Assembly (NCBI GenBank): GCA_963834305.1
Contig: CAWIAX010000003.1
Span: forward strand, 838,816-902,815
DNA length: 64,000 nucleotides
Direction: 5' to 3'
Origin: an uncultured Acidobacteriota bacterium
GTDB lineage: Bacteria; Acidobacteriota; Vicinamibacteria; Vicinamibacterales; 2-12-FULL-66-21
The first letter of the stretch is position 1, and the number at the start of each line of letters is the position of its first letter. This document shows, in pieces, positions 1 through 64,000 of this stretch. The translations under genes were made by a program, and so were the position numbers. Under the pieces are notes generated by a model that saw nothing but the letters and a program-made list of their open reading frames with translations, did not search any database and was not told the origin of the DNA.

Positions 1-1576
1 CGCTGTAGCGCTCCAGGTCGGCCGAGCCGGGCCCGGTCACGCCGGCGCTGTTCAGCCCGGGGATGCCGAACACCTCGAGACCGTAGTTCGTGCCGTAGTC
101 CGGCCCCGACGACTGGTGGGTCATCTTGTTCGATCCGCCGTTCGCGTCGAACAGCAGCGTCGGGCTGAGCGTCCAGGTCTGGCCGACGGTCCACAGCGAC
201 ACCGTGGTGTCGCCGCCGCCGACGCCGTCGAGCGGCAGGTAGAACAGGTCCTGCACCGAGGCGTCCATCACCGAGAACTTCGCCCAGATCTGGTGCGCGG
301 CGTTGCGGTTCCAGTTCACCTTGCCGTCGTAGTTGTCGCGAACCGCCTTCGGCGCCCGGCCGACGAACAGGTTGTTCTGCAGGCCGCTGTTGGTGCCCGC
401 GTTGTTCGGCTCCGGGTAGAGCGCCTGGATGCGACGGGAGATGTCGCTGATGCGGTTGGCGGGGATCATCGCGTTCGCGAAGGCCGTGCGACCGGTGCCG
501 TCGGGGTTGCCGGTCATCGGATCGTAGAGCCGGAAGTTGGGATTGACGGCGAGCACTTCGCCGAAGTCGCCGTTGCGCATCCGCGCGGTCGGCACCGTGT
601 AGGTGTCGAACCGGCTGTTGCGCTCGTCGTTGCGCTCCCACGAGCCGAAGTAGAAGAGGCTGTTGCGGCGGATCGGGCCGCCCAGCGTGCCGCCCATGGT
701 CGAGACGCTCGAGTCGAGCTTGGTCGGGTCGAAGTAGCCGCGACGGGCGTTGAGCTCGTCCTGCTGCCGGAAGTAGAAGGCCGAACCCTTCAGCGTGTTG
801 GTGCCGGACTTGGTCACGACCGAGGTGGCGGCGCCACCGGTCATGCCCTGGGCGGCATCGAAGCTGTTGGTCGAGATGTTGACGTTCTCGATGGTTTCGA
901 CCGGGGCGACGTAGCCCGCGTGGTGCGGCAGCCAGACGTTGATGCTGGCGGCGCCGTCGATGCGGGTGACGTTGTTGTTGCGGTTCGTCCCGTTGATGTT
1001 CGTGCTCAGCGCGCGGCCCGGCGTGTCGGTCTGCGCGTTCTGGGTCACGGGCGGCGTGGCGCCCGGCACCAGCGCCAGGAGCGACTGGTAGTTCCGATAC
1101 TGGTTGAGCGGAAGGTTGGTGACCTCTTCCGGCTTCAAATTCACGCTGACGTCGGCCTTGTCCGTCTGGAGCAGCGCCGCGTCGGTGGTGACCGTGATGG
1201 CTTCCGTCAAGGCGCCAATCTCGAGGCGGCCGTTGATGCGGACAATGCCGCCGGCGGTCACGGGGATTCCTGTCTGGACGTATTCCTTGAAGCCCTGCAG
1301 GCTGGCCCGCAGGGTGTACGTGCCACCGAGGACGTTGCGGATGGTGTACGTTCCACTGCCGTCGGTGACGGCCGTCAGTTCGAGACCGGTATTCTCGTCC
1401 TTGATGGTAACGGTAGCGCCCGGGATGATGGCACCCTGCGAGTCGGTGACGGCGCCGACAACGCTGCCGTACAGACTCTGTGCCGTGGTGGGAAACGCGG
1501 TGTACAGACTGACTGCTAAAACCACCGCGAACCCTGCCGTTCTCCGCAATGCGGATAGGCGAAGGCAATCGCTCAC
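1..1576 (-). CDS. TonB-dependent receptor-like outer-membrane protein, N-terminal part (carboxypeptidase-regulatory-like domain + plug). The C-terminus lies beyond the window start.
   Basis: Absent from the ORF track because it runs off the edge. My reverse translation from GTG at 1576 gives VSDCLRLSALRRTAGFAVVLAVSLYTAFPTTAQSLYGSVVGAVTDSQGAIIPGATVTIKDENTGLELTAVTDGSGTYTIRNVLGGTYTLRASLQGFKEY... and stays open to position 1. A GGAGGAGG Shine-Dalgarno lies just upstream (about 1582-1589). Confidence 0.85.
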   Translation of the reverse strand, partial: MSDCLRLSALRRTAGFAVVLAVSLYTAFPTTAQSLYGSVVGAVTDSQGAIIPGATVTIKDENTGLELTAVTDGSGTYTIRNVLGGTYTLRASLQGFKEYVQTGIPVTAGGIVRINGRLEIGALTEAITVTTDAALLQTDKADVSVNLKPEEVTNLPLNQYRNYQSLLALVPGATPPVTQNAQTDTPGRALSTNINGTNRNNNVTRIDGAASINVWLPHHAGYVAPVETIENVNISTNSFDAAQGMTGGAATSVVTKSGTNTLKGSAFYFRQQDELNARRGYFDPTKLDSSVSTMGGTLGGPIRRNSLFYFGSWERNDERNSRFDTYTVPTARMRNGDFGEVLAVNPNFRLYDPMTGNPDGTGRTAFANAMIPANRISDISRRIQALYPEPNNAGTNSGLQNNLFVGRAPKAVRDNYDGKVNWNRNAAHQIWAKFSVMDASVQDLFYLPLDGVGGGDTTVSLWTVGQTWTLSPTLLFDANGGSNKMTHQSSGPDYGTNYGLEVFGIPGLNSAGVTGPGSADLERYS

Positions 1577-1833
1577 TAGCCCCTCCTCCGAAAGGTGTGT
1601 AGATTCCTGAAAGAAACGAGCAATGCGGGTGCGGGCTGCGCCTCCACGCAACCGGTCGCCGCCATCCCCGCATGGCGGCCGCGACACGTCGACTTGTTGA
1701 AGATCGATCGGGACTAGCCCGACTTTACTACGTGCGGATAGGGGGAGCAACATCCTTCGGGGGCGGGAAATTCCCGAAAACACGGTATCGCTGAGCTGGG
1801 GCCCCTCCTGGTCGCCTCGAAGCGCCGTCCGGA

Positions 1834-3213
1834 TTACTTGAGCCGCGCCATCTCGCGGTCGATCGCTGCCGCCAGATCAGTCTGGCCGTGGAGCACCGCC
1901 AGCCGCCTGGCTTCCACCGAGAGCGCGAGCCCCTCCGCCCGCCGGCCCGCCCGGACGTGCGCGGTGGCCAGCGCAAACACGTAGCGCGCCGATTCCCCGT
2001 CCTCCGGATACCGCAGCGGCTCGAGCTCCGCCGCCGCCTCATCGTTCCGCCCAAGCGCCAGGAGCATCCGTCCCAGGTTGAACCGCGCCAGCCTGAACGA
2101 CGGCTCCGCCGCCACGGCCTGCCGGTACTCGGCCGCGGCCTCCTCGAACTCCCGGCGCCGTTCCAGCAGATGGCCGAGATTGTTGCGGGCCCGCGCATGC
2201 CGCGGGTTGACGGCCAGCGCCTGCCGGTACGCCGCCGCGGCGCGGTCCCACTGCTGCTGTTCGCCCAGCACGACGCCGTGGTCGTAGTGCAGGTCCGCGG
2301 TGTCCAGGCCGGCGGCAACCGCCGCGTCGAAGTGTGCTTCCGCCTTCGCCCAGTTGCGGACCTGGCCGTACAGCGACACCAGGTTGACGTTCGCCTCGGC
2401 GAGCGCGGGATCCTGCGCGAGGGCAGCCTCGTGCTCGTCAATCGCGGCATCCAGGTCGCCGGCCTGGGCCAGCGCCACGCCGCGCTTTAGGCGCGCTCTC
2501 CCGTCTTCGCGCGCGGCCGCGACGGACGCGAGCACCGGGTCGTCGATGCGCGGCCACGCCGGACCGTGCCGCGTGTGCGCCTCGAGCGCCGCTGCCGCGT
2601 CCTCGCGCCGGCCGGCGGCTCGGTACAGGCGCGCGAGCGCGTAGTGCGCGGCGCCGAGCTCGGGAAACAGCGTCGTGGCGCGCTCGAAATGTCGAATGGC
2701 GTCGGCGGCGCGCCCGTCCTGCGCGGCAATCCGCCCGAGAAAGAACTCCGCCGCCGGTTCCGCGGCCGGCTCCCGCACCAGCGCCTCGAACAGGCGGCGC
2801 GCCTCCGGCAGCGCTCCGGTTTCCACCAGGGCTTCGCCCAGGCGCATGCGCGCCGGCAGGTAGGCAGGCCTCAAAGCCACGGCCTGCCGCAGTCGCGGCA
2901 GCGCGTCGTCGTGGCGGATGAGCCGCTGCAGCACCACCGCATCGAGGTAAGGCCAGTCGAAGGTGTCCGGCGCCAGCGCCGCTGCGCGGGTAAACGTCCG
3001 ATGGGCAGCCTCCCACTGTTCCCAGGCCTGCAGCAGCCGGCCGAGCTCACCCGTCCGCACGGCGTCGGCGGGCTGGTCCACCGCCTGGCGGTACGCGCGC
3101 GACAGGCTGTCACGGGCCGCCGCTGGAAAGACCTCGAGATCGAGTGCCGGGAGCGGGGGCGCTGTCTGGCCGGAACCGATGCCAACGGCAAGGACGAGGA
3201 CGGCAGCCAGCAT
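1834..3213 (-). CDS. Secreted tetratricopeptide-repeat (TPR) protein
   Basis: 459-aa track ORF with N-terminal signal-like MLAAVLVLAVGIGSG. Repeated A/L/R-rich 34-residue TPR-like units (e.g. AEANVNLVSLYGQVRNWAKAEAHFDAAVAAGLD, AAAAYRQALAVNPRHARARNNLGHLL). Confidence 0.85.
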   Translation of the reverse strand: MLAAVLVLAVGIGSGQTAPPLPALDLEVFPAAARDSLSRAYRQAVDQPADAVRTGELGRLLQAWEQWEAAHRTFTRAAALAPDTFDWPYLDAVVLQRLIRHDDALPRLRQAVALRPAYLPARMRLGEALVETGALPEARRLFEALVREPAAEPAAEFFLGRIAAQDGRAADAIRHFERATTLFPELGAAHYALARLYRAAGRREDAAAALEAHTRHGPAWPRIDDPVLASVAAAREDGRARLKRGVALAQAGDLDAAIDEHEAALAQDPALAEANVNLVSLYGQVRNWAKAEAHFDAAVAAGLDTADLHYDHGVVLGEQQQWDRAAAAYRQALAVNPRHARARNNLGHLLERRREFEEAAAEYRQAVAAEPSFRLARFNLGRMLLALGRNDEAAAELEPLRYPEDGESARYVFALATAHVRAGRRAEGLALSVEARRLAVLHGQTDLAAAIDREMARLK

Positions 3214-3278
3214 TCCAGGAAATTATGCGCCTCGCCGGGCGTGAATGTCAGGAGCTGCGGGGCGGAATCCGCGGCGCG

Positions 3279-3677
3279 TCAGCGACGCTTGATCCGACGC
3301 GACTGGAGCGACGACACGCGCGCCAGCGTGTCGTAGTCGCGATCGCAATGAATCACTTCGAGCCGGTGCCGCAGTGCGCAGGCCCCGATCAGGCAGTCGG
3401 CGCCGGACCGCACCGTGAAGCCGGCGCGCCGCGCCGCGCGGTACAGATCAATCGCCTGATCGAAGACCGCGACGGACACCGGCGATTCGACGATCGGGAG
3501 TGCCTGCATCGCCTCGCGGGCCAGCAGGAAGGCGCGCTCGTCGCGAAATCCCTGCAGGACCTCCTGGATCACCGGCAGGCAGGTGACCACGTCCTCGAAC
3601 TCGACGACGTCTTCGAGGCGGACCCGCGCGGGCTTGCGGAACACCTCGATCCAGACCGACGTGTCAACGAGGACCAC
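3279..3677 (-). CDS. vapC: PIN-domain ribonuclease toxin, VapC family
   Basis: 132 aa. It starts MVLVDTSVWIE (conserved PIN acidic D near the N-terminus) and later has CDRDYD. It overlaps the upstream antitoxin gene, the typical TA arrangement. Confidence 0.85.
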   Translation of the reverse strand: MVLVDTSVWIEVFRKPARVRLEDVVEFEDVVTCLPVIQEVLQGFRDERAFLLAREAMQALPIVESPVSVAVFDQAIDLYRAARRAGFTVRSGADCLIGACALRHRLEVIHCDRDYDTLARVSSLQSRRIKRR

Positions 3678-3894
3678 GGCGCCGTGTGCGATAGGTGCCG
3701 CGATCCTCGCGGACCTCCGTCAAGTCTCCTTCCCAGAGGCCGGAGCCCGCCAATTCGAGGATCCGCCTGGCCTTGGCGCGGCGGACGAAATCCTCCAGCG
3801 CCCGCTCGACCGTGCGCGAGTACGTGCGCTCGCCGCTCAGCCGGGTCGCCTCCTCCAGCAGGTCACCATCAAGCACAAGATTTGTGCGTTTCAT
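3664..3894 (-). CDS. vapB: Type II antitoxin, VapB family (DUF2191-like)
   Basis: 76 aa. MKRTNLVLDGDLLEEATRLSGERTYSRTVERALEDFVRR matches the VapB/DUF2191 N-terminal pattern. It overlaps the vapC start by 14 nt. Confidence 0.75.
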   Translation of the reverse strand: MKRTNLVLDGDLLEEATRLSGERTYSRTVERALEDFVRRAKARRILELAGSGLWEGDLTEVREDRGTYRTRRRGPR

Positions 3895-3964
3895 GTGTAT
3901 CGAGTGTACTTGGGAACGGGGCTCTGGTCAATGACGGGCCCCAGGTGTCGCCGCTTCCCGGGGA

Positions 3965-5851
3965 TCAGGCCAGGCCGTCGAGCGTGGCGCCGTTCGCCGG
4001 CGGCGGGGCCGGCTGCCAGCCGCGCGCCTGGAGCCGCGCCAGCGCGGCTTCCCGCTCCCGCCGGAACAGGGCCACGATCACCTCGTCGTCCGCCTTGGGG
4101 CGCAGCTGCATGGACATGGGCAGGACGCGCTCACCGCGGACCAGCGCCAGAAGCACGAACAGCTCCCGGGGCGTGTCGTCCCCCCGCCCGGCGCCGCCGC
4201 CGTCGTCTGCCGGCCGGCCGTCCATCCAGCGGAAGCGGGCGATCTCGACTTCGTCGTGCCGGAAGCGGACGTCCCACTGCTCCTGGTCGTGCGCGCCGTC
4301 GAACAGCACGTCCGCGCCATGCTTGAGAACGTGTTCCGGGGGGCGCTGGCCGTCGAGCGTGTCGACCGCGACGAGCCCGCGCGTGACGCCGAACGTGTGG
4401 CTCGCCAGGTGGACGAACTGGCTGTTGAGATTGTCGTTGAACGTGGCGCCGATGACCGTGCCGACGTCCTCGATGGGGATGCGGCGCAGCGTGCGCTCCT
4501 GCAGGCCGTCGCCGAAGATGACGGGGAACCCCTGCTTTTCCGCGGCGCGGCAGCGCTGCGGATCGGCGTCGATGACGACCACGCTGTCCCCGGCGGCCAT
4601 CATCTCGCGGGCGAGCGCGAGGCCGAGGCCCTGGGCGCCGAGGATGGCGACACGGTCGCGCGTGCGCCGCCTGAGGCCGAGGCGGTTGGCGAGCGGCCAG
4701 GCGGTGGCGCCGGCCGCCAGCACGGTGCCGGCAATCACCAGGAAGACCAGGGCCCGCAGCTCGACGCCCTGCTGGGCGGCCTCTTCGCCGATCGACCGCG
4801 CCGTCAGCGAGGCGATTGCCGCCGCCACGATGCCGCGCGGCGCGATGGCCGACAGGAACGCCTGTTCCTTCGGCGAGACGTCCGCCCCGCGCGTCGCCAG
4901 CCACACCGCGGCCGGCCGCACGACCAGCATCAGCGTGGCGAGCACCGCGACGCCGCCCCAGCCCAGCGCCCAGATGTCCTTCAGCGCGATCCCGGCCGCC
5001 AGCAGGATGAACACCGCGCCGATCATCAGCACCGTGAGCTGATCCTTGAACTCGCGCAGGTCCTCGTCGACCGGGCTCTTCACGTTGCCCACCACCAGGC
5101 CGGCCACCGTCACCGCGAGCAGGCCGCTCGGCGCCAGCAGGGCATCGCCGGCATGGAACAGCAGGACCACCAGCGCCAGGGTCAGCGCATTCTCGAAGCC
5201 GTGCACGAACGCCGGCACGCGCAGCGCGCCCGCGATCACCAGGCCGCCGGCCAGGCCGCACGCCGTGCCCACCGCAATCCGCGCCAGCAGTCCGCCGAAC
5301 TCGCTCATCACGCCGAGCGCCGTCGGCGCGAGCGTCACCTGGAGCACGAGCACCGCCAGCAGCGCCCCGATTGGATCGATCAGGACGCCTTCGGCCTCGA
5401 GCACGGTCTGCAGCCGCGAGTGCAGCCGCAGCTCCCGCACCAGCGGCGACACCACGGTGGGGCCGGTAACCACGACCAGCGAGCCGAACAGCAGCGCCAT
5501 CCCCCAGGGCCAGTCCAGCCAGGCGCGCGCCGCCAGGGCGCCGCCTGCCAGCGTCACCAGCGCCCCCCAGGTGATCAGCTGCCGGATGACGCGCTGCTCG
5601 CGCCGCAGGCGGGCCATCTTCAGGTTGAGGCCGCCCTCGAACAGGATGATCGCGACGGCGAAGTCCACCAGGATGAACAGCCCCTCGCCGAGCTCGCCGG
5701 GCTGCACCCATCCCAGCGCCTCCGGCCCCAGGATCACGCCGGCGGCCAGCAGCAAGACGATGGCGGGTACGCGGATGGAGCGGGCGACGCAGTGCACGGT
5801 CATGCCTGCGGCGAACGCCAGTGCGATGGTGAGCGCAACGTGGTGCGTCAT
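3965..5851 (-). CDS. Cation:proton antiporter (Na+/H+ exchanger family) with C-terminal TrkA-N/RCK domain
   Basis: This is the C-terminal about 628 codons of the 1058-aa track ORF. The upstream part is Arg/Gly-rich noise, so I chose the start at ATG 5851 (MTHHVALTIALAFAAGMTV; alternative ATG at 5869). There are many hydrophobic helices, followed by the Rossmann-like segment VAILGAQGLGLALAREMMAAGDSVVVIDAD. Confidence 0.85.
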   Translation of the reverse strand: MTHHVALTIALAFAAGMTVHCVARSIRVPAIVLLLAAGVILGPEALGWVQPGELGEGLFILVDFAVAIILFEGGLNLKMARLRREQRVIRQLITWGALVTLAGGALAARAWLDWPWGMALLFGSLVVVTGPTVVSPLVRELRLHSRLQTVLEAEGVLIDPIGALLAVLVLQVTLAPTALGVMSEFGGLLARIAVGTACGLAGGLVIAGALRVPAFVHGFENALTLALVVLLFHAGDALLAPSGLLAVTVAGLVVGNVKSPVDEDLREFKDQLTVLMIGAVFILLAAGIALKDIWALGWGGVAVLATLMLVVRPAAVWLATRGADVSPKEQAFLSAIAPRGIVAAAIASLTARSIGEEAAQQGVELRALVFLVIAGTVLAAGATAWPLANRLGLRRRTRDRVAILGAQGLGLALAREMMAAGDSVVVIDADPQRCRAAEKQGFPVIFGDGLQERTLRRIPIEDVGTVIGATFNDNLNSQFVHLASHTFGVTRGLVAVDTLDGQRPPEHVLKHGADVLFDGAHDQEQWDVRFRHDEVEIARFRWMDGRPADDGGGAGRGDDTPRELFVLLALVRGERVLPMSMQLRPKADDEVIVALFRREREAALARLQARGWQPAPPPANGATLDGLA

Positions 5852-5902
5852 GAAAGCCGCCCGTATCATACGTGCCGGCGGCGCGCGGACATACAATGCC
5901 GG

Positions 5903-7129
5903 ATGATCAAGACCTCGAACGGCCTGCTGCCCGGGTCCGCCGGCGTGCTCGTCATCCTGCTCGGGACGGCGCTGGCCGTGCCGCTGCCCGCCCAGACGCG
6001 CCATCTGCCGGACGCCGCGGGCACGTGGAAAGCGTGGAAGTTCACGGCCGTCCCGAACGCGCGCAAGGAGCGCGCGGCCAGCGCCGCCGAGGTGAAGGCG
6101 TTCGAGGCGCAGCTGCTGGCGCTGAACGCGATCCTCCAGCGTGCGCCCGGCGTGGCCACCCCGCGCGGCTTCAGCGTGGAAACGTGGGGACACCTGGCGG
6201 GCTACCGCTCCCAGGCCGCGGGCCAGCCGGCCGGCGCCGCGGTGCCGATCGCCGGCGCGCTGTCGTTCGGCGCGTTTCCGATCTACGAGTACGAGAGCGG
6301 CGGCAAGACGATTCGCAAAGATACCGGGGAAACGGCGCCCCTCCAGTTCACCGTCAACCAGCTGGATGCGTCGGTCCTCGACGGCGTCCGCCTGGCGGAT
6401 TTCGGGCAGGGTGACGCCGCGGCATTCCTCCAGCCGCCCTCGAAAGGCGAGATCGCGGGCCTTCCGCGATACGGCGACGTGCTGATCATCAAGAACAATC
6501 CCAAGCCCCTGTGGTCTCCCGTGTCGATGGAATCGGCCATCGGCCTGATCGCGGCCGCCCATGCCAGACAGTTCGCCGAGGCGGGCGCCGCGGTGGCGCG
6601 TGTGAAGGCCAGCCTTGCCGACTGGGAGGATCCGGCGAAGCGCAAGGAGCGGGTGGCCGGCTACGAGATTGCCGCCGCGTCGCAGCCGGACAAGGCGAAG
6701 TTCCTGGCCCAGATGGAGCAGGTCGAGCAGGACGTGATCGCAAGCACGCGCAAGGACCTGACGCCCCAGGGAGACACCATGAAGCAGTACCTGGAGATCG
6801 AGAGCGCCATCGCCGATGCGTCCGCGTGGCTGAAAGCCATCTCTCCGGCCGACCGCGCCGCGCCGGCCTGCTACGTCAAGTCGGGGAGTACCCCGCGCGA
6901 ACGGTTCCGCGCTGGCGCCGGCGCCGGCTGCGAGCCGGTGGTGGAGCCGAACTGGGCGTTCTTCGACGCGTCGCTGCCGCGCTCGACGCCGCAGGTGATC
7001 GTCGTGCCGCAAGTGTCGCGCTGCTTCGAAGACCAGCCGGCCAATCCTCCCTCCCCGGCCGGCTGCCCCGCCAACCGCCAGCTGCTGCTGACCTGGGACA
7101 AGGCTGCCGTCCTCGCCTGGTTGAGGTAG
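5903..7129 (+). CDS. Hypothetical secreted protein
   Basis: Terminal 408 codons of track ORF 4256-7129. ATG at 5903 gives a signal peptide, MIKTSNGLLPGSAGVLVILLGTALAVPLPAQT. The composition looks coding, but I recognise no family. Confidence 0.6.
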   Translation: MIKTSNGLLPGSAGVLVILLGTALAVPLPAQTRHLPDAAGTWKAWKFTAVPNARKERAASAAEVKAFEAQLLALNAILQRAPGVATPRGFSVETWGHLAGYRSQAAGQPAGAAVPIAGALSFGAFPIYEYESGGKTIRKDTGETAPLQFTVNQLDASVLDGVRLADFGQGDAAAFLQPPSKGEIAGLPRYGDVLIIKNNPKPLWSPVSMESAIGLIAAAHARQFAEAGAAVARVKASLADWEDPAKRKERVAGYEIAAASQPDKAKFLAQMEQVEQDVIASTRKDLTPQGDTMKQYLEIESAIADASAWLKAISPADRAAPACYVKSGSTPRERFRAGAGAGCEPVVEPNWAFFDASLPRSTPQVIVVPQVSRCFEDQPANPPSPAGCPANRQLLLTWDKAAVLAWLR

Positions 7130-7200
7130 CTCGGGCCGCACGGCAAAGAATCCGCTCGTCAGCCCTCCGCGTAGAACCGCACAGCAACACGGAGGTGTTC

Positions 7201-8610
7201 ATGACAAGCTCGGCCAGGCTCGTTTCGGGTCTCACCCTCGCAGCCGCACTCACGTTCCCGCTCAACGGTTCCAGTCACCGCGAGGCTCCCCTCATTGCCG
7301 ACGACCCGGTCGCCGACAACACCGACGTCTACGCGTTCGTCAGCCCCGACCGGCGCGATACCGTGACCCTGATCTCCAACTTCATCCCGCTGCAGGAGCC
7401 CGCGGCGGGCCCGAACTTCTTCAAGTTCGGCGACGAGGTCTTCTACCTCATCAGCATCGACAACAACGGCGACGCGCTGCCGGACATCGAATACGAGTTC
7501 GACTTCCGCACCGAAGTGCAGAACCCGGACACCTTCCTCTACAACACCGGGCCGATCACGTCGCTGAACGACCCCGACTTCAACATCCGCCAGTTCTACA
7601 CCGTCACCCGCATCGCCAACGGCGTCCGGACGACGCTCGGGAGCAACCTCGAGACGCCGCCCGCCAACATCGGGCCGCGCTCGACGGGCGACACGGGAAC
7701 GGCCTACCAGAGCCTCGCGGCGGAAGCGGTGCACACCCTGCCGGACGGCTCGAAGGTGTTTGCCGGCCAGCGCGACGACCCGTTCTTCGTCGATCTCGGC
7801 TCGGTGTTCGACCTGCTCGGCCTGCGGCCGTTCAACGGCGCCCACCTGATCAAGCGGCCGGCGGCGCGTGGCGTGGACGGCCTCGGCGGCTTCAACGTCC
7901 ACACCATCGCGCTGCAGGTGCCGAAGTCGCTGTTGACGCACGACGGCAGCCCGGCCACCGATCCGCGCAACACCAACTCGATCATCGGCGTCTACTCGCG
8001 GGCGACCCGGCCGCGCGTGACCCAGCTGTCCGAGACGGGTGACGCGCCGGTGACCTCCTCCGATCGGGTGCAGGTGTCGCGGCTCGGCATGCCGCTCGTC
8101 AACGAGGTGGTGCTGCCGCTCGGCCAGAAGAACCGCTGGAACGCGTCCATGCCCTCGAGCGACGGCCAGTTCGCGAGCTACGTGCTCGATCCGGAGCCGG
8201 CGCGCCTCATCGAGGTCCTCTATCCCGGCGTGGACGTGCCCCCGGCGCCGCGCAACGACCTCGTCGCGGTGTTCCTGACCGGCATCGAGGGGCTGAACAA
8301 GCCCGCCAACGTCGTGCCGTCGGAAATGCTGCGGCTCAACATGGCCATCGCACCCTCGTCCTCGCCGAACCGGCTCGGCGCGCTCGCCGGGCAGTCCGAC
8401 GGCTTCCCCAACGGCCGCCGGCTGGTGGACGACGTGGTGGACATCGAGCTGCGGGTGCTGGCGGGTGCGACGCCCTTCACGCCGGAGTTCAACAAGTCGC
8501 CCAACAACGCGCTCGGCGACGGCGTCGACGGCAACGACAAGCGGTTCCTGTCGTCCTTCCCGTACGTCCCCCGTCCGCACGGAGGGTACAGCCACGAGCA
8601 CCATCGCTAA
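7201..8610 (+). CDS. DUF4331 domain-containing secreted protein
   Basis: ATG 7201 is preceded by GGAGGTG. After the signal peptide comes the family hallmark SSHREAPLIADDPVADNTDVYAF, and later QRDDPFFVDLGSVFDLL and FPNGRRLVDDVVDIELR. Confidence 0.85.
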   Translation: MTSSARLVSGLTLAAALTFPLNGSSHREAPLIADDPVADNTDVYAFVSPDRRDTVTLISNFIPLQEPAAGPNFFKFGDEVFYLISIDNNGDALPDIEYEFDFRTEVQNPDTFLYNTGPITSLNDPDFNIRQFYTVTRIANGVRTTLGSNLETPPANIGPRSTGDTGTAYQSLAAEAVHTLPDGSKVFAGQRDDPFFVDLGSVFDLLGLRPFNGAHLIKRPAARGVDGLGGFNVHTIALQVPKSLLTHDGSPATDPRNTNSIIGVYSRATRPRVTQLSETGDAPVTSSDRVQVSRLGMPLVNEVVLPLGQKNRWNASMPSSDGQFASYVLDPEPARLIEVLYPGVDVPPAPRNDLVAVFLTGIEGLNKPANVVPSEMLRLNMAIAPSSSPNRLGALAGQSDGFPNGRRLVDDVVDIELRVLAGATPFTPEFNKSPNNALGDGVDGNDKRFLSSFPYVPRPHGGYSHEHHR

Positions 8611-8692
8611 TCAGGCTGCGGACCGTCAGGGGCGGGGTGCCCCTGGCGGCCCGCTTCCGCCGGGCGCGCCGCGGCGGCGCCGTCGGACGGCG

Positions 8693-9514
8693 GTGTTCTG
8701 GGCACTGGCGCTTGCCGGCTCCTTCGGCATTGCCGCGTTCGTCAACCGGCAGATGGCCGGGGTGGAGCGCGACGGCCGGCGGCCGGCGCAGGTGGGCACC
8801 GACGCCGCGACGGCGACGTCGCGCGAGAACCTGGCCCGCGTGATCGCGGAGACGGAGGGGCGTGTCCGCCGCCAGCCGCTCGACCGCGATGCCGCGCTCC
8901 TCCTGGCGGACGCGCTGCTCCGCCAGGCCCGGATCGACGACCAGCCGGTCCTGATCGAGCGTGCCGTGCAGGTCGTCGAGCCACAGGTCGCCCACGACCC
9001 GGACGACTACGAAGCGCGCCGCATGCTCGGCACTGTCTACGCCGCCGCGCACCGGTTTCGCGAAGCCATCCGCGAGGCGGGCGCCGCCCGCGACCAGCAC
9101 CCCGGGGATCCGTGGAACTACGGGGTGATTGGTGATGCGCACCTCGAGCTCGGGGAGCGCGAAGCGGCGTTCCGCGCCTTCCAGCAGATGCTCGACGTGA
9201 AGCCGACCGCGGCCGCCTACGCCCGGGCGTCGTACGCGCTCGAGCTCCAGGGCAAGCTGCCGGACGCGATCATGGCCATGACGCTCGCTGTTGACGCGGC
9301 CAGCCCCCGGGATCCCGAATCGATTGCCTGGTTCCGGGCGCACCTCGGCGACCTCTATGTCAAGGCTGGCCGGCTGCCCGAGGCGCGTCTCGAGTACGCC
9401 TGGGCGGAGCGGGTGTTCCCGGGCCACCCATTCGTGCGCGCGGGCATCGCGCGCCTCCAGGACCGCGGCCAGTCATCGCCGGCGCAAAAGCCCGCGGCTC
9501 GCGCTTCGCGCTGA
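8693..9514 (+). CDS. Membrane-anchored TPR protein (partner of DUF4331 gene)
   Basis: In-frame part of track ORF 8465-9514. GTG 8693 gives a TM anchor FWALALAGSFGIAAFV. The start is uncertain; ATG 8753 is the alternative. TPR-like repeats are present (DPWNYGVIGDAHLELGEREAAFRAFQQMLDVKP). Confidence 0.65.
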   Translation: MFWALALAGSFGIAAFVNRQMAGVERDGRRPAQVGTDAATATSRENLARVIAETEGRVRRQPLDRDAALLLADALLRQARIDDQPVLIERAVQVVEPQVAHDPDDYEARRMLGTVYAAAHRFREAIREAGAARDQHPGDPWNYGVIGDAHLELGEREAAFRAFQQMLDVKPTAAAYARASYALELQGKLPDAIMAMTLAVDAASPRDPESIAWFRAHLGDLYVKAGRLPEARLEYAWAERVFPGHPFVRAGIARLQDRGQSSPAQKPAARASR

Positions 9515-9591
9515 GACCCTCACCCGCGCCGGGAGCGCGCCCCGCAGTCCGCCATGCCCGCCGGCGCCGGCGGATGTCCTAGAATCCCCGG

Positions 9592-12291
<2,700 letters not shown>

Positions 12292-12308
12292 TTCGCGAGG
12301 AGCAGAAG

Positions 12309-12752
12309 ATGTCGGCCAGACACGCATTCGTCGTCTTGATGGTGATTCTTGGCGGGGCGGCCGCGGGCGCTCAGCGCCCCGCCGACCCGCAGGCCGAGGT
12401 CCGCGAGGCTGAGCGCGCCTTCGCCAGGACGATGGCCGACCGCGACCACGCGGCGTTCACGCAGTTCCTGGCCGAAGACGCGGTGTTCCTGGGTCCGAAG
12501 GAAGCGTTCCGCGGACGCGCCGGGGTGGCCGCCGGCTGGAAGCCGTTCTTCGACGGACCCGCGGCGCCGTTCGCGTGGGCGCCGGAACGGGTCGAGGTGC
12601 TGCCCTCCGGGAGTCTCGCGATCAGCACCGGCCCGGTGCTGAACCCGAAAGGGGAGCGCATCGGCACGTTCAACTCGACATGGCGCCGCGACCCTGACGG
12701 GAAATGGCGCGTCGTGTTCGACAGCGGCTGCCCGCCATGCGCGTGCAAGTGA
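12309..12752 (+). CDS. Secreted NTF2-like / DUF4440 (SnoaL-like) protein
   Basis: ATG 12309 gives MSARHAFVVLMVILGGAAAGAQ (signal), then AEVREAERAFARTMADRDHAAFTQFLAEDAVF... and the ending WRRDPDGKWRVVFD, typical of the DUF4440 fold. Confidence 0.7.
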   Translation: MSARHAFVVLMVILGGAAAGAQRPADPQAEVREAERAFARTMADRDHAAFTQFLAEDAVFLGPKEAFRGRAGVAAGWKPFFDGPAAPFAWAPERVEVLPSGSLAISTGPVLNPKGERIGTFNSTWRRDPDGKWRVVFDSGCPPCACK

Positions 12753-12774
12753 CCCGCGGCGCTCACTCCCGACC

Positions 12775-14796
12775 GTGCCCAAGAAACTGATCGCCGGACT
12801 CCTGCTCGGGCTTGGCGCCGCCGCCTTCGTCCTGCTGCTCGGATGGACCGGCCTGCTCGAGGTCCAGGAGCTCAGGACCTACGACTGGCGCATCGCGCAG
12901 ACGGCCGATCCTGCATCCGTCAGCCCAGACATCGTGCTCGTCGAGATCACGGACGCCAGCGTCCGCGACCTGGCGCCGATCGTCGGCCGGTGGCCGTGGC
13001 CCCGGGTCACGCTGGGGATGGCCATCGATTTTCTCAACCGCGCGCCGGCGAAGCTGATTGCCGTGGACCTGCTCATCCTCGAAGCGGACAACCGGCTGGC
13101 GTTCCAGTACGGCGACGGCACGATGAGCGGCAAGGAGTCCGATGCCGAGCTCGCCGCGGCGGTCGCGCGGGCCGGCAATGTCGTGATGGTGGCCGACGCG
13201 GTCAACCTCGGAACCGTCGGCCAGGCGGAGGCCCCCCGCGACAGCTGGCCCGCGCCCCCCTACCGTCTGGGGCCGGCAATCGAGCCGCGGCCGCTGCTGA
13301 CGCCGCCGATTGCGGCGCTGACCGCCGCGGCGGCCGGCCTCGGCCACAACCTGCTGCTCCTCGACAGCGACGGGCCGGCGCGCCGGATGCCGCCCTTCAT
13401 CCGCGTCGGCGACAAGTACCTGCCGTCGCTTGGCGTGGCGGCCGCGCTGATGGCGCGGGCCATTCCCCCCGAGGCCGTCCGGCTCGACGGCGAGGCGATC
13501 CTGGCCGGCGATCGCTCGATTCCGCTCGTCCCTACCAAGGTCCCCGATCTCGACAACGCGGCGAAGCGCCACGACCAGCTGACGATGCTGATCAACTACC
13601 GGGCGCCGAAGCTGGTGGACGGCGAACGCTCCTATCCGATGTACGAGATGCGCCACGTGCTCGCCTCGGAAGAGCAGATGAACGACGGGGTGACGCCAAT
13701 CCTGGACCCCGCGGTCTTCAAGGACAAGATCGTGTTCATCGGCCAGGGGTTCTCCGGCCTGGTGGACGTGTTCACGACGCCGTTCGGCGACGTCATGCCG
13801 GGCATCCAGCTGCACGCGTCGATGGCCGACAGCATCCTGTCCAACCGCTTCATCCGTCCGGCTCCCGATCGCGTGCGGTTCTGGACGGTGGTCGGCTTCG
13901 CGCTGCTGGTCGCGCTGATGGCCACCACGCTGCCGTACATCGCCGCCTCGACCGGGGCGCTGCTGATCTCCTCCGGGTGGATCTGGATCAGCCTCACCCT
14001 GTTCCGCGGCGGCCTGTGGCTGAACGTGGTCGAGCCGCTGCTGGCGTGCGGCGTCGCCCTCTTTGCCGGCACCGCCTACCAGTACTTCGTCGAGGGGGCC
14101 GAGAAGCGGGTCGTCAAGAAGCTGTTCGGCCGCTACGTGTCGAAGGACGTCTACCAGCAGCTCCTCACCAACCCGGAGCTGGCCGAGCTCGGCGGCAAGC
14201 GGCGCGAGATGACGGTCCTGTTCTCCGACATCCGCGGCTTCACCAGCGTCACCGAAAAAGGGGACCCCGAGGCGCTCGTCGCGCAGCTCAACGAATATTT
14301 CTCCCGCATGGTCGCGGTGGTCTTCCGCCACCAGGGCACGGTGGACAAATTCGTCGGCGACATGGTGATGGCGCTGTTCGGGGCGCCGCTGGACGATGCC
14401 GACCACGGCGAGCACGCGGTGGCCGCGGCGGTGGACATGGTGAAGGAGCTGGCCGAGCTCAACCGCCAATGGGCCGCCGCCGGGGGCGCCCAGCTCGATA
14501 TCGGCGTCGGGGTGAATTCCGGCGACATGATCGCCGGCAACATCGGCTCCTCCTCGATCATGAGCTACACGGTGATTGGCGACAACGTGAACCTGGGCGC
14601 CCGGCTGGAATCGCTGAACAAGGACTACCACACCCGGATTATCATTAGCGACGCAACCCGGTCGCGTCTCCATGGCAGCTATGACATCCGCCCGCTCGGC
14701 GACGTCGTCGTGAAGGGCAAGACACGTCCGGTCGCGATATTCGAGGTCGTTGTCCCGTCGCCCCTCCAGGCGGCACCCGAGGATGCACCGCTATGA
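12775..14796 (+). CDS. CHASE2-sensor class III adenylate/guanylate cyclase
   Basis: 673 aa. N-terminal TM helix, a large extracytoplasmic region with CHASE2-like pattern (IVLVEITDASV..., NYRAP), and 3 TM helices. Cyclase core: MTVLFSDIRGFTSV, VDKFVGDMVMALFGAP, VNSGDMIAGNIGS, YTVIGDNVNLGARLES. Confidence 0.9.
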   Translation: MPKKLIAGLLLGLGAAAFVLLLGWTGLLEVQELRTYDWRIAQTADPASVSPDIVLVEITDASVRDLAPIVGRWPWPRVTLGMAIDFLNRAPAKLIAVDLLILEADNRLAFQYGDGTMSGKESDAELAAAVARAGNVVMVADAVNLGTVGQAEAPRDSWPAPPYRLGPAIEPRPLLTPPIAALTAAAAGLGHNLLLLDSDGPARRMPPFIRVGDKYLPSLGVAAALMARAIPPEAVRLDGEAILAGDRSIPLVPTKVPDLDNAAKRHDQLTMLINYRAPKLVDGERSYPMYEMRHVLASEEQMNDGVTPILDPAVFKDKIVFIGQGFSGLVDVFTTPFGDVMPGIQLHASMADSILSNRFIRPAPDRVRFWTVVGFALLVALMATTLPYIAASTGALLISSGWIWISLTLFRGGLWLNVVEPLLACGVALFAGTAYQYFVEGAEKRVVKKLFGRYVSKDVYQQLLTNPELAELGGKRREMTVLFSDIRGFTSVTEKGDPEALVAQLNEYFSRMVAVVFRHQGTVDKFVGDMVMALFGAPLDDADHGEHAVAAAVDMVKELAELNRQWAAAGGAQLDIGVGVNSGDMIAGNIGSSSIMSYTVIGDNVNLGARLESLNKDYHTRIIISDATRSRLHGSYDIRPLGDVVVKGKTRPVAIFEVVVPSPLQAAPEDAPL

Positions 14797-15923
14797 GATA
14801 CACCGCACTGGCTGTCGTGTTCCTGTTGTCGGCGAGCCCGGCTGCCGCCCAGTTCGGTCAGCTCGACCGCCTGAAGCGCGGCGCCGATACCGCGAAGAAG
14901 GTCGCCGACATCAACATCAGCGACAAGGACGAACGGGCCATCGGCGAGGCGGTCAGCGCCAAGCTGATCGATGCCTTCGGCATCTACCAGGACAAGGAGG
15001 TGGCGAAATACGTCACCCTGGTCGGCACCGTGCTCGCCCAGGCCAGTTCGCGCCCCGGCCTGGCGTGGACGTTCATCGTGCTCGACAGCGACGGCGTCAA
15101 CGCCTATGCCGCGCCGGGCGGGCTGGTCCACATCACCAAGGGGGCGCTCGGCCTGATCAAGAGCGAGGCGGAGCTCGCCGGGGTGCTGGCGCACGAGCTC
15201 ACCCACATCACCGCGAAGCACACGGTCCGCGCCATCCAGAAGTCCAAGATGGTCGATGCCGGCACCGACGTGGCGGGCTCGCAGGGCGGGCTGGCGGGCA
15301 GCGTCGTGAACCGCCTGGCCGACGCGAGCTACGACATGCTCTTCGAGAACAAGTTCGACCGCGATGACGAGAACGAGGCGGACAAGGTGGGGGCGGCGCT
15401 GGCCAACAAGGCGGGCTACGCGCCATCGGGCCTGAGCGAGTTCCTCAACCACCTGGCGGCGCGCAACAAGGGCACCGTCGAGAACAACGGCCTGTTCGCC
15501 TCGCACCCGGCGGTCAAGGATCGTCTCGAGCGGCTGGCGAAGACCATCCGGGCGGAGAAGCTGACCGCATCGGCCACCGTGCAGCCCCGCTACGCCGGCG
15601 TGATCAAGTTCGACGCCAGGCCGGTGGTCGAGATCACCACGGTCGAGCGCGGCACCCGCGGCGTGGCGGGCGGCGGCTCCACCGCGAAGGCGGAGCCCGC
15701 GAAGGAAGACGAGAAGAAGGACGCGCCGAAGAAGCGGGGCTTCGGCAGCATCGCCAGCAGCCTGTCCGGCGGCAAGCAGGCCGACTCCAGCCAGTCCGAC
15801 ACCTCGGCGGCCGGTCGCATGATCGGGCCCGACAACAAGGCCAAGGGGGGCTCCAACAAGACGCCGGTGCGCGTCTCGGTCTCGGCGGCGGAGATCGCGG
15901 AGTTCAAGAAGGGGATCGCCTAG
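14793..15923 (+). CDS. M48 family zinc metalloprotease, secreted
   Basis: 376 aa. Signal MRYTALAVVFLLSASPAAAQ. HExxH motif in LAHELTHITAKH, with a downstream DENEADKVG. Its ATG overlaps the cyclase stop (ATGA). Confidence 0.85.
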   Translation: MRYTALAVVFLLSASPAAAQFGQLDRLKRGADTAKKVADINISDKDERAIGEAVSAKLIDAFGIYQDKEVAKYVTLVGTVLAQASSRPGLAWTFIVLDSDGVNAYAAPGGLVHITKGALGLIKSEAELAGVLAHELTHITAKHTVRAIQKSKMVDAGTDVAGSQGGLAGSVVNRLADASYDMLFENKFDRDDENEADKVGAALANKAGYAPSGLSEFLNHLAARNKGTVENNGLFASHPAVKDRLERLAKTIRAEKLTASATVQPRYAGVIKFDARPVVEITTVERGTRGVAGGGSTAKAEPAKEDEKKDAPKKRGFGSIASSLSGGKQADSSQSDTSAAGRMIGPDNKAKGGSNKTPVRVSVSAAEIAEFKKGIA

Positions 15924-15960
15924 CCCCGCCGTCGCCAGGCCCGCCCGGCCTTCCGGCAGC

Positions 15961-17421
15961 ATGCCTCACTTTCCCGCGCACATGATCATGGGCGTCGCGG
16001 CTCTGGCCGCGACGCTCTCGGTCTGGGGCCTCACGCTCAACCGCCTCGTCAAGCGGAAGCTCAAGCTCTCCATCTTCCTGCTCGGCGGCTACGTGCTGCT
16101 GCACGTGCTGCTGCTGGTCCGGCCCGACCTCGGCGGGCCGGGGGCGGCGGCAGACTTCGACGCGTCGATCCGGCCGTTCGAACGGCTGGCCCTCACCGCG
16201 GCCATCGCCAACCTGCTGGTCGTCTCGCTGATCAACCCGCTGCGCCGTGACCACGTGCGCGAAGGCTTCCCGGCCATCGTCCAGGATGCCATTTTGATCG
16301 GCACGCTCGTGGTGGTCGGCACCTTCGTCTTCAAGGAACAGCTGCTGACGACGTCGGCGGTCGGCGCGGTGGTGGTGGGGTTCGCGCTCCAGGACACGCT
16401 GGGCAACGCGTTTGCCGGGCTCGCGATCCAGAGCGAGCGGCCGTTCCGGGTCGGGCACTGGATCCGGGTGGGAGACTTCGAGGGGCGCGTTGCCGAGGTG
16501 ACGTGGCGCGCCACGAAGATGCGGACCAAGACCGGCAACTTCATCGTTGTCCCCAACAACATCATCGCCAAGGAGGCGATCACCAACTACTCGGAGCCGG
16601 CCGTGCCGACGCGCCTCGAGATCAACGTCGGGGTGAGCTACGGCGCGGCGCCCGAGGCGGTGAAGGCGGCGATGCACGAGGCGATGCGCCAGGCGCCGTG
16701 CGTGCTCCGGGCGCCGGCACCGGAGGTCCTGCTGATCGGCTTCGGCGGCTCATCGATGGACTACCGCGCGCACTTCTGGATCGACGACTACGAGGAGGAC
16801 GACCGGGCGCGCGACCAGGTGCAGCTGGCGATCCACTACGCGTTCGGCCGGCGCAACATCGAGATCCCGTATCCCATCCAGGTCGAATACTCGCGCGAGT
16901 GGCCGGCGGCCGACGCCGAGGCGATGCAGCGGGAGCGGGAAGAGGCGCTGCGGCTGGTCGACATCTTCGCCAGCCTGACCGGTGAGCAGCGGGCGGTCCT
17001 GGCGCGCGAGACCGTGACCCGGAAGTACGGCGGCGGCGAGGCCGTGGTCAGGGAAGGGGAGCCCGGCGACTCGATGTACGTCGTCTGCTCGGGGAAGGTG
17101 TCGGTGCTGGTGGCTCCCGACCGCCGCGAGGTCGCGACGATGGAAAAAGGCGGCTACTTCGGCGAGATGTCGCTGCTCACGGGTGAGCCGCGCACGGCGA
17201 CGGTCGTGGCGAGCGGCGAAGCGGTGGTGCTCGAGCTGACCGCGGGGCAGTTCCGTGCGCTGGGCAGCGAGAGCCCGGAGACCGTGGAGCAGATCGGCCT
17301 GGCGGCGATCACGCGCCGCGCCGAGCTGGACCGGGTGCGGATGGTGGCGCGGGGCGCCGCGTCAGGCGACGCCCCCGCCAACTTCCTGGCGCGGATGAAG
17401 AAGTTCCTGCGCCTGCGCTAG
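15961..17421 (+). CDS. MscS-family mechanosensitive channel with C-terminal cyclic-nucleotide-binding domain
   Basis: 486 aa. TM helices, then the MscS core GNAFAGLAIQSERPFRVGHWIRVGDFEGRVAEVTWRATKMRTKTGNFIVVPNN. The C-terminal CNB domain carries YFGEMSLLTGEPRTATVVA. Confidence 0.9.
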   Translation: MPHFPAHMIMGVAALAATLSVWGLTLNRLVKRKLKLSIFLLGGYVLLHVLLLVRPDLGGPGAAADFDASIRPFERLALTAAIANLLVVSLINPLRRDHVREGFPAIVQDAILIGTLVVVGTFVFKEQLLTTSAVGAVVVGFALQDTLGNAFAGLAIQSERPFRVGHWIRVGDFEGRVAEVTWRATKMRTKTGNFIVVPNNIIAKEAITNYSEPAVPTRLEINVGVSYGAAPEAVKAAMHEAMRQAPCVLRAPAPEVLLIGFGGSSMDYRAHFWIDDYEEDDRARDQVQLAIHYAFGRRNIEIPYPIQVEYSREWPAADAEAMQREREEALRLVDIFASLTGEQRAVLARETVTRKYGGGEAVVREGEPGDSMYVVCSGKVSVLVAPDRREVATMEKGGYFGEMSLLTGEPRTATVVASGEAVVLELTAGQFRALGSESPETVEQIGLAAITRRAELDRVRMVARGAASGDAPANFLARMKKFLRLR

Positions 17422-18140
17422 TAGCGGTAGCGCCCCTCGTTGAAGCCGCGCTCGTAGCCCTGCTGGAAGCCGCGGCGATAGATATCCTTGTATTGATCGC
17501 GCGGCCCGTAGCGGCTCTCGTAGTGGCGATCGCCCGCGCGATACCACGAGTGCCGGAGGGGATCGAAGCTGCGGTTCCTGCTCGCATCCTCCCGGCCCTT
17601 GTCGTAGCCGTCGCGCGCGCCATTGTCGAACGCCGGCGACGCATACGAGCCGTAGCCGCCGGAGCTCCCGTAGCCTCCCTGCTGACCATACGGGCCGGGC
17701 CGGCCGTACGGGCCGGTGCCGTAGGGGTCCTGGCGGCCGTAGGAGCCAGGCCGCGCTCCGTTGCGCCCGTACGACGCCATACGGGAGTAGCCGTCGCGGT
17801 AGCCCGTGGCGTAGCCGTCCCTGAAGATCTGCCGGTAGCGCTCGCGATCGCCGAAGCTGCGGTGGTAGCCCTTGTCGCCGCGCTGGAAATCGCGCTCGTC
17901 CTGAAACGCGAAGCGATCGCCGCGGCGGGCATCCTTCTCGCCTTCCTTCGCCCCCTCCTGATAGCCGCGGTCGTAGGCGCGCTGGCGAACTTCGTAATAC
18001 GACACCGGGGCATCGTCGGTCGATCGATAGCCGGCGTTCGCCGACGGCAGCCGCCAGCCCGCGGGTTGGGCGAACGCGGATGCCGGCACCGCCAGAACGG
18101 CGGAGACGGCCAGCGGTACGAACAGGCTCTTGAGTGTCAT
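17418..18140 (-). CDS. Secreted Gly/Tyr/Arg/Asp-rich repeat protein (hypothetical)
   Basis: Start chosen at ATG 18140 (MTLKSLFVPLAVSAVLAVPASAFA signal). The mature part repeats the motif [RD]xGYxxGxxxG, e.g. YDRGYQEGAKEG, FRDGYATGYRDGY, ARDGYDKGRED, YRRGFQQGYERGFNEG. Its stop shares CTAG with the convergent MscS stop. Confidence 0.6.
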   Translation of the reverse strand: MTLKSLFVPLAVSAVLAVPASAFAQPAGWRLPSANAGYRSTDDAPVSYYEVRQRAYDRGYQEGAKEGEKDARRGDRFAFQDERDFQRGDKGYHRSFGDRERYRQIFRDGYATGYRDGYSRMASYGRNGARPGSYGRQDPYGTGPYGRPGPYGQQGGYGSSGGYGSYASPAFDNGARDGYDKGREDASRNRSFDPLRHSWYRAGDRHYESRYGPRDQYKDIYRRGFQQGYERGFNEGRYRY

Positions 18141-18330
18141 GGCGATTCCTCCCGGGACGATGGCCGGCCGTCGCGACGGACGCGGGCAGCTGACCGTTGA
18201 ACCGTCAAGGGGCAAGAACCGAGCCGCGCGGAAACTGGCGGAATCCTGGCTGTTCAGGCCAGGCGCCGCGCGCGGGCGTCGCGGTGAGAGGACAGTAGCT
18301 GTCCTCCGCAGTGGGAATTCGAGGGGGAGG

Positions 18331-18861
18331 CTATCTGGACCAGACGAGCACGCGTTCGCCGTCCGTGGCTTTGTGGTCCACGATGAGCGCGGGGCCGAGG
18401 CGCTCGAGATCGTCGACCGTCAGCCTGAGATCCTCGAGATCCATGCGATTGCCGTTCAGGTCGATGGTGGCGTTCCCGGCTTTCATCTTGAGCAGCCAGA
18501 AGGGCAGGCTGAACCGGACGATCCGGCCGTCGGACGGATCGAAGGCGAGGATGTTGAGCTGGTCTGGAGTGATCTCGTGGGCGGCTGCCGGGCGATCGGT
18601 GTGCGCCTTCATGAAGCCGCCGTCGCGGTTCAGCTCGATGATCGGCTTCTGGTTGGTGAAGCTCGTCTTCACCGCCTCGAACTCCTGCGCCGCCGCCGCC
18701 GGCGTGATCCGCTTGGTTTCGATGTGCTGCGAAACGAAATAGAAGCCGACACCCGCTGCGGCAACGAGGCCGAGGACCACGATCACCGCGATCCCGACAA
18801 TCACCCAGATCCAGGTCTTGACCTTACCGGCCACGCGCGCTCCGGATGAGCCCGCGCGCAT
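18331..18861 (-). CDS. Hypothetical single-pass membrane protein
   Basis: Part of track ORF 18331-18975. TM anchor TWIWVIVGIAVIVVLGLVAAAGVGFYFV, followed by a soluble domain. The start is ATG 18861 or GTG 18834, and either overlaps the end of the upstream gene. Confidence 0.55.
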   Translation of the reverse strand: MRAGSSGARVAGKVKTWIWVIVGIAVIVVLGLVAAAGVGFYFVSQHIETKRITPAAAAQEFEAVKTSFTNQKPIIELNRDGGFMKAHTDRPAAAHEITPDQLNILAFDPSDGRIVRFSLPFWLLKMKAGNATIDLNGNRMDLEDLRLTVDDLERLGPALIVDHKATDGERVLVWSR

Positions 18862-20032
18862 CGTTGACGCACGCGGGGTCGCTGCCCTGGCCGCACAGCA
18901 CCTCGGCCTGCGAGGCGAAGGCGCGGGCGCCCGCCGTGTCGCCGCCGCGCATGGCGAGGCGGGCGAGCTCGGCATGCGCCCGGCCGCGGACCCAGTCCTG
19001 CGCGTCGGCTCCCCGTGCCGCGTCGAGATCGGCGCGGGCCGCGTCGATCTGGCCGAGCGCCGCGCGCGCGGCGCCGCGCTTGTAGCGCCACAGCGCCGCT
19101 TCGCCGGGAATGAGCGCGCGTTTCTCGGCCGCCACCGCCGCCAGCCCCTCGGTCAGCAGCCGGTCGGCGCGTGCGGCCTGGCCGGCGCGCAGGGCGGTGG
19201 CGCCTGTCTCGAGCACGATCAGGCGATTGCGCGGATACATCTGTTTGAGCTCTCCCAGCGCCGTGATCGCCTCGTCGTACTGGCGCTCCCGGTTATGAAG
19301 TAAGACGAGAGCGAACAGGGCATCGGTTCGGGATTCGCCGCCAGCCGCCGCCGTTTCCCGGAGCATCTGGATGCCGCGCTCCCGCCCGCCGCCGAAGCCG
19401 ACGATGTACGCCATCATGCGCAGCGGCAGAGAGAGGGTGGAGACGACGTAGCGATAGGTGCCGACGACCAGGCCGGCGTCCTTGCGGGTGGCGTCGAGTT
19501 CGAGCACCCGCTCGTGCTCGTCGTAGGCGCGCCGCGCCGCCCTGAATCCCGCCAGCATCTTTCCCTGCACGGTCGCGATGTGGGAGGCTTCGAGCCCGAT
19601 CGCCGCGCCGAGATCGTAGTGGGCCTGCGGGTCCCGGGGGGCGGCCGCGCAGCGGGCCTCGGCGAGCGCGACGGCCCTGGCCACGTGCCGGCGGAACTCC
19701 GCGTCGAGCGCCGCGGGGGGCTGGCGGAGCTCGACCTGGGTGCGGCTGAACGATCCCAGATAGTGGTCGACGGTGACGGCGCCGCGCTGGAACAGCATGT
19801 TCAGCCACAGCACCGACGCAAGCGCGCGGTGCGCCGCAGGATCGTCGGGCTGGGCTTCGACCGCGCGCCTCAGCAGGCTGACGGCCTCGTCGTGGTCCAG
19901 GTTGTAGGCCAGCGCGAACGCCTGGCGCCTGAGTGCCGCGGCGTCGTTGGAGCCGGCTACGCTCGAGCTGGTGGGAGCCGTCGCGAGGAGCAATCCGAGA
20001 ACCGCGATGCGAACTGGCCGGCGCCGGTTCAT
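18824..20032 (-). CDS. Secreted TPR-like hypothetical protein
   Basis: Start chosen at ATG 20032 (MNRRRPVRIAVLGLLLATAPTSSS signal) inside track ORF 18824-20305. The protein is helical-repeat-like and A/R/L-rich (AVSLLRRAVEAQPDDPAAHRALASVLW). Confidence 0.65.
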   Translation of the reverse strand: MNRRRPVRIAVLGLLLATAPTSSSVAGSNDAAALRRQAFALAYNLDHDEAVSLLRRAVEAQPDDPAAHRALASVLWLNMLFQRGAVTVDHYLGSFSRTQVELRQPPAALDAEFRRHVARAVALAEARCAAAPRDPQAHYDLGAAIGLEASHIATVQGKMLAGFRAARRAYDEHERVLELDATRKDAGLVVGTYRYVVSTLSLPLRMMAYIVGFGGGRERGIQMLRETAAAGGESRTDALFALVLLHNRERQYDEAITALGELKQMYPRNRLIVLETGATALRAGQAARADRLLTEGLAAVAAEKRALIPGEAALWRYKRGAARAALGQIDAARADLDAARGADAQDWVRGRAHAELARLAMRGGDTAGARAFASQAEVLCGQGSDPACVNDARGLIRSARGR

Positions 20033-20095
20033 GTCATTATGATAGCTCTGCAGCGCTGCGCTGTATTTGCAAGCTGATATTGCAGGAGGAGCTAG

Positions 20096-20428
20096 ATGCC
20101 CCGTGGGCGACCGAGAAAGAAAAAGGATGACGTGTTGCTGAAGTCCGCCGAGCTGTTGGGCTGGGCGCTTGGAGGGCTGGAGCGGGAGATCGCCCAGACC
20201 CGGGAACGGCTGACAGCGCTGACGGCGGAAGCGGGCAGACTGCGCAACCGGCTCGGGAGCGCCGTCGCTTCGGGCAGCAGGAAAGCGGAAACCGCCACGA
20301 CACAAGGCGTGGCAGCGCTCAAGAGCGTGAAGCGGCGACGCAACATGTCGCCCGAGGGTCGGAAGAAGATCTCGGACATGATGAAGAAGCGGTGGGCCGA
20401 CCGCCGCAAGAAGATGGCGAAGGCCTAA
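20096..20428 (+). CDS. Small basic protein with N-terminal AT-hook-like motif (hypothetical)
   Basis: 110 aa. AGGAGGAG Shine-Dalgarno before the ATG. It begins MPRGRPRKKK (RGRP core of the AT-hook), has a central coiled-coil-like segment, and ends with a basic tail SPEGRKKISDMMKKRWADRRKK. Confidence 0.55.
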   Translation: MPRGRPRKKKDDVLLKSAELLGWALGGLEREIAQTRERLTALTAEAGRLRNRLGSAVASGSRKAETATTQGVAALKSVKRRRNMSPEGRKKISDMMKKRWADRRKKMAKA

Positions 20429-21405
20429 ACTACCAGCTCGTTCCCCAGGCCGCGCGCCGCTGCCCGAGTCCAGGCCAGGTGCGCGGCCGCCACATCCTCG
20501 ACCGCCATCCCGAGCGACTTGAAGATCGTCACCTCGCGGTAGTTCGCCCGGCCGCCGACCGTCCCCGCCAGCAGTTCGCCGAGCTCCCCGGCCAGGTGTT
20601 CGGGGGTGATGGCGCCTTCCCCGATCGCCAGCACGATGTCCCCCGCCTCGGCCAGGGCGCCCTCGCGCGAATCGACGAAGACCCGCGACCGCGCGACGAG
20701 CGCGGCATCCATCTCGCGGTGCGCCGGCCGGCAGGCCCCGACGGCGCAGATGTGCGCGCCGTCGGCCACCCAGTCGCTCGCGATCACCGGGGTCGGCGAC
20801 GCGGTGGCCAGCACGATCAGGTCGGCGCCGTGCACGGCCTCGTGCGCCGAGGCGGCGGCCGTCATGTGCCCGCTCACCGCCGGTCGATGCGCCGCGACGA
20901 ACGCCACGCGATGCGCCTCGGTGGGGCTCCAGACCCGGACGTCCTGGAGCCGGCGCACGCGCGACAGCGCCTCGAGATGGCTGCCCGCCTGCACGCCGGT
21001 GCCGAGCATCGCCAGGGCCGAGGCGCGTGGATGGGCGAGCAGGTCGGCTGAGACGGCGGACACCGCGGCGGTGCGTGCCTCGGTGATGTAGCGGCCGTCC
21101 ACGATCGCCCGCAGCGCACCGGTCTCCGGATCGAGCAGCACGATGGTCGCGAGGTGGGACGGCAGGTTGCGGGCGCGGTTGCCGGCGAACACGGTGACCA
21201 GCTTGGTGCCGACGGCGGCGGGCTCGCCAATCGCCGCCGGCATCACGCCGAAGTAGGCCTTCTCTTCCCCGATCTCGAGCACCGTCCGCAACGGCTGCTG
21301 CACGGCGCCGGACGAATAGCCCGCCAGCGCGCTACGCATGGCCGCGATCAGGTCGTCCATCGGCAGGACCTGCCGCACGACGGCTTCGGTCAACACCAGG
21401 GGCAT
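20425..21405 (-). CDS. Ornithine cyclodeaminase / mu-crystallin family NAD(P)-dependent enzyme (possible delta1-pyrroline-2-carboxylate reductase)
   Basis: Start at ATG 21405 (MPLVLTEAVVRQVLPMDDLIAAMRSAL) inside track ORF 20425-21690. Motifs YITEARTAAVSAV, the Rossmann segment AMLGTGVQAG, and the end TIFKSLGMAVEDVAAA. Confidence 0.85.
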   Translation of the reverse strand: MPLVLTEAVVRQVLPMDDLIAAMRSALAGYSSGAVQQPLRTVLEIGEEKAYFGVMPAAIGEPAAVGTKLVTVFAGNRARNLPSHLATIVLLDPETGALRAIVDGRYITEARTAAVSAVSADLLAHPRASALAMLGTGVQAGSHLEALSRVRRLQDVRVWSPTEAHRVAFVAAHRPAVSGHMTAAASAHEAVHGADLIVLATASPTPVIASDWVADGAHICAVGACRPAHREMDAALVARSRVFVDSREGALAEAGDIVLAIGEGAITPEHLAGELGELLAGTVGGRANYREVTIFKSLGMAVEDVAAAHLAWTRAAARGLGNELVV

Positions 21406-21448
21406 CGGGCCACAGCTTACAATGCCGCCACGGCGGATCGACACGACG

Positions 21449-22441
21449 ATGACCACGATCAGGACGATAGACGCCCACACGGCCGGCGAGCCGCTTCGCC
21501 TGATCCTCGAGGGATTCCCCGAGCCCGAGGGGGCGACCATGCTCGAGAGGCGCGACTGGCTGCGCGAGCACCACGACCACCTGCGGACCGCCGTCATGCT
21601 CGAACCGCGCGGCCATGCCGACATGTACGGCGCGCTGCTGACGGCGCCCGAGCGCCCGGACTCCGACGCCGGCGTCCTGTTCATGCACAACGAGGGCTAC
21701 AGCACGATGTGCGGGCACGGCGTGATCGCCGTGGCGATGCTGGCCTTCGAACGCGGCGTGCTGACGCCGCGGCGGCCGGACCATCTCGTCCTCGACACGC
21801 CGGCGGGCGTTGTCCATGCCCGTGCGCTGCGCGATCCGGCCGGGCGCGTCAGAAGCGTCCGCTTCCGCAACGTGCCCTCCTTCGTCCTGCACGCCGCCGT
21901 GCCGCTGCGCGTGAACGGCCGCGACGTCAGCGCCGACGTCGCCTTCGGCGGCGCCTTCTACGCCATCGTGGACTGCGAGTCGGCGGGCATTCCGCTGATC
22001 GGCCGCCGGCTCGACGATCTGCGCCGCGCCGGCATGGCGATCAAGGAGGCGGTCGAGGGGGCGGTGCGCGTCGCGCACCCGCTCGACAGCGGCCTGCACG
22101 GCGTCTACGGCACGATCTTCACCGGCCCGCCGTCTTCGGACACCGCCGATCTGCGGAACGTGACGGTGTTCGCCGACGCGGAAGTCGATCGCTCGCCGTG
22201 CGGAACCGGGACGTGCGCGGTGATGGCGGTGCTCGCCGCCATGGGCCTGCTCGGCCCCGAAGGCACGTTCACCCACGAGAGCCTCATCGGGAGCCGCTTT
22301 CGCGGCCGGCTGGCGGGCGACACGGTGGTCGGCGAACTGCCGGCGATCATCCCGGAAATTGAAGGGGAAGCCTACGTCACCGGCGAGCACATGTTCGTCC
22401 GCGACGACCGTGATCCGTTCCGCGACGGCTTCCGCCTCTGA
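21449..22441 (+). CDS. Proline racemase family enzyme (hydroxyproline epimerase/dehydratase-type)
   Basis: ATG 21449 gives MTTIRTIDAHTAGEPLRLIL. Both catalytic positions are Cys (STMCGHG and DRSPCGTGT). It is divergent from the OCD-family gene with a 43-nt spacer. Confidence 0.85.
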   Translation: MTTIRTIDAHTAGEPLRLILEGFPEPEGATMLERRDWLREHHDHLRTAVMLEPRGHADMYGALLTAPERPDSDAGVLFMHNEGYSTMCGHGVIAVAMLAFERGVLTPRRPDHLVLDTPAGVVHARALRDPAGRVRSVRFRNVPSFVLHAAVPLRVNGRDVSADVAFGGAFYAIVDCESAGIPLIGRRLDDLRRAGMAIKEAVEGAVRVAHPLDSGLHGVYGTIFTGPPSSDTADLRNVTVFADAEVDRSPCGTGTCAVMAVLAAMGLLGPEGTFTHESLIGSRFRGRLAGDTVVGELPAIIPEIEGEAYVTGEHMFVRDDRDPFRDGFRL

Positions 22442-22477
22442 CCGATCCGCCGGCGGCGCCGGCACCCGGCGCGGTTG

Positions 22478-24181
22478 TCAGTAGCCGATGGCGAGGCCGT
22501 CTTTCCTGGGATCGGATCCCCCCATCATCACGCCGTGCGCCTGGTCGAACAGGATGCCCTGGAACCCGCCGAACGCGTTGACCGTGGTGATGATCTTGTG
22601 CCCCCGCGGCTGAGGCCGAAGCGCGCCTCGGGCGAGATCGCCGTCTCGAGCGCCAGCCCGGCGGCCGAATGCCGGAACCGCGGCGCCTCGCCCGCCTCCT
22701 GGATGTTCATCCCGAAGTCGATCAGGTTCAGCAGGACCTGCACGTGCCCCTGCGGCTGCATGTCGCCGCCCATGACCCCGAACGACAGCCACGGCCGGCC
22801 GTCCTTCAGCACCATCGCCGGCACCAGCGTGTGGAACGGCCGCTTGCCTGGCGCGAGCACGCCGGGGTGCGCCGTGTCCATGCTGAACAGGTTGCCGCGG
22901 TTGTGCAGGACGATGCCGGTGTCGCCGGCGACAATGCCGGAGCCGAAGTTCTCGAAGATGGACTGGATGAGCGACACGACGTTGCCGTCGCGGTCGGCGA
23001 CCGTCATGTAGATGGTGTCGCCGCGCGCCTGCGGCGGCTCGCCGCCCCGCGGCGTCGTGCACGCCCGGCCGCGTCATCGGCCGGTAGTCCGCGGCCGCGG
23101 CCGCCTGGTCGATCTCCCGCCGCCGCTCCGCGGCGTAGTCCTTCGAGAGCATCCGGGCGAGCACGGCCTTGTCCATCGACGCCGGGTCGGCGATCCAGGC
23201 GTCGCGATCGGCGAACGCGAGCCGCTTGGCTTCGACGAGGAGGTGCAGGTAGGCCGCGGAGTTGTGGCCGAGCGACTTGACGTCGTAGCCCTCGAGCAGG
23301 TTCAGCATCTGGAGCGCCGTCACCCCCTGCGTGTTGGGCGGCAGCTCGAACACCTCGTGGCCGCGATAGGTCGTCGAAATCGGCTCGACCCAGTCCGACG
23401 TGTGCGCCGCGATGTCGGCGGCGGTGAGCAGGCCGTTGCGCCGCTTCATGTCGTCGCCAATCGCCTGGCCGATGGCGCCGCGATAGAAGGCGTCGCGCCC
23501 GCCCGCGGCGAGCTGCGCGAGCGTGGCGGCGAGCTGCGGGTTGCGGAAGACGTCGCCGGCGGCGGGCGGCTTCCCGCCGGGGAGGTAGACCGCCGCGGCC
23601 AGGGGATCCTGCGCGAGCACCGGGGCGGCGTCGCGCCACTGATAGGAGATGATCTCGCTGATGGCGAACCCCTCGCGCGCGTACGAGATGGCGGGTTCGA
23701 GCGCCTTGGCCAGCGGAATCGTCCCGTGCCTGGTGAGCAGCTGGTGCCAGCCGTCGACGACGCCGGGCACGCTGACCGAGAGCTCCCCGCGATAGGGAAT
23801 CGTCTCCATCTTGCGGCGGCGGAACTCGTCGAGGGTGGCGGCGGCCGGCGAGCGGCCGCTCGCGTTCAGCCCTTTCAGCGTCTTCGTCTTGGCGTCGTAG
23901 ACGATGGCGAACAGGTCGCCGCCGAGGCCGTTCATCGTCGGCTCGACGACCGCGAGGACGGCGGCCGCGGTGACGGCGGCGTCGATGGCGTTGCCGCCGT
24001 TCTGCAGCACGCGCAGGCCGGCGGCCGAGGCCAGCGGCTGGCTCGTCGCAATCACGCCGTTGCGCGCCAGCACCACCGAGCGCGTGGCGCGCGGGTTGGC
24101 CGCCGGCCGGTCGCCGGGCGCCTGGCCGAACGTGGATACCGTCATCGCGCAGGCCAGAACGCAGGGAATTCCGTAGCGCAT
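22478..24181 (-). pseudogene. ggt: Gamma-glutamyltransferase, readable only with two frame switches (possible sequencing artefact)
   Basis: The N-terminal large subunit is in the track ORF 22478-24181 frame (IATSQPLASAAGLRVLQNGGNAIDAAV...). The autoprocessing/catalytic region GDTIYMTVADRDGNVVSLIQSIF...GVMGGDMQPQGHVQ is in the frame of ORF 22528-23007. The frame returns for the end GHKIITTVNAFGGFQGI. The switches are near 23040-23050 and at the C5 run 22601-22605. Confidence 0.8.
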
Positions 24182-24233
24182 TGCTCCACCTCGGGACCAG
24201 GCACGGGCACGCTCCGTGCGCCGTGGACGGCCG

Positions 24234-24902
24234 CTACTTCAGTGACGCCAGCTTCGAGAGGTCCATCTTGTTCGCGGCCGCGTGCAGCACGGCCACGTCG
24301 TCGATGGAGTTGCCCTCGAGCGTGACCAGGAACCGCTTGCCGACGAGCGCGTTGACCTCGCCGTCCTTGCTGTCGCTGTTCCACTTCTCCCAGCCGGGCT
24401 GGCCGTTGACCTTCGCGGACTTCTCGTGGCCTTCGCTGGTCTCGCGCTCGTAGCCGGCGGAGAGGAACATCGCGGCCGGCGTCAGCAGCAGCTGGTTGAA
24501 GCCCGAGTCGATGATCTTGATGTCGATCGACGCGTCCCCTTTCGTGTAGCGCCCCTCCGCCTGGGAGAACGGCACCGGCGACGTCATGCGCTCGCCCGTC
24601 GGCTTCTGCTTCTCCCAGCCGTCGAGCTCGGGCAGGATCGCCATCAGGTCGCGGAAGCTCACCGGCTCGACCGGTTTCGCGTCGCCGTCGCCGCCGCCAC
24701 CCGCCATCTTTTCGAGCCCCCGGGCCATCGCCTCGAGGCCCTGGGCGGCCTGCTGCGCGGCCTGCTCCTGCGTCTGGGCGGCTTCCTTCTGCGCCTCGGC
24801 GGCCTGCTGGCGGGCTTCTTCGGCCTTGTCGTTGCCGCCGCATCCGGCGGCAAGGGCCGCCACCAGCATCAGGGCCAGCGCTGCGCGTGTCGGATTCTTC
24901 AT
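24234..24902 (-). CDS. Lipoprotein, hypothetical
   Basis: 222 aa. Lipobox LAAGC in MKNPTRAALALMLVAALAAGCGG. A Q/A/E-rich linker is followed by a globular domain. Confidence 0.7.
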   Translation of the reverse strand: MKNPTRAALALMLVAALAAGCGGNDKAEEARQQAAEAQKEAAQTQEQAAQQAAQGLEAMARGLEKMAGGGGDGDAKPVEPVSFRDLMAILPELDGWEKQKPTGERMTSPVPFSQAEGRYTKGDASIDIKIIDSGFNQLLLTPAAMFLSAGYERETSEGHEKSAKVNGQPGWEKWNSDSKDGEVNALVGKRFLVTLEGNSIDDVAVLHAAANKMDLSKLASLK

Positions 24903-25321
24903 CGCTCTCGGTCCTCCGGGAATGGGGTCGGTCTCTGGCGCGGGATTGTATCAAGAGCGGCAGCGGGCGGGGCCGGCGCGGCGCACGGCTCGACGAGCTC
25001 GAACCGCAATGGGCTGATGCGCCGTGCACAGAACCGCGACCGTCAATCGAGCTGGGGAGGCTTCGAGAGATGCGGGGATGAGACGCGCGGGAGGCCGCTC
25101 GATGGCGGCCACCGGGCAGCGGATCCCGGCAACAGCGTCGCCGGTGATCCGCGTCCGGTCAGGAATGTGAAGATTGTGTGGCGGACGCGGAAACGTCAGC
25201 GTCCGTCGCTAGACCACAAGGACGGCAACGACTGCGATGAACAGAAGCAGCGCGACCAGCCGGTCCGCATTGCTGGAGATGTCCCAAGTTAAACATTGTG
25301 AGTGCCTGCCTTTCACCATGT

Positions 25322-26294
25322 TTAGACGGACCGCCGGGGGCAAAAGTTTAGCGCGGCAGCGGGCGTGCCGGTGCCGGCCGTGGCCGGGGTGGTCGTCGCC
25401 GCGGGGGCCGCCACGTAGCTCTTCCGGCCCCGCGCGGTGAGGCCCGGGCGCTTCAGCTTGACCTCGAGCTTGTGGACCTTGCCGTCGAGCACCGCCGGCG
25501 AGAAGCCGAGCACGTACTGGCTGTGCAGCTCCTGCGCCACGCGGGTGAACGTCGGGCCGAGATCGTCCTTCCGTTTGAGCTCGAAGAACCCGCCGCCGGT
25601 CTCTTCGGCGATCTTCCTGAGGCCGCGGTCGGGGCGCGTGCGGACGCGCGACTGGCCGTTGAAGTATTCGCTCGACAGGCCGATCGCGTAGACCAGCGTG
25701 TCCGTCTCGCGGGCGCGCGCCAGCACGTCGCCGAGCCCGCGCCGGCTGGCGCTGTCGTCGCCATCGGTAAAGACGACGACCACGCGGCGGCTGTCGACCT
25801 GCTCCAGGCTCGCGATGCTCTCGTCGATCGCGTCCCACAGCCGCGTCGGGTAGCCGAAGTCGCAGGCCGGTCTGCAGAATGCGGATCAGCCGATCGCGAT
25901 CGTTGGTGAACGGCTCGTCGCGGGGCAGCACCTGAATCTTGTCGTTGAAGGCGCCGACCTTGGCGCGATCCTCCGGCAGCAGCCGCATCAGGAACTCCTC
26001 GGCGCCCTGCTTCACGAAATCGAGGTTGAGCGTCATGCTGCCGCTGGTGTCGAGCATCACCACCGCGGTGAACGGCGAGACCTGGTTGACGAAGGTGGTC
26101 AGCTGCTGCAGCTTGCCGTTGTCGTAGACCTCGAAGTCTTCCTGCTGCAGATCGGCCACCAGCCGCCGGTCGCTGTCGATGACCGTGGCGTAGATGGGCA
26201 CGGTCTGGGTGGACACCCGGAACTTCTGGGCGGCCGCCGAGGCCGACAACAGCACCGCGGCGGCAACGAGCGTCGAGAGAGCGCGTGTGTCCAT
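25322..26294 (-). pseudogene. VWA domain protein (acidobacterial VWFA-related type), one frame switch
   Basis: ATG 26294 gives MDTRALSTLVAAAVLLSASAAAQKFRVSTQTVPIYATVIDSD...VVMLDTSGSM (MIDAS DxSxS). After about 25860-25866 the sequence continues in another frame as DFGYPTRLWDAIDESIASLE...VVVVFTDGDDSAS (track ORF 25322-25783). Confidence 0.75.
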
Positions 26295-26328
26295 AGTGGA
26301 TGCCACTGCAGAAAGTGTTCCCCGGCGG

Positions 26329-26937
26329 TCAGCCGAGGATTCGTTCGAGTAACGGACCAATTGCCCGCGCCATGGCGCGGTAACCGGCGGGAGTCGGATG
26401 CAGCCCGTCCGCGCTCTCGGACAACATGTCCGGATTTCCGGGCGCAGCGACGGCGGCACGCGTGTCGGCGAACGCGAGGCCCGGAGCCGCAGCAGCCGGC
26501 TGCTGGATCCAGGCATTGATGACCCGCATCCTGGCGTTCTGCTCCAGGGTCGCGGTGTTGTACGGCACGATTGTACCAGCGATCACCGGGATGCCATGCG
26601 CCGCGGCGCGGCGATACATCCACCCCAGCTGGTCAATGACGTGGCCGGGCGAGAGCCCCTGGTAGACGTCGTTCACGCCGGCAATCAGCACCAGCGCCGC
26701 GGGCCGCTCCAGGATGACGTCGCGCTCGAAGCGGGCGCGGATCTGGTCGCTGCGCTCGCCGTCGACGCCCTGGTTCAGCACCTCCCAGTCCGGGTGCCGC
26801 TGCATCAGCCAGTAGGCATATTGGCTCGTCACGTCGCCCTGCCCGTCGGGGGGCGCCTCGAGCGGCGAGCGGAACGCGGGCGTGCCGGCGGTGGTCGAAT
26901 CGCCGAGCGCGACGATGCGGGTACGCGGCAGGAGCAT
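26329..26937 (-). CDS. SGNH/GDSL-family hydrolase
   Basis: 202 aa, intact. Block [11 protein letters not shown], block III GVND, block V DGLHPT. Confidence 0.8.
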
Positions 26938-26973
26938 GGGCTTTCGGACAACCGGCAGCGTGACGCCCCGGCG

Positions 26974-28236
26974 TCACTGCGCGAACTGCGCCGGCGACGG
27001 GCCGCGGGCCGATTGCAGCGTCCTGGCCACGCGCTCGGCCTCGCGCATCACCCGCAGGATGTTGCGGCCGGCCAGCTTCCGGATGTCCTCGTCCGAGTAT
27101 CCGCGGCGCAGGAGCTCGGCGATCAGCGCCGGATAGGTGGACACGTCCTCGAGCCCCTGCGGGACGCTCGAAATGCCGTCGAAGTCGCCGCCCAGCCCGA
27201 TGTGATCGATGCCCGCCACCTTCCGGACGTGATCGATGTGGTCCGCGGCGTCCGCGAGCGTGGCGCGCGGCGCCGGGTGCGCGGCGGTCCACGCCGCCAG
27301 CCCCGCCTGCGCGGCCGCCGCGTCGGCCGGGTGCAGCTTCGCCAGGCGCGCCCGCTCGGCATCCTGCGTCCTGGTCCAGGCCGCGACCGCCGGCGACAGG
27401 AAGCCCGGCACGAACGTCACCATGACCACGCCGCCGTTGCCGGGCAGCATCCGCAGGATGTCGTCCGGCACGTTGCGCGGCACGTCGTTCAGGGCGCGCG
27501 CCGAGGAGTGCGAGAAGATCACCGGCGCCTCGGAGACGCGGATGCGCGTCGGCCATCGTCTCCGGCGAGACGTGCGAGAGATCGACCAGCATGCCGAGCC
27601 AGTTCATCTCGCGCACCACCTCCTCGCCGAACGGCGACAGCCCGTCCACTGCCGCGGCGTCGGTCGCGGAGTCGGCCCAGGCGATGTTGCGCGAGTGGGT
27701 CAGCGTCATGTAGCGGGCGCCGAGGCGATGGAACATCCGCAGCGCGCCGAGCGAGTTGTCGATCGAATGGCCGCCCTCCATGCCGATGAGCGACGCGATC
27801 TTGCCCTTCTTGAAGATCCGCTCGACGTCGTCGGCGGTCAGCGCCAGCTCGAACGTGTCGGGATGCTGCCGCACCATGCGATGGACGAGGTCGATCTGCT
27901 CGAGGGTGGCGGTGACCGCGGCCTGGCCGGCGAGCTCGACCGGGACGTAGACCGACCAGAACTGGCCGCCGACCGCGCCGCGGCGCAGCCGCGCGATGTC
28001 GGTCATCAGCGACGGCTGCGGGCGGCTGATGTCCAGCTTGTCGAGATCCCCCGGGCCGCGTCGCGCACCTCCCACGGATAGTCGTTGTGCCCGTCGATGA
28101 GCGGGCTGGATTCAAGGATGGCTCGGGCACGGCGGATCAGGTCGTCCGCGCCGCGGCCGGGCGCCGGGGCCTGGGCCGCCGCCAGGGCGGTGCACGCCAG
28201 GACCGCCCCGGCCGTCATTAAGGAATAACCGGACAT
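26974..28236 (-). pseudogene. Membrane dipeptidase (peptidase M19), two frame switches
   Basis: The protein is spread over three track ORFs. 28006-28236 holds the signal peptide and [12 protein letters not shown]. 26633-28075 holds [13 protein letters not shown]...[10 protein letters not shown]...[32 protein letters not shown]. 26974-27522 holds [21 protein letters not shown]...[10 protein letters not shown]. The switches are at the C5 run 28048-28052 and near 27543. Confidence 0.8.
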
Positions 28237-28290
28237 TGTGGGAATATATCAAGGCTCAGCTACCGGCTCCCGCCCCCCTTGAATGCCGAC

Positions 28291-28333
28291 TTGACTGGTC
28301 GGCTTTCCTTTTTATAAAGTCTCAATCGAGACT
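28291..28333 (+). promoter_or_regulatory. Sigma70-like promoter (TTGACT-N16-TATAAA) plus abutting 6-4-6 inverted repeat AGTCTCAATCGAGACT upstream of the FTR1 gene
   Basis: -35 TTGACT at 28291-28296 and -10 TATAAA at 28313-28318. The inverted repeat at 28318-28333 overlaps the expected transcription start. The element lies in a conspicuously AT-rich patch 30-70 nt upstream of ATG 28364. Confidence 0.45.
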
Positions 28334-28363
28334 CATTCTCATTTTCCACAACAGGATCTGGCC

Positions 28364-29146
28364 ATGCTGCAGGCATTCGTCATCACTCTCCGCGAAGGGC
28401 TCGAGGCGTTCCTCATTGTTGCCATCAGCCTCGCCTATCTGAAGAAGACCGGGCGCGGCCTCGCTGATTCCGGCGGTTCATTGGGGCATCGCGGTCGATC
28501 GTCGCTCAGCATCGGCGCCGGCGTGCTGCTCGCCCGGGCCGCCAATCAGGCGCTGTGGGAAGGCATTCTGGCGCTGGTCGCCGCGGTGCTGGTCGCGTCG
28601 CTGACCGTGCACATGTGGCGCGCCGGCAAGCGCATGAAGCGCGACATCGAGACGCGCCTCGAGGCATCGTCCAGCCGGACTCGGCCGCGGCGCCTTCCTC
28701 GGCGTGCTCGGCTTCACGCTGCTGATGATCACGCGCGAGGGCATGGAAACCGCGCTGCTGATGAACACCCTGCTGTTCAGCGTGCAGGCGCCGCACATCA
28801 TCGGCGGCGCCGTCGGCGGCACGCTGGTCGCCGCGTTCATCGCGTGGCTGTGGTCGCGCTACGGCCACCGGGTCAACCTGTCGCGCTTCTTCCAGGTCAC
28901 CGCGGTGTTCCTGCTGGTCTTCGTCGTCCAGCTGTTCATCTACGGCTTCCACGAGCTGACCGAAGCCAACATCTTCCCGGCAGCTCGAGCCCTGGCACTG
29001 ACGCGACCGAGCCGTTCGGCCCCGACGGCATCTACGGCCAGTACCTGACCTACCTGCTCGTGCTGCTGCCGGTCGGCTGGCTGGCGCTGTCGACGCTGTT
29101 CGGCTCGCCGCGGGCCGGCAACGCCCAGCGCTCGCAGGCGGCCTAG
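28364..29146 (+). pseudogene. FTR1-family high-affinity iron permease, at least 4 frame switches
   Basis: The first REGLE motif (MLQAFVITLREGLEAFLIVAISLAYLKK) is in the ORF 28364 frame. The second (GAFLGVLGFTLLMITREGMETALLMNTLL) is in the frame of ORF 28704-29048. The C-terminus returns to the first frame (EPFGPDGIYGQYLTYLLVLLPVGWLAL). Switches are near 28456, 28492, 28680 and 28980. Confidence 0.75.
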
Positions 29147-29283
29147 CGCGCATCCGCGGCTCAGGCTCGAGGACCGCCACGTCGACGGAAGCACGTCACG
29201 CGCACGCTGACGTGTGCCGGACCTGAATTGCACGCTGAACCCTGACCGAACGCTGACCGCGCCTGCACTTGAACATCGGCGAG

Positions 29284-29714
29284 ATGGCCGAGCCGACGCA
29301 GGAAAAGCCCCCGACCGTCCTCGAACTGATCTGGGAGCACGATCTCGTGCTCGGCGGGAAAGTCCGGCGACGCCCGGCTCACGCTCGACAGCGCTTCGCG
29401 CGGCAGGGCCGTCGCCGATGCAGGCGCTGGCGTTCGCGCTGGCCGGCTGCATGGCGATGGACGTCGTGCACGTCCTCGCAAAGGCCGCCACGATCTGCGC
29501 GGCCTGAGGGCCGATCTCACGGGCGAGCGGCTGCCGAGCCGAACCCCGCCGCTTCACGCGAATCGCGCTTCACTACACCGTCACCGGCGACGTGCCGTCC
29601 GAGCCGTCGAGCGCGCGATCCAGCTCTCCCGCGACAAGTACTGCTCGGTCTGGCACTCGATGCGGCAGGACATCGAGCTCGACATCACGTTCACCGATCT
29701 CGGACGGCGTCTAG
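29284..29714 (+). pseudogene. OsmC-family peroxiredoxin-like protein, at least 5 frame switches; end uncertain
   Basis: The pieces lie in all three + frames: MAEPTQEKPPTVLELIWEHDLVLGGK / SGDARLTLDSAS / GPSPMQALAFALAGCMAMDVVHVLAK / GRHDLRGLRADLTGERL / EPRRFTRIALHYTVTGDVPSE / AVERAIQLSRDKYCSVWHSMRQDIELDITF. These contain the two conserved OsmC Cys regions. Confidence 0.65.
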
Positions 29715-29728
29715 GCCGGATCCCGCGC

Positions 29729-30813
29729 ATGACCGACGACCGAGGCCGGAGCCGCCCGCGTCGCGGTTATCTCGACTGGATGCGCGGCGTCGCCGTGCTG
29801 CTCATGATCGAGGCGCACCTGTTCGACAGCTGGACGGCGCCGGCCGAGCGCACCAGGGCGGCGTTCAAGCTCGCGATGATGGTGGCGGGCTGGGGACGAC
29901 GCTGTTCCTCCTGCTGGCCGGGGTGGCGGTTGCGCCTGTCCGCCGGTTCCAAGTGGCGGCGCTCCGGCAATGCGGCAGCCGCCTCCATGCGCGGTCGTCC
30001 GCCGCGGCCTCGAGGTCTTCGCGCTCGCGTTCCTGTTCCGGCTCCAGGCGTGGGTGCTCGGCTGGTCCTCCGACCCTTACGCGCTCCTCGAAGGTCGACA
30101 TCCTCAACATCATGGGGCCGTCGATCGTGGTCGCCGCGCTGCTCTGGCGCGTGGCGGACACGCTCCGGGGGCGCACGCTGCTCTTCGCCGCGGCCGCCGC
30201 GATCACGGCGTTCGTGACGCCGTGGATCCGCCACTGGCCGCTCGGCTTCCTGCCCGATCCGGTCGAGGCCTACTTCGTGCCGGTGCAGGGCTTCACCAGC
30301 TTCCTGTTCTTCCCGTGGATCGCGCTGGTCTTTGCCGGCGCGACCATCGGCGTGATCATCGACAGCCTGAACACGGCCGGGGCAGAAGAACGATTCAACG
30401 TGCGGATCGGTGTCGCGGGCGTGCTGCTGGCGGCCGCCGCCTATGCCTGGTCGTTCCTCCCCTCGGAACGCGATCACTTCTGGACCACGGCACCCAGCTA
30501 CTTCTTCCTGCGGGTCGGCCTGATGATGTCGCTGGTCGCCGCCGCCTACGCCTGGAACCGGGCGTTCGTGGCACCCGGCTCCTTCAGCCCGATCCTGCAG
30601 CTCGGCAAGACGTCGCTGTTCATCTACTGGATACACGTGGAGTTGGTCTACGGGTTGATCTCCCTCCCGCTTCACCGCCAGCTCACACTGGGCCAGGCAG
30701 CGGCGGCCTACGTGCTCTTCACAGGCCTGATGCTGGTCTGCTCGATCCTGAAGGACCGGTGGGTGGCCAGCCGGGCCCAAGCCGGGAGACCGATGACGAC
30801 GGCCGCAGGATGA
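29729..30813 (+). pseudogene. DUF1624 / heparan-alpha-glucosaminide N-acetyltransferase-like membrane protein, at least 3 frame switches
   Basis: ATG 29729 gives MTDDRGRSRPRRGYLDWMRGVAVLLMIEAHLFDSW (family N-terminal RxxxLDxxRG...H pattern). It continues in other frames (TTLFLLLAGVAVA, VVRRGLEVFALAFLFRLQAWVLGW). From about 30090 it reads cleanly to 30813 (VDILNIMGPSIVVAALLW...FIYWIHVELVYG). Confidence 0.65.
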
Positions 30814-31941
30814 CGTCGTAGGTCGGCCGCGTGCGCCCGTCACGCAGGCGGACGCCGGCTGAGGACTGCGCCGCGACCAGCACGCCATCGGCCTGTTCAT
30901 GGCGGCACGACACCGAGACGATGCCGTGGGAGGAGAGGGGACGGACCTCACCCGCTTCGCTGACGCCGTTGCGGTTGACGTCGTGCCAGATCGCCAGGTA
31001 ACGCAGCTCGAGGCCGGTCAGTTCCCCGTCGCGATTGTCGTCGAGCGCCGCGAGCGCCTCGTAGCCGTGCGTCCAGAAGAGCCAGAAGGTCGCGTTGCCG
31101 AACAGCTGGAGGGCGGAGGTGATCTGCCCTTTCCCGGCTGGATCGTAGACGAGCCATCCGGCCTCCGCCGCTGATCCACGTCCAGCGCCGCGCCAGGCCG
31201 GTGCCATCCGCGTCGAAGGCGACGCGGGCGTCCAGGTCGACGATCCGCTTCACGGGTACGTTCTCGTCCAGGGGTATGGCGATCGGCGTGATGGCGCGCG
31301 GCACCGCGCGCAGCCGCAACGCGCGGCTCTGGAGCTCGCGGATCTCGTCCGCGTCGCGCCGGGCATCGAGCAGCGGGACCAGGTAGCGGATGGTCTCCTC
31401 GGTGTAGAAGCGCTCGCCGGGCATGGCGGCGCGCGCCGACTGCTCCTTCGGCCAGGCGCGCTCGATCACCCGCCGGTATTCGGCGATCGCCCCGGCCCGG
31501 TCGCCGGACTGCTCGAGCGTCCACCCGTAGCCGATGCGGGCCGAGCAGGCTGCCGGGGTTCTCCTCGAGCGCGGCGCGATAGTGCTCGATGCTTCGCTCG
31601 AGGAAACGCCGCGACGCCTCGCCCCTCGCCGTGCCCGGCGCGGCGACCTGCCGGGGAACCAGGTCGGGCTCATAGCCGAACCAGACCTCCTCGCTGCCAG
31701 TGCCCGCCCCCCCGCTGGCAGGCAGCTCATCCACGTTCTGCGCGTACGCCATCGCGAACAGGCGCGCCAGCTTGAGGTGGATCTCCGGGTCGTTCGGGGT
31801 GGCCGCCAGCTCCTTCTCCAGGTTGGCCACCAGCCGGGCCACCGGGACGGTCCGGGTTTCGGTCCGCATGTAGAGCGCCGCGGGGCGGCTGCCCGCCAGG
31901 ATTGCCAGGATCACGACGACTGCCGCGCCGGTGCGCCTCAT
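30719..31941 (-). pseudogene. Secreted hypothetical protein with two EF-hand-like calcium-binding loops, at least 2 frame switches; 3' end uncertain
   Basis: ATG 31941 gives MRRTGAAVVVILAILAGS... (track ORF 31018-32550 frame). The middle is in the frame of ORF 30948-31730 (RIGYGWTLEQSGDRAGAIAEYRRVIERAW...). The C-terminal part is in the frame of ORF 30719-31207 and carries DDNRDGELTGLE and DVNRNGVSEAGE (DxNxDG....E loops). Confidence 0.5.
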
Positions 31942-31961
31942 GCCGACCTCCTGTTTGCCTC

Positions 31962-31990
31962 TTGTGCTTCTTAGACCGACACAATATAAG
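31962..31990 (+). promoter_or_regulatory. Sigma70-like promoter candidate TTGTGC-N17-TATAAG upstream of the DGQHR gene
   Basis: -35 at 31962-31967 and -10 at 31985-31990, in an AT-rich patch of the divergent intergenic region, about 78 nt upstream of ATG 32068. Confidence 0.35.
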
Positions 31991-32067
31991 ATTGGCCGCG
32001 CCGGCCAGACCCGAAGCGTCGAACCACCAGCCCCGCAGCGCTGGGAGACCAAGGACGACTGAATCCC

Positions 32068-33204
32068 ATGATCAGCGTTGCCGCGATCCGAATGCAGCAG
32101 TTCGGCGTCCAGTTCTACCAGGCGTCGCTCACCGCCAGCGACATCGACAAGCTCGTCCGGTTCGAGGTGCTCAACTACGGCGAGCGCAGCCAGCCGGTCC
32201 GCGGCGTGCAGAAAGGGGCGCCGGCCCCCTCGAAGGTGAACTGGGACCTGCTCGAACGGCGCATCGCCTCGAACGAGAAGGCGTACCAGCGGCAGATCAT
32301 CCGCAAGAAGATCGACGAGCTCGTGCAGTACTACGAGCAGTGCCGTCAGGCGCGCGACCTGCCGTCCATCCCCGGCGCGGTCATCATCTCCTGCGACGAG
32401 GCGCTGCGGTTCGAGCCGGTCGAGCGAGGACGCCTCGGTCGGCACCCTGAAAGTGCCGGAGCGCGAAGGCATTCTGCGCGCGATCGACGGCCAGCACCGG
32501 CTGCTCGCGCTGCACGCCGACATCGAGCAGTTCGACGACGAGACGTTCACGGTGCCGGCGGTGATCTTCGACCGGCTACCCGAAGATCACGTCGTCCAGA
32601 TGTTCGTCACCATCAACGCGAAGCACACGCGGCTGAACGCCGTCGCATCTCGTGTCGCTGTCGGGACGCCAGCTGTACCGCGACGACAGTCTGGCGGCGG
32701 CGCACGACATCGTCCGGGCGCTGAACGACAGAGAGGACTCGCCGCTGCACGGCGACATCAAGCTGCTTGGCGTCGGCCACGGCCGCGTGGCGCAGGCGCC
32801 GCTGGCGCAGGAGCTGAAGAAGCTGTTTGCGGCCGACGCCTTCGGCGCCGGGACGAAGGGCGACGAGTTCCGCGAGGAGTCGCGCCGGTTCTTCGTCAAC
32901 TACTTCAAGCAGGTCGCGCAGGTGTTCGGCGCCGCGTGGAACGGCCGGAAGTACAGCATCAAGAGCGCGACGGCGCTCCGCGCCTTCATCCGCGTCGCCC
33001 CGGACGTCGTCCGGCGGCTCGATCAGGAGCATGCCGACCGGGCGGACTTCCGGGCGATCGGTCGGGTGATCGCGCCGTGGGGCCGACGAATCGGTGATCT
33101 GCGCTTCGAGACCGACGGCGCGTGGAAGCGAACGGGACGACGGTCGATCGCTGGCGAAGGAACTGCGGTTGGCGTTGCAGTATCCGGAAGGCGCGATGGT
33201 CTAG
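32068..33204 (+). pseudogene. DGQHR domain-containing protein (DndB-like, ParB/sulfiredoxin fold), 3 frame switches
   Basis: The N-terminus MISVAAIRMQQFGVQFYQASLTASDIDKLVRFEVL is in ORF 32068-32724. The literal motif GILRAIDGQHRLLAL and QMFVTINAKHTRLN are in ORF 32453-33097. The C-terminal part is in ORF 32652-33233, and the last 18 codons SLAKELRLALQYPEGAMV* are in a third frame ending at TAG 33202-33204. Confidence 0.75.
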
Positions 33205-33218
33205 GCACGACAAAAAAA

Positions 33219-33250
33219 GGGCATCGCCATTAGCGATGCCCTTGGTTTTT
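33219..33250 (+). terminator. Rho-independent terminator (bidirectional type)
   Basis: A perfect 9-bp stem GGGCATCGC/GCGATGCCC with a 5-nt loop CATTA, followed by TTGGTTTTT and preceded by AAAAAAA. It lies immediately after the DGQHR stop. Confidence 0.75.
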
Positions 33251-33411
33251 GCGGGCGACCCGGCTCCCCAGCAACTCACGGCTCCCTGCCGTAAATATTC
33301 AGGCCGCCAGCACCACCCTATAGAGCAACCGGTGTACCGCACTGCCACGCGATTCATGGATGATTTCAGCAATGTTCAGGGGCTTTCTCTACGGCAGAGC
33401 CTACGGAATTC

Positions 33412-35666
33412 GTGCATCGAATTACGAATCTGATCGTGGTCCTCGCAGTCCTTGGCGCCGTGCCGGCGCGTGCCCAGGAGCCGCCGCGTCCGCCACACTC
33501 CAGGGGGTGGTGGTCGACGCCCGGACTGGAGCGTCGCTGCCGCGCATCCGGGTCGGCGTCGAGGGTGGCCGCGCAGTCGAGACCGGTCCGGACGGCGGCT
33601 TCGTGCTCGAGCGGGCTGACGGCCGGCACAGTCCGGGTCTACGTGTCAGCCGTCGGCTACGGTCTGGCGCAGCGCACGGTGGAGATTGCCGGAGAGACTG
33701 TCGGAAGTGAGAATCCCGTTGAGCGAGGGGGCGGCGGCGTACACCGAAACCGTGACCGTCGGCGCCGATCGGTTCGAGCGGCCGGAGCCGGTTCCCTCAC
33801 AGCAGACCCTGGGCAGCGCGGAGCTGCAGAACCTGCGCGGCGTGCTGACCGACGACGCCCTGCGGGCGGTGCAGGTGTTGCCGGGGGTGGCGACAGGAGA
33901 CGATTTCCGGAGTGAGTTCAGCGTCCGGGGCAGCGATTTCTCGCACCTGAACTTCACGGTCGACGGATTTGCCACGCCGTTCGTGATGCACATGGTTCGC
34001 GCGGTGGACGAACGCGCGAACACCGGCTCGGTGTCGATGGTCAACAGCGACGTGCTCGAGGAGCGTGACGCTGTCGAACGGTGGATACGCGCAGCGGTCG
34101 GGCAACCGGACCGGTGCGGAGCTGGCGTTCCCGATCCGCGAGGGATCGAGGGACCGGAGGGTCGTGCGAGCCTCGGTCAGCGGGACCAGCGCGTCGATGA
34201 CCGCCGAGGGGCCCGTCGGCCGCGGACGAAAGGGATCGTGGCTCGTCTCCGGCCGCAAGAGCTATCTCGACCTCCTGATCGATCGCTGAGCGACGAGGGC
34301 CTGAGCTTCGGCTTTGCCGACCTGCAGGCCAAGGTGCGGTACGACGTCTCACCGCGGCACTCGGCCACCATGACGTTCATTGCCGGAGACTCCCGGCTGC
34401 GCGAGATCCCGCAGCAGGCCGACGAGAGCGACCTGTTCGTCGGCAACAACGCCTCGGCCATCGCCATTGGCAGCTGGCGGACCACATCGGCCGGGGGCTC
34501 GTCACCACCGCCGTGCTGGCGGCACGGAACGTCTTCGACAACTACACTCTGGGCGGCGTCAGAATCTCGAGGAGGGCACGAACCACCAGGTCGCGGTGCG
34601 CTCGGATCTCAGCCTGCGCGTCGACCGCGGCTGAGCTCGAAACCGGCGTTCTGGCGGAGCATACGTCGCGAGTTTCAGCGCAAGCAGCGCCTGACCGGCG
34701 CAGACCGCCGTCGCTCTCAACGACTATCGTGCGGACGGCGTCCGCCAGGGTGGTTATGCGCGTGTCCGCATCTCGACCGGCAGGCTGACGCTGTCGCCGG
34801 GGTGGCGCGTGGACTACTGGGATCTCACCCGCCAGACGACGGCGTCGCCGTGGCTGCAGGCGGAGCTGGCGCTGCCGCGCGGCCTCACGCTGCGCGGAGC
34901 GGGCGGGCTGTATCAGCAGTTCCCCGATTTCGAGGAGGTGCGCGGCGCCTTTGCCGGCGCCGTCGGTGCAGCCGGAGTCGGCGGTCCACGCCGACCTCAG
35001 CCTCGAGCAGCGGCTGTCCGAGGCGACCCGGTTCCAGGTGACGTTCTACAACCGCGAAGATCGACGACCTGATCCGGCGGCCCGGCGCGGATACCCGTCT
35101 GGCCGGCGGGCGGCTGGTGCGAGGCTCGCTGACCGCGCCCTACGCCAACCGCCTCGACGGCCACGCGCGCGGCGCGGAGTTCCTGCTGCAGCGCAGCTCG
35201 CCGCGGGCGTTCTCGGGCTGGCTGTCCTACGCGTTCGGCCGCAACCGGTATGCGGACGTCGTGTCGGGGGAGCACGTACTGGGGCGATCTCGACCAGCGC
35301 CACACGCTGAATGCGTACGCCTTCTACCGGTTCTCGCACCGGTTCAGCAGCAGCGTCAAGTTCAGGATGGGGAGCAACTTCCCGATCCCGGGCTACTACG
35401 CCGAGCAGGGAGCCGGCTACACGCTGAGCGAGAACCGCAACAGCGCGCGGCTGCCGTCGTACGCCCGCCTCGATCTCCGGGCCAACCGGACGTTCGACTG
35501 GACCCGCCGGCGGCTGACGCTGTTCGTTGAAGTGCTGAACGTGCTCAACCGCGAGAACGTCCGCTTCAACCCGCCGCGCGTCAGCAGCGCGACGCGTGAG
35601 GTGACGCGGCTCTTCGATTCGCTCGTGCCCGTGGTCCCGTCCGCGGGGATTCTGTTCGAGTTCTGA
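33412..35666 (+). pseudogene. TonB-dependent receptor (CarboxypepD_reg + plug + barrel), at least 10 frame switches
   Basis: GTG 33412 gives MHRITNLIVVLAVLGAVPARAQ. Conserved pieces are scattered over all three frames (ATLQGVVVDARTGASLP, YTETVTVGADRFE, LRAVQVLPGVATGDDFRSEFSVRGSDFSHLNFTVDG, GRKSYLDLLIDR). The barrel end is intact in ORF 35250-35666 and finishes with the C-terminal F (...SAGILFEF). Confidence 0.75.
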
Positions 35667-35736
35667 CCCGGACATGCGCCGAGGCGAGCCCTCAACCTGT
35701 GATATCGATTGGCGCAGGGGCGAACAGGAAGAGCCG

Positions 35737-36459
35737 GTGACGAGCGGGACCATCCATCTCTGGACCATCGACCTCGACGCGGCCGCGGCCATCCCGTCGC
35801 TGCTCGAGACGCTGAGCAGCGAGGAGCTGCGAGCGGTCGGACCGTTTCAGGACGACGGAGCTGCGCCTGCGGTTCATCGCCGCACACGGGGCAACGCGGG
35901 CGATCCTGGCGAGGTACAGCTGACACCAATCCGGCCGCCATCCGGTTCGGGACAACGGCATCCGGCAAGCCGTTCCTGGCTGAAGGGGGGGTGTCGTTCA
36001 ACCTGTCGCACTCCGACGGGCTGGCCGTCTGCGCGGTGGCGCGTGAGGGGCAGCTCGGGGTGGACGTGGAGCGGGTCCGGCGGATCGTGGATGCGGATGC
36101 GATCGTGACGCGGTTCTTTGCCGCCGGCGAAGCCCGCCGGTATGCCGCGCTCGCGCCCGCCGACCGCGACGCCGCGTTCTTCAGCGCCTGGACCCGCAAG
36201 GAGGCATTCGTCAAGGCCATCGGCGATGGCCTGCAGTGTCCGCTCGGCTCCTTCGAGGTGGACATCTCGCCGGCCGCCGCGTGGAGCCCTGGATTGTCGT
36301 GCCGGACGGCCGGGCCCTGGCAGCTTCGCTCGTTCGAGCCGGCTGCCGGCTACACGGGCGCGGTCGCCTGCGACCGTCCCATCCGCGCGCTGGAGCGCTT
36401 CACCTTCGGGGATCGGCCGCACACGGCGGCGTCCGGTCCCGTCTCGCTGGCAGGGATGA
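35737..36459 (+). pseudogene. Sfp-type 4'-phosphopantetheinyl transferase, at least 2 frame switches; boundaries approximate
   Basis: GTG 35737 gives VTSGTIHLWTIDLD...SSEELRA. Later come FGTTASGKPFLAEGGVSFNLSHSDGLAVCAVA, QLGVDVERV and FSAWTRKEAFVKAIGDGL. The likely stop is the TGA of the ATGA at 36456-36459, overlapping pxpA. Confidence 0.6.
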
Positions 36460-37235
36460 TGGCTGTCGATCTGAATGCCGATCTGGGCGAGTCGTTCGGG
36501 CCGTGGACGCTCGGCAGCGACGCGGCGGTGCTGGCCAGCATCACCTCCGCCAACGTGGCGTGCGGCTTTCACGCCGGCGATCCCGGCATCATGCGGCAGA
36601 CGGTCAGGGCGGCCCGCGCGGCGGGCGTTGCCGTCGGCGCCCATCCCGGCTTCCCCGATCTCGCCGGCTTTGGCCGCCGGCAGCTCGCCGCCAGCCCGCG
36701 CGAGGTCGAGGACTTCGTGCTCTACCAGATCGGAGCGCTCGCCGCGATCGCGGCGGCCGAGGGCGTCGGGCTGCAGCACGTCAAGCCGCACGGCGCGCTC
36801 TACAACATGGCCGTCCGCGACAGGGCCCTGGCCGATGCGGTGGCCCGCGCGGCCGCGTCGTTCGACTCTTCGCTCGTCCTGTTCGGTCCACCCGGCTCTG
36901 AGCTGGTGCGGGCGGGCGAGTCGGCGGGCCTGGCCGTGGCCGCCGAGGGCTTCGCCGATCGGGCCTACGAGCCCGACGGCACGCTGGCGCCCCGCACGCG
37001 CGCCGGCGCGGTCCTCCACGATCCGGACATCGTCGTGGCCCGGGCCGTCCGGATGGCGCGCGAGGGGGTGGTGCTCGCCGCGGATGGAACCGACATTCCG
37101 CTGCGCGTCGCCACCATCTGCGTCCATGGCGACACACCGGGCGCGGCGGAGCTGACGCGCCTTATCCGTGCCGCGCTCACCGCCGCCGGCATACCGGTCC
37201 GGGCCGTCCGTGGCGCGGCCGGGGCAGGAGAGTGA
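36456..37235 (+). CDS. pxpA: 5-oxoprolinase subunit A (LamB/YcsF family)
   Basis: MMAVDLNADLGESFGPWTLGSD...ANVACGFHAGDP...LQHVKPHGALYN...ICVHGDTPGA is the canonical PxpA pattern. The gene is intact, and the 508-aa track ORF fuses it artefactually to the upstream gene. Confidence 0.85.
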   Translation: MMAVDLNADLGESFGPWTLGSDAAVLASITSANVACGFHAGDPGIMRQTVRAARAAGVAVGAHPGFPDLAGFGRRQLAASPREVEDFVLYQIGALAAIAAAEGVGLQHVKPHGALYNMAVRDRALADAVARAAASFDSSLVLFGPPGSELVRAGESAGLAVAAEGFADRAYEPDGTLAPRTRAGAVLHDPDIVVARAVRMAREGVVLAADGTDIPLRVATICVHGDTPGAAELTRLIRAALTAAGIPVRAVRGAAGAGE

Positions 37236-38504
37236 CGGCCGCCTCGCCGTCAGGCGCGTCTGGAGGATGGCTGTTCGGCTGGTGGCGGGCCGGGAGCGTG
37301 GAGGGGCGGCGCGCGCTCGTCGCGGCCGGACTCGGCTGGATGCTCGACTCCTTCGACGTGATGCTGTACGCGCTCGTCCTGGCGTCGCTCATCCAGGATC
37401 TCGGCATCTCGAAGGAGACCGCCGGGCTGCTCGGCTCGGCGACGCTGCTCGCTTCCGCCGCCGGCGGCGTGGCGATCGGGGTCGTCGCCGATCGCTACGG
37501 CCGGACGCGGGCCCTGATGGCCAGCGTCCTGATCTACTCGATCTTCACGGCGGCGTGCGGGCTCGCGCAGACAGTCGGGCAGCTCGCGGTCTTCCGCGTC
37601 CTGCTCGGCATCGGCATGGGCGGCGAATGGGCGAGCGGCGCGGCGCTGGTCTCGGAGACGTGGCCGGCGCGAACACCGCGGCAAGGCGCTCGGCCTCATG
37701 CAGAGCGCGTGGGCGATCGGCTACGGCGCCGCCGCGCTGGTCACGTGCTCGTGCTGCCGCGGTGGGGCTGGCGCGCCGTCTTCTTCGTCGGCGATCCTGC
37801 CGGCGTTCCTGACGATCTGGATCCGGCGCCGGGTCGAGGAGCCCGCGATCTGGCGCGAGACGCGCGGCGCCGCCGGCCGCGCGCCGCGCGAGCTGTCGAC
37901 CGACATCTTCGCGTCCGGGCCTCCTGCGGCTCACCGTCGCCGCTGACGGTGATGAACGCCTGCACGATGTTCGGGTGGTGGGGCTTCAACCTGTGGCTGC
38001 CCGGCTACCTGTCGCTGCCAGCCGCCCAGGGCGGGCGTCGGGTTCTCCACCGCCACCATGTCGTGCTTCATCGTCGCGATGCAGGTGGGCATGTGGCTCG
38101 GCTACGTCACCTTCGGCTTCATCAGCGACAGCCTCGGCCGCAAGCGCGCCTACGTCGCTGTACACTGCTGGCCGCGGCGCTGCTCCATCCTGGCCTACGT
38201 GCGCATCCGCGAGCCGCTGGCGCTGCTGCTGCTCGGGCCGTTCGTGGCGTTTTTCGCGACGGGCTACTTCAGCGGCTTCGGCGCGGTGACGGCGGAGATC
38301 TATCCGACCGCGATTCGTGCGACCGCCCAGGGGTTCACCTATAACATCGGACGGGTCGCCAGCGCGGCCGCGCCCTTCGCGGTGGGATCGCTCGCCCAGA
38401 CCCGGGGGTTCGACACGGCGCTGTCGCTGACCGCCGCGGCTTTTCTCCTGGCGGCGTTGAGCTGGCGGTGGATTCCGGAAACCCGCGGCAGGGCCCTGGC
38501 CTGA
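37232..38504 (+). pseudogene. MFS transporter, at least 4 frame switches
   Basis: The GTG overlaps the pxpA stop (GTGA). Motifs LDSFDVMLYALVL, GVVADRYGRTRAL and LLGIGMGGEWASGAALVSETWPA are in the ORF 37232 frame. MQSAWAIGYGAAAL, FLTIWIRRRVEEP and the intact C-terminal half (ORF 38058-38504: ...GYFSGFGAVTAEIYPTAIRATAQGFTYNIGR) are in other frames. Confidence 0.7.
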
Positions 38505-38551
38505 CCGCGGCCGGCCGGTCCAATTCGTGCTGTCTCCGGTGGGGGTAGCGT

Positions 38552-38773
38552 GTGTTGAAAGGTTCTAAACCCGGTCTTATCAAGAAGATCCAGCCAGTAA
38601 GCGTGCACGGGCAGCTGTCGCTGGACGTTTACTTCGTTGACCCTGACGACCCGGAAGGGCAGCCTACCCGCGTCAGGGTGGGGCCCGAATCGATTCCAGG
38701 CGACCTCGAGCCCGGTGATGTGGTGCAGATGCACTTCATGTTAGGGGTGGTGACAGAAATTACAAGACAGTAG
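38552..38773 (+). CDS. Small hypothetical protein (73 aa), compositionally atypical
   Basis: Track ORF MLKGSKPGLIKKIQPVSVHGQLSLDVYFVDPDDPEGQPTRVRVGPESIPGDLEPGDVVQMHFMLGVVTEITRQ. Many A/T-ending codons, unlike its neighbours. No family recognised, so coding status is uncertain. Confidence 0.4.
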   Translation: MLKGSKPGLIKKIQPVSVHGQLSLDVYFVDPDDPEGQPTRVRVGPESIPGDLEPGDVVQMHFMLGVVTEITRQ

Positions 38774-38904
38774 CGAGCGCACGGGCGCTCCGTGCCGGAG
38801 CCGTGGTGCCGGTTGTTCCGCCCGGCGAATCACGGTAAACTGTTGAAGTTCCCCGCCCTTTTGAGGAGTTCCCGCTATGTCTGAGGATCGTTCGCAGCCA
38901 GGCC

Positions 38905-39756
38905 GTGCCCTGTCTGTTTCACACTTCCGCGCGGGTGCTGGCGTCGGCGGCCCTCGGCGGTCGTGACCCTGCGCAGGCCTGGGCGGGGATCGCACGGTGC
39001 ACGCGCAATTTCCCCCACCGGCGACGACCGCCGAAGACCGCGCCGGGCGCGCCGGCCGCCACGCCGGCGGACACGGCCGCGCTGCCGTCGGCCCGCAGCA
39101 TCCTGGACCGCCACGTTGCGGCCATCGGCGGGCGCGACGCCATCCTCAGCCACAGCTCCATGTACGTCCAGGGCACGCTCAGCATGCCGTCGGCGGGCCT
39201 GACCGGCACGCTCGAGATCTACGGCGCGAAGCCCGACAAGTCGCTGCTCAAGATTTCCCTCGCCGGAGTGGGACGAGGTGGTCGAGGGCTTCAACGGCAC
39301 CCATCGGCTGGAGCGTGTCGCCGATGACCGGCCCGATGGTGCTGGAAGGGCGCCAGCTCGAAGAGAAGCGTTTCGACGCCGACTTCCACGGCGAGCTGCG
39401 CGGCGCCGATCGCTACGCATCGATGACCACCCTGGAGCGGACCGACTTCGAAGGCCGGCCGTGCTACAAGGTCCGGCTGGTGCGGAAGTCCGGCGGCGAG
39501 GATACCGAGTTCTACGACGTGGAGACCGGCCTCAAGGCGGGCAGCATCACCACGCGGGAAACCCAGATGGGCACGGTCACCGGTACGACCGTAGCCACGA
39601 ACTATCGCAAGTTCGGCAACCTGCTGCATCCCGCCGACGGTGCGCAGCCAGATCGGCCCGGTGCAGCAGCTCGTCACCATCACCTCCGTCGAATACGACC
39701 GCGTGCCGTCATCGGTGTTCGACCTGCCGGCTGATATCGCAGCGCTCGTCAAGTGA
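38905..39756 (+). pseudogene. Hypothetical secreted protein (LolA-like/outer-membrane lipoprotein-sorting-like by eye), at least 2 frame switches; start uncertain
   Basis: Pieces ARSILDRHVAAIGGRDAILSHSSMYVQGTLSMPSAGLTGTLEIYGAKPDKSLLKISLAGVG (ORF 38905) / VEGFNGTHGWSVSPMTGPMVLEGRQLEEKRFDADFHGEL...CYKVRLVRKSGGEDTEFYDVETGL (ORF 38997) / the end VQQLVTITSVEYDRVPSSVFDLPADIAALVK*. The TGA at 39754-39756 overlaps the next gene start. Confidence 0.5.
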
Positions 39757-41219
39757 ACCGCCGCGCCCCCCGTTCGACGGCCCTCGGCACCTCCGTGCGC
39801 GCCGGCATCTTCGCCGCCGCCGTCGCGATCGCGGCGAGCGCGGCTGCCGCCCAGGCTCCGCAGGCGGCGGAAACCTTCGACGCCGCCTGGCGCATCGTCC
39901 GCGACTCGCACTTCGACAAGTCGCTGAACGGCGTGGACTGGAACGCCGTGTCCGCCGAGCTGCGGCCCAGGGCGGCGGCGGCGCAATCGGTTGGCGAGCT
40001 GCGCGCCGTGCTCCGCGAGATGCTCGGACGCCTCGGCCAGTCGCATTTCACCGTGATCCCGGCAACCGCCGACGTCGTGGGCGAGGTCCCCAGAGATCTC
40101 GGCGGCAGTCCCGGCTTCGAGGTGCGGCTGGTGGGCGGCGACCTGCTCGTGACGGCAGTGGACGCCGTTGGCGGCGGCGCGACCGCCGGCGTGCAGACCG
40201 GCTGGAAGCTGCAGGCGGTGGACGGGACGGCGATGCCGCAGCTGCTGGCCGCGCTGCCGGATGGCCTCGAGCCCCGGCTGCTGCAGGTGGAAGCGTGGCG
40301 CATCGCGCATGCGCGGCTGCGCGGCCCGGCGGGCTCGCGCGCCAGCATGACCTTCGAAGATGGCGCCGGCCGATCCGTGACGCTCCCGGTCGTCCGGCGG
40401 CAGGAAGCCGGCCAGCCGGTCACCGTCGGCAACCTGCCGACGATGTTCGTCCGCGTCGAGACGCGCGCCGTCCAGACACCCGCCGGCCGCGGCGCCGGCC
40501 TCATCGGCTTCAACGTCTGGATGGCGGCGGTCGATCCGTTGTTCAGCCGCGCGGTCGACGACTTCCGCCAGCAGGACGGGATCGTCATCGACCTGCGCGG
40601 CAATCCCGGCGGGCTCGCGGCGATGCTGATGGGCATCTCCGGGCATTTCATCGACGAGCGCAAGCCGCTCGGCGTGATGACGACGCGCGACAACGAGCTG
40701 CGCTTCAACGTGAATCCGCGCCGGGTCAACGCCGGGGGGAGCGGGTCCAGCCGTTCGACGGCCCGGTCGCCATCCTCGTCGACGCCATGAGCGGAAGCGC
40801 CTCGGAGTGTTTCACCGGCGGCATGCAGTCGGTCGGCCGCGCGCGGGTCTTCGGCCAGCGGACGATGGGGCAGGCGCTGCCGGCGCTGTTCGCGCAGCTG
40901 CCCGAATGGCGACGTGCTGATTCACGCCTACGGCGACTTCGTCACCGCCGACGGCACCCGGCTCGAGGGTCGCGGCGTCATTCCCGACGAGGTGGTGCCG
41001 CTCGACCGCGGCGACCTGCTGGCCGGGCGCGATCGCACGCTCGACGCCGCACTCGCGTGGATCGATGCGGCCGCCGCGGACCGCCCCGGACTCGGCGTCG
41101 GGAAAGCGCTGATGCGCACTTCCCGTACTGTTGCGCTCGGGGTCCACCTCTGCTACACTCGAAGAACCTGCGCGCGCGATTTTCCAGCCAATCTACACAG
41201 GACCACATCGGGGGAGTGA
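39753..41219 (+). pseudogene. S41-family (C-terminal processing/tricorn-like) serine peptidase, at least 2 frame switches; true 3' end uncertain
   Basis: Signal MNRRAPRSTALGTSVRAGIFAAAVAIAASAAAAQA. Motifs FDAAWRIVRDSHFD, a PDZ-like segment, and IVIDLRGNPGG (ORF 39753). Then FDGPVAILVDAMSGSASECF (catalytic Ser region) and DVLIHAYGDFVTADGTRLEGRGVIPD lie in two other frames. The last about 100 nt look like promoter sequence rather than coding. Confidence 0.7.
41131..41159 (+). promoter_or_regulatory. Sigma70-like promoter candidate TTGCGC-N17-TACACT
   Basis: -35 at 41131-41136 and -10 at 41154-41159. This is about 60 nt upstream of ATG 41220, which has a GGGGGAG Shine-Dalgarno. Confidence 0.4.
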
Positions 41220-42041
41220 ATGGAGCAGCGCCGGCTGCGTCTTGGCGACATTCTGGACGACTACTGTCCGCGTGAGCGCCGCGTGACCAACCACGCGGTC
41301 GTCGCCATGATCGAAGAAGACGTCAAACAGACCCGTTGCACGACGTGCGATGCCGAGCATCCGTACAAGGGCGCCCGCCTGCCCAAGCGGCGGGCGAAAG
41401 AAACACCAGGCTCGCTCTACAAGGAAGTGCTCGCCGGGATGCCCGAGTACGACGCCGACGCCGCGGCGGCCGCCATCGGTGCGCCGGCCCGGGCCGTCAT
41501 GCCGCCGCCCGCCTCGGATGTCGAGCCCGCGGCGCTGATCGCCGCCGGTCCCGCGCCCGCCGAGGGTCGCCGGCCATGCCCAGCTCGAGCGCCGACAGCC
41601 CCGGTCCGGCCGGCGAGCCCTCGGGCCCGGCCGATTTCGAGGACGAGCCGCCGCAGAGCGAAGAGGATGCCGTCGACGGCCCGGTGCACCGCCGGCTCAT
41701 TCGCGCCACGCTGCCGCGCATCGAAGGGCAGAAGGAAGCCCGGCAGATGCCCGAGTTCACCGTGCGCCAGGCACCGCCGCGCGGCAACGGCAACGGCCAC
41801 GCCGGCCAGGGCAATTTCCGCGGCGACCGGATGCGCATGCGGGGCGGCGGCCAGCGGCCAGGGCCACGGCCAGGGCGGGGCCAATGGCAATCGCGGCAAC
41901 GGCGGCGGCGGCCGCTTTCACGGCGGCGGCGGCAATCGGCCGGCAGGTGCCGGGCGGCCCGCCGGCCGCGGCGGTCAGTCCGGATTCCGCAACGGCAACA
42001 GCGGACCGAATGGCAAGCGGGGCCGGGGCTCGCGGGGATAG
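41220..42041 (+). pseudogene. Hypothetical protein: N-terminal CxxC...CxxC zinc-ribbon-like module, acidic linker, RGG/Gly-Asn-Arg-rich tail; 2 frame switches
   Basis: MEQRRLRLGDILDDYCPRERRVTNHAVVAMIEEDVKQTRCTTCDAEHPYKG (ORF 41220). The middle, PSGPADFEDEPPQSEEDAVDGPVHRRLIRATLPRIEGQKEARQMPEFTVRQ, is in the ORF 41336 frame. The tail GANGNRGNGGGGRFHGGGGNR...GFRNGNSGPNGKRGRGSRG is back in the first frame. Confidence 0.55.
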
Positions 42042-42159
42042 CCCCGGTTCCGCCCCATCTCCTGAAGCGGGCCTGCGCCAGCCGGTTCCGCGCCCGCGCC
42101 CGGCAGCCCCTCCAGCCGACTCCCTTTTCACGCTCGCTCCCGACACGTAAAGTAGACGT

Positions 42160-42939
42160 ATGACTGACCTGACTGGCAAGACCGGCCTCGTCGTTGGCGT
42201 GGCGAACAAGCGGTCCATCGCGTGGGCGATCGCCGACGCGGCGGCGAAAGCCGGCGCCCGGCTGGCCATCACCTACCAGGGGGAGCGCCTCGAGGAGAAC
42301 GTCCGCGAGCTCTCGGCCGGGTTGCAGAGTCCACTCATCCTGCCCTGCGACGTGACCGACGACGGGCAGATTGCCAGGGTGTTCGAGGCTATCGACAAGG
42401 AGTTCGGCGGGCTCGACTTCGTCGTGCACGGCGCCGCGTTCGCGCCGCGGGAGGAGCTGGCCGCGGGCTTCCCGTTCGTGCAGACCTCGCGCGAGGGCTT
42501 CCGCCTCACGCTCGACGTCAGCGCCTATTCGCTCATCGCCCTCGCCCGCGGCGCGGCGCCGCTCATGGAACGCGGCGGGGGCGGCAGCATCGTCACGCTG
42601 ACCTACCTGGGTAGCGAGAGGGTCTTCCAGAACTACAACGTGATGGGTGTGGCCAAGGCGGCGCTCGAAGCGTCGGTGCGCTATCTGGCCGCCGATCTCG
42701 GACCCCGGAACATCCGCGTGAACGCCATCTCGGCCGGGCCGATCAAGACGCTGGCGGCGTCGGGCATCTCCGGTTTTTCCAGCATCCTGCAGGTGTATCG
42801 CGAGCGCGCGCCGCTGCGCCGCACGGTTGAAACAGCAGAGGTAGCGGAGGCCGCCCTGTTCCTGCTTGGTCCCGGCGGTCGCGGCATCACCGCCGAGGTC
42901 CTGATGGTGGATGCGGGCTATCATGCCACCGGCATGTAG
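42160..42939 (+). CDS. fabI: Enoyl-[acyl-carrier-protein] reductase (NADH)
   Basis: 259 aa, intact. GLVVGVANKRSIAWAIA, FVVHGAAFAP, YNVMGVAKAALEASVRYLA (catalytic Y...K) and ISAGPIKTLAASGI. Confidence 0.9.
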   Translation: MTDLTGKTGLVVGVANKRSIAWAIADAAAKAGARLAITYQGERLEENVRELSAGLQSPLILPCDVTDDGQIARVFEAIDKEFGGLDFVVHGAAFAPREELAAGFPFVQTSREGFRLTLDVSAYSLIALARGAAPLMERGGGGSIVTLTYLGSERVFQNYNVMGVAKAALEASVRYLAADLGPRNIRVNAISAGPIKTLAASGISGFSSILQVYRERAPLRRTVETAEVAEAALFLLGPGGRGITAEVLMVDAGYHATGM

Positions 42940-43011
42940 CTTGCTAACTCGTGACCAGAGGACGGCTCATCCGCGCCCTGTCGGCCGCGCCGCCGTTCCG
43001 GAGGCAGTTCG

Positions 43012-43323
43012 ATGCAGAAGAAGTACAACCCGCTCACAGTGTTCCTGCTCGCGATCACGCTCATCGCTCCGCTCGTGCTCGCGGGATGTGGCAAGACCGT
43101 CGGCGAAACGATCGACGATGCGACGATCACGACCCGCGTGAAGACGTCGCTGCTGAACGACCCCGATATCGGTGGCATGCGCATCGACGTGGACACGTTC
43201 AAGGGAGTCGTCACGCTGTCCGGCCGTGTGAGGAGCAAGGACGAGGAAGCGAAGGCTCTTGCCGTTGCCCGGAAGATCAGCGGCGTCGCCGAAGTGAAGT
43301 CGACGCTGCAGATCGAACCCTGA
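43012..43323 (+). CDS. BON-domain lipoprotein (OsmY-like)
   Basis: 103 aa. Lipobox LVLAGCG. BON pattern DDATITTRVKTSLLNDPDIGGMRIDVDTFKGVVTLSGRVRSKDEEAKALAVARKISGVAEVKSTLQI. Confidence 0.8.
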   Translation: MQKKYNPLTVFLLAITLIAPLVLAGCGKTVGETIDDATITTRVKTSLLNDPDIGGMRIDVDTFKGVVTLSGRVRSKDEEAKALAVARKISGVAEVKSTLQIEP

Positions 43324-43380
43324 CCTCAGGCCGCTCGGTGCTCGGCCCCAGCACGATGCCCGCGCGCTCGTGCTGGGCGC

Positions 43381-44056
43381 CTACCACTCTTCTATCCTGA
43401 TCCGCCGCCGCTCGATCCCGAGATCGAGCAGCATGCGCGGCACCTCGTCCACCATCGCGGCCGGCCCGCACACGAAGCACAGCGTCTCCGGAGTTTCGAT
43501 CAACGGCGCCAGCCGGGCCGGCGTGATGCGCCCCTGTTCGCCGCGCCACCCGTCCGCCTCGCGCGTCGCGGTCAGCGCCAGTTCGCAGCCGCCCCTCCCG
43601 CGCGTAGCGCCGCAGCTCGGCCAGGTAGGCGAAGTCGCGCGGCGTGCGGGCGCTGTAGAGGAGATGGAGACGGCCGCGCTGCCCGGCCTGGTAGGCGTGG
43701 CAGATCATCGAGCGCAGCGGCGCGATCCCGGTGCCCCCCGCCACGAACAGGAAGTGGCGCTCTTCCGGCCGCGGCGGAAAGACGAACCCGCCGACCGGCC
43801 CCTCGACCACCAGCCGGGAGCCCCGGCGCAGCGCCGCGAGGTGCGCACCCCAGGCGTCCGGCTCCACCTTCAGCAGGAACTCGAGCCACCCGTGCGCCTC
43901 GGTCTCTTCCGGGGCCGAGGCGATCGAATAGGGATACCGCGCGGGGTCACCGGGGGCGCCGAGCAGCGCCGCCTGTCCGGCAGTGTAAGGGAACCTGGCT
44001 CCCTCGAGGGCGAGCCGGACGATCCGCGTCGCAGGCGTCGCGCGCCGGATGCTCAC
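43381..44056 (-). pseudogene. Ferredoxin-NADP reductase-like FAD/NAD(P)-binding oxidoreductase, one frame switch
   Basis: GTG 44056. FAD motif RYPYSIAS and NAD motif FLFVAGGTGIAPLRSM. After about 43585-43590 my translation in another frame gives LALTATREADGWRGEQGRITPARLAPLIETPETLCFVCGPAAMVDEVPRMLLDLGIERRRIRIEEW*, ending at TAG (43381-43383). Confidence 0.75.
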
Positions 44057-44059
44057 GAC

Positions 44060-44240
44060 GGGGAGGGAGAAAGAGGTCAGGGGGTTCAGAGGTTCAAGGT
44101 GCAGGGTTCAGGGTTCTGGGTTCACGGTTCAGGGTTCACCGTTCACCCTCCCGTTCAAGGTTCATTATCACGGACATCGCACCAAGAACCCTGCACCTTG
44201 AACCCGAACCTTGCACCCTGCACCCTGCACCCTGAACCTT
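44060..44240. repeat. Inverted pair of tandem heptanucleotide arrays (GGGTTCA/GGGTGCA units and their complement)
   Basis: The head is GGGGAGGGAGAAAGAGG (44060-44076). About 9 units follow: GGGTTCA AGGTTCA AGGTGCA GGGTTCA GGGTTCT GGGTTCA CGGTTCA GGGTTCA CCGTTCA (44082-44145). After a spacer of about 39 nt come about 8 complementary units: GAACCC TGCACCT TGAACCC GAACCT TGCACCC TGCACCC TGCACCC TGAACCT (44185-44239). The last unit abuts the stop codon of the upstream minus-strand gene. Confidence 0.85.
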
Positions 44241-46741
44241 CAGAGAATCCCCGCGGCGGCCCGCTGGATGTCGCTCTCGGTCAGCTCGCGTTGTGATGAG
44301 GCGGGGGCGGCCAGCTCGGGTGACGGGGCGCTGCGGCCGCCGGTCCGGCCGGAGCGGCGTTTGCGGTTGGCCTTGTCCTGGTACATCCGGTTGTCGGCGG
44401 TGGCCAGCAGGGCCTCGTAGGTGTCGCCGTCCTGGGGGAACACGGCGGTGCCGAGGCTGATGCCGAGGGGCAGGCGCTTGCCGGGGCGCCCCTCGAAGTA
44501 GACCTCGTCCACTGCCTGCTGCAGCTCGAGCCGCTTCTGCTCGGCTTCGTCGGCGCCGCAGCCGGACAGCACCACGATGAACTCGTCGCCGGCGTAGCGG
44601 ACGCAGATGTCGTAGGGGCGGATGCCGGCGCGCAGGACCCGTGCGATCTCGACGAGCGCGCGGTCGCCGACGTGGTGGCCGTGGTTGTCGTTGATCTCCT
44701 TGAAGTGGTCGAGGTCCATGACCATCAGCGAGAGCTCGCCTTTGAGGCGCTCGGCGCGCGCCAGCTCGCGCGACAGGTGCATGAACATGAAGCGCGTGTT
44801 CGGCAGCCCGGTCAGCGTGTCGGTGAGCGAGTCCTCCTGCGTCTGCTCGAACAGCATCGAGTTGTTGATGACCGCGGCCGCCTGCTCCGACACCCGGTCG
44901 AGCAGCCGGCGGTGATCGTCGCGGTAGAACGCGGCGTCGACGTGATAGACCGACAGCGTGCCGATGAAGCGGTCGTTGAACATCAGCGGGCAGACGAGCG
45001 CCGACTGCAGGTTGGTCGTGGCCGACATGCCGGTGGCCTCGAAGTCGGCGCTGGGCCGGGCGTTGACGAGCGGCCGGCGGTTCCGCGCCACCCACCCCGT
45101 GAGTCCCTCGCCCGAGCGCACGGTGACGCGGTTGATCAGCTCGGCGTCGGTGCCGGTCGCGAAGCGGCAGCGCAGCATCTCGGTCTCCTCGTCGAAGAGG
45201 AACAGCGCCGCGCAGGAGAACGGCACCAGGTTGCTCAGCTTCGCCGAGATCAGCGCCATCGTGTCCGAGATGCCGAGGCTGGTGCCCATCGCCTGCGCGA
45301 TCTCGTAGAGCGCGTAGATTTCGCGGTGCGCCAGCGCGATGTCGTCGAAGACGTTCTTCTTGCTCGGCTCCGGCGTCAGCCCGGTCGCCGGCTGCCCGCG
45401 CTCGGGCTGCGCGGCCGGCTCCGGCTTCCGCATCGCCTGCTCCAGCCTGGTGGCTTCCTCCTGCAGCCCCGGGATCAGCTCGACGAACTTGGCGACCACG
45501 GTCGGGTCCAGTCCCTTGCCGGCCTCCTGCTGCAGCAGGCCGATGGCGGCGTCGAAGCCCATCGCCTTGTGGTAGGGACGCTCCGCCATCAGCGCGTCGA
45601 AGTAGTCCACGACCGACAGGATGCGCGCCCCGAGCGGAATGTCGTTGGCCTTCAGGCCGGACGGATACCCCTTGCCATCCCACCGCTCGTGGTGGCTGAG
45701 GATGAGCGGCGCCACCGGATAGGGGAAGGGGACCGAGCTGACGATGTCGGCGCCCACCTTGGGATGGGCGCGGATCTTCTGGAACTCCTCCGGCGTCAGC
45801 GGTCCGGGCTTCGACAGGATGTGCTCGGGCACGGCAAGCTTGCCGATGTCGTGCAGCAGGGCCGCGGTCTTCACGCCCTGGATCTCGTTGTCGTTCATCC
45901 CCAGCGCGCCCGCCACCGCCGTCGCGTACATCTGGACGCGGCGGATGTGCGACTGGGACGTCTGGTCCTTGGCGTCGATCGCCAGCGCCAGCGCCTCGAT
46001 CGTCGCCAGGTGCAGGTCCGCCATCTCCCGCACGTGCCGCTGCTCGTCGTCGATGCGGCCGAGGTAGACCTTGTAGGTGCGGTAGGTCAGGTAGAGCGGC
46101 GCGGTGAGGAGCACGGCCAGCCAGTGCGCGTGGTCCACCACCATCCAGGCGGACACCGCCGCGACGCCGGCGCCGACGAAGTAGCTCGGCGCGCTCCACA
46201 GGAAGTTCTCGTTCCACACCCGCAGCACCGACTGCCGCGTGGACAGCGCGATCGCCGTGGCAATGGTCAGCGTGTTGATGACGAAGTAGGCGGTGGCGGC
46301 GCCGACCAGCGGCTGCGCAATCCTGTGCCAGTCGAACGTGCCCGGCACGCCGCCGAGCAGGATGTAGATGTGGCCGGCCGCCTGCACGGTCACGATCAGG
46401 CACGCCATGCTGAACAGCGTGCGATGGATCGGGTTCCGCTCCTTGATCCGGAACGTGCACTGGCTGTACGCGCTCGCCGCTGCCACCACCATCGTCTCGT
46501 TGGGGCCGAGGAGGAGGAGCGAGGCGAAGTCCACGGCGTACGAGACGGACATCGTCGACCCGCTGCGGACGAGCGGCAGGTTGACCTTGAACACCGAGGT
46601 GATCGAGGACAGCGAGAGCAGGAGCAGGAACAGCCACGGCGTGCCGAAGGTCTCGAGCGGAAAAAAGACGACGAGCAGGATGGCGCCGAGCGCGATCGCC
46701 CCGCCGACGTAGAGCCGCGCCGCAAGCGGCAGGCTGGTCAT
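44240..46741 (-). CDS. Polytopic membrane signalling protein: N-terminal multi-TM domain + HD-GYP phosphodiesterase + GAF + GGDEF-type (AGDEF) diguanylate cyclase domain
   Basis: ATG 46741 overlaps the S8 gene stop (ATGA). About 7-8 TM helices. HD-GYP motifs LLHDIGKLAVPEHIL and HHERWDGKGYPSGL. A GAF-like middle region. GGDEF domain with MDLDHFKEINDNHGHHVGD and RYAGDEFIVVL. The protein is 833 aa and intact. Confidence 0.9.
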   Translation of the reverse strand: MTSLPLAARLYVGGAIALGAILLVVFFPLETFGTPWLFLLLLSLSSITSVFKVNLPLVRSGSTMSVSYAVDFASLLLLGPNETMVVAAASAYSQCTFRIKERNPIHRTLFSMACLIVTVQAAGHIYILLGGVPGTFDWHRIAQPLVGAATAYFVINTLTIATAIALSTRQSVLRVWNENFLWSAPSYFVGAGVAAVSAWMVVDHAHWLAVLLTAPLYLTYRTYKVYLGRIDDEQRHVREMADLHLATIEALALAIDAKDQTSQSHIRRVQMYATAVAGALGMNDNEIQGVKTAALLHDIGKLAVPEHILSKPGPLTPEEFQKIRAHPKVGADIVSSVPFPYPVAPLILSHHERWDGKGYPSGLKANDIPLGARILSVVDYFDALMAERPYHKAMGFDAAIGLLQQEAGKGLDPTVVAKFVELIPGLQEEATRLEQAMRKPEPAAQPERGQPATGLTPEPSKKNVFDDIALAHREIYALYEIAQAMGTSLGISDTMALISAKLSNLVPFSCAALFLFDEETEMLRCRFATGTDAELINRVTVRSGEGLTGWVARNRRPLVNARPSADFEATGMSATTNLQSALVCPLMFNDRFIGTLSVYHVDAAFYRDDHRRLLDRVSEQAAAVINNSMLFEQTQEDSLTDTLTGLPNTRFMFMHLSRELARAERLKGELSLMVMDLDHFKEINDNHGHHVGDRALVEIARVLRAGIRPYDICVRYAGDEFIVVLSGCGADEAEQKRLELQQAVDEVYFEGRPGKRLPLGISLGTAVFPQDGDTYEALLATADNRMYQDKANRKRRSGRTGGRSAPSPELAAPASSQRELTESDIQRAAAGIL

Positions 46742-48087
46742 GGCTGGACCTCGGCGCCGGCCGACTGGGCGAGCAGGATCGCGCCGCGTGCGTCCAGGAA
46801 GCCGGCGCCCTGTGCGCTCGAGCCGTACCGCGCGTCGGCGACGGCTGTGGCGCGCAGGATCGCCTTGACGGCGTCGGGATCCAGCCCGGGGTTCGCCTCG
46901 AGCATCAGCGCCACGGTGCCGGCGACGACCGGCGCGGCCATGCTCGTGCCGCTGAGGCTCAGGTAAGGCTCGACCGCCGTGGCCGCCGTGCCCCACCGCC
47001 TCGCGGACGGCCGCGTGACGAACAGCGTACTGCCGGCATCGGCAAGCGACTCGATACCGACGCCGGGCGCCACGAGATCGGGCTTGGCCGCCCGGTCGAT
47101 GGCGCTGGGCCCGCGCGAGCTGAACGGCGCGATGGTGTCGTCGCCGCGTTCGACCGTCCCGTTGTGGTTCGATGCGCCGACGGTCAGGACCCACGGCGCG
47201 TTGCCGGGCGCCGTGATGCCGCCGCCGCCCGCCTCCGGGCGTGGGCGCCCCAGGTTGCCGGCCGCCGTGACGACTACGATGCCGGCGTCGGCGGCGCGAA
47301 GGGCGGCAAGCGTCAGCGGGTCGGTCCAGTAGGATTCGGAAACGGCCGCCGCGACCGACAGGTTGATCACGCGGATGTTGAAGGATGCCCGCCGGTCGAT
47401 CGCATAGTCGATCGCCGCGATCGCATCGCTGATGTAGCCCTCGCCCCGCGCATCGAGCGCCCGCAGGACGACGAGGTGGGCGCCGGGCGCGATGCCCCGC
47501 CGCTCCCCGCCCGAGTCGTGGCCGTTGCCCGCGATGATGCCCGCCACGTGCGTGCCGTGGCCGTAGCCATCGTGCGGCGCCGCGGCCGCCTCGACGAAAT
47601 CCGCGAAATGCACGACCTGGTTGCCGCCGAGGTCGTCGTGGGCCCGGGTCACGCCGGAGTCGATGATGGCGACGCCGATGCCGGTCCCGTCGAAGCCCAG
47701 GTTCTCCGTCACCCAGCGGGCGCCGATCGCCGCCGCGGTGCGGTCGAGCGCGCCGCGCAGCGGCCGGTCCACGGTGACGGCCTCGACGTCACGCCGTCCC
47801 GACAGCGCGGCCAGGTCGCTCTGCGCGACCTCCGCCACCACCGCCCGGCCGCCGGCCAGCCGCCGGCCTGTCCGGCCGCCCGTCGCGCTGATGGCGCGTT
47901 CGACAGCTGCGGCGTTGGTCGTCCGGACGATGACGCGCACCCATCCGCCGGGCGCCCGTGGTCCCGTCGGCGCCGCGAGCGCCGGCTCCGGCGCCGCCGC
48001 GCGGACGTGCGCCTGCCGGCCCGATGCAGGTGGGAGCACCAGGGTCAGGAGCAACGCGGCGAGCACGAAAGGCGCGGATCTGGCCAT
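46738..48087 (-). CDS. Secreted S8 (subtilisin-family) serine peptidase
   Basis: ATG 48087 gives the signal peptide MARSAPFVLAALLLTLVLPPASG. Catalytic triad contexts: VAIIDSGV (D), HGTHVAGIIAG (H), LSGTSMAAPVVAG (S). Confidence 0.85.
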   Translation of the reverse strand: MARSAPFVLAALLLTLVLPPASGRQAHVRAAAPEPALAAPTGPRAPGGWVRVIVRTTNAAAVERAISATGGRTGRRLAGGRAVVAEVAQSDLAALSGRRDVEAVTVDRPLRGALDRTAAAIGARWVTENLGFDGTGIGVAIIDSGVTRAHDDLGGNQVVHFADFVEAAAAPHDGYGHGTHVAGIIAGNGHDSGGERRGIAPGAHLVVLRALDARGEGYISDAIAAIDYAIDRRASFNIRVINLSVAAAVSESYWTDPLTLAALRAADAGIVVVTAAGNLGRPRPEAGGGGITAPGNAPWVLTVGASNHNGTVERGDDTIAPFSSRGPSAIDRAAKPDLVAPGVGIESLADAGSTLFVTRPSARRWGTAATAVEPYLSLSGTSMAAPVVAGTVALMLEANPGLDPDAVKAILRATAVADARYGSSAQGAGFLDARGAILLAQSAGAEVQP

Positions 48088-48112
48088 AGGCGGATCGGGA
48101 CACCGCTCACCA

Positions 48113-48129
48113 TGCAATTCGGCCGCCCG
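48113..48129 (-). promoter_or_regulatory. Candidate sigma54 (-24/-12) promoter upstream of the S8 peptidase gene
   Basis: The minus strand reads GGGCGGCCGAATTGCA: GG-N10-GC spacing with a perfect -12 TTGCA and a partial -24 (GGGCGG versus TGGCAC). It lies about 25-40 nt upstream of ATG 48087 and directly downstream of a sigma54 activator gene. The match is weak. Confidence 0.3.
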
Positions 48130-48273
48130 TCTTTCGAAGTGAGCCGAGGGGCGTAAGTGGCTGGTCTTTCTGCGCTTACGCAGGTTGGCGACCGTTCCGG
48201 GCGCGCACAATTCTGACATCGAATGTCCCGTTCTGGAACAGTCAACGTGCAAAAAGACGTCAGGCGTGCGCGG

Positions 48274-49608
48274 CTAGGTGGTGGCTTTCGCTGGCGTGAC
48301 GCTGGCGTCGAGGCCGTATTCGACGATCTTGCGGTAGAGAGTCCCGCGGCTGATCTCGAGGACCGCGGCCGCCTGCTTCTTGTTCCAGTTCACGCTCTCG
48401 AGCACCCGGATGATGTGCCCGCGTTCCGCTTCCGCGAGGCTCGGCAGGCGGCCGCCGGCGGCTTCGACGGGGGCCTCGCTGGCGTGCAGGAACTCGATGT
48501 CGCCGGGGCGGATCACGCGGCCCGGCGACGACAGCGCCGCGCGCGACACCGTGCTCTCGAGCTCGCGGATGTTCCCCGGCCAGTGATATTGCAGCATCAG
48601 GTCCATCCCCTCTTTCGAGAAGGACTTGCCGTCGAGGGCGAGACCGTTGCCGGCGCAGTAGCGGGCCAGGAAGCGCCCGGCGAGCACCGGAATGTCCGTC
48701 GCCCGTTCGCGCAGCGAGGGCAGGCGGATGGAGAAGGCATTGACCCGGTAATACAGGTCCTCGCGGAAGCGCGAATCCCGCACGAACTGGTCGAGCGGCC
48801 GGTTCGTCGCGGAGATGAGCCTGAAGTTGACGTCGATCGGCGTGTTGCCGCCGAGGCGCTCGAAGCGGCGCTCCTCGAGCACCCGCAGGAGCTTGGCCTG
48901 CGCCACGATCGACATGTCGCCGATCTCGTCGAGGAAGAGCGTGCCGTTGTTCGCCAGCTCCAGCCGCCCCGGCTTGCGGTCGTAGGCGCCGGTGAAGGCC
49001 CCTTTCTCGTAGCCGAAGATTTCCGACTCGAACAGCGTATCGGGCAGCGCCGCGCAGTTCACCGCCTGGAACTTGTTGGTGCCGCGCCGGCTCAGCTCGT
49101 GGATCATCCGCGCCACGACCTCCTTGCCGGACCCGGTCGGGCCGAGGATGAGGACCGAGATATCCGACTTGGCCGCCGTGCGGATCCATTCGAAGATGAC
49201 CAGCATCTTCTCGTCGCGGCCGATCATTTCGCGGAAGCGCTGGACGGCGGGGGAGCGGTCCTCGTGGCTGACCGTGGCGCGCCGTTCGAGGAACTGGTCG
49301 AGCAGGTCGCGCACGAGCTCGCTGTCGGGCTGGGCGTGGGCGTAGCGCGGGGTGCCGGGCCCCGCGACCCGGTGGGCCAGGCCGAATCCGGCGAGCTCCC
49401 GAACGCAGTTCTCGACGTCGAGCCGCATCCGGCCGAACGTCTGCATCAGCGCCTCGATCTCGAAGGACTCGTCCGGCCTGGCGCACAGGAAGCGGAGCAG
49501 CGCCGCGCGCAGCGGCGACTGCACGAGCGCCTGGAAGCGGGACTCCACTTCCGGCCCGTCAATCCGGCGGCCGCTCACGATCACGTTCTCGACATTGGTC
49601 GGCATCAT
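48274..49608 (-). CDS. Sigma54-dependent transcriptional activator (bacterial enhancer-binding protein) without receiver domain
   Basis: ATG 49608 overlaps the stop of the upstream PH gene (ATGA). AAA+ core: Walker A LGPTGSGKEVVA, GAFTGA loop (YEKGAFTGAY), Walker B LFLDEIGDM, and WPGNIRELES. C-terminal Fis-type HTH AAAVLEISRGTLYRKI. The N-terminal about 125 aa is not a REC domain. Confidence 0.9.
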   Translation of the reverse strand: MMPTNVENVIVSGRRIDGPEVESRFQALVQSPLRAALLRFLCARPDESFEIEALMQTFGRMRLDVENCVRELAGFGLAHRVAGPGTPRYAHAQPDSELVRDLLDQFLERRATVSHEDRSPAVQRFREMIGRDEKMLVIFEWIRTAAKSDISVLILGPTGSGKEVVARMIHELSRRGTNKFQAVNCAALPDTLFESEIFGYEKGAFTGAYDRKPGRLELANNGTLFLDEIGDMSIVAQAKLLRVLEERRFERLGGNTPIDVNFRLISATNRPLDQFVRDSRFREDLYYRVNAFSIRLPSLRERATDIPVLAGRFLARYCAGNGLALDGKSFSKEGMDLMLQYHWPGNIRELESTVSRAALSSPGRVIRPGDIEFLHASEAPVEAAGGRLPSLAEAERGHIIRVLESVNWNKKQAAAVLEISRGTLYRKIVEYGLDASVTPAKATT

Positions 49609-50036
49609 TGTGTCCGCTGTGTCCGCGACAGATGGTTCGACTGGTATTGCTCGATGATCTGCTTCATCGCGATCGCATCCCGTTTCCGGTGCCCGTGGCA
49701 GCGCACCGGGCTCGTTCCGCCGCTGCTCTCGATGAGGACGTCGGCAAAGAACAGGTTGCGGTCGATCAGCACCGAGGCCACGTGCGAGATGTGCATCGAG
49801 TGCTCCCGCCCGCCGAACAGCTCGGGCGTGTAATGCACGACCGCCGACGGCGTGACCGACACCTGCGTCGGAAACCACAGGTTGCCGCGGCTCAGCCGGC
49901 TGGCGCGAAACACGTGCTGGCCCGGCAGGAGGCGGCCCTTCCGCCAGAAGAAGAGCACCAGTCCGGCCAGGACCGCGAGCGCGGCCGCAACGAGCCACAC
50001 TGCACCGCCGCCGAAGGCGCTGCCGGGATCGGTCAT
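49605..50036 (-). CDS. Membrane-anchored bacterial PH-domain protein (YdbS/YdbT-like)
   Basis: 143 aa. TM helix VWLVAAALAVLAGLVLFFW, then FRASRLSRGNLWFPTQVSVTPSAVVHYTPELFGGREHSMHISHVASVLIDRNLFFADVLIESSGG, the bPH pattern by eye. Confidence 0.7.
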   Translation of the reverse strand: MTDPGSAFGGGAVWLVAAALAVLAGLVLFFWRKGRLLPGQHVFRASRLSRGNLWFPTQVSVTPSAVVHYTPELFGGREHSMHISHVASVLIDRNLFFADVLIESSGGTSPVRCHGHRKRDAIAMKQIIEQYQSNHLSRTQRTQ

Positions 50037-50183
50037 AACTTGGAATTACTGCTGGGGGGGCACATCAGAGTCGCCCGATCCTGCACATTTGTCAAGGCCT
50101 TTCGCCCGCCGCCCCGGGGCCGTCCGCGGGGACTGGTGCTAAGCTAACCCCTCTGCCTGTTCACCAAACGGAGGGCTGCATCA

Positions 50184-51341
50184 GTGCCGCATCGCGCGCC
50201 CGGGTCCCCGGGCCACGCTCCCAGCAATTACCTTAAAGGCAAGCCCATCAACTACTACCGGCCACGCGGCAGCGCGGATGTCCGGCAGCTCATCGACGGC
50301 GGCTTCCAGGCGTTCAACGCCGGACGGCTCTCGGAGGCCTGCCACATCTTCAGCGACAAGATGCTGGCGCCGGAAAACGACACCACCATCGGCCTCACGG
50401 TGGCCGGCGCCCTGACGCCGGCCGGCCTCGGCGGCTGTGTCATCGAGCTCATGGAGCGCGGCCTCGTCGATTTCCTGATCAGCACCGGCGCCAACCTCTA
50501 CCACGACCTGCACTACGCCCTGAACTTCACGCTCCACCGCGGCTCCCCGTTCCTCGACGACGTGGAGCTCTACGAGCAGGGGATCATCCGGATCTACGAC
50601 GTGCTGTTCCCGGCGACGGTCCTGCTCGAGACGGACAAGTACATCCGCGACTTTCTCGTCCGCACCGGCCTCCAGGGGGCGATGTCGACCTCGGAGCTGC
50701 ACTACCGGCTCGGCCTGGACCTCATCGAGCGCCATCCCGGCTGCGAGGAGTATTCGGTCGTGGCGCGCGCCGCGTCCCTCGGGGTGCCCATCTACACCTC
50801 CTCCCCGGGCGACAGCTCGATCGGCATGAACATCGCCTACCACGAGCTGATGAACGGCGGCACGCTGATGGTCGATCCCAACAAGGACGTCAACGAGATC
50901 TGCGCGATCATCCTGGCCGGGCACCAGAACGGGTGCGTGATCCTCGGCGGCGGGTCCCCCAAGAACTTCTACCTCCAGGGGCAGCCGACGCTGTGGGAGG
51001 TCTACGGCATCCCCAAGGGGGGCAACGACTACTTCATCCAGATCACGACCGACCAGGTCGTCTGGGGCGGCCTGTCCGGCGCGACGCCCGCCGAGGCGGT
51101 CAGCTGGGGCAAGGTCAACCCCGGGGTGCTCCCCGACACCGTCGTCGCCTACTGCGATTCGACAATCGCGTTTCCGCTGTTCTGCGAATACGCGGTTGGT
51201 TCGGAGCACAATCGGCGGCCGCGCCGCGAGCTGTACCACAAGCGCGACGCGCTCGTCGCCGACCTGCTGGTGCAGGCCAGGGCGGCGGGGCCGGACAAGC
51301 CGATTGCCGACGAGCCGGCGGAGATCGACAGGCATCGGTAG
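50184..51341 (+). CDS. Deoxyhypusine synthase family protein (bacterial DHS-like/homospermidine synthase-like)
   Basis: 385 aa, GTG start after GGAGGG. Motifs TIGLTVAGALTPAGLGG, FLISTGANLYHDLHYAL and ILGGGSPKNF. Confidence 0.85.
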   Translation: MPHRAPGSPGHAPSNYLKGKPINYYRPRGSADVRQLIDGGFQAFNAGRLSEACHIFSDKMLAPENDTTIGLTVAGALTPAGLGGCVIELMERGLVDFLISTGANLYHDLHYALNFTLHRGSPFLDDVELYEQGIIRIYDVLFPATVLLETDKYIRDFLVRTGLQGAMSTSELHYRLGLDLIERHPGCEEYSVVARAASLGVPIYTSSPGDSSIGMNIAYHELMNGGTLMVDPNKDVNEICAIILAGHQNGCVILGGGSPKNFYLQGQPTLWEVYGIPKGGNDYFIQITTDQVVWGGLSGATPAEAVSWGKVNPGVLPDTVVAYCDSTIAFPLFCEYAVGSEHNRRPRRELYHKRDALVADLLVQARAAGPDKPIADEPAEIDRHR

Positions 51342-51399
51342 GGGAGGGGAAAGGGCTAAGGGCGAAGGGCTAAGGGCGAAGGGCGAAGGGCGAAGTGGG
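51341..51399. repeat. Tandem heptanucleotide array (AAGGGCK)x7 with GGGGAGGGGAAAG head
   Basis: GGGGAGGGGA then AAGGGCT AAGGGCG AAGGGCT AAGGGCG AAGGGCG AAGGGCG AAGTGGG. The array fills the gap between the DHS-like stop (51341) and the GTG at 51395 of the next ORF. Confidence 0.85.
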
Positions 51400-51838
51400 A
51401 ACTCTGGCTTCCGAATTGACGCCGTTCGTGCCGGGGGACGCGCCGCGGATCTACGCGGATGCCAACATGCCGTACGGGGCGGTTGCCTACATGCGGCAGC
51501 GCCTCGGGTGGGACGTGCTCTTCGTGCTCGAGCACGACGACTTGCGGCGGGCCCGCGACATCGAGCACTATCGGCTCGCGCGGCAGCTGGCGCGCACGCT
51601 CGTCACGCTCGATCACGACTACGAGGACCCGGCGCGGTTTCCGGCCGGGCAGGGAGCGGGCGTCATCGTGTTCATGGCGCCCGACGAGCGCCGGCTCTGC
51701 GAGCTGCTGGCCCGGGCCGACCGGGAGCTGTTCCGGGCAGCGGGCGCCCCGCCGCTGCCGCTCGAAGGGCAGAAGATGCGCTGGCACATCGCCGCGGCCG
51801 AGCGCCTGGGCGGTACCTGTTCGGGCGCGGCACAATGA
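51395..51838 (+). CDS. DUF5615-like (Mut7-C/PIN-like) protein; start uncertain
   Basis: 147 aa. IYADANMPYGAVAYMRQRLGWDVLFVLEHDDLRRARDIEHYRLARQLARTLVTLDHDY resembles the DUF5615 pattern (DENl...L...G.DV....e......D.e....A....R.l.T.D.DF). The annotated GTG start lies inside the last repeat unit. Confidence 0.5.
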   Translation: MGTLASELTPFVPGDAPRIYADANMPYGAVAYMRQRLGWDVLFVLEHDDLRRARDIEHYRLARQLARTLVTLDHDYEDPARFPAGQGAGVIVFMAPDERRLCELLARADRELFRAAGAPPLPLEGQKMRWHIAAAERLGGTCSGAAQ

Positions 51839-51911
51839 CGGCGCGCCCGCGTGAACGTCGGATGGCAACCGGGAGCAGCAGCGACATGAGCGGCAGAGAG
51901 ACCCTGAACGG

Positions 51912-52772
51912 ATGAACGCGGCCGGCCTGCATCTCACTCGGGGCGTTGCCCGCGCCGTGCTCGTGGGCGAAGACGGGACGGTCGCGGCCAGCGCGCGGGT
52001 GGCCGGTGACGATCTGCGCGAGGCGGCGCGGCAGGCGCTGCGCCAGGCGCTCGGCAGCGGTCAGGCCGGCGCGATTGGCGTGGCGGTCGATCCGCTGGAG
52101 AATCTCGACATCACCGCCGCGAACCATGGCCTCTCGGACCTCGGCGCCGTCGTGGTCGTGCGCGCCGGCGACGCATGCGTGGCCGCGGAGGCGTGGACCG
52201 GCGCCGCCAGGGGGGCTCGCCATGCCCTCTGCCTCTACGTGGGAGAGACGGTCTTTGCCGGCGTCCTGCTCGACGGCCGGCCGTGGACCGGTGCGCACGG
52301 CCTGGCCGGCGCGGCAGCCTGGCTCGCGCTGAACCCGGTCGACCGGCAGGACTACAGAAAACACGGCAGCCTGGCCGCGGAGGTAAGCTACACCGGCATC
52401 GCCAGGCGCCTGGCCTGGCGCATTCACGCCGGGGACCGCTCCGCCGTGCTCGAGCGGGTCGCCAACCCGGAAGCCATCACGGCGAGCCACGTCTTCGAGG
52501 CCGCGCGCGCCGGGGACGGCGTGTCGATCTCCGTCGTGCGCGACGCCGCGCGCTTCATCGGCATGGCCATCGCCAACCTTGCCGTGGCCGTCGATCCGGA
52601 GGTGGCCGTGCTCGGCGGCGGGATTGCCAGCGCTGGCGACCTCGTGCTCGAGCCGATCCGGCAGGAATGCCTGCGTCGCCTGCCCCCTGAGCTCGCCAGC
52701 CAGCTCCGCTGCGAGCTGTCGCCCCTCGGCGAAGACGCGGTGGCCATCGGCGCCGCCCGGCTCGCCGGATAA
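51912..52772 (+). CDS. ROK/BadF-type sugar-kinase-fold protein, degenerate
   Basis: 286 aa. ASKHA-fold pattern LYVGETVFAGVLLDGRPWTGAHGLAG and VAVLGGGIASAGD. It lacks the ROK Cys/His zinc motif as far as I can see. Confidence 0.6.
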   Translation: MNAAGLHLTRGVARAVLVGEDGTVAASARVAGDDLREAARQALRQALGSGQAGAIGVAVDPLENLDITAANHGLSDLGAVVVVRAGDACVAAEAWTGAARGARHALCLYVGETVFAGVLLDGRPWTGAHGLAGAAAWLALNPVDRQDYRKHGSLAAEVSYTGIARRLAWRIHAGDRSAVLERVANPEAITASHVFEAARAGDGVSISVVRDAARFIGMAIANLAVAVDPEVAVLGGGIASAGDLVLEPIRQECLRRLPPELASQLRCELSPLGEDAVAIGAARLAG

Positions 52773-52820
52773 TCCGGCCGGATCCGGAACACCCCCCGTC
52801 CGCCCTCCGTAGGTGCGTAC

Positions 52821-53711
52821 ATGACCCGCATTCTCAGCATCGGAACAGCCGTGCTTGCCGGCGCCGTTTCCTCGGGCTGTGTCGTCAGTGTCGACTCGCA
52901 GGGGCAGGTTGTCCGGGACGAAAAGCGCTTCGCGCTGGACGGCAAAGCCGACCTCCACCTGACCACCTTCGACGGCTCGATCGTGATCCGGTCGTGGGAC
53001 CGCACGGAGGTGCTGGTCGAGATCGAAAAGCGCGGGCCGACCCAGGAGGCAGTCGACGGCCTGAAGGTCGACTCGAAGCAGGAGGGCAACCGCATCGCGG
53101 TCGAGGTCACCCGCCCCGCAACTGACACGTTCAGCGGCTTTGGCCTCCACGGGTCGAGCAGCGCCAGGTTGATCGTCTCGGTGCCGCGCGAGGCCGATGT
53201 CGTGGCGCGGACGGGCGACGGCTCGATCCGCGTCGAGCGGCTGCGCGGCCGCCTCGAGCTCCGGACGGGCGATGGCTCGATCAGGGCCGACGACGTCGAA
53301 GGAGAGCTGGTGCTGCACACCGGGGACGGCTCCGTGGCCGTCGATCGTGCGGCTGGCCGGCTGGCGCTCGAGACCGGCGACGGCGGCGTCGACGTCACCG
53401 GCAGGTTCGAGTCGGTCAGGATGCACACCGGCGACGGCTCGATCGTCTACCGCGCCGAGCCGGGCGGCACGATGGCCGACGACTGGGACATCTCCACGGG
53501 CGATGGCTCGGTGGCGCTCTACCTGCCGCGCGGTTTCGCGGCGGAGCTCGATGCCCGCACCGGCGACGGACGCATCAGGAGCGAGCTGGATGTCGAGGCC
53601 GACGGCTCGGGCAACGATCGCCGGCGCACGCTGACGGGGCGGCTCGGCGAGGGCGGCCGGCGGCTCCGCGTCCGCACCGGCGACGGTTCGATCACGCTGA
53701 AGACCCGCTGA
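52821..53711 (+). CDS. DUF4097 (putative adhesin beta-solenoid) lipoprotein
   Basis: 296 aa. Lipobox-like AVSSGC. At least 9 repeats of the TGDGSI/V motif at about 20-residue spacing (RTGDGSIRVERL, RTGDGSIRADDV, HTGDGSVAVDRA...). Confidence 0.8.
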   Translation: MTRILSIGTAVLAGAVSSGCVVSVDSQGQVVRDEKRFALDGKADLHLTTFDGSIVIRSWDRTEVLVEIEKRGPTQEAVDGLKVDSKQEGNRIAVEVTRPATDTFSGFGLHGSSSARLIVSVPREADVVARTGDGSIRVERLRGRLELRTGDGSIRADDVEGELVLHTGDGSVAVDRAAGRLALETGDGGVDVTGRFESVRMHTGDGSIVYRAEPGGTMADDWDISTGDGSVALYLPRGFAAELDARTGDGRIRSELDVEADGSGNDRRRTLTGRLGEGGRRLRVRTGDGSITLKTR

Positions 53712-53728
53712 GCCGCGCCGAGGCGCCG

Positions 53729-54424
53729 CTACCGCGCCGGCGTGACGGCATACTCCGTCGGGTCCGCGATCCCCGCCTCGGCGAATCCGTCGCGGCGCTC
53801 CCGGCACTTGCTGCAGCGCCCGCAGTGCCGCCCGTCCACCGGCTGCATGCACGACACCGTCAGCTCGAAGGGCACGCCCAGCTCGGCGCCGAGGGTGATG
53901 ACGTCCGCCTTGCGCATCGCCGCAAAGGGAGCGCGGATTTCGATCGGGGCCGCCAGGCCCGCCGAGAGCGCCTGCCCCATGGTCTCGAAGAACAGCGGGG
54001 TCGCGTCCGGGAACGGGTTGCCGGCCAGCGGCCCGAGCAGGATCCGGCGCAGCCGGCGCCGCGCCATGAACACCGCGGCCTTGGCCAGCAGCACGACGTT
54101 GCGTCCCTCGATGTAGACGTCCTCGTCCGGGGTGTCGAACGCGGGAGCCTCGCCGCGGATGGCCCAGTGCGTCGGCGGATAGACGTCGCGCATGTCGACC
54201 GCGAGCGTCTCGAGCGGCCCGACCGCGCCGCGGTACGGCGCCGCGCCCAGCAGCCGGGCGGCGAACGCGAGCTCGGTTTCCTCCCACGCGAGTCCCGCGC
54301 GCACGTAGACCGGCTGCGCGCCGCCGTGCTGCCGCGCGGCATCCGCCAGCAGCACCGCGCTGTCGAGCCCGGCCGAAAAAAGCACCGCCGCCGGTTGCGC
54401 CGGGTCGCCGCCCTTGACTACCAT
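53729..54424 (-). CDS. queC: 7-cyano-7-deazaguanine (preQ0) synthase
   Basis: ATG 54424 gives MVVKGGDPAQPAAVLFSAGLDSAVLL (PP-loop SxGxDS). C-terminal zinc cluster SCMQPVDGRHCGRCSKCRERRDGF. Confidence 0.85.
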   Translation of the reverse strand: MVVKGGDPAQPAAVLFSAGLDSAVLLADAARQHGGAQPVYVRAGLAWEETELAFAARLLGAAPYRGAVGPLETLAVDMRDVYPPTHWAIRGEAPAFDTPDEDVYIEGRNVVLLAKAAVFMARRRLRRILLGPLAGNPFPDATPLFFETMGQALSAGLAAPIEIRAPFAAMRKADVITLGAELGVPFELTVSCMQPVDGRHCGRCSKCRERRDGFAEAGIADPTEYAVTPAR

Positions 54425-54436
54425 CGCGTGAGCATC

Positions 54437-54838
54437 ATGTTTCTCGTCACCAAGCGCATCGAGTTCTGCTACGGTCACCGCCTGCTCGACTACGACGGCG
54501 TCTGCAAGCACCCGCACGGGCACAACGCGGTCGCCGAGATCGACGTCCGCACCGACAGCCTCGACAGCCGCAACATGGTCGCGGACTTCAGCGATATCAA
54601 GCGGCTGGTCAAAGGGTGGATCGACCGCGAGCTGGATCACAAGATGATCCTGCGGCACGACGACCCGCTGGTGGAGCCGCTGCGGCAGCTCGGCGAGCCG
54701 ATGTATCTGCTGGAGAGCAATCCCACCGTCGAGCGGATCGCGAAGCTGATTTACGACCAGGGCCGCCAGCTCGGGCTCGACATCCTCAGCGTGCGCGTCT
54801 GGGAGACGCCGTCGTCGTTCGCGACCTATTCGGAATAG
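54437..54838 (+). CDS. queD: 6-carboxy-5,6,7,8-tetrahydropterin synthase
   Basis: ATG 54437 gives MFLVTKRIEFCYGHRLLDYDGVCKHPHGHNAVAEIDV (the C..H and HxH zinc/catalytic pattern of the QueD/PTPS family). 133 aa. Confidence 0.85.
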   Translation: MFLVTKRIEFCYGHRLLDYDGVCKHPHGHNAVAEIDVRTDSLDSRNMVADFSDIKRLVKGWIDRELDHKMILRHDDPLVEPLRQLGEPMYLLESNPTVERIAKLIYDQGRQLGLDILSVRVWETPSSFATYSE

Positions 54839-54912
54839 CCGACCCGGAGCTCCGTCTCACCCCGTGCATCGCCAGGGCGCGCCCGCGCCGCGCAGGCCGG
54901 TGCGCGCGCGCC

Positions 54913-57185
54913 TCACGCAAACATCCGCCAGACGGACGCGGTGAGGAACGTGACGATGAAGGCGATCGCCAGCGGCATCAGCGCGCCGACGGTGGCCCAC
55001 TTGGCGCTGAGCGTTTCCTTGTAGATCGTGATGATGGTGGTGGCGCAGGGGTTGTGCAGCAGCGCGAACAGCATCAGGTTCACCGCCGTCAGCATCGTCC
55101 AGCCGTTCTGGTCGACGAGCAGCGTGCGCAGCTCGGACATCGACTCCAGCTCCGACATCATGCTGCCGCCCATGTAGACCATCAGCAGCGTCGGCACGAC
55201 GATCTCGTTGGCGGGAATCGCGATGACGTAGGCCAGCAGGATGACGCCGTCGAGCCCGACCGCGTGCCCGAGCGGCGCCAGGGCGTTGGCCGAGTGGGTT
55301 GCGCCAGGCTGGTGCCGTCCACGTAGATGTTGCCGAGCACCCAGATCACGGCGCCGGCGGGCGCGGCGGTCAGGATGGCGCGCCACAGCACGAACAGCGT
55401 GCGGTCGATGAGCGACGTGTAGAGGATGCGGAGGATGCCGGGGCGGCGGTAGGGCGGCAGCTCGAGCGTGAACGCCGAGGCCTCGCCGCGCAGCACGGTC
55501 CGCGACAGCAGCCCACGACGTCGCCGAGCGTGAACGCCGACACCGAGCAGCACGACGCCGACGACGGCGCCGGCGGCCGCGAACGAGGCGATCACCGGCG
55601 GAAACGCCGCGGCCACGAACATCGTGGCCAGCATGATCAGGGTCGGGAACCGGCCGTTGCAGGGCACGAAGTTGTTGGTGAGGATGGCGACGAGCCGCTC
55701 GCGCGGCGAGTCGATGACGCGCGTGGCGATCACGCCGGCCGCGTTGCACCCGAAGCCCATCGCCATCGTCAGCGCCTGCTTGCCGTGGGCGCCGGCGCGG
55801 CGGAACAGGAAGTCGAGGTTGAAGGCCACCCGCGGCAGGTAGCCGAGGTCCTCCAGCATCGTGAAGAGCGGGAAGAAGATGGCCATCGGCGGCAGCATCA
55901 CGCTGACGACCCACGCCAGGCCGCGGAAGACGCCGTGCCAGACGAACCCGGTCAGCCACCACGGCGCCCCGAGGGCGTCGAAGAGGCCCGCCGCCTGGTT
56001 CTCCACCCAGAAGAGTCCCGTGGCGAGCATCGCGGACGGCACGTTCGCGCCGGTGATCGTCAGCCAGAAGACCACCGCGAGGATCAGGAGCATCAGCGGC
56101 AGGCCGAAGATCGGCGACGTGACGAGGCGATCGATGCGCTGGTCCCAGTCCTGCCCCTGTCCGGCCGCTCTGCTGGACGGCGCGGCGCGACAGGCGTTCG
56201 GCCTCCGCGAAGACCGAGCTGACCGCCTCGTCGCGGAAGTTGCCGGTCAGCCGGCTGCGCAGCTCCTCGGCACGCCGGATGACCTCTTCGGCGTTCCGGC
56301 GCGCCTCCGCCGACGCGCCGCCGGGGAGCGACGCACCGATCAGGGGAAGCGCGGTGCTCTCCGTGCTCACTGGGCCCCCTGGAGCGCGATCTTCCGGCTG
56401 AAGCGCTCGTCCGGGCGCTGCTGGCGGGCAACCAGGGCGGCCAGCTCGCCCGAGCGCAGGGCGCGCTCCACGCGGCGTCGCCGTCGAGCAGCCGGATGGC
56501 GATCCAGCGCGCGTTCGGGACGCCCGGGGGCAACGCCTCTCGATCATCGGCACCAGCTCCGAGATGGCCGCGTTGAACTCGTCCGTGCCGTGCGGCCGCA
56601 GCGGGCTGGTGGCGATCTCGCCGCTGATGACGCCGGCAACGGCGGTCGAGCAGCGCCTGCATCCCTTCGCCGGTGCGCGCGACGACGCGGAATCGCGGGA
56701 ATGCCGAGGTCCCGCGACAGGCTGCGGACGTCCACCTCGATGCCCTTGCGGCGCGCTTCGTCCATCAGGTTCACCGCCAGCACCGCCTTGTCGGTGATCT
56801 CGAGCACCTGCAGCACGAGGTTCAGGTTGCGCTCGAGCGCGGTTGCGTCGGCCACGACGATGGTGCAGTCGGGGGTGCCGAAGAGCAGGAAGTCGCGGGC
56901 GATTTCCTCGTCGTGCGACGCCGACAGCAGCGAATACGTGCCGGGCAGGTCGACCAGCTTGTAGCGGACGGCGTTGAACTGGAAGCCCCCCTCGGCGCGG
57001 GTGACGGTCTTGCCGGGCCAGTTGCCGGTGTGCTGCTTCAGCCCGGTCAGCGCGTTGAACAGCGTCGACTTGCCGGTGTTGGGATTGCCGGCGAGCGCCA
57101 CGACGCGATCGAACGCGTCCACCTTCAGCCCCATCTGTGCGAGGTGGGCGTGCGCGGGACATGTTTCGCAGTTGTGTGTGCTCAT
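54913..57185 (-). pseudogene. feoB: Ferrous iron transporter FeoB, at least 6 frame switches
   Basis: ATG 57185 gives [48 protein letters not shown]...VDLPGTYSL (G-domain, ORF 56544-57389 frame). The helical domain is split among three frames. The membrane domain is in the frame of ORF 55182-56093 (LPLMLLILAVVFWLT...GFGCNAAGV) and the frame of ORF 54913-57309 (C-terminus ...LLHNPCATTIITIYKE...). Confidence 0.8.
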
Positions 57186-58204
57186 CGAACCTGTTCTCTG
57201 GCTGTCGGGGCGAGATCCTGCGCCGGCCGCACCAGGACCTGCCGGGCCTGCTCCTGCCGCAGCGCGACGAGCGTGCCGCGGACGCGGTAGGCGCGGGGAT
57301 CGCCGGCAAACGTGTCGAGCGCCGGCTCGAGGCGCGCGCCCGGGGTGAAGCCGAGATCCATCAGCCGCCGCCGGCTGAAGCCCTGGCACCCCTCGTCGAG
57401 CGCGACGACTTCGGCCGCGTGCCCCCGTGGCAGGTCGGCCAGCGACATCTGGCCCGCGGACGCCGCGTGGGTGGCCGGCGTCAGGTAGACGTTGGCCGCG
57501 ACCGCCGGCGCCAGCCGGAACTCGTGCTCGCCGTCGCTCAGGACGATGCGCTCGGGCGTCGATTCGAGAATCCGGACCACCTGGCCGATGCGCAGCCCCT
57601 CGGCCAGGATCTGGGCGAATGCGAGCGGCGGCTCATCCTCGAGATGCGTGATGGTGCCCAGCGTGTCGGCTGGCCAGGCGGTGACCGGCGTGTCGCGGGG
57701 CGGCGAGATCTGGCCGTCGGGCCCGGGGATCGGATCGCCGTGCGGATCCAGGCGCGGATGGCCGAGCGAGGCGTCGAGCGCGTCGACCTGATCCCGCGTC
57801 AGCGCGTGCTCGCGGCGCTCGGCGGCGGCATGGACGTCGCGGAGCGGCAGCCGTGCTTCGTCCGCGAAGTAGCGCTCGAGCAGCCGGTGCGCGCGGACAA
57901 TCTGCCGCGCGACGCGCTCGCCGTCGGGCGTGAGCCGGAACTCCCGTCCGCTCGCCGTCACCAGTCCCTGTTCCTGCATGCGGCCGAGCAGCGCCATCAG
58001 CTGGCCGTCGTTCACCGCCAGCATGCCGCGCAGGGACGCAAACGACGCCTGCAGGCCGCGGTACTCCTGGTCGAAGAGATGCTTCAGCGCATCCTCGATC
58101 TGGGTGCGGCCGCGTGCCGTGCGCCGGCGGCGCAGCCGCCGGAAGGTCTCCCCCACGAGGAGTGCCAGGATGGCCGCACCGGCGAGAATGGAGAGGGCAG
58201 TCAT
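57182..58204 (-). CDS. Membrane-anchored DtxR-family regulator fused to two FeoA/SH3-like domains
   Basis: 340 aa, intact. N-terminal TM helix [15 protein letters not shown]. DtxR-like wHTH and dimerisation region ([47 protein letters not shown]...[16 protein letters not shown]). Then two FeoA-like segments ([13 protein letters not shown]...[11 protein letters not shown] and [19 protein letters not shown]...[13 protein letters not shown]). The stop overlaps the feoB ATG (ATGA). Confidence 0.8.
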
Positions 58205-58281
58205 TTCGTGTGCACCGTGCTGGATGAGTGCTTGGCCCGCCCCGCTGCGGCCGCCGCCGGTGGCGAGGGGCCAAATCTCAA

Positions 58282-58299
58282 ATTTTGATTACTCAAAAT
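58282..58299. promoter_or_regulatory. AT-rich 7-4-7 palindrome ATTTTGATTACTCAAAAT, candidate metal-regulator operator upstream of the feo operon
   Basis: A perfect inverted repeat ATTTTGA/TCAAAAT. It sits in the only AT-rich patch of the 58205-58391 intergenic region, 78-95 nt upstream of the DtxR-FeoA start (58204) and next to a second DtxR-family gene. Confidence 0.4.
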
Positions 58300-58391
58300 C
58301 TTACGCCAGTTCTGCCGTGCTGTCAAAGCCACCCGTTCACGGGGGCGGCCCTGGACCGCATGGGGCGTGGGTGGGGAACTGGAAAGTCGAG

Positions 58392-59063
58392 CTAGGCGGG
58401 AACGACGAGCACTTTGGAGGCGGCGCGGGTGCCGATGGTCGTCAGCTCGCCGCTTCCGCTCCGGACAGTCACGCTGTCGGAGGCCTCATCGCGGGCCTCG
58501 ATCTCGACATGCTGGCCCGGCTTGAGGTGCCGCTGCTCGATGAAGCGGAGGAACTCCGCATCCTGGGCCATGACGCGGGCCACGACCAGGCCGCGGCGCA
58601 GCGGCGCCGAGAGCAGGTCCGGATAGGTCTGCCGCGCCAGCTCCCCTTCCGGGCCGGGAATCGGATCCCCGTGGGGATCGACGGCGGGGCGGCCGAGCAT
58701 CTCGTCAATCCGGTCGATCAGGCGCTCCGAGACGGCGTGCTCCAGCCGTTCGGCCTCGTCGTGCACCTCGCTCCAGTTCATGCCCAGAACCTGCACGAGG
58801 AACTGCTCGATCAGGCGGTGCCGCCGCAGCACGAGGGCGGCCAGGCGTTCGCCGGCCGGTGTCAGCCGCACCCCCATGTACGGCTCGTAGCGCGCCAGGC
58901 CGGACTCCGCGAGCGTCTTCACCATGGTCGTTGCCGTGCCCGGCACGACGCCCAGGGATGCGGCGATCTGCCCCATCGGCACGAGCGCATCGGGATCGGC
59001 TTGCGCGCCCTGCGCCACGTAAATGGCCTTGAGGTAGTTCTCGACGGTCTGCGAGGCCAGCAT
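58392..59063 (-). CDS. DtxR/IdeR/MntR-family metal-dependent transcriptional regulator
   Basis: ATG 59063 gives MLASQTVENYLKAIYVAQ...VPGTATTMVKTLAESGLARYEPYMGVRLTPAGERLAALVLRRHRLIEQFL...[10 protein letters not shown], plus a C-terminal SH3-like domain. 223 aa. Confidence 0.85.
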   Translation of the reverse strand: MLASQTVENYLKAIYVAQGAQADPDALVPMGQIAASLGVVPGTATTMVKTLAESGLARYEPYMGVRLTPAGERLAALVLRRHRLIEQFLVQVLGMNWSEVHDEAERLEHAVSERLIDRIDEMLGRPAVDPHGDPIPGPEGELARQTYPDLLSAPLRRGLVVARVMAQDAEFLRFIEQRHLKPGQHVEIEARDEASDSVTVRSGSGELTTIGTRAASKVLVVPA

Positions 59064-59088
59064 CGGCCGTAGATTATCATCCGGGTGC

Positions 59089-59823
59089 GTGGTGCGACCT
59101 TCGCGGCGGCCGTCCCTGCGGCGCGCCTTCACGACCCCCGACGACAAGCGATCCTACGTTCGCCACCTGTTCGACGTGATCGCGCCGCGCTACGACCTCA
59201 TCACCGGGCTGCTGTCGTACGGACAGGACCGCCGGTGGAAACGCCGCCTCATCGCGCTGGCTGAGCTCGACGCGCGCTCGATGGTGCTCGACCTCGCCTG
59301 TGGCACCGGGGACCTGACATTTGCCGCCGCCGCGCGCGGCGGCCGGGCCGTCGGGCTGGACATCACCCAGCGCATGCTCGACATCGCCAGCCGGAAGCCC
59401 GAAGCCGCCCGCGGCGGCGTGTCGTTCGTGACCGGCGACATGGCCGCGCTGCCGTTCGCCGACGGCACCTTCGACGTGGTGACGACCGGCTACGGCCTGC
59501 GCAACGTGCCGCACCTGACCGCGGCGCTCGCCGAGATCCACCGCGTGCTGACGCCGGGTGGCATGCTGCTCTCGCTCGACTTCGACCGGCCGCGCAATCC
59601 TGCCGTGCGCGCCATCTATCTCTCCTACCTGACCGTCGTCGGCTCGGTCCTAGGTCTGGTGCTGCACCGGAATCCGGATACCTACCGCTACATTCCCGAG
59701 TCAATCCGCCGCTACCCCGGCGCTGCGGGCGTGTGCGCCCTGGCGCGGGAGCTTGGCTACAGCGCCTGCCGCCACGAGCCGGTGCTCGGCGGCCTGATGG
59801 CGATTCATGTCGCGCGAAAATAG
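59089..59823 (+). CDS. ubiE: Demethylmenaquinone / ubiquinone-menaquinone biosynthesis C-methyltransferase
   Basis: 244 aa. Motifs FDVIAPRYDLITGLLSYGQDRRWKR, the SAM motif VLDLACGTGD, and GYGLRNV. Confidence 0.85.
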   Translation: MVRPSRRPSLRRAFTTPDDKRSYVRHLFDVIAPRYDLITGLLSYGQDRRWKRRLIALAELDARSMVLDLACGTGDLTFAAAARGGRAVGLDITQRMLDIASRKPEAARGGVSFVTGDMAALPFADGTFDVVTTGYGLRNVPHLTAALAEIHRVLTPGGMLLSLDFDRPRNPAVRAIYLSYLTVVGSVLGLVLHRNPDTYRYIPESIRRYPGAAGVCALARELGYSACRHEPVLGGLMAIHVARK

Positions 59824-60145
59824 TCAGATGGTGTTCCTTTTCGTTCCATCTGTGTTACTATCTCCCGTCGGAATCTAGATGCCCGACATCGCTGCCGGCA
59901 GTCGTCCTTCACACTGCTGCGCAATCGTGCAAGAAAACTCGTGAGCCTCCCCAGCAACGAGCGATTGTAGTGTCCGTGTCGTGACGTCCGTGTACGTCTC
60001 CCGGCGCAGGCCTTCCGTGAAAGTCGTCCAGCGCGTGGCTATTGCGGCCGGCGTGCTCGAGGCGTCTTCGCGGGTGTTGCGGCTGTCGCGCTAAACCGAA
60101 ACATTCTCGGGAACCGTCCGCCGTCGTGCGGGCCTGTGCAAACTC

Positions 60146-62615
60146 GTGAATCTTCTCGACTCATTACTCGACGCTATCGTTCGTCTCGACGGCGACGCCC
60201 TGGTCATGCACGTCGGCGAAAAGCCGTACGTGGTCACGACCTCCGAAGCGACCGGCGAGTTCCGCGGACCGCTGGCCTGGGGGCAGGTCGAGCTGTCCTC
60301 GCGCGCGCTGACGTCGCAGGCGGTCATCGGCATGCTCGGCCAGATCCTGCCGATCGATCAGCGGGCGGCGCTCGACGAGTACGGCGCGACCGACTACGAC
60401 GTCTCGGCGGCCAACGATTCATCCGAGCGCTTCACCATCGTCGCGGCGCGCGGCGGCGACGACATCTGGCTCGAGATCCGCCGGCTGGCCCGCCAGCGCG
60501 CCGAGTTTCCCGCCGTGCCGACCCCCGCCGAAACGCTGGCGGCCACGCCCGCGGCCGTGGCGCCGGCGCCTCAGGAGGCGCACGAGCCCGTGCTGGCCGC
60601 TGCGCCGGTCGAGGAGTCTCCGGCCGGGCAGGACGCGGCAGACACGCCGGACGCTGCCGCCGCGGTGCAGGAAACGGTGCCCGCCGACGAGGCTGTCTAC
60701 GCCGAAGAGACCGCTCACCTGGAAGCGGAGGCCTTCGCGCGCGAATCGGTCGAGGATTCTGGTCGCCAGTCAGCAGGCGTGGAACGACGATGTGATGACG
60801 GAAGGGGACCTCGGCGAGCTGCTTCGCGCCTCGGCCACGGCGGTCCTGCTGGAACCCGAGGAGGAGCCGGTTCCCTACGATCTCGCGCCGGAGCCCGCTT
60901 TCGTCGTGGTCGAGGAAGATCCGACGCAGGCGTCCGCCGAGGATCTGACCGGCCCCGGGTTCGAGCTCGAGTTCCCCGCCGCCAGCGAACCGCACGAGGA
61001 CGCCGCCTCACCGGCCCGGACGACGGCGCAGGAAGTCGTGAGGGCCACGCACGAGGCCCTGATGGCGGCGCAGGGCGTCAACGTCCTCGAGGAAGACCCC
61101 GCAGTTATTGCCGACGAACAGCCCGCGCCAGCGGCCGAGCAGGAGATCGCCACGGTGTCATTCGACGAACATGTGCCTGAAGGGCAGCCCTTCGAGCTTC
61201 ACCCCGTAAATGCCGACCAGTCGCCGGCGGCCGGCGAAACCGGAATCAGCGCCGGCTTCCACGCCGCGGACGCGACGGCATCCGCCGAGCCGCTCTTCAC
61301 CGTGGTGGCGACGGGCGCCGACACGGTGGCGGAGCCGGCCGCCCGCGCGAGCGAAGCCGCCAGCACCGGCGAGACCGCCAGCACCGGCGAGACCGCCAGC
61401 GCCGGTGACGCCTCCGGAACCGCGGAGCCCGAAGGCGAGGAGGCGCCCTCGTTCCGCCATGCCGGCGTGGTGGTGCCGCTGCGTCAGCCGCGTGCCGACG
61501 GGGTGGGCGATGCCAAGGGAGGGGTGGCGGCGATGCTGCAGCGTCTCCTCAGGCTGGCGGCGGCGCGCGGCGCGTCGACGGTCTATGTCGTGGCGCAGTC
61601 GGCGCCGATGGTGCGGGTCGATGGCGAGTTCAGCGTGCTCGATGGTGAGCCGTCGCTGAATACGGCGTTCGTCGAGCGGCTGCTGGCCGAGCTGACGCCG
61701 CGCACCCGCGACGCGGCTGCCGGGCCGGCCGCCGAGTGGGTTGCCGACGTGCCCGAGATCGGGCGCGTCCGCTGCGTCACGTTCCGGGATCACCGCGGCC
61801 CCGGCATCATCTTCCGGATGGTGCCGTCGCGCGCGATCGCGGCGGACCACCTCGGGCTCTCGGCCGAAGTGCAGGCGCTCTGCGCCGAGGCGGATGGCCT
61901 GGTGCTCGTGGCCGGCGGCCGCGGCAGCGGCCGCTCCACCCTGCTCTCGTCGTTCGTCGACCTCGTCAACCGGACCCGCAGCGATCATGTGATCACCGCT
62001 GAATCGCACATCGAGTTCGTGCACGAGAACAAGCGATCCTTCATCAGCCAGCGCGACGTGCGCGGCAGCGCCGAAGCCGTCGCGGCGGCGGTCCGCGCCG
62101 CCTGCCGCGAGGAACCCGACGTGCTCGTCGTGGAGGACCTGCGCACGCCGGAGCTGGTGTCGCTGGCCCTCGAGGCCGCCGAATCCGGGCGCCTGGTCTT
62201 CGGGTCGGTGCCGGCGGTCTCCGCCGTCTCGGCGGTCGAGCGCATGCTCGAGATGTTCCCGGCCGAGCGGCGCGAGAAAGCGCAGGCTTCGCTCGCCGGG
62301 GTGCTGCGCGGCGTCGTCTCCCAGGTCCTGCTCCGGCGGCTCCGCGGCGGGCGGGTGGCCGCCCGCGAAGTGCTCATCAATACGCCAGGCGTCGCCAGCC
62401 TCATCGCCGAAGGGAAGACGTTCGAGCTGCACGCGGCCCTCGAGAACGGCCGCCGCGACGGCATGGTGCCGTTCGCGGAATCGCTGGCCACGCTCGTGCG
62501 GGAGGGCACCGTTCATCCCGCGCATGCGCACCGCAAGGCGCCGGACCGGGAGAAGTTCCTGTCGATTCTGCGGCGCGACGGCATCGATACTTCGATCGCG
62601 GAGCGCCTCGCCTAG
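60146..62615 (+). pseudogene. PilT/PilU-like ATPase with degenerate nucleotide motifs, duplicated PilT-N-like domain and long acidic linker. Read as one gene with a frame switch near 60755; alternatively two genes, 60146-about 60760 and 60792-62615.
   Basis: ORF 60146 gives MNLLDSLLDAIVRLDGDALVMHVGEKPYVV...ERFTIVAARGGDDIWLEIRRL (PilT N-domain-like), then an A/E/P-rich linker that turns to Arg-rich noise after about 60755. The +1 frame continues ILVASQQAWNDDVMTEGDLGELL... into ORF 60792-62615. That ORF contains a second N-domain (STVYVVAQSAPMVRVDGEF) and an ATPase core with Walker A AGGRGSGRSTLL, Walker B PDVLVVEDLR, and SGRLVFGSVPA in place of the His box. Confidence 0.65.
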
Positions 62616-62628
62616 ATACGATAGGGCG

Positions 62629-63057
62629 ATGGAAGTGTCCGACGTCCGGCGGCGACTGCGCGCCGCCATTGAGTCCGCGCGGAAAACGGCGCAGGAACGC
62701 CGCGTGCGTTCCGACCAGGCCGCCCGCGAATACGAGGTCTTCCTCCGGGAGACCGCGGTCCCGGTTTTTCAGGTGTTCGCCTCGGCGCTGGTCGCCGAGG
62801 GACATCGCTTCAAGGTGGCGACGCCGGCGGAGTCCGTCCGCCTCACCTCCGAGTCGAGCCCGGAGGACTTCATCGAGCTGGCGCTCGACGCGGCAGCCGA
62901 TCCGCCGATCGTGCTCGGGCAGGTCAGCCGCGGGCGGGGCCGGCGCGGTGTGACCGCCGAGCGCCCGATCAAGCCGGCGGCTGCGGTGGCCGAGCTCACC
63001 AAAGACGACGTGCTCGCCTTCCTCGTCAGCGAAATCCCGCCGTTCGTCGAACGCTGA
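62629..63057 (+). CDS. Hypothetical protein
   Basis: ATG 62629 is 14 nt after the PilT-like stop. 142 aa: MEVSDVRRRLRAAIESARKTAQERRVRSDQAAREYEVFLRETAVPVFQVFASALVAEGHRFKV... No family recognised. Confidence 0.5.
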   Translation: MEVSDVRRRLRAAIESARKTAQERRVRSDQAAREYEVFLRETAVPVFQVFASALVAEGHRFKVATPAESVRLTSESSPEDFIELALDAAADPPIVLGQVSRGRGRRGVTAERPIKPAAAVAELTKDDVLAFLVSEIPPFVER

Positions 63058-63107
63058 GCCTGACGTCCGCCCGGTCGCCAGCCCCCGGGCGGCGGACGCG
63101 GCGCGCC

Positions 63108-64000
63108 TCAGATGGCCGCGTCCCTCCGCAGCGCCTCGATCTCGGCATCGCCCAACCCGAGCTCGCGGAGCACGGCACCGGTGTGCTGTCCGAGCGTCGG
63201 CGGCGCCGACCGCACGCCGCCCGGCGTCCCCGACAGCTTGATCGGCACCCCCAGCAGGCGCAGGTGGCCGGCGGCGGCATGGTCCACCGCCACGATCATC
63301 TCGCGCGCCTCGATCTGCGGATCCTCGAGCGCCTCCGCCACGGTCCGGACGCTCCCGCAGGGCACCCCCGCCGCGCGCAGCCGCGCTATCCACTCGGCCC
63401 GGGGCCGCGTCCGGAGCCGGGTCGCGAGCGTGATCCTCAGCGAGTCGTACTCCGCGACCCGCCCGGCATTCGTGGCGAAGCGCGGGTCACTCGCGGCGTC
63501 CTCCAGGCCGGCCACCTGACAGAACCGCTGCCACTGCTGATCGTTCCCGACCGAGAGTACGAAGTCGCCGTCGGCGGCGGGGAAGGTGTCGTACGGCGCG
63601 ATCGTCGGGTGCCGGTTGCCCATCCGCCCGGCCGGTTCTCCCGTGGCGAAGAAGTACGACGCCTGGTACGTCAGCAGCGCGAGCGTGGCGTCGAGCAGCC
63701 CGATGTCCACCCGCTGGCCCCGTCCCGATCGCTCGCGCGCCAGCAGCGCGAGCAGGATGCCCTGCGCCGCCAGCATGCCGGTGACGATGTCGGAGATCGC
63801 GACGCCGAGACGGTAGGGAGGGCCGGCCGGGTCGCCGGTGATGCTCATCAGCCCCCCTTCGGCCTGCGCCACGGCGTCGTAGCCGGGCTCGTCCTTCCGC
63901 GGGCCCGCCTGCCCGAAGCCCGAGATCGAGCAGTAGACCAGCCGCGGCCAGCGCCCGGCCAGCGCCGCGTAGCCGAGACCGAGCCGTTCCATGGTGCCCG
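63108..64000 (-). CDS. CaiB/BaiF family (class III) CoA-transferase; the N-terminus lies beyond the window end
   Basis: The track ORF 63108-63992 reading frame stays open to the window edge. Motifs YCSISGFGQAGP, GYDAVAQAEGGLMSITG, RHPTIAPYDTF and PPTLGQHT. Confidence 0.85.
   Translation of the reverse strand, partial: GTMERLGLGYAALAGRWPRLVYCSISGFGQAGPRKDEPGYDAVAQAEGGLMSITGDPAGPPYRLGVAISDIVTGMLAAQGILLALLARERSGRGQRVDIGLLDATLALLTYQASYFFATGEPAGRMGNRHPTIAPYDTFPAADGDFVLSVGNDQQWQRFCQVAGLEDAASDPRFATNAGRVAEYDSLRITLATRLRTRPRAEWIARLRAAGVPCGSVRTVAEALEDPQIEAREMIVAVDHAAAGHLRLLGVPIKLSGTPGGVRSAPPTLGQHTGAVLRELGLGDAEIEALRRDAAI

Follow-up and report, generated by a model that had tools for sequence, protein, structure and literature searches.

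We analysed a minus-strand gene cluster in a 64,000-nt window (the whole stretch of DNA under study; GC content 70%) from an uncultured Acidobacteriota bacterium (GCA_963834305.1, CAWIAX010000003.1, 838,816-902,815, forward strand), and compared it with about 150 Vicinamibacterales loci, including 80 genome loci as well as metagenome loci. Open reading frames and Pfam matches place four genes in the order PH-like gene, sigma-54 activator (EBP) gene, S8 protease gene and HD-GYP/GAF/GGDEF gene (Table 1). An earlier reading of the sequence alone had claimed that the four genes are co-directional on the minus strand, that the PH and EBP genes and the S8 and HD-GYP genes overlap in ATGA (49605-49608 and 46738-46741) and that 186 nt separate the EBP gene from the S8 gene; all of this was found as described, and both overlaps are genuine. 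A second in-frame ATG of the EBP gene at 49605 would reduce its overlap with the PH gene from 4 nt to 1 nt. The gene order, which that reading had proposed to check in relatives, is conserved throughout the order Vicinamibacterales. The surrounding genes, from a deoxyhypusine-synthase-like gene (DS) to FabI, keep their order over as wide a range as the cluster does; since this entire block is syntenic, gene-order conservation alone is weak evidence of function, and adjacency in part reflects common descent. The genes, their predicted domains and folds, the putative promoter and enhancer and the operon structure are supported by comparative conservation.

Table 1. Predicted features of the cluster (positions in the window)
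Feature	Position	Strand	Basis
Putative -35-like TTGACA hexamer 5' of the PH-EBP pair	50090..50095	-	DS-PH intergenic comparison
PH-like protein, 143 aa, membrane-anchored	49605..50036	-	AF2, Foldseek, bPH_2 matches of relatives
EBP, 444 aa	48274..49608	-	Pfam, AF2, Foldseek
Predicted palindromic upstream activating sequence TGTTCCAGAACGGGACA (TGT-N11-ACA)	48224..48240	.	Orthologous conservation
Predicted sigma-54 -24/-12 promoter GGGCGGCCGAATTGCA	48113..48128	-	GG 48126-48127, GC 48114-48115; orthologous conservation
S8 subtilase, 449 aa	46738..48087	-	Pfam, motifs
Polytopic membrane HD-GYP/GAF/GGDEF protein, 833 aa	44240..46741	-	Pfam, NCBIfam, motifs
Long imperfect hairpin, inverted arrays of heptamer GGGT(G/T)CA	44082..44240	-	TRF arrays, folding energy

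The EBP carries a Sigma54_activat domain (PF00158, residues 128-294, E=1.5e-66) with Walker A and B motifs (GPTGSGKE, 156-163; LFLDEIG, 224-230) and an exact GAFTGA at 203-208, the sigma-54-contact loop. Its AAA lid matches AAA_lid_14, and a Fis-type HTH_8 lies at the C-terminus (391-431, E=1.7e-12); this domain, together with a conserved palindrome at the expected distance, points to DNA binding. Pfam gives no Response_reg match, so the protein lacks the receiver (REC) domain of the NtrC class, in agreement with the sequence-only reading. The N-terminal 130 aa have no Pfam match at E<=10. The AF2 model of this N-domain (residues ~18-113), the core of which exceeds pLDDT 90, resembles by Foldseek the ArsR/SmtB regulators SmtB, NolR, HlyU, CadC, BigR, SqrR and CzrA (E 1.5e-4 to 1e-3, with E ~1e-4 and TM 0.5-0.6 for the shared fold alpha1-alpha2-alpha3-alpha4-hairpin-alpha5). 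The suggested winged helix is therefore upheld by a confident structure prediction and is of the ArsR/SmtB type, including the flanking helices alpha1 and alpha5. Unlike those regulators, the domain has no match to the ArsR/SmtB sequence family (Pfam HTH_5 or HTH_20) and is joined to the AAA+ region of a sigma-54 activator; an alignment read by eye contains neither the alpha-5 His/Asp/Glu set nor the alpha-3 CxC of their canonical metal sites, and a single invariant Cys sits in the recognition helix.

Between the EBP and S8 genes, 25 nt 5' of the S8 ATG, GGGCGGCCGAATTGCA has GG and GC doublets 10 nt apart and a TTGCA-type -12 box, the pattern of a sigma-54 promoter. The window copy is the weakest of its family (11.2 bits against a median of 20.5 with a matrix from orthologous sites), its -24 box is degenerate (GGCGG versus the family's GGCAG), and the same matrix gives equally high scores at four further positions of the 64 kb; GG-N10-GCA by itself occurs in the window at chance frequency (232 matches versus 250 expected). 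Because the window promoter is weak on its own, its significance comes from orthology only. In aligned orthologous intergenic regions, GGCA(G/A)-N6-TTGCA is invariant amid varying flanks, its spacing to the start codon is constant among close relatives, and a score at or above the cut-off is found at the orthologous position in 45 of 70 loci, compared with 1.6 by chance. The element noted earlier is thus present and, by orthology, is a conserved predicted sigma-54 promoter. It is kept ahead of the HD-GYP gene in two loci within the same clade that lack the S8 gene (L019, L028), and GGC-N8-TTGCA stands 22-50 nt 5' of the HD-GYP gene in five more (L061, L070, L074, L079, L080). In a group of ten S8-less relatives, no GG-N10-GC is recognisable before the HD-GYP gene, which is preceded there by another conserved element, a promoter-like dyad with a leader; sigma-54 control of the HD-GYP gene is therefore not universal.

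The same intergenic region holds the palindrome TGTTCCAGAACGGGACA, the centre of which lies 104 nt 5' of the -24 box in the window. Of 58 orthologous intergenic regions, 40 contain TGT-N11-ACA without a mismatch (1.9 by chance), and in most of these its distance to the promoter is fixed at 104-120 nt. A matrix derived from the other loci gives the window palindrome 22.9 bits and the next best site 13.1, making it unique in 64 kb. It is probably a binding site for an EBP, as predicted from conservation and position, and the EBP of the same locus would be the protein that binds this enhancer. The sequence-only reading did not mention the element.

The S8 protein matches Peptidase_S8 (PF00082, E=1e-49), has an intact D/H/S triad (IIDSG, HGTHVAG, GTSMAAP) and begins with a hydrophobic segment (residues 1-23) of the Sec-type signal peptide kind. 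Its gene is present in about 45 of the 80 genome loci and absent from 29 (about a third), and the rest end before it; roughly two in five loci that extend that far lack it. There, the promoter or a gap leads directly into the HD-GYP/GAF/AGDEF gene. Where S8 is present, 22 loci show a 4-nt overlap between its stop codon and the HD-GYP start, the two are at most 79 nt apart in the others, and no second promoter was found between the two genes at the loci compared. Of the S8 and HD-GYP target pair proposed earlier, only the HD-GYP half held as conserved. Judged by its distribution, S8, the first gene of the putative sigma-54 operon, is an accessory.

In nearly all sufficiently long loci, the HD-GYP gene comes next after the EBP gene or is separated from it only by S8, with one clear exception (L067). 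On this sequence comparison, it is the conserved predicted target. Its 833-aa product combines HD_5 (1.3e-44), GAF_2 (7e-16) and GGDEF (5e-40) matches with a MASE9-like N-terminus, the latter a weak match below the cut-off. The HD-GYP motifs are intact (LHDIGK, 296-301; HHERWDGKGYP, 350-360) and kept in 66-67 orthologues. The GGDEF domain, despite its strong overall match, reads AGDEF (717-721), as in 65 of 66 orthologues, and has an I-site (RPYD, 708-711; RxxD kept in 65-66 of about 66). AGDEF likewise replaces GGDEF in two hybrid c-di-GMP enzymes, V. cholerae VCA0965, which is still an active cyclase (PMC3974145), and P. aeruginosa NbdA, whose AGDEF domain has been called degenerate (bioRxiv 10.64898/2026.03.20.713172); AGDEF proteins can be active or inactive. 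Unlike in these proteins, AGDEF is here joined to HD-GYP (not EAL), GAF and a MASE9-like membrane module.

The first gene of the cluster encodes a protein with a short N-terminus, one transmembrane helix (residues ~7-33) and a PH-like domain, which the positive-inside rule places in the cytoplasm (WRKGR after the helix). Its AF2 model (mean pLDDT 89.7) shows seven antiparallel strands forming a sandwich, with a C-terminal helix (118-142) as its cap, and PH or PH-like domains make up essentially all of the top 50 Foldseek matches in the PDB, the bacterial 3dcx and 3hsa among them. The window protein has no Pfam match even at E<=10 and stays below the bPH_2 (PF03703) gathering score; weak bPH_2 matches occur in 13 of 33 relatives (best 4.8e-05), and the PH call is based on these and on the predicted fold. 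The membrane-anchored PH protein of the earlier reading is thereby borne out at the level of a model. It shares with bacterial PH families (bPH_2/YdbS-YdbT; DUF1696 structures 3dcx and 3hsa) the succession of membrane helix, seven-stranded sandwich and C-terminal helix. Proteins of the bPH_2 family usually have two transmembrane helices; this one has a single helix, falls below every Pfam threshold and carries family-specific RASRLSxGNxxFPTQV and CHGH motifs. The protein has 2606 homologues, mostly 75-83% identical, and its soluble part is conserved at about 88-90% identity. The domain carries an HxxH...CHGH cluster; in 141 sequences H82, H85, C113 and H116 never vary, and H114 is conserved in 97%. 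Upstream, between DS and PH, 53 of 74 loci have TTGACA (1.7 by chance), which in relatives precedes a conserved GGAGCGAACGTA-type block; in the window this block reads GGGCGACTCTGA.

Taken as a whole, the module is a sigma-54/EBP operon of an already known type in a new variant form. In the nifLA system, the anti-activator NifL acts with the EBP NifA, which uses the upstream activating sequence TGT-N10-ACA. Both systems have a translationally coupled partner gene (here a putative partner) directly 5' of the EBP gene, a receiver-less EBP for which control through another protein is proposed, and a TGT...ACA palindrome about 100 nt 5' of a -24/-12 promoter. They differ in that the partner is here a 143-aa single-pass membrane PH-like protein and NifL a PAS/histidine-kinase-like flavoprotein, that a winged helix stands at the EBP N-terminus where NifA has GAF, that the palindrome has N11 instead of N10, and that the targets, recognised here from sequence, are a protease and a c-di-GMP enzyme and not nif genes. 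PspF with PspA/PspB/PspC, of the phage-shock system, and HrpR/S with HrpV also combine a receiver-less EBP, there with a membrane-linked negative regulator acting in trans, with an output that touches the cell envelope or exterior. Unlike PspF and HrpR/S, our EBP has an N-terminal domain; PspA and HrpV are unrelated to the PH-like protein, and their genes lie in the target operon, whereas the partner gene here lies upstream of the EBP in the same operon. LevR-type EBPs of Firmicutes have an N-terminal winged-helix DNA-binding domain ahead of AAA+, and in this placement of a winged helix they resemble our EBP; LevR has PRD/EII domains and no C-terminal HTH_8, whereas here HTH_8 is present and PRD is not.

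We consider it reasonably likely that Vicinamibacterales (Acidobacteriota) have at this locus a sigma-54 regulatory module specific to their lineage, which works as follows. The PH-like and EBP genes would be co-expressed from the conserved TTGACA-containing promoter region, and the C-terminal HTH_8 of the EBP would bind TGT-N11-ACA just 3' of its own gene. The EBP would then oligomerise and, by ATP hydrolysis, open sigma-54 RNA polymerase at the -24/-12 promoter about 110 nt further on, switching on an operon that would end at a large hairpin and here comprise the S8 protease and the membrane HD-GYP/GAF/AGDEF protein; rpoN itself does not lie in the 64-kb window. The latter protein may make and/or degrade c-di-GMP and would be the conserved output, with S8 as an accessory in one subclade. 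The EBP may be gated through its ArsR/SmtB-like N-domain in place of a receiver domain, and the PH-like protein is a plausible modulator that, by analogy with NifL or PspA, might tether or inhibit it. Both the nature of the input signal to the EBP and any role of the PH-like protein in its control are what we infer in weighing the following readings.

The sequence-only reading had made the PH protein the obvious sensor or anti-activator. In its full form, a dedicated membrane-tethered protein would bind the winged-helix or AAA+ domain of the EBP, perhaps via HxxH...CHGH, and a signal would release the EBP as in NifL-NifA or PspA-PspF; we hold this as possible, though doubtful. At 79 loci, the PH-EBP junction is an overlap in 36 and a gap of 0-40 nt in 27, so that the genes overlap or nearly abut in 63. 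PH lies upstream of EBP in 69 of 73 loci found via the EBP and adjoins it in every genome locus where the sequence allows a view, and the two genes are still paired where PH identity has fallen to 50%. The absence of any classical sensor domain in the EBP, the very strong conservation of the PH-like domain with its invariant His and Cys, and the invariant Cys of the EBP N-domain also agree with a partnership. However, four metagenome loci carry DS and EBP without PH, and in two of these (L158, L165) the sequence continues far enough to include S8 and HD-GYP further downstream, and one lineage, represented by one locus, has DS, PH and FabI without EBP or HD-GYP, with PH in the same slot. Distant PH relatives (~40% identical) lie in unrelated gene contexts and do not adjoin EBPs, making the family broader than its EBP association. 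What stands of the earlier proposal is the adjacency, and nothing beyond it. PH-EBP fusion ORFs, considered as a link, were rejected, being confined to indel-prone, frameshift-ridden long-read MAGs.

The EBP may instead sense for itself through its N-domain, for example by a redox or thiol change at C68 or by a small ligand, leaving the PH-like protein another job such as partner of the polytopic HD-GYP protein. This would account for the resemblance of the domain to ArsR/SmtB sensors, including the thiol/persulfide sensors BigR, SqrR and HlyU, for the invariance of C68 in 149 sequences, for the N-domain being retained by EBPs from PH-less loci and for the wider distribution of the PH family. 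We regard it as a tentative option, as there is no canonical metal site, C68 is the single invariant Cys (C42 is conserved in only 72%), and the very tight PH-EBP coupling is left without explanation. It is improbable that the winged helix is instead a second, LevR-like DNA-binding domain acting on an extra operator, with EBP activity set mainly by abundance through the promoter upstream of PH. The nearest structures are indeed DNA-binding repressors, one solved on DNA (NolR 4omy), the recognition-helix region is the most conserved (R60, R62, D64, N67, C68), and a conserved promoter block precedes PH. Yet the putative recognition helix is acidic/hydrophobic and not basic, the C-terminal HTH_8 is already there and suffices in other EBPs, and only one strongly conserved palindrome lies between the EBP gene and the promoter. 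A speculative idea, to which we give rather little weight, is that the single-pass PH-like protein with its metal- or redox-type HxxH...CHGH cluster represents a new kind of membrane-tethered anti-activator, for an EBP whose receiver is replaced by an ArsR-like winged helix. If true, c-di-GMP turnover throughout an abundant soil order would be linked to an envelope, metal or redox cue, as would a secreted protease in one subclade.

The 3' end of the operon is probably marked by the hairpin, as a terminator or stabiliser. It begins just 3' of the HD-GYP stop codon, with a possible one-base overlap, and has a folding energy of -91.6 kcal/mol (z-score -8.2). Thirteen of the 14 matches to GGGT(G/T)CA in the window fall within the hairpin region, where 1.5 are expected, and 9 of 83 related loci carry arrays of the same heptamer in other intergenic positions.

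The cluster on the minus strand of the window is best explained as a sigma-54 operon controlled by an enhancer-binding protein (EBP), and its cis-architecture is well defined. With its activator gene, its enhancer and promoter, the operon itself and a hairpin at the 3' end, the locus is a complete, comparatively defined sigma-54 circuit, one that joins sigma-54 to c-di-GMP signalling in Acidobacteriota. Vicinamibacterales are among the commonest soil Acidobacteriota, and to our knowledge almost nothing is known about their gene regulation. The four co-directional genes lie exactly where the sequence-only reading had placed them, both of the ATGA stop/start overlaps that it described are real, and 186 nt separate the two gene pairs in a window of about 70% G+C.

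Coordinates of the genes and regulatory elements of the locus in the window
Feature	Position	Strand	Remark
PH, membrane-anchored PH-like protein	49605-50036	-	143 aa
EBP, sigma-54 activator	48274-49608	-	444 aa
S8, subtilase	46738-48087	-	449 aa
HD-GYP, membrane protein	44240-46741	-	833 aa
TTGACA hexamer	50090-50095		upstream of PH
TGT-N11-ACA palindrome, TGTTCCAGAACGGGACA	48224-48240		22.9 bits
-24/-12 element	48113-48128		degenerate -24 box GGCGG; 25 nt before S8 ATG
Hairpin	44082-44240		159 nt; GGGT(G/T)CA heptamers in two inverted arrays; directly 3' of HD-GYP stop codon

Searches of Pfam and NCBIfam assigned Sigma54_activat (1.5e-66), AAA_lid_14 and HTH_8 domains to the EBP and, in agreement with the sequence-only reading, no receiver domain; its sigma-54 contact motif GAFTGA is intact. 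The S8 protein matches Peptidase_S8 (Pfam, 1e-49) with an intact D/H/S triad. The HD-GYP protein has HD_5, GAF and GGDEF domains and a sub-threshold match to MASE9 (Pfam/NCBIfam). Its HD...HHERWDGKGYP motif is intact, the cyclase motif reads AGDEF and the I-site RxxD is present, and all of these motifs are kept in 65-66 orthologues. The operon probably ends at the hairpin, whose folding energy is -91.6 kcal/mol (z -8.2). In 9 of 83 related loci, arrays of the hairpin's heptamer also stand elsewhere between genes, so the repeats have the look of a REP-like family dispersed through Vicinamibacterales. Rfam returned nothing relevant in the window region (E<=1) or in eight related loci (gathering thresholds), and scanning the region with sigma-70 and terminator consensus sequences gave no match above chance.

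A scan of species-representative genomes with the narrower of two PH alignments (A2; the broad A1 was too divergent) yielded 257 genomes, and synteny was analysed by tblastn with the window's proteins in the best 80 of these 257, nearly all labelled Acidobacteriota or Vicinamibacterales. The same block recurs in all 80 loci: a deoxyhypusine-synthase-like gene (DS) on the opposite strand, then PH, EBP, optional S8 and HD-GYP, followed by FNR-like, BON and FabI genes. EBP comes after PH in every locus where the sequence allows. About 45 loci have S8, whereas 29 lack it and have HD-GYP straight after EBP; the remaining loci end before that point. S8 is therefore accessory. The S8 stop and HD-GYP start overlap by 4 nt in 22 loci and are separated by at most 79 nt in the remaining loci, and no second promoter was found at these junctions across the loci.

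The GG-N10-GC element with TTGCA that the sequence-only reading had noticed is present, and comparison of orthologous regions shows a conserved promoter. In the window itself GG-N10-GCA is no commoner than chance (232 matches versus 250 expected). Across orthologous intergenic regions, GGCA(G/A)-N6-TTGCA is invariant amid variable flanks, and 45 of 70 regions reach the promoter score cut-off, against 1.6 expected from shuffles. The window's own copy scores 11.2 bits, whereas the median of the family is 20.5, and its score is equalled at four further places in the 64 kb; it is credible solely because it is the orthologous site and its 25-nt spacing to the S8 start codon is the same in the closest relative. 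Two S8-less loci of the same clade (L019 and L028) keep the promoter before HD-GYP, and in several further loci without S8, GGC-N8-TTGCA stands 22-50 nt ahead of that gene.

The sequence-only reading had overlooked a putative enhancer, a TGT-N11-ACA palindrome that is situated after the EBP stop codon and ahead of the promoter and typically has GAAAC at its centre. Of 58 regions, 40 contain a perfect copy, against 1.9 expected; in the majority of loci the centre falls 104-120 nt upstream of the -24 box. Scored with a matrix derived from the remaining loci, the palindrome in the window reaches 22.9 bits, and the runner-up in the 64 kb 13.1. About 27-30 nt upstream of the -24 box, many loci also have an A/T-rich stretch of loose conservation that ends in TTA(C/G); in a few it fits the IHF consensus, and since it is weak in the window we put no weight on it. 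The putative enhancer, a possible bend site and the -24/-12 element make up the textbook layout of a sigma-54 promoter.

This wiring is not uniform across the order, since the sigma-54 promoter region is replaced in ten S8-less relatives (L042, L045, L051, L055, L057, L060, L064, L066, L073 and L077). No sigma-54 promoter with correct spacing was found before their HD-GYP genes, the spacer containing no GG-N10-GC. Their EBP-HD-GYP spacers instead contain strongly conserved blocks: TGTC-N5-ACTGTC, TTTGCAC and a sigma-70-like TTGTAT-N17-TATGCT, between whose two halves lies a dyad, ATGAC-N6-GTCAT. A conserved leader of about 100 nt with apparent stems occurs in about eight of the ten (L055 and L066 lack it, and L064 lacks most of it). 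It matches no Rfam family and may be an undescribed 5' leader of a c-di-GMP gene.

Neither Pfam nor NCBIfam has a model that the PH protein matches, even at E<=10, and a PDB sequence search with its family profile gave chance-level matches only. Its 2606 homologues, all unnamed, are mostly 75-83% identical; the family comprises 374 clusters at 50% identity, and bPH_2 is weakly matched by 13 of 33 diverse members. The AlphaFold model (mean pLDDT 89.7) consists of a long N-terminal helix (residues 7-33), seven strands and a C-terminal helix, and a Foldseek search of the PDB ranked PH or PH-like domains in practically all of its top 50 places, the bacterial structures 3dcx and 3hsa among them. 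The earlier description as a membrane-anchored PH-domain protein is thus right at the level of fold only, and does not extend to membership of Pfam bPH_2. By the positive-inside rule, the basic WRKGR after the helix would place the PH domain in the cytoplasm. The protein also contains the motifs HxxH (residues 82-85) and CHGH (113-116); across 141 sequences from the Vicinamibacterales clade, H82, H85, C113 and H116 do not vary and H114 is kept in 97%. These motifs suggest a metal- or redox-binding site.

The N-terminal part of the EBP (residues 1-130), also without a Pfam match, recurs in 675 proteins, of which the named ones are from Vicinamibacterales. It had been judged a winged helix by eye, and structure prediction bears this out: the AlphaFold core (residues 20-100, pLDDT >90) has winged-helix topology, and Foldseek matches it to the ArsR/SmtB proteins SmtB, NolR, HlyU, CadC, BigR, SqrR and CzrA (E ~1e-4, TM 0.5-0.6). 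None of the classical ArsR metal-ligand sets is found in the domain, and C68 in the recognition helix is invariant in 149 sequences. Candidates for the input of the EBP are the winged-helix domain itself, with its invariant cysteine, the PH partner, or both. This input architecture, an ArsR-like winged helix that may or may not be paired with a PH-like membrane protein, lies outside current domain libraries.

That the PH protein regulates the EBP as a sensor, the role suggested for it from the sequence, appears doubtful to us. The EBP has no classical sensor domain, the PH domain is strongly conserved, and the two genes are tightly coupled: of 79 junctions, 36 have an overlap of EBP start and PH stop, and 27 a gap of 0-40 nt. 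PH also lies upstream in 69 of 73 metagenome loci found through the EBP N-domain, and the pairing persists at 50% PH identity. However, synteny extends to the entire block across that same evolutionary range, which makes gene order by itself a poor guide to function, and the two genes do occur apart. DS adjoins EBP without a PH gene in four loci (L127, L158, L162 and L165), and in the two that extend far enough, L158 and L165, S8 and HD-GYP also follow downstream. Conversely, the 1243-nt metagenome contig L170 reads DS, PH (45% identical), FabI, with EBP, S8, HD-GYP, FNR-like and BON all missing, and PH relatives of about 40% identity adjoin primase/RadC-like or unrelated genes.

We also considered fusion of PH and EBP as a functional link. 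In-frame read-through ORFs (loci L010, L011, L038 and L061; proteins P0391, P0394 and P0396) are confined to long-read MAGs whose neighbouring genes are frameshift-split, the close relatives L012 and L038 differ by indels, and no further locus has a fusion. We therefore discounted these ORFs, which are probably assembly or indel artefacts, though some lineage may encode a genuine membrane-tethered PH-EBP fusion.

In the proposed mechanism, PH and EBP would be expressed together, and the EBP would bind the palindrome beside its own gene and activate sigma-54 RNA polymerase at the -24/-12 element. Expression of the operon would yield, with or without the protease, a membrane protein that combines HD-GYP phosphodiesterase, GAF and AGDEF cyclase-type domains. 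Since the AGDEF site is active in VCA0965 (PMC3974145) and degenerate in NbdA (bioRxiv 10.64898/2026.03.20.713172), the direction of the change in c-di-GMP is not predictable. As a whole, the wiring proposed from the sequence, from PH protein through EBP and sigma-54 promoter to S8 and HD-GYP, is partly supported.

Among known systems, nifLA is closest in layout, with a partner gene coupled to the EBP gene and a TGT...ACA enhancer, whereas PspF/PspA and HrpRS/HrpV are alike in logic, a receiver-less EBP being controlled in trans. None of the partner proteins is homologous. LevR-type activators share the N-terminal winged helix but lack HTH_8 and carry PRD domains. The system was not described in any of the publications that literature searches turned up on it, on winged-helix EBPs or on regulatory roles of bacterial PH proteins. 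Control of the EBP by the PH protein, if real, would be the first signalling role assigned, in the literature found, to a bacterial PH-like protein in such a circuit.

Upstream of PH, TTGACA is present in 53 of 74 loci (1.7 expected) and is followed by a conserved block. Near the DS gene start, the window (50096-50183) and the orthologous DS-PH spacers contain a conserved TAGCTTAGCA(C/T)CAG block, which on the DS strand reads TGcTAAGCT. This sequence resembles an extended -10 element and is probably the promoter of DS. At the other end of the locus, the FNR-like (FAD/NAD-binding) ORF at 43277-44056 on the minus strand is matched by most relatives over only about its first 60%; its C-terminal part is Arg-rich and appears out of frame, and the ORF may be frameshifted or over-extended. 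A second heptamer array, AAGGGCG repeated 6.4 times, occupies 51345-51395 in the short gap past the DS gene.

Follow-up and report, generated by a model that had tools for sequence, protein, structure and literature searches.

Convergent heptanucleotide repeat arrays in an intergenic spacer of an uncultured acidobacterium

The window analyzed here is a stretch of 64,000 nucleotides (64 kb) of DNA from an uncultured acidobacterium with a G+C content of 70%. Between two of its minus-strand genes lies a spacer that is filled by two facing arrays of a tandemly repeated heptanucleotide, GGGTKCA (Table 1). The spacer is 183 nt long, since it extends from the TGA at 44242-44240 (-) of the upstream gene to the GTG at 44056-44054 (-) of the downstream gene. 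The original prediction named the flanking genes as HD-GYP/GGDEF and FNR-like, both on the minus strand, and the domains listed in Table 1 have confirmed this. The N-terminus of the upstream protein is MASE9-like, with a Pfam score under the cutoff. Its C-terminus (...AAGIL*) is conserved in orthologues, and the array therefore begins exactly at a conserved stop. The best named homologues of the FNR-like protein come from MAGs labeled "Vicinamibacterales bacterium" at 77% and 61-63% identity; judged by these names, the host is probably a member of the Vicinamibacterales. Compared with six related contigs, the FNR-like ORF carries an extra G at 43586 and is thus out of frame past about residue 157; the extra G is either a sequencing error or the mark of a strain-specific pseudogene. 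A plus-strand ORF of 308 aa (43370-44296), antisense to the FNR-like gene, spans the arrays and has no Pfam match.

Table 1. Coordinates of the genes and repeat features discussed in the text (positions within the window).
Feature	Coordinates	Strand	Description
Short decayed array, GGGTKCA-type unit	29229-29259	+	TGCACGC TGAACCC TGACCGA, C-rich on the sense strand
Downstream FNR-like ORF	43277-44056	-	NAD_binding_1
"Head"	44057-44081	-	Pyrimidine-rich sense stretch aligning with the first 8-9 codons of orthologues
Plus-strand G-rich arm	44082-44146	+	About 9 GGGTTCA-type units
Central segment	44147-44184	.	Hairpin loop and decayed units (...GTTCAAGGTTCATTATCACGGACATCGCACC...)
Minus-strand (sense) G-rich arm	44185-44240	-	About 8 units, directly after the TGA
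Upstream gene	44240-47194	-	HD_5/HD (HD-GYP), GAF and GGDEF
Second, single heptamer array	51341-51396	+	(AAGGGCG/TAAGGGC) x about 7

The plus-strand arm reads ...GGGGGTTCAG AGGTTCA AGGTGCA GGGTTCA GGGTTCT GGGTTCA CGGTTCA GGGTTCA CCGTTCA... and forms the C-rich 3' arm in a minus-strand transcript. The other arm reads AGGTTCA GGGTGCA x3 AGGTTC GGGTTCA AGGTGCA GGGTTCT in the sense direction, which on the plus strand is AGAACCC TGCACCT TGAACCC GAACCT TGCACCC TGCACCC TGCACCC TGAACCT. The gap between the arrays is 39 nt, and the G tract has decayed (AGG, CGG) in about half of the units in the two arms. Tandem Repeats Finder reported a first array at 44082-44138/44146 with period 7, 8.0 copies, the consensus GGGTTCA and a score of 77-82, and a second array at 44186-44240 with 7.4 copies, the consensus ACCCTGC/GAACCCT and a score of 60-68. 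The two-unit pattern GGGTKCAGGGTKCA, with two or fewer mismatches, has 14 matches in the window, including 7 on the plus strand at 44090-44145, 6 on the minus strand at 44185-44239 and 1 elsewhere. Shuffled sequences contained 1.5 +/- 1.2 matches (maximum 5), and 0/100 shuffles reached 14. When periods 5-11 and 14 were scanned across the window, arrays appeared only at period 7/14, and the period-7 arrays were confined to 44089-44151 and 51340-51407. An inverted-repeat search returned pairings of 33-38 nt in length and 79-85% complementarity, with at least four alternative registers that differ by shifts of 7 nt. The original prediction described the two opposed 7-nt arrays as a long imperfect palindrome able to pair in several registers. 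Tandem Repeats Finder, the inverted-repeat search and folding all agree with the first part, and the second part is correct because the arms are 79-85% complementary at 7-nt offsets. In addition, complementarity reaches 92% between a 24-nt stretch of one arm and the inner portion of the opposite arm.

The folding-energy calculations proposed along with the original prediction gave a stable hairpin on either strand, for RNA as well as DNA, with z-scores from -4.67 to -5.77. Over a 201-nt region, the fold energy was -92.3 kcal/mol (z -4.67) for the minus-strand RNA, -93.5 kcal/mol (z -5.77) for the plus-strand RNA and -48.9 kcal/mol (z -5.63) for single-stranded DNA. The computed structure on either strand is an imperfect hairpin of about 55-60 bp, and at its predicted foot the HD-GYP/GGDEF stop codon comes to lie next to the region in which the FNR-like gene starts. 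No family in Rfam 15 matched the spacer; the best match, mir-342, scored 24.2 bits against a gathering score of 60, and this resemblance is due to chance. No terminator-like site was found in 43700-44600 on either strand, and no sigma-70-like promoter was found at the locus. The stem is followed by CCCCCTGACCTCTTTCTCC and not by a U-tract. The original prediction held that the position would fit a terminator or insulator; judged by these features, the GGGTKCA pair is not a canonical intrinsic terminator.

The same arms could also be read as a G-quadruplex element on each strand that modulates transcription or translation of the flanking genes, as has been proposed for the heptamer repeats of Xanthomonas and Nostoc. 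The units carry GGG tracts spaced 4 nt apart, and consensus repeats related to GGGTKCA have been reported to form G4 structures in vitro (Rehm 2015, PMC4692102). The second array of the window, at 51341-51396, has the four-tract G4 feature, with a G4Hunter score of 1.47 and two predicted quadruplexes (-26.0 vs -9.2 kcal/mol). Against this reading, neither arm of the 44082-44240 pair contains four consecutive G3 tracts separated by loops no longer than 7 nt, the motif G3N1-7 x4 has no match on either strand of 44050-44250, and the two arms have G4Hunter scores of 0.63 and 0.91. A quadruplex-aware fold left the minimum-energy structure of the whole spacer unchanged, and one arm alone gained only 0.5 kcal/mol. 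The multi-register hairpin is thus computed to dominate over G4 in this pair. Nor are heptamer arrays in general enriched in G runs. Among 287 other heptamer arrays in the listed loci of the pattern scan described below, 26% had a GGG/CCC run, compared with 28.5% of random units, and G4 potential is therefore not a defining property of heptamer arrays. G4 as a defining property was rejected both for the window arms and for heptamer arrays in general, and the quadruplex reading of the pair is improbable.

Related metagenome contigs, which come from soil-type samples, reveal both the origin of the pair and its variation in length. In an orthologous locus (L126) with 77% amino acid identity and conserved GGDEF-to-FNR synteny, the spacer is 22 nt long and reads TGA AGCAGCACGATAAGATTCAGGC TTG without arrays. 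A second orthologue (L121, 63%) has a spacer of about 110 nt, also without arrays. Six closer contigs (L125 and L127-L131) have the pair. On this comparison, the array pair arose within this lineage. Contig L125 has arrays identical to those of the window, and its next 600 nt are 99.3% identical. Contig L131 (95.3%) has a C-rich arm that is one unit shorter and carries substitutions. The remaining four, L127-L130, are 86% identical to the window and encode an identical 163-aa protein (P0121). Among them the C-rich half measures 104 nt (L128), 111 nt (L127) or 118 nt (L129 and L130), and the G-arm has 12 or 16 units where the C-arm is constant; the distance from the stop to a common anchor is 227 nt in L130 and 254 nt in L129. 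Across relatives, spacers of 186, 227 and 254 nt occur at the same position. The central segment is partly conserved in the 86%-identity relatives (ATGTCCGTGAT vs GTGTCCGTGAG).

These differences among close relatives bear out the view of the original prediction that the element is slippage-prone and variable in length, and they provide the copy-number comparison among strains that it had called for. Length steps of 7 nt are the hallmark of slipped-strand mispairing. The relatives keep the hairpin, with predicted energies of -145.6 kcal/mol (z -5.95) for L129 and -130.8 kcal/mol (z -6.77) for L130. In the outer stem of L129 an odd unit, GGGGATTCA, is mirrored in the other arm as TGAATCCCC. The paired state persists over about 14% nucleotide divergence of the flanks. 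The hairpin loop of the window (GATAATGAACC..TTGAAC) resembles the ancestral spacer (GATAAGATTCAGGCTTGAAG); the likeness is lost in the 86%-identity relatives and is probably due to chance.

The same contigs bear on whether the pair is an artefact of assembly at a repeat or is coding sequence, as part of the 308-aa plus-strand ORF. Several metagenome contigs do end at the arrays, and the ORF does span the region. Seven independently assembled sequences (the window and the six contigs) nevertheless contain the pair between the same flanks, and the ORF, as noted above, is antisense to the FNR-like gene and lacks a Pfam match. Any reading frame would be disrupted by the 7-nt and 27-nt indels that distinguish the strains, and 7-nt steps among near-identical sequences exclude any coding role, in agreement with the original statement that the spacer is non-coding. 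Either form of this explanation is hardly to be credited.

Comparison with the orthologues also clarifies the start region of the downstream gene. The original prediction had put forward a genome-wide search for the head of the spacer, GGGGAGGGRGAAAG, which is present at 44060. With up to two mismatches the head has 2 matches in the window, a number equaled by 22% of shuffles, so it gives no family signature. As a family motif the head was rejected; it is better explained by diverged N-terminal codons of the downstream gene, since its reverse complement consists of codons with homology to the N-terminus of that gene. Its sense strand reads CTG ACC TCT TTC TCC CTC CCC GTC GTG AGC, and the counterpart in L126 reads TTG AAG ACA CTC GTT CTC ACG GTC AGG AGT. 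The CTG at 44080-44078 occupies the position of the TTG start of L126; if this CTG is the start, the arrays fill the spacer from stop to start. The C-rich arm ends 25 nt short of the GTG at 44056; measured to the CTG at 44080, the distance is 1 nt. In L127-L130 a CTC replaces the GTG of the window, and no canonical start was found in these four contigs ahead of the conserved N-terminal region. The sequence GATAAGATTC, which is common to the orthologues a few bases ahead of the start, has been lost in the window. The native start region of the FNR-like gene has probably been replaced by the array pair.

The window contains two clear heptamer arrays and one decayed array in 64 kb, from which genome-wide abundance can only be extrapolated. 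The second clear array (51341-51396) occupies the interval between a deoxyhypusine-synthase-like gene and a DUF5615 gene, from stop codon to start codon, and the decayed array at 29229-29259 sits 26 nt upstream of an ATG at 29285. The related contigs L122 and L123 contain further arrays with other units, and the units found in arrays of the lineage include GGGTKCA, AAGGGCG, GGCTCAG and ATTGCGG. This diversity bears on the idea that the pair is a non-autonomous mobile element, MITE-like or REP-like, which was inserted between the genes with the heptamer arrays as its terminal inverted repeats. The pair does replace a short ancestral spacer, and similar pairs occur in many genomes and viral contigs. 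In different genomes, however, the central segments of such pairs are unrelated, and the units differ between arrays of the same lineage; both observations speak against a mobile element. The edges of the pair show no target-site duplication, and no association with IS or transposable elements was found for the heptamers of Xanthomonas and Nostoc (Rehm 2015, PMC4692102). The steps of 7 nt in unit number fit slippage instead. Insertion of a mobile element is therefore a very improbable origin for the pair.

Several families of bacterial repeats invite comparison with this element. Heptanucleotide repeats of the STRR type were reportedly described by Mazel et al. in 1990 in the cyanobacteria Calothrix and Anabaena. 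STRR sequences are tandem intergenic heptanucleotide arrays that are dispersed in the genome and variable enough for strain fingerprinting. Their units in heterocystous cyanobacteria include CCCCAGT, TTGGTCA and CAACAGT, and they are usually described as single direct arrays and not as opposed pairs. The window arrays are likewise tandem heptanucleotides in intergenic DNA, but they differ from STRR in their unit (GGGTKCA), their phylum and their arrangement as an opposed pair. The REP sequences are units of 20-40 nt with a conserved GTAG/CGTC head that are spread by RAYT transposases, and REP/BIME elements are intercistronic imperfect palindromes that form structures in the transcript and are able to shield upstream mRNA or to reduce read-through. 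If functional, the window pair would resemble the REP/BIME elements of enterobacteria as a folding imperfect palindrome in an intercistronic spacer. Unlike REP/BIME, it is built from arms of tandem heptamers, which change by slippage and lack a conserved head, and this places the pair outside that class.

A closer match has been reported from Xanthomonas and Nostoc. The original prediction knew of no equivalent in high-GC genomes, and this statement is superseded by the GGGAATC repeats of Xanthomonas, which form 70-75 convergent inverted pairs per genome (Rehm 2015, PMC4692102). These repeats were found in X. campestris and X. axonopodis, with a coding G+C content of about 65%, and GGGGAYT repeats were found in Nostoc PCC 7120. 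Xanthomonas has about 180 GGGAATC repeats per genome, with a preference for four units. In both genera the heptamers are over-represented in non-coding DNA, preferentially between co-directional ORFs. The G-rich strand is the coding strand where repeats lie 0-50 bp from a stop codon or overlap it, and the non-coding strand where they lie 0-50 bp upstream of an ORF; in addition, repeats are closest to the 5' neighboring ORF whatever its orientation. Between Xcc and Xac, the length of the repeats varies and their single or paired type is preserved. No function of the repeats was identified (PMC4692102).

The window pair resembles these repeats in having a 7-nt unit with a G tract in tandem head-to-tail order. 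Its sense G-arm starts at the base after the TGA (44240), and its start-proximal arm has G on the antisense strand. The two arrays form a convergent inverted pair able to make a stem-loop, and the number of units at the locus differs between related genomes with the position kept. The differences concern the unit (GGGTKCA) and the host (an acidobacterium), as well as the number of units, which is 8-9 per arm in the window and up to 16 or more in relatives, against the four that are preferred in the known repeats. The window arms also lack a strict four-tract G4 motif and are predicted to form mainly the hairpin. At the level of sequence, the pair shares every tested feature of the Xanthomonas class except the four-tract G4.

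Other reports place the arrays in a wider context. According to Mrazek et al. 2007, as cited in PMC4679880 and PMC4692102, heptanucleotides outnumber the other classes of long SSR in most genomes, repeats of 5-11 nt are most abundant in genomes that include those of Burkholderia, Xanthomonas and Actinobacteria, and polymerase slippage on a 7-nt footprint has been proposed as the cause. The GGGTKCA pair is a longer-than-chance tandem repeat of a 5-11-nt unit and so belongs to the LSSR; this is a statistical class which, as presented in those two papers, is silent on inverted pairing or polarity. TAACTGA heptamers have been reported from marine Beggiatoaceae, Cyanobacteria and Bacteroidetes, and a post-transcriptional role was proposed for them (MacGregor 2015, PMC4679880). 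Like the window arrays, they are intergenic heptamer direct repeats near gene boundaries in scattered phyla. They differ in being AT-rich, with two stop codons in the unit and 2-6 copies directly upstream of start codons, and just one inverted set occurs among 170, unlike the window pair. The GATAGRA repeats of Chloroflexus are a further heptamer case (Subirana and Messeguer 2019). A search of the literature found no description of such arrays in Acidobacteriota, and the only matches to the unit sequence in a full-text search were unrelated primers and sequences. Overall, the kind of element is already known, and what is new here is the unit and the phylum.

The distribution of the unit is wide. 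At least 120 stretches of a species-representative genome collection contain the pattern (GGGTKCA)3, and the phyla among the matches listed include Acidobacteriota, Planctomycetota, Lentisphaeria/Verrucomicrobiota, Bacteroidota, Chloroflexota, Gammaproteobacteria, Cyanobacteria and others. In viral contigs the pattern occurs in 72 stretches. Together with the second array of the window, these matches dispel the suspicion, raised with the original prediction, that the locus could be a one-off. In 0.9 Mb of listed loci, arrays other than the seed numbered 153 with period 7, compared with 16 with period 6 and 21 with period 8; in the genomes with such arrays, period 7 stands out. The layout of stop codon, G-rich arm, unrelated loop, C-rich arm and start codon recurs at many loci in unrelated genomes, for example L034, L047, L123 and L198.

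The arms of these pairs also have a preferred order. Among complementary pairs in the listed loci, the G-arm comes first in 35 and the C-arm in 2 (p 1e-8). The 35 of 37 pairs that are G-first come from Acidobacteriota, Planctomycetota, Verrucomicrobiota/Lentisphaeria, Chloroflexota, Bacteroidota, Proteobacteria and viral contigs. Neighboring arrays with unrelated units in the same loci follow this order more weakly, with 22 G-first cases vs 7. The 5' end of the G-rich strand is nearer to a gene edge than the 3' end in 147 vs 65 arrays overall and in 61 vs 33 single arrays (p 0.005), figures that give only rough support for an already published rule, since the distances come from a crude gene caller that misses the frameshifted FNR-like gene. 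Directional growth, in which an array is extended at the 5' end of its G-strand until a gene is met, was considered as the cause of the polarity and rejected after two null tests. Degenerate in-phase tails had values of 0.289 vs 0.275 (p 0.13), and the purity of the first vs the last three units was 0.63 vs 0.61 (p 0.22). The G-arm-first polarity (35 vs 2) lies outside the prediction of a purely neutral slippage model. One attractive candidate for its cause is selection against a C-rich untranslated RNA that emerges first and loads Rho; another candidate is a strand-biased fold-back step in the making of the pairs. It is doubtful that the polarity reflects one common cause and holds as a rule for the architecture of bacterial genomes in general. 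Were the rule true, the window pair would be an instance of widespread, functionally constrained "Rho-silent" structured spacers and not a junk SSR.

We interpret the pair as convergent heptanucleotide SSR arrays of the Xanthomonas/Nostoc kind, which probably constitute a tolerated, fast-evolving structural spacer and not a conserved regulator at this locus. This reading rests on the independent drift of the arms, on the orthologues that lack the pair and on the replacement of the start region of the downstream gene. An inverted duplication may have given both arms a shared ancestry, after which each arm would have slipped separately. The basis for shared ancestry is the 24-nt, 92% complementarity between the arms and the mirrored odd unit of the relatives. 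Both arms gain and lose units in 7-nt steps, as expected from slipped-strand mispairing, and the self-renewing pair would keep the untranslated 160-180 nt folded. As the G-rich arm emerges first, the C-rich arm would be paired as soon as it is made.

The main alternative is that the pair is a selected RNA stem-loop. It could act as an attenuator or a terminator without a U-tract, as a barrier to 3'-exonucleases like REP/BIME, or in translational coupling, where a ribosome stopping at the TGA would melt the stem at its foot, in which the downstream start is held. A very stable hairpin is predicted in the sense transcript and is retained in diverged relatives despite the turnover of units, and the layout from stop to start recurs in the unrelated genomes named above. 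Most of the heptamer repeats of Xanthomonas and Nostoc are transcribed (Rehm 2015, PMC4692102). The persistence of both arms and of the hairpin through about 14% divergence could reflect selection for structure and not mere tolerance. On the other side, the locus has neither a U-tract nor a terminator-like site, and the orthologous spacers at 77% and 63% identity do without arrays. The arms drift in length independently of each other (12 vs 16 units in the G-arm; 104, 111 or 118 nt in the C-arm), and therefore no fixed structure is conserved. Moreover, the same layout would result, with no function needed, if arrays grew until they reached coding sequence. A selected stem-loop is consequently a possible but rather unlikely explanation, and the tolerated structural spacer is the reading we prefer.

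The pair extends the heptamer class studied in Xanthomonas and Nostoc to the Acidobacteriota, and the pattern scan extends the class to many other phyla and to viral contigs. The population-level series at the window locus offers a concrete test case for two questions that follow the 2015 work, namely why seven and why the G-arm first. The arrays differ by 7-nt changes between near-identical strains, and such pairs could therefore serve as strain markers in uncultured soil lineages. Opposed heptamer pairs also break short-read assemblies, and four related contigs end in or at the arrays of the window pair.

The opposed arrays of heptamers have a preferred polarity. Among the matches listed for loci L001-L124 and L132-L203, the G-rich arm came first, on either strand, in 35 complementary opposed pairs versus 2 with the reverse order. 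Among the same listed matches, neighbouring arrays with unrelated units had the G-rich array first in 22 cases versus 7. Rehm (2015; PMC4692102) has already described the orientation with the G-rich arm first for pairs in Xanthomonas. Such pairs also recur with other units. The related contig L123, a more distant relative (45% amino acid identity), carries a small opposed pair immediately 3' of the stop of its GGDEF gene, and the unit (ATTGCGG/CCGCAAT) differs from that of the window; therefore, pairs arise repeatedly at such positions. Opposed array pairs are also assembly breakpoints. The array pair, either its inside or its edge, forms the terminus of four independent metagenome contigs (L125, L127, L128, and L131), in each case at position 1. 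Two putatively viral IMG/VR contigs, 3300037692_000252 and 3300006175_000271, each contain several GGGTTCA/TGAACCC pairs. The arrangement in locus L198 is TAG, G-rich arm, loop, C-rich arm, and ATG.

The start region of the FNR-like gene downstream of the array pair differs among relatives. Four related contigs (L127-L130; 86% identity) have CTC in place of the GTG of the window, and no ATG, GTG, or TTG is present in them upstream of the conserved N-terminal region. The CTG at window positions 44078-44080 (-) coincides exactly with the position of the TTG start in the array-free orthologue L126. The CTG from the last repeat unit may be used as the start, or the start may be being lost. Orthologues of the gene share the motif GATAAGATTC (TAAGAT, -10-like) 5-9 nt upstream of the start codon. 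It may drive transcription of a leaderless mRNA; the window lacks this motif. Comparison with the six related contigs that carry the array pair revealed a single surplus G at window position 43586, inside ORF 43277-44056 (-). This extra G is a frameshift, because of which the match of the ORF to its homologues is confined to the first 60-65%. The alternatives are a sequencing error and a pseudogene specific to this strain.

Positions of motif sites, opposed pairs and further arrays
Feature	Position	Strand	Remark
GATAAGATTC motif	L121 860-880		before FNR-like start
GATAAGATTC motif	L122 1455-1475		before FNR-like start
GATAAGATTC motif	L126 1228-1248		before FNR-like start
Opposed pair	L123 1800-1860
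IMG/VR pair loci	L198 30-200, 1276-1383, 3230-3369
IMG/VR pair locus	L179
IMG/VR pair locus	L146/L149
Second, single heptamer array	window 51341-51396	+	AAGGGCG/TAAGGGC, ~7 units
Decayed array	window 29229-29259	+	GGGTKCA-type unit: TGCACGC TGAACCC TGACCGA

The window contains two other heptamer arrays. The second array, whose sense strand is G-rich, begins at the TAG that ends a deoxyhypusine-synthase-like gene and reaches the GTG with which a DUF5615 gene starts. With a G4Hunter score of 1.47 and two predicted G4s, it is a strong G-quadruplex candidate. The decayed array has a C-rich sense strand, with an ATG at 29285 shortly downstream.
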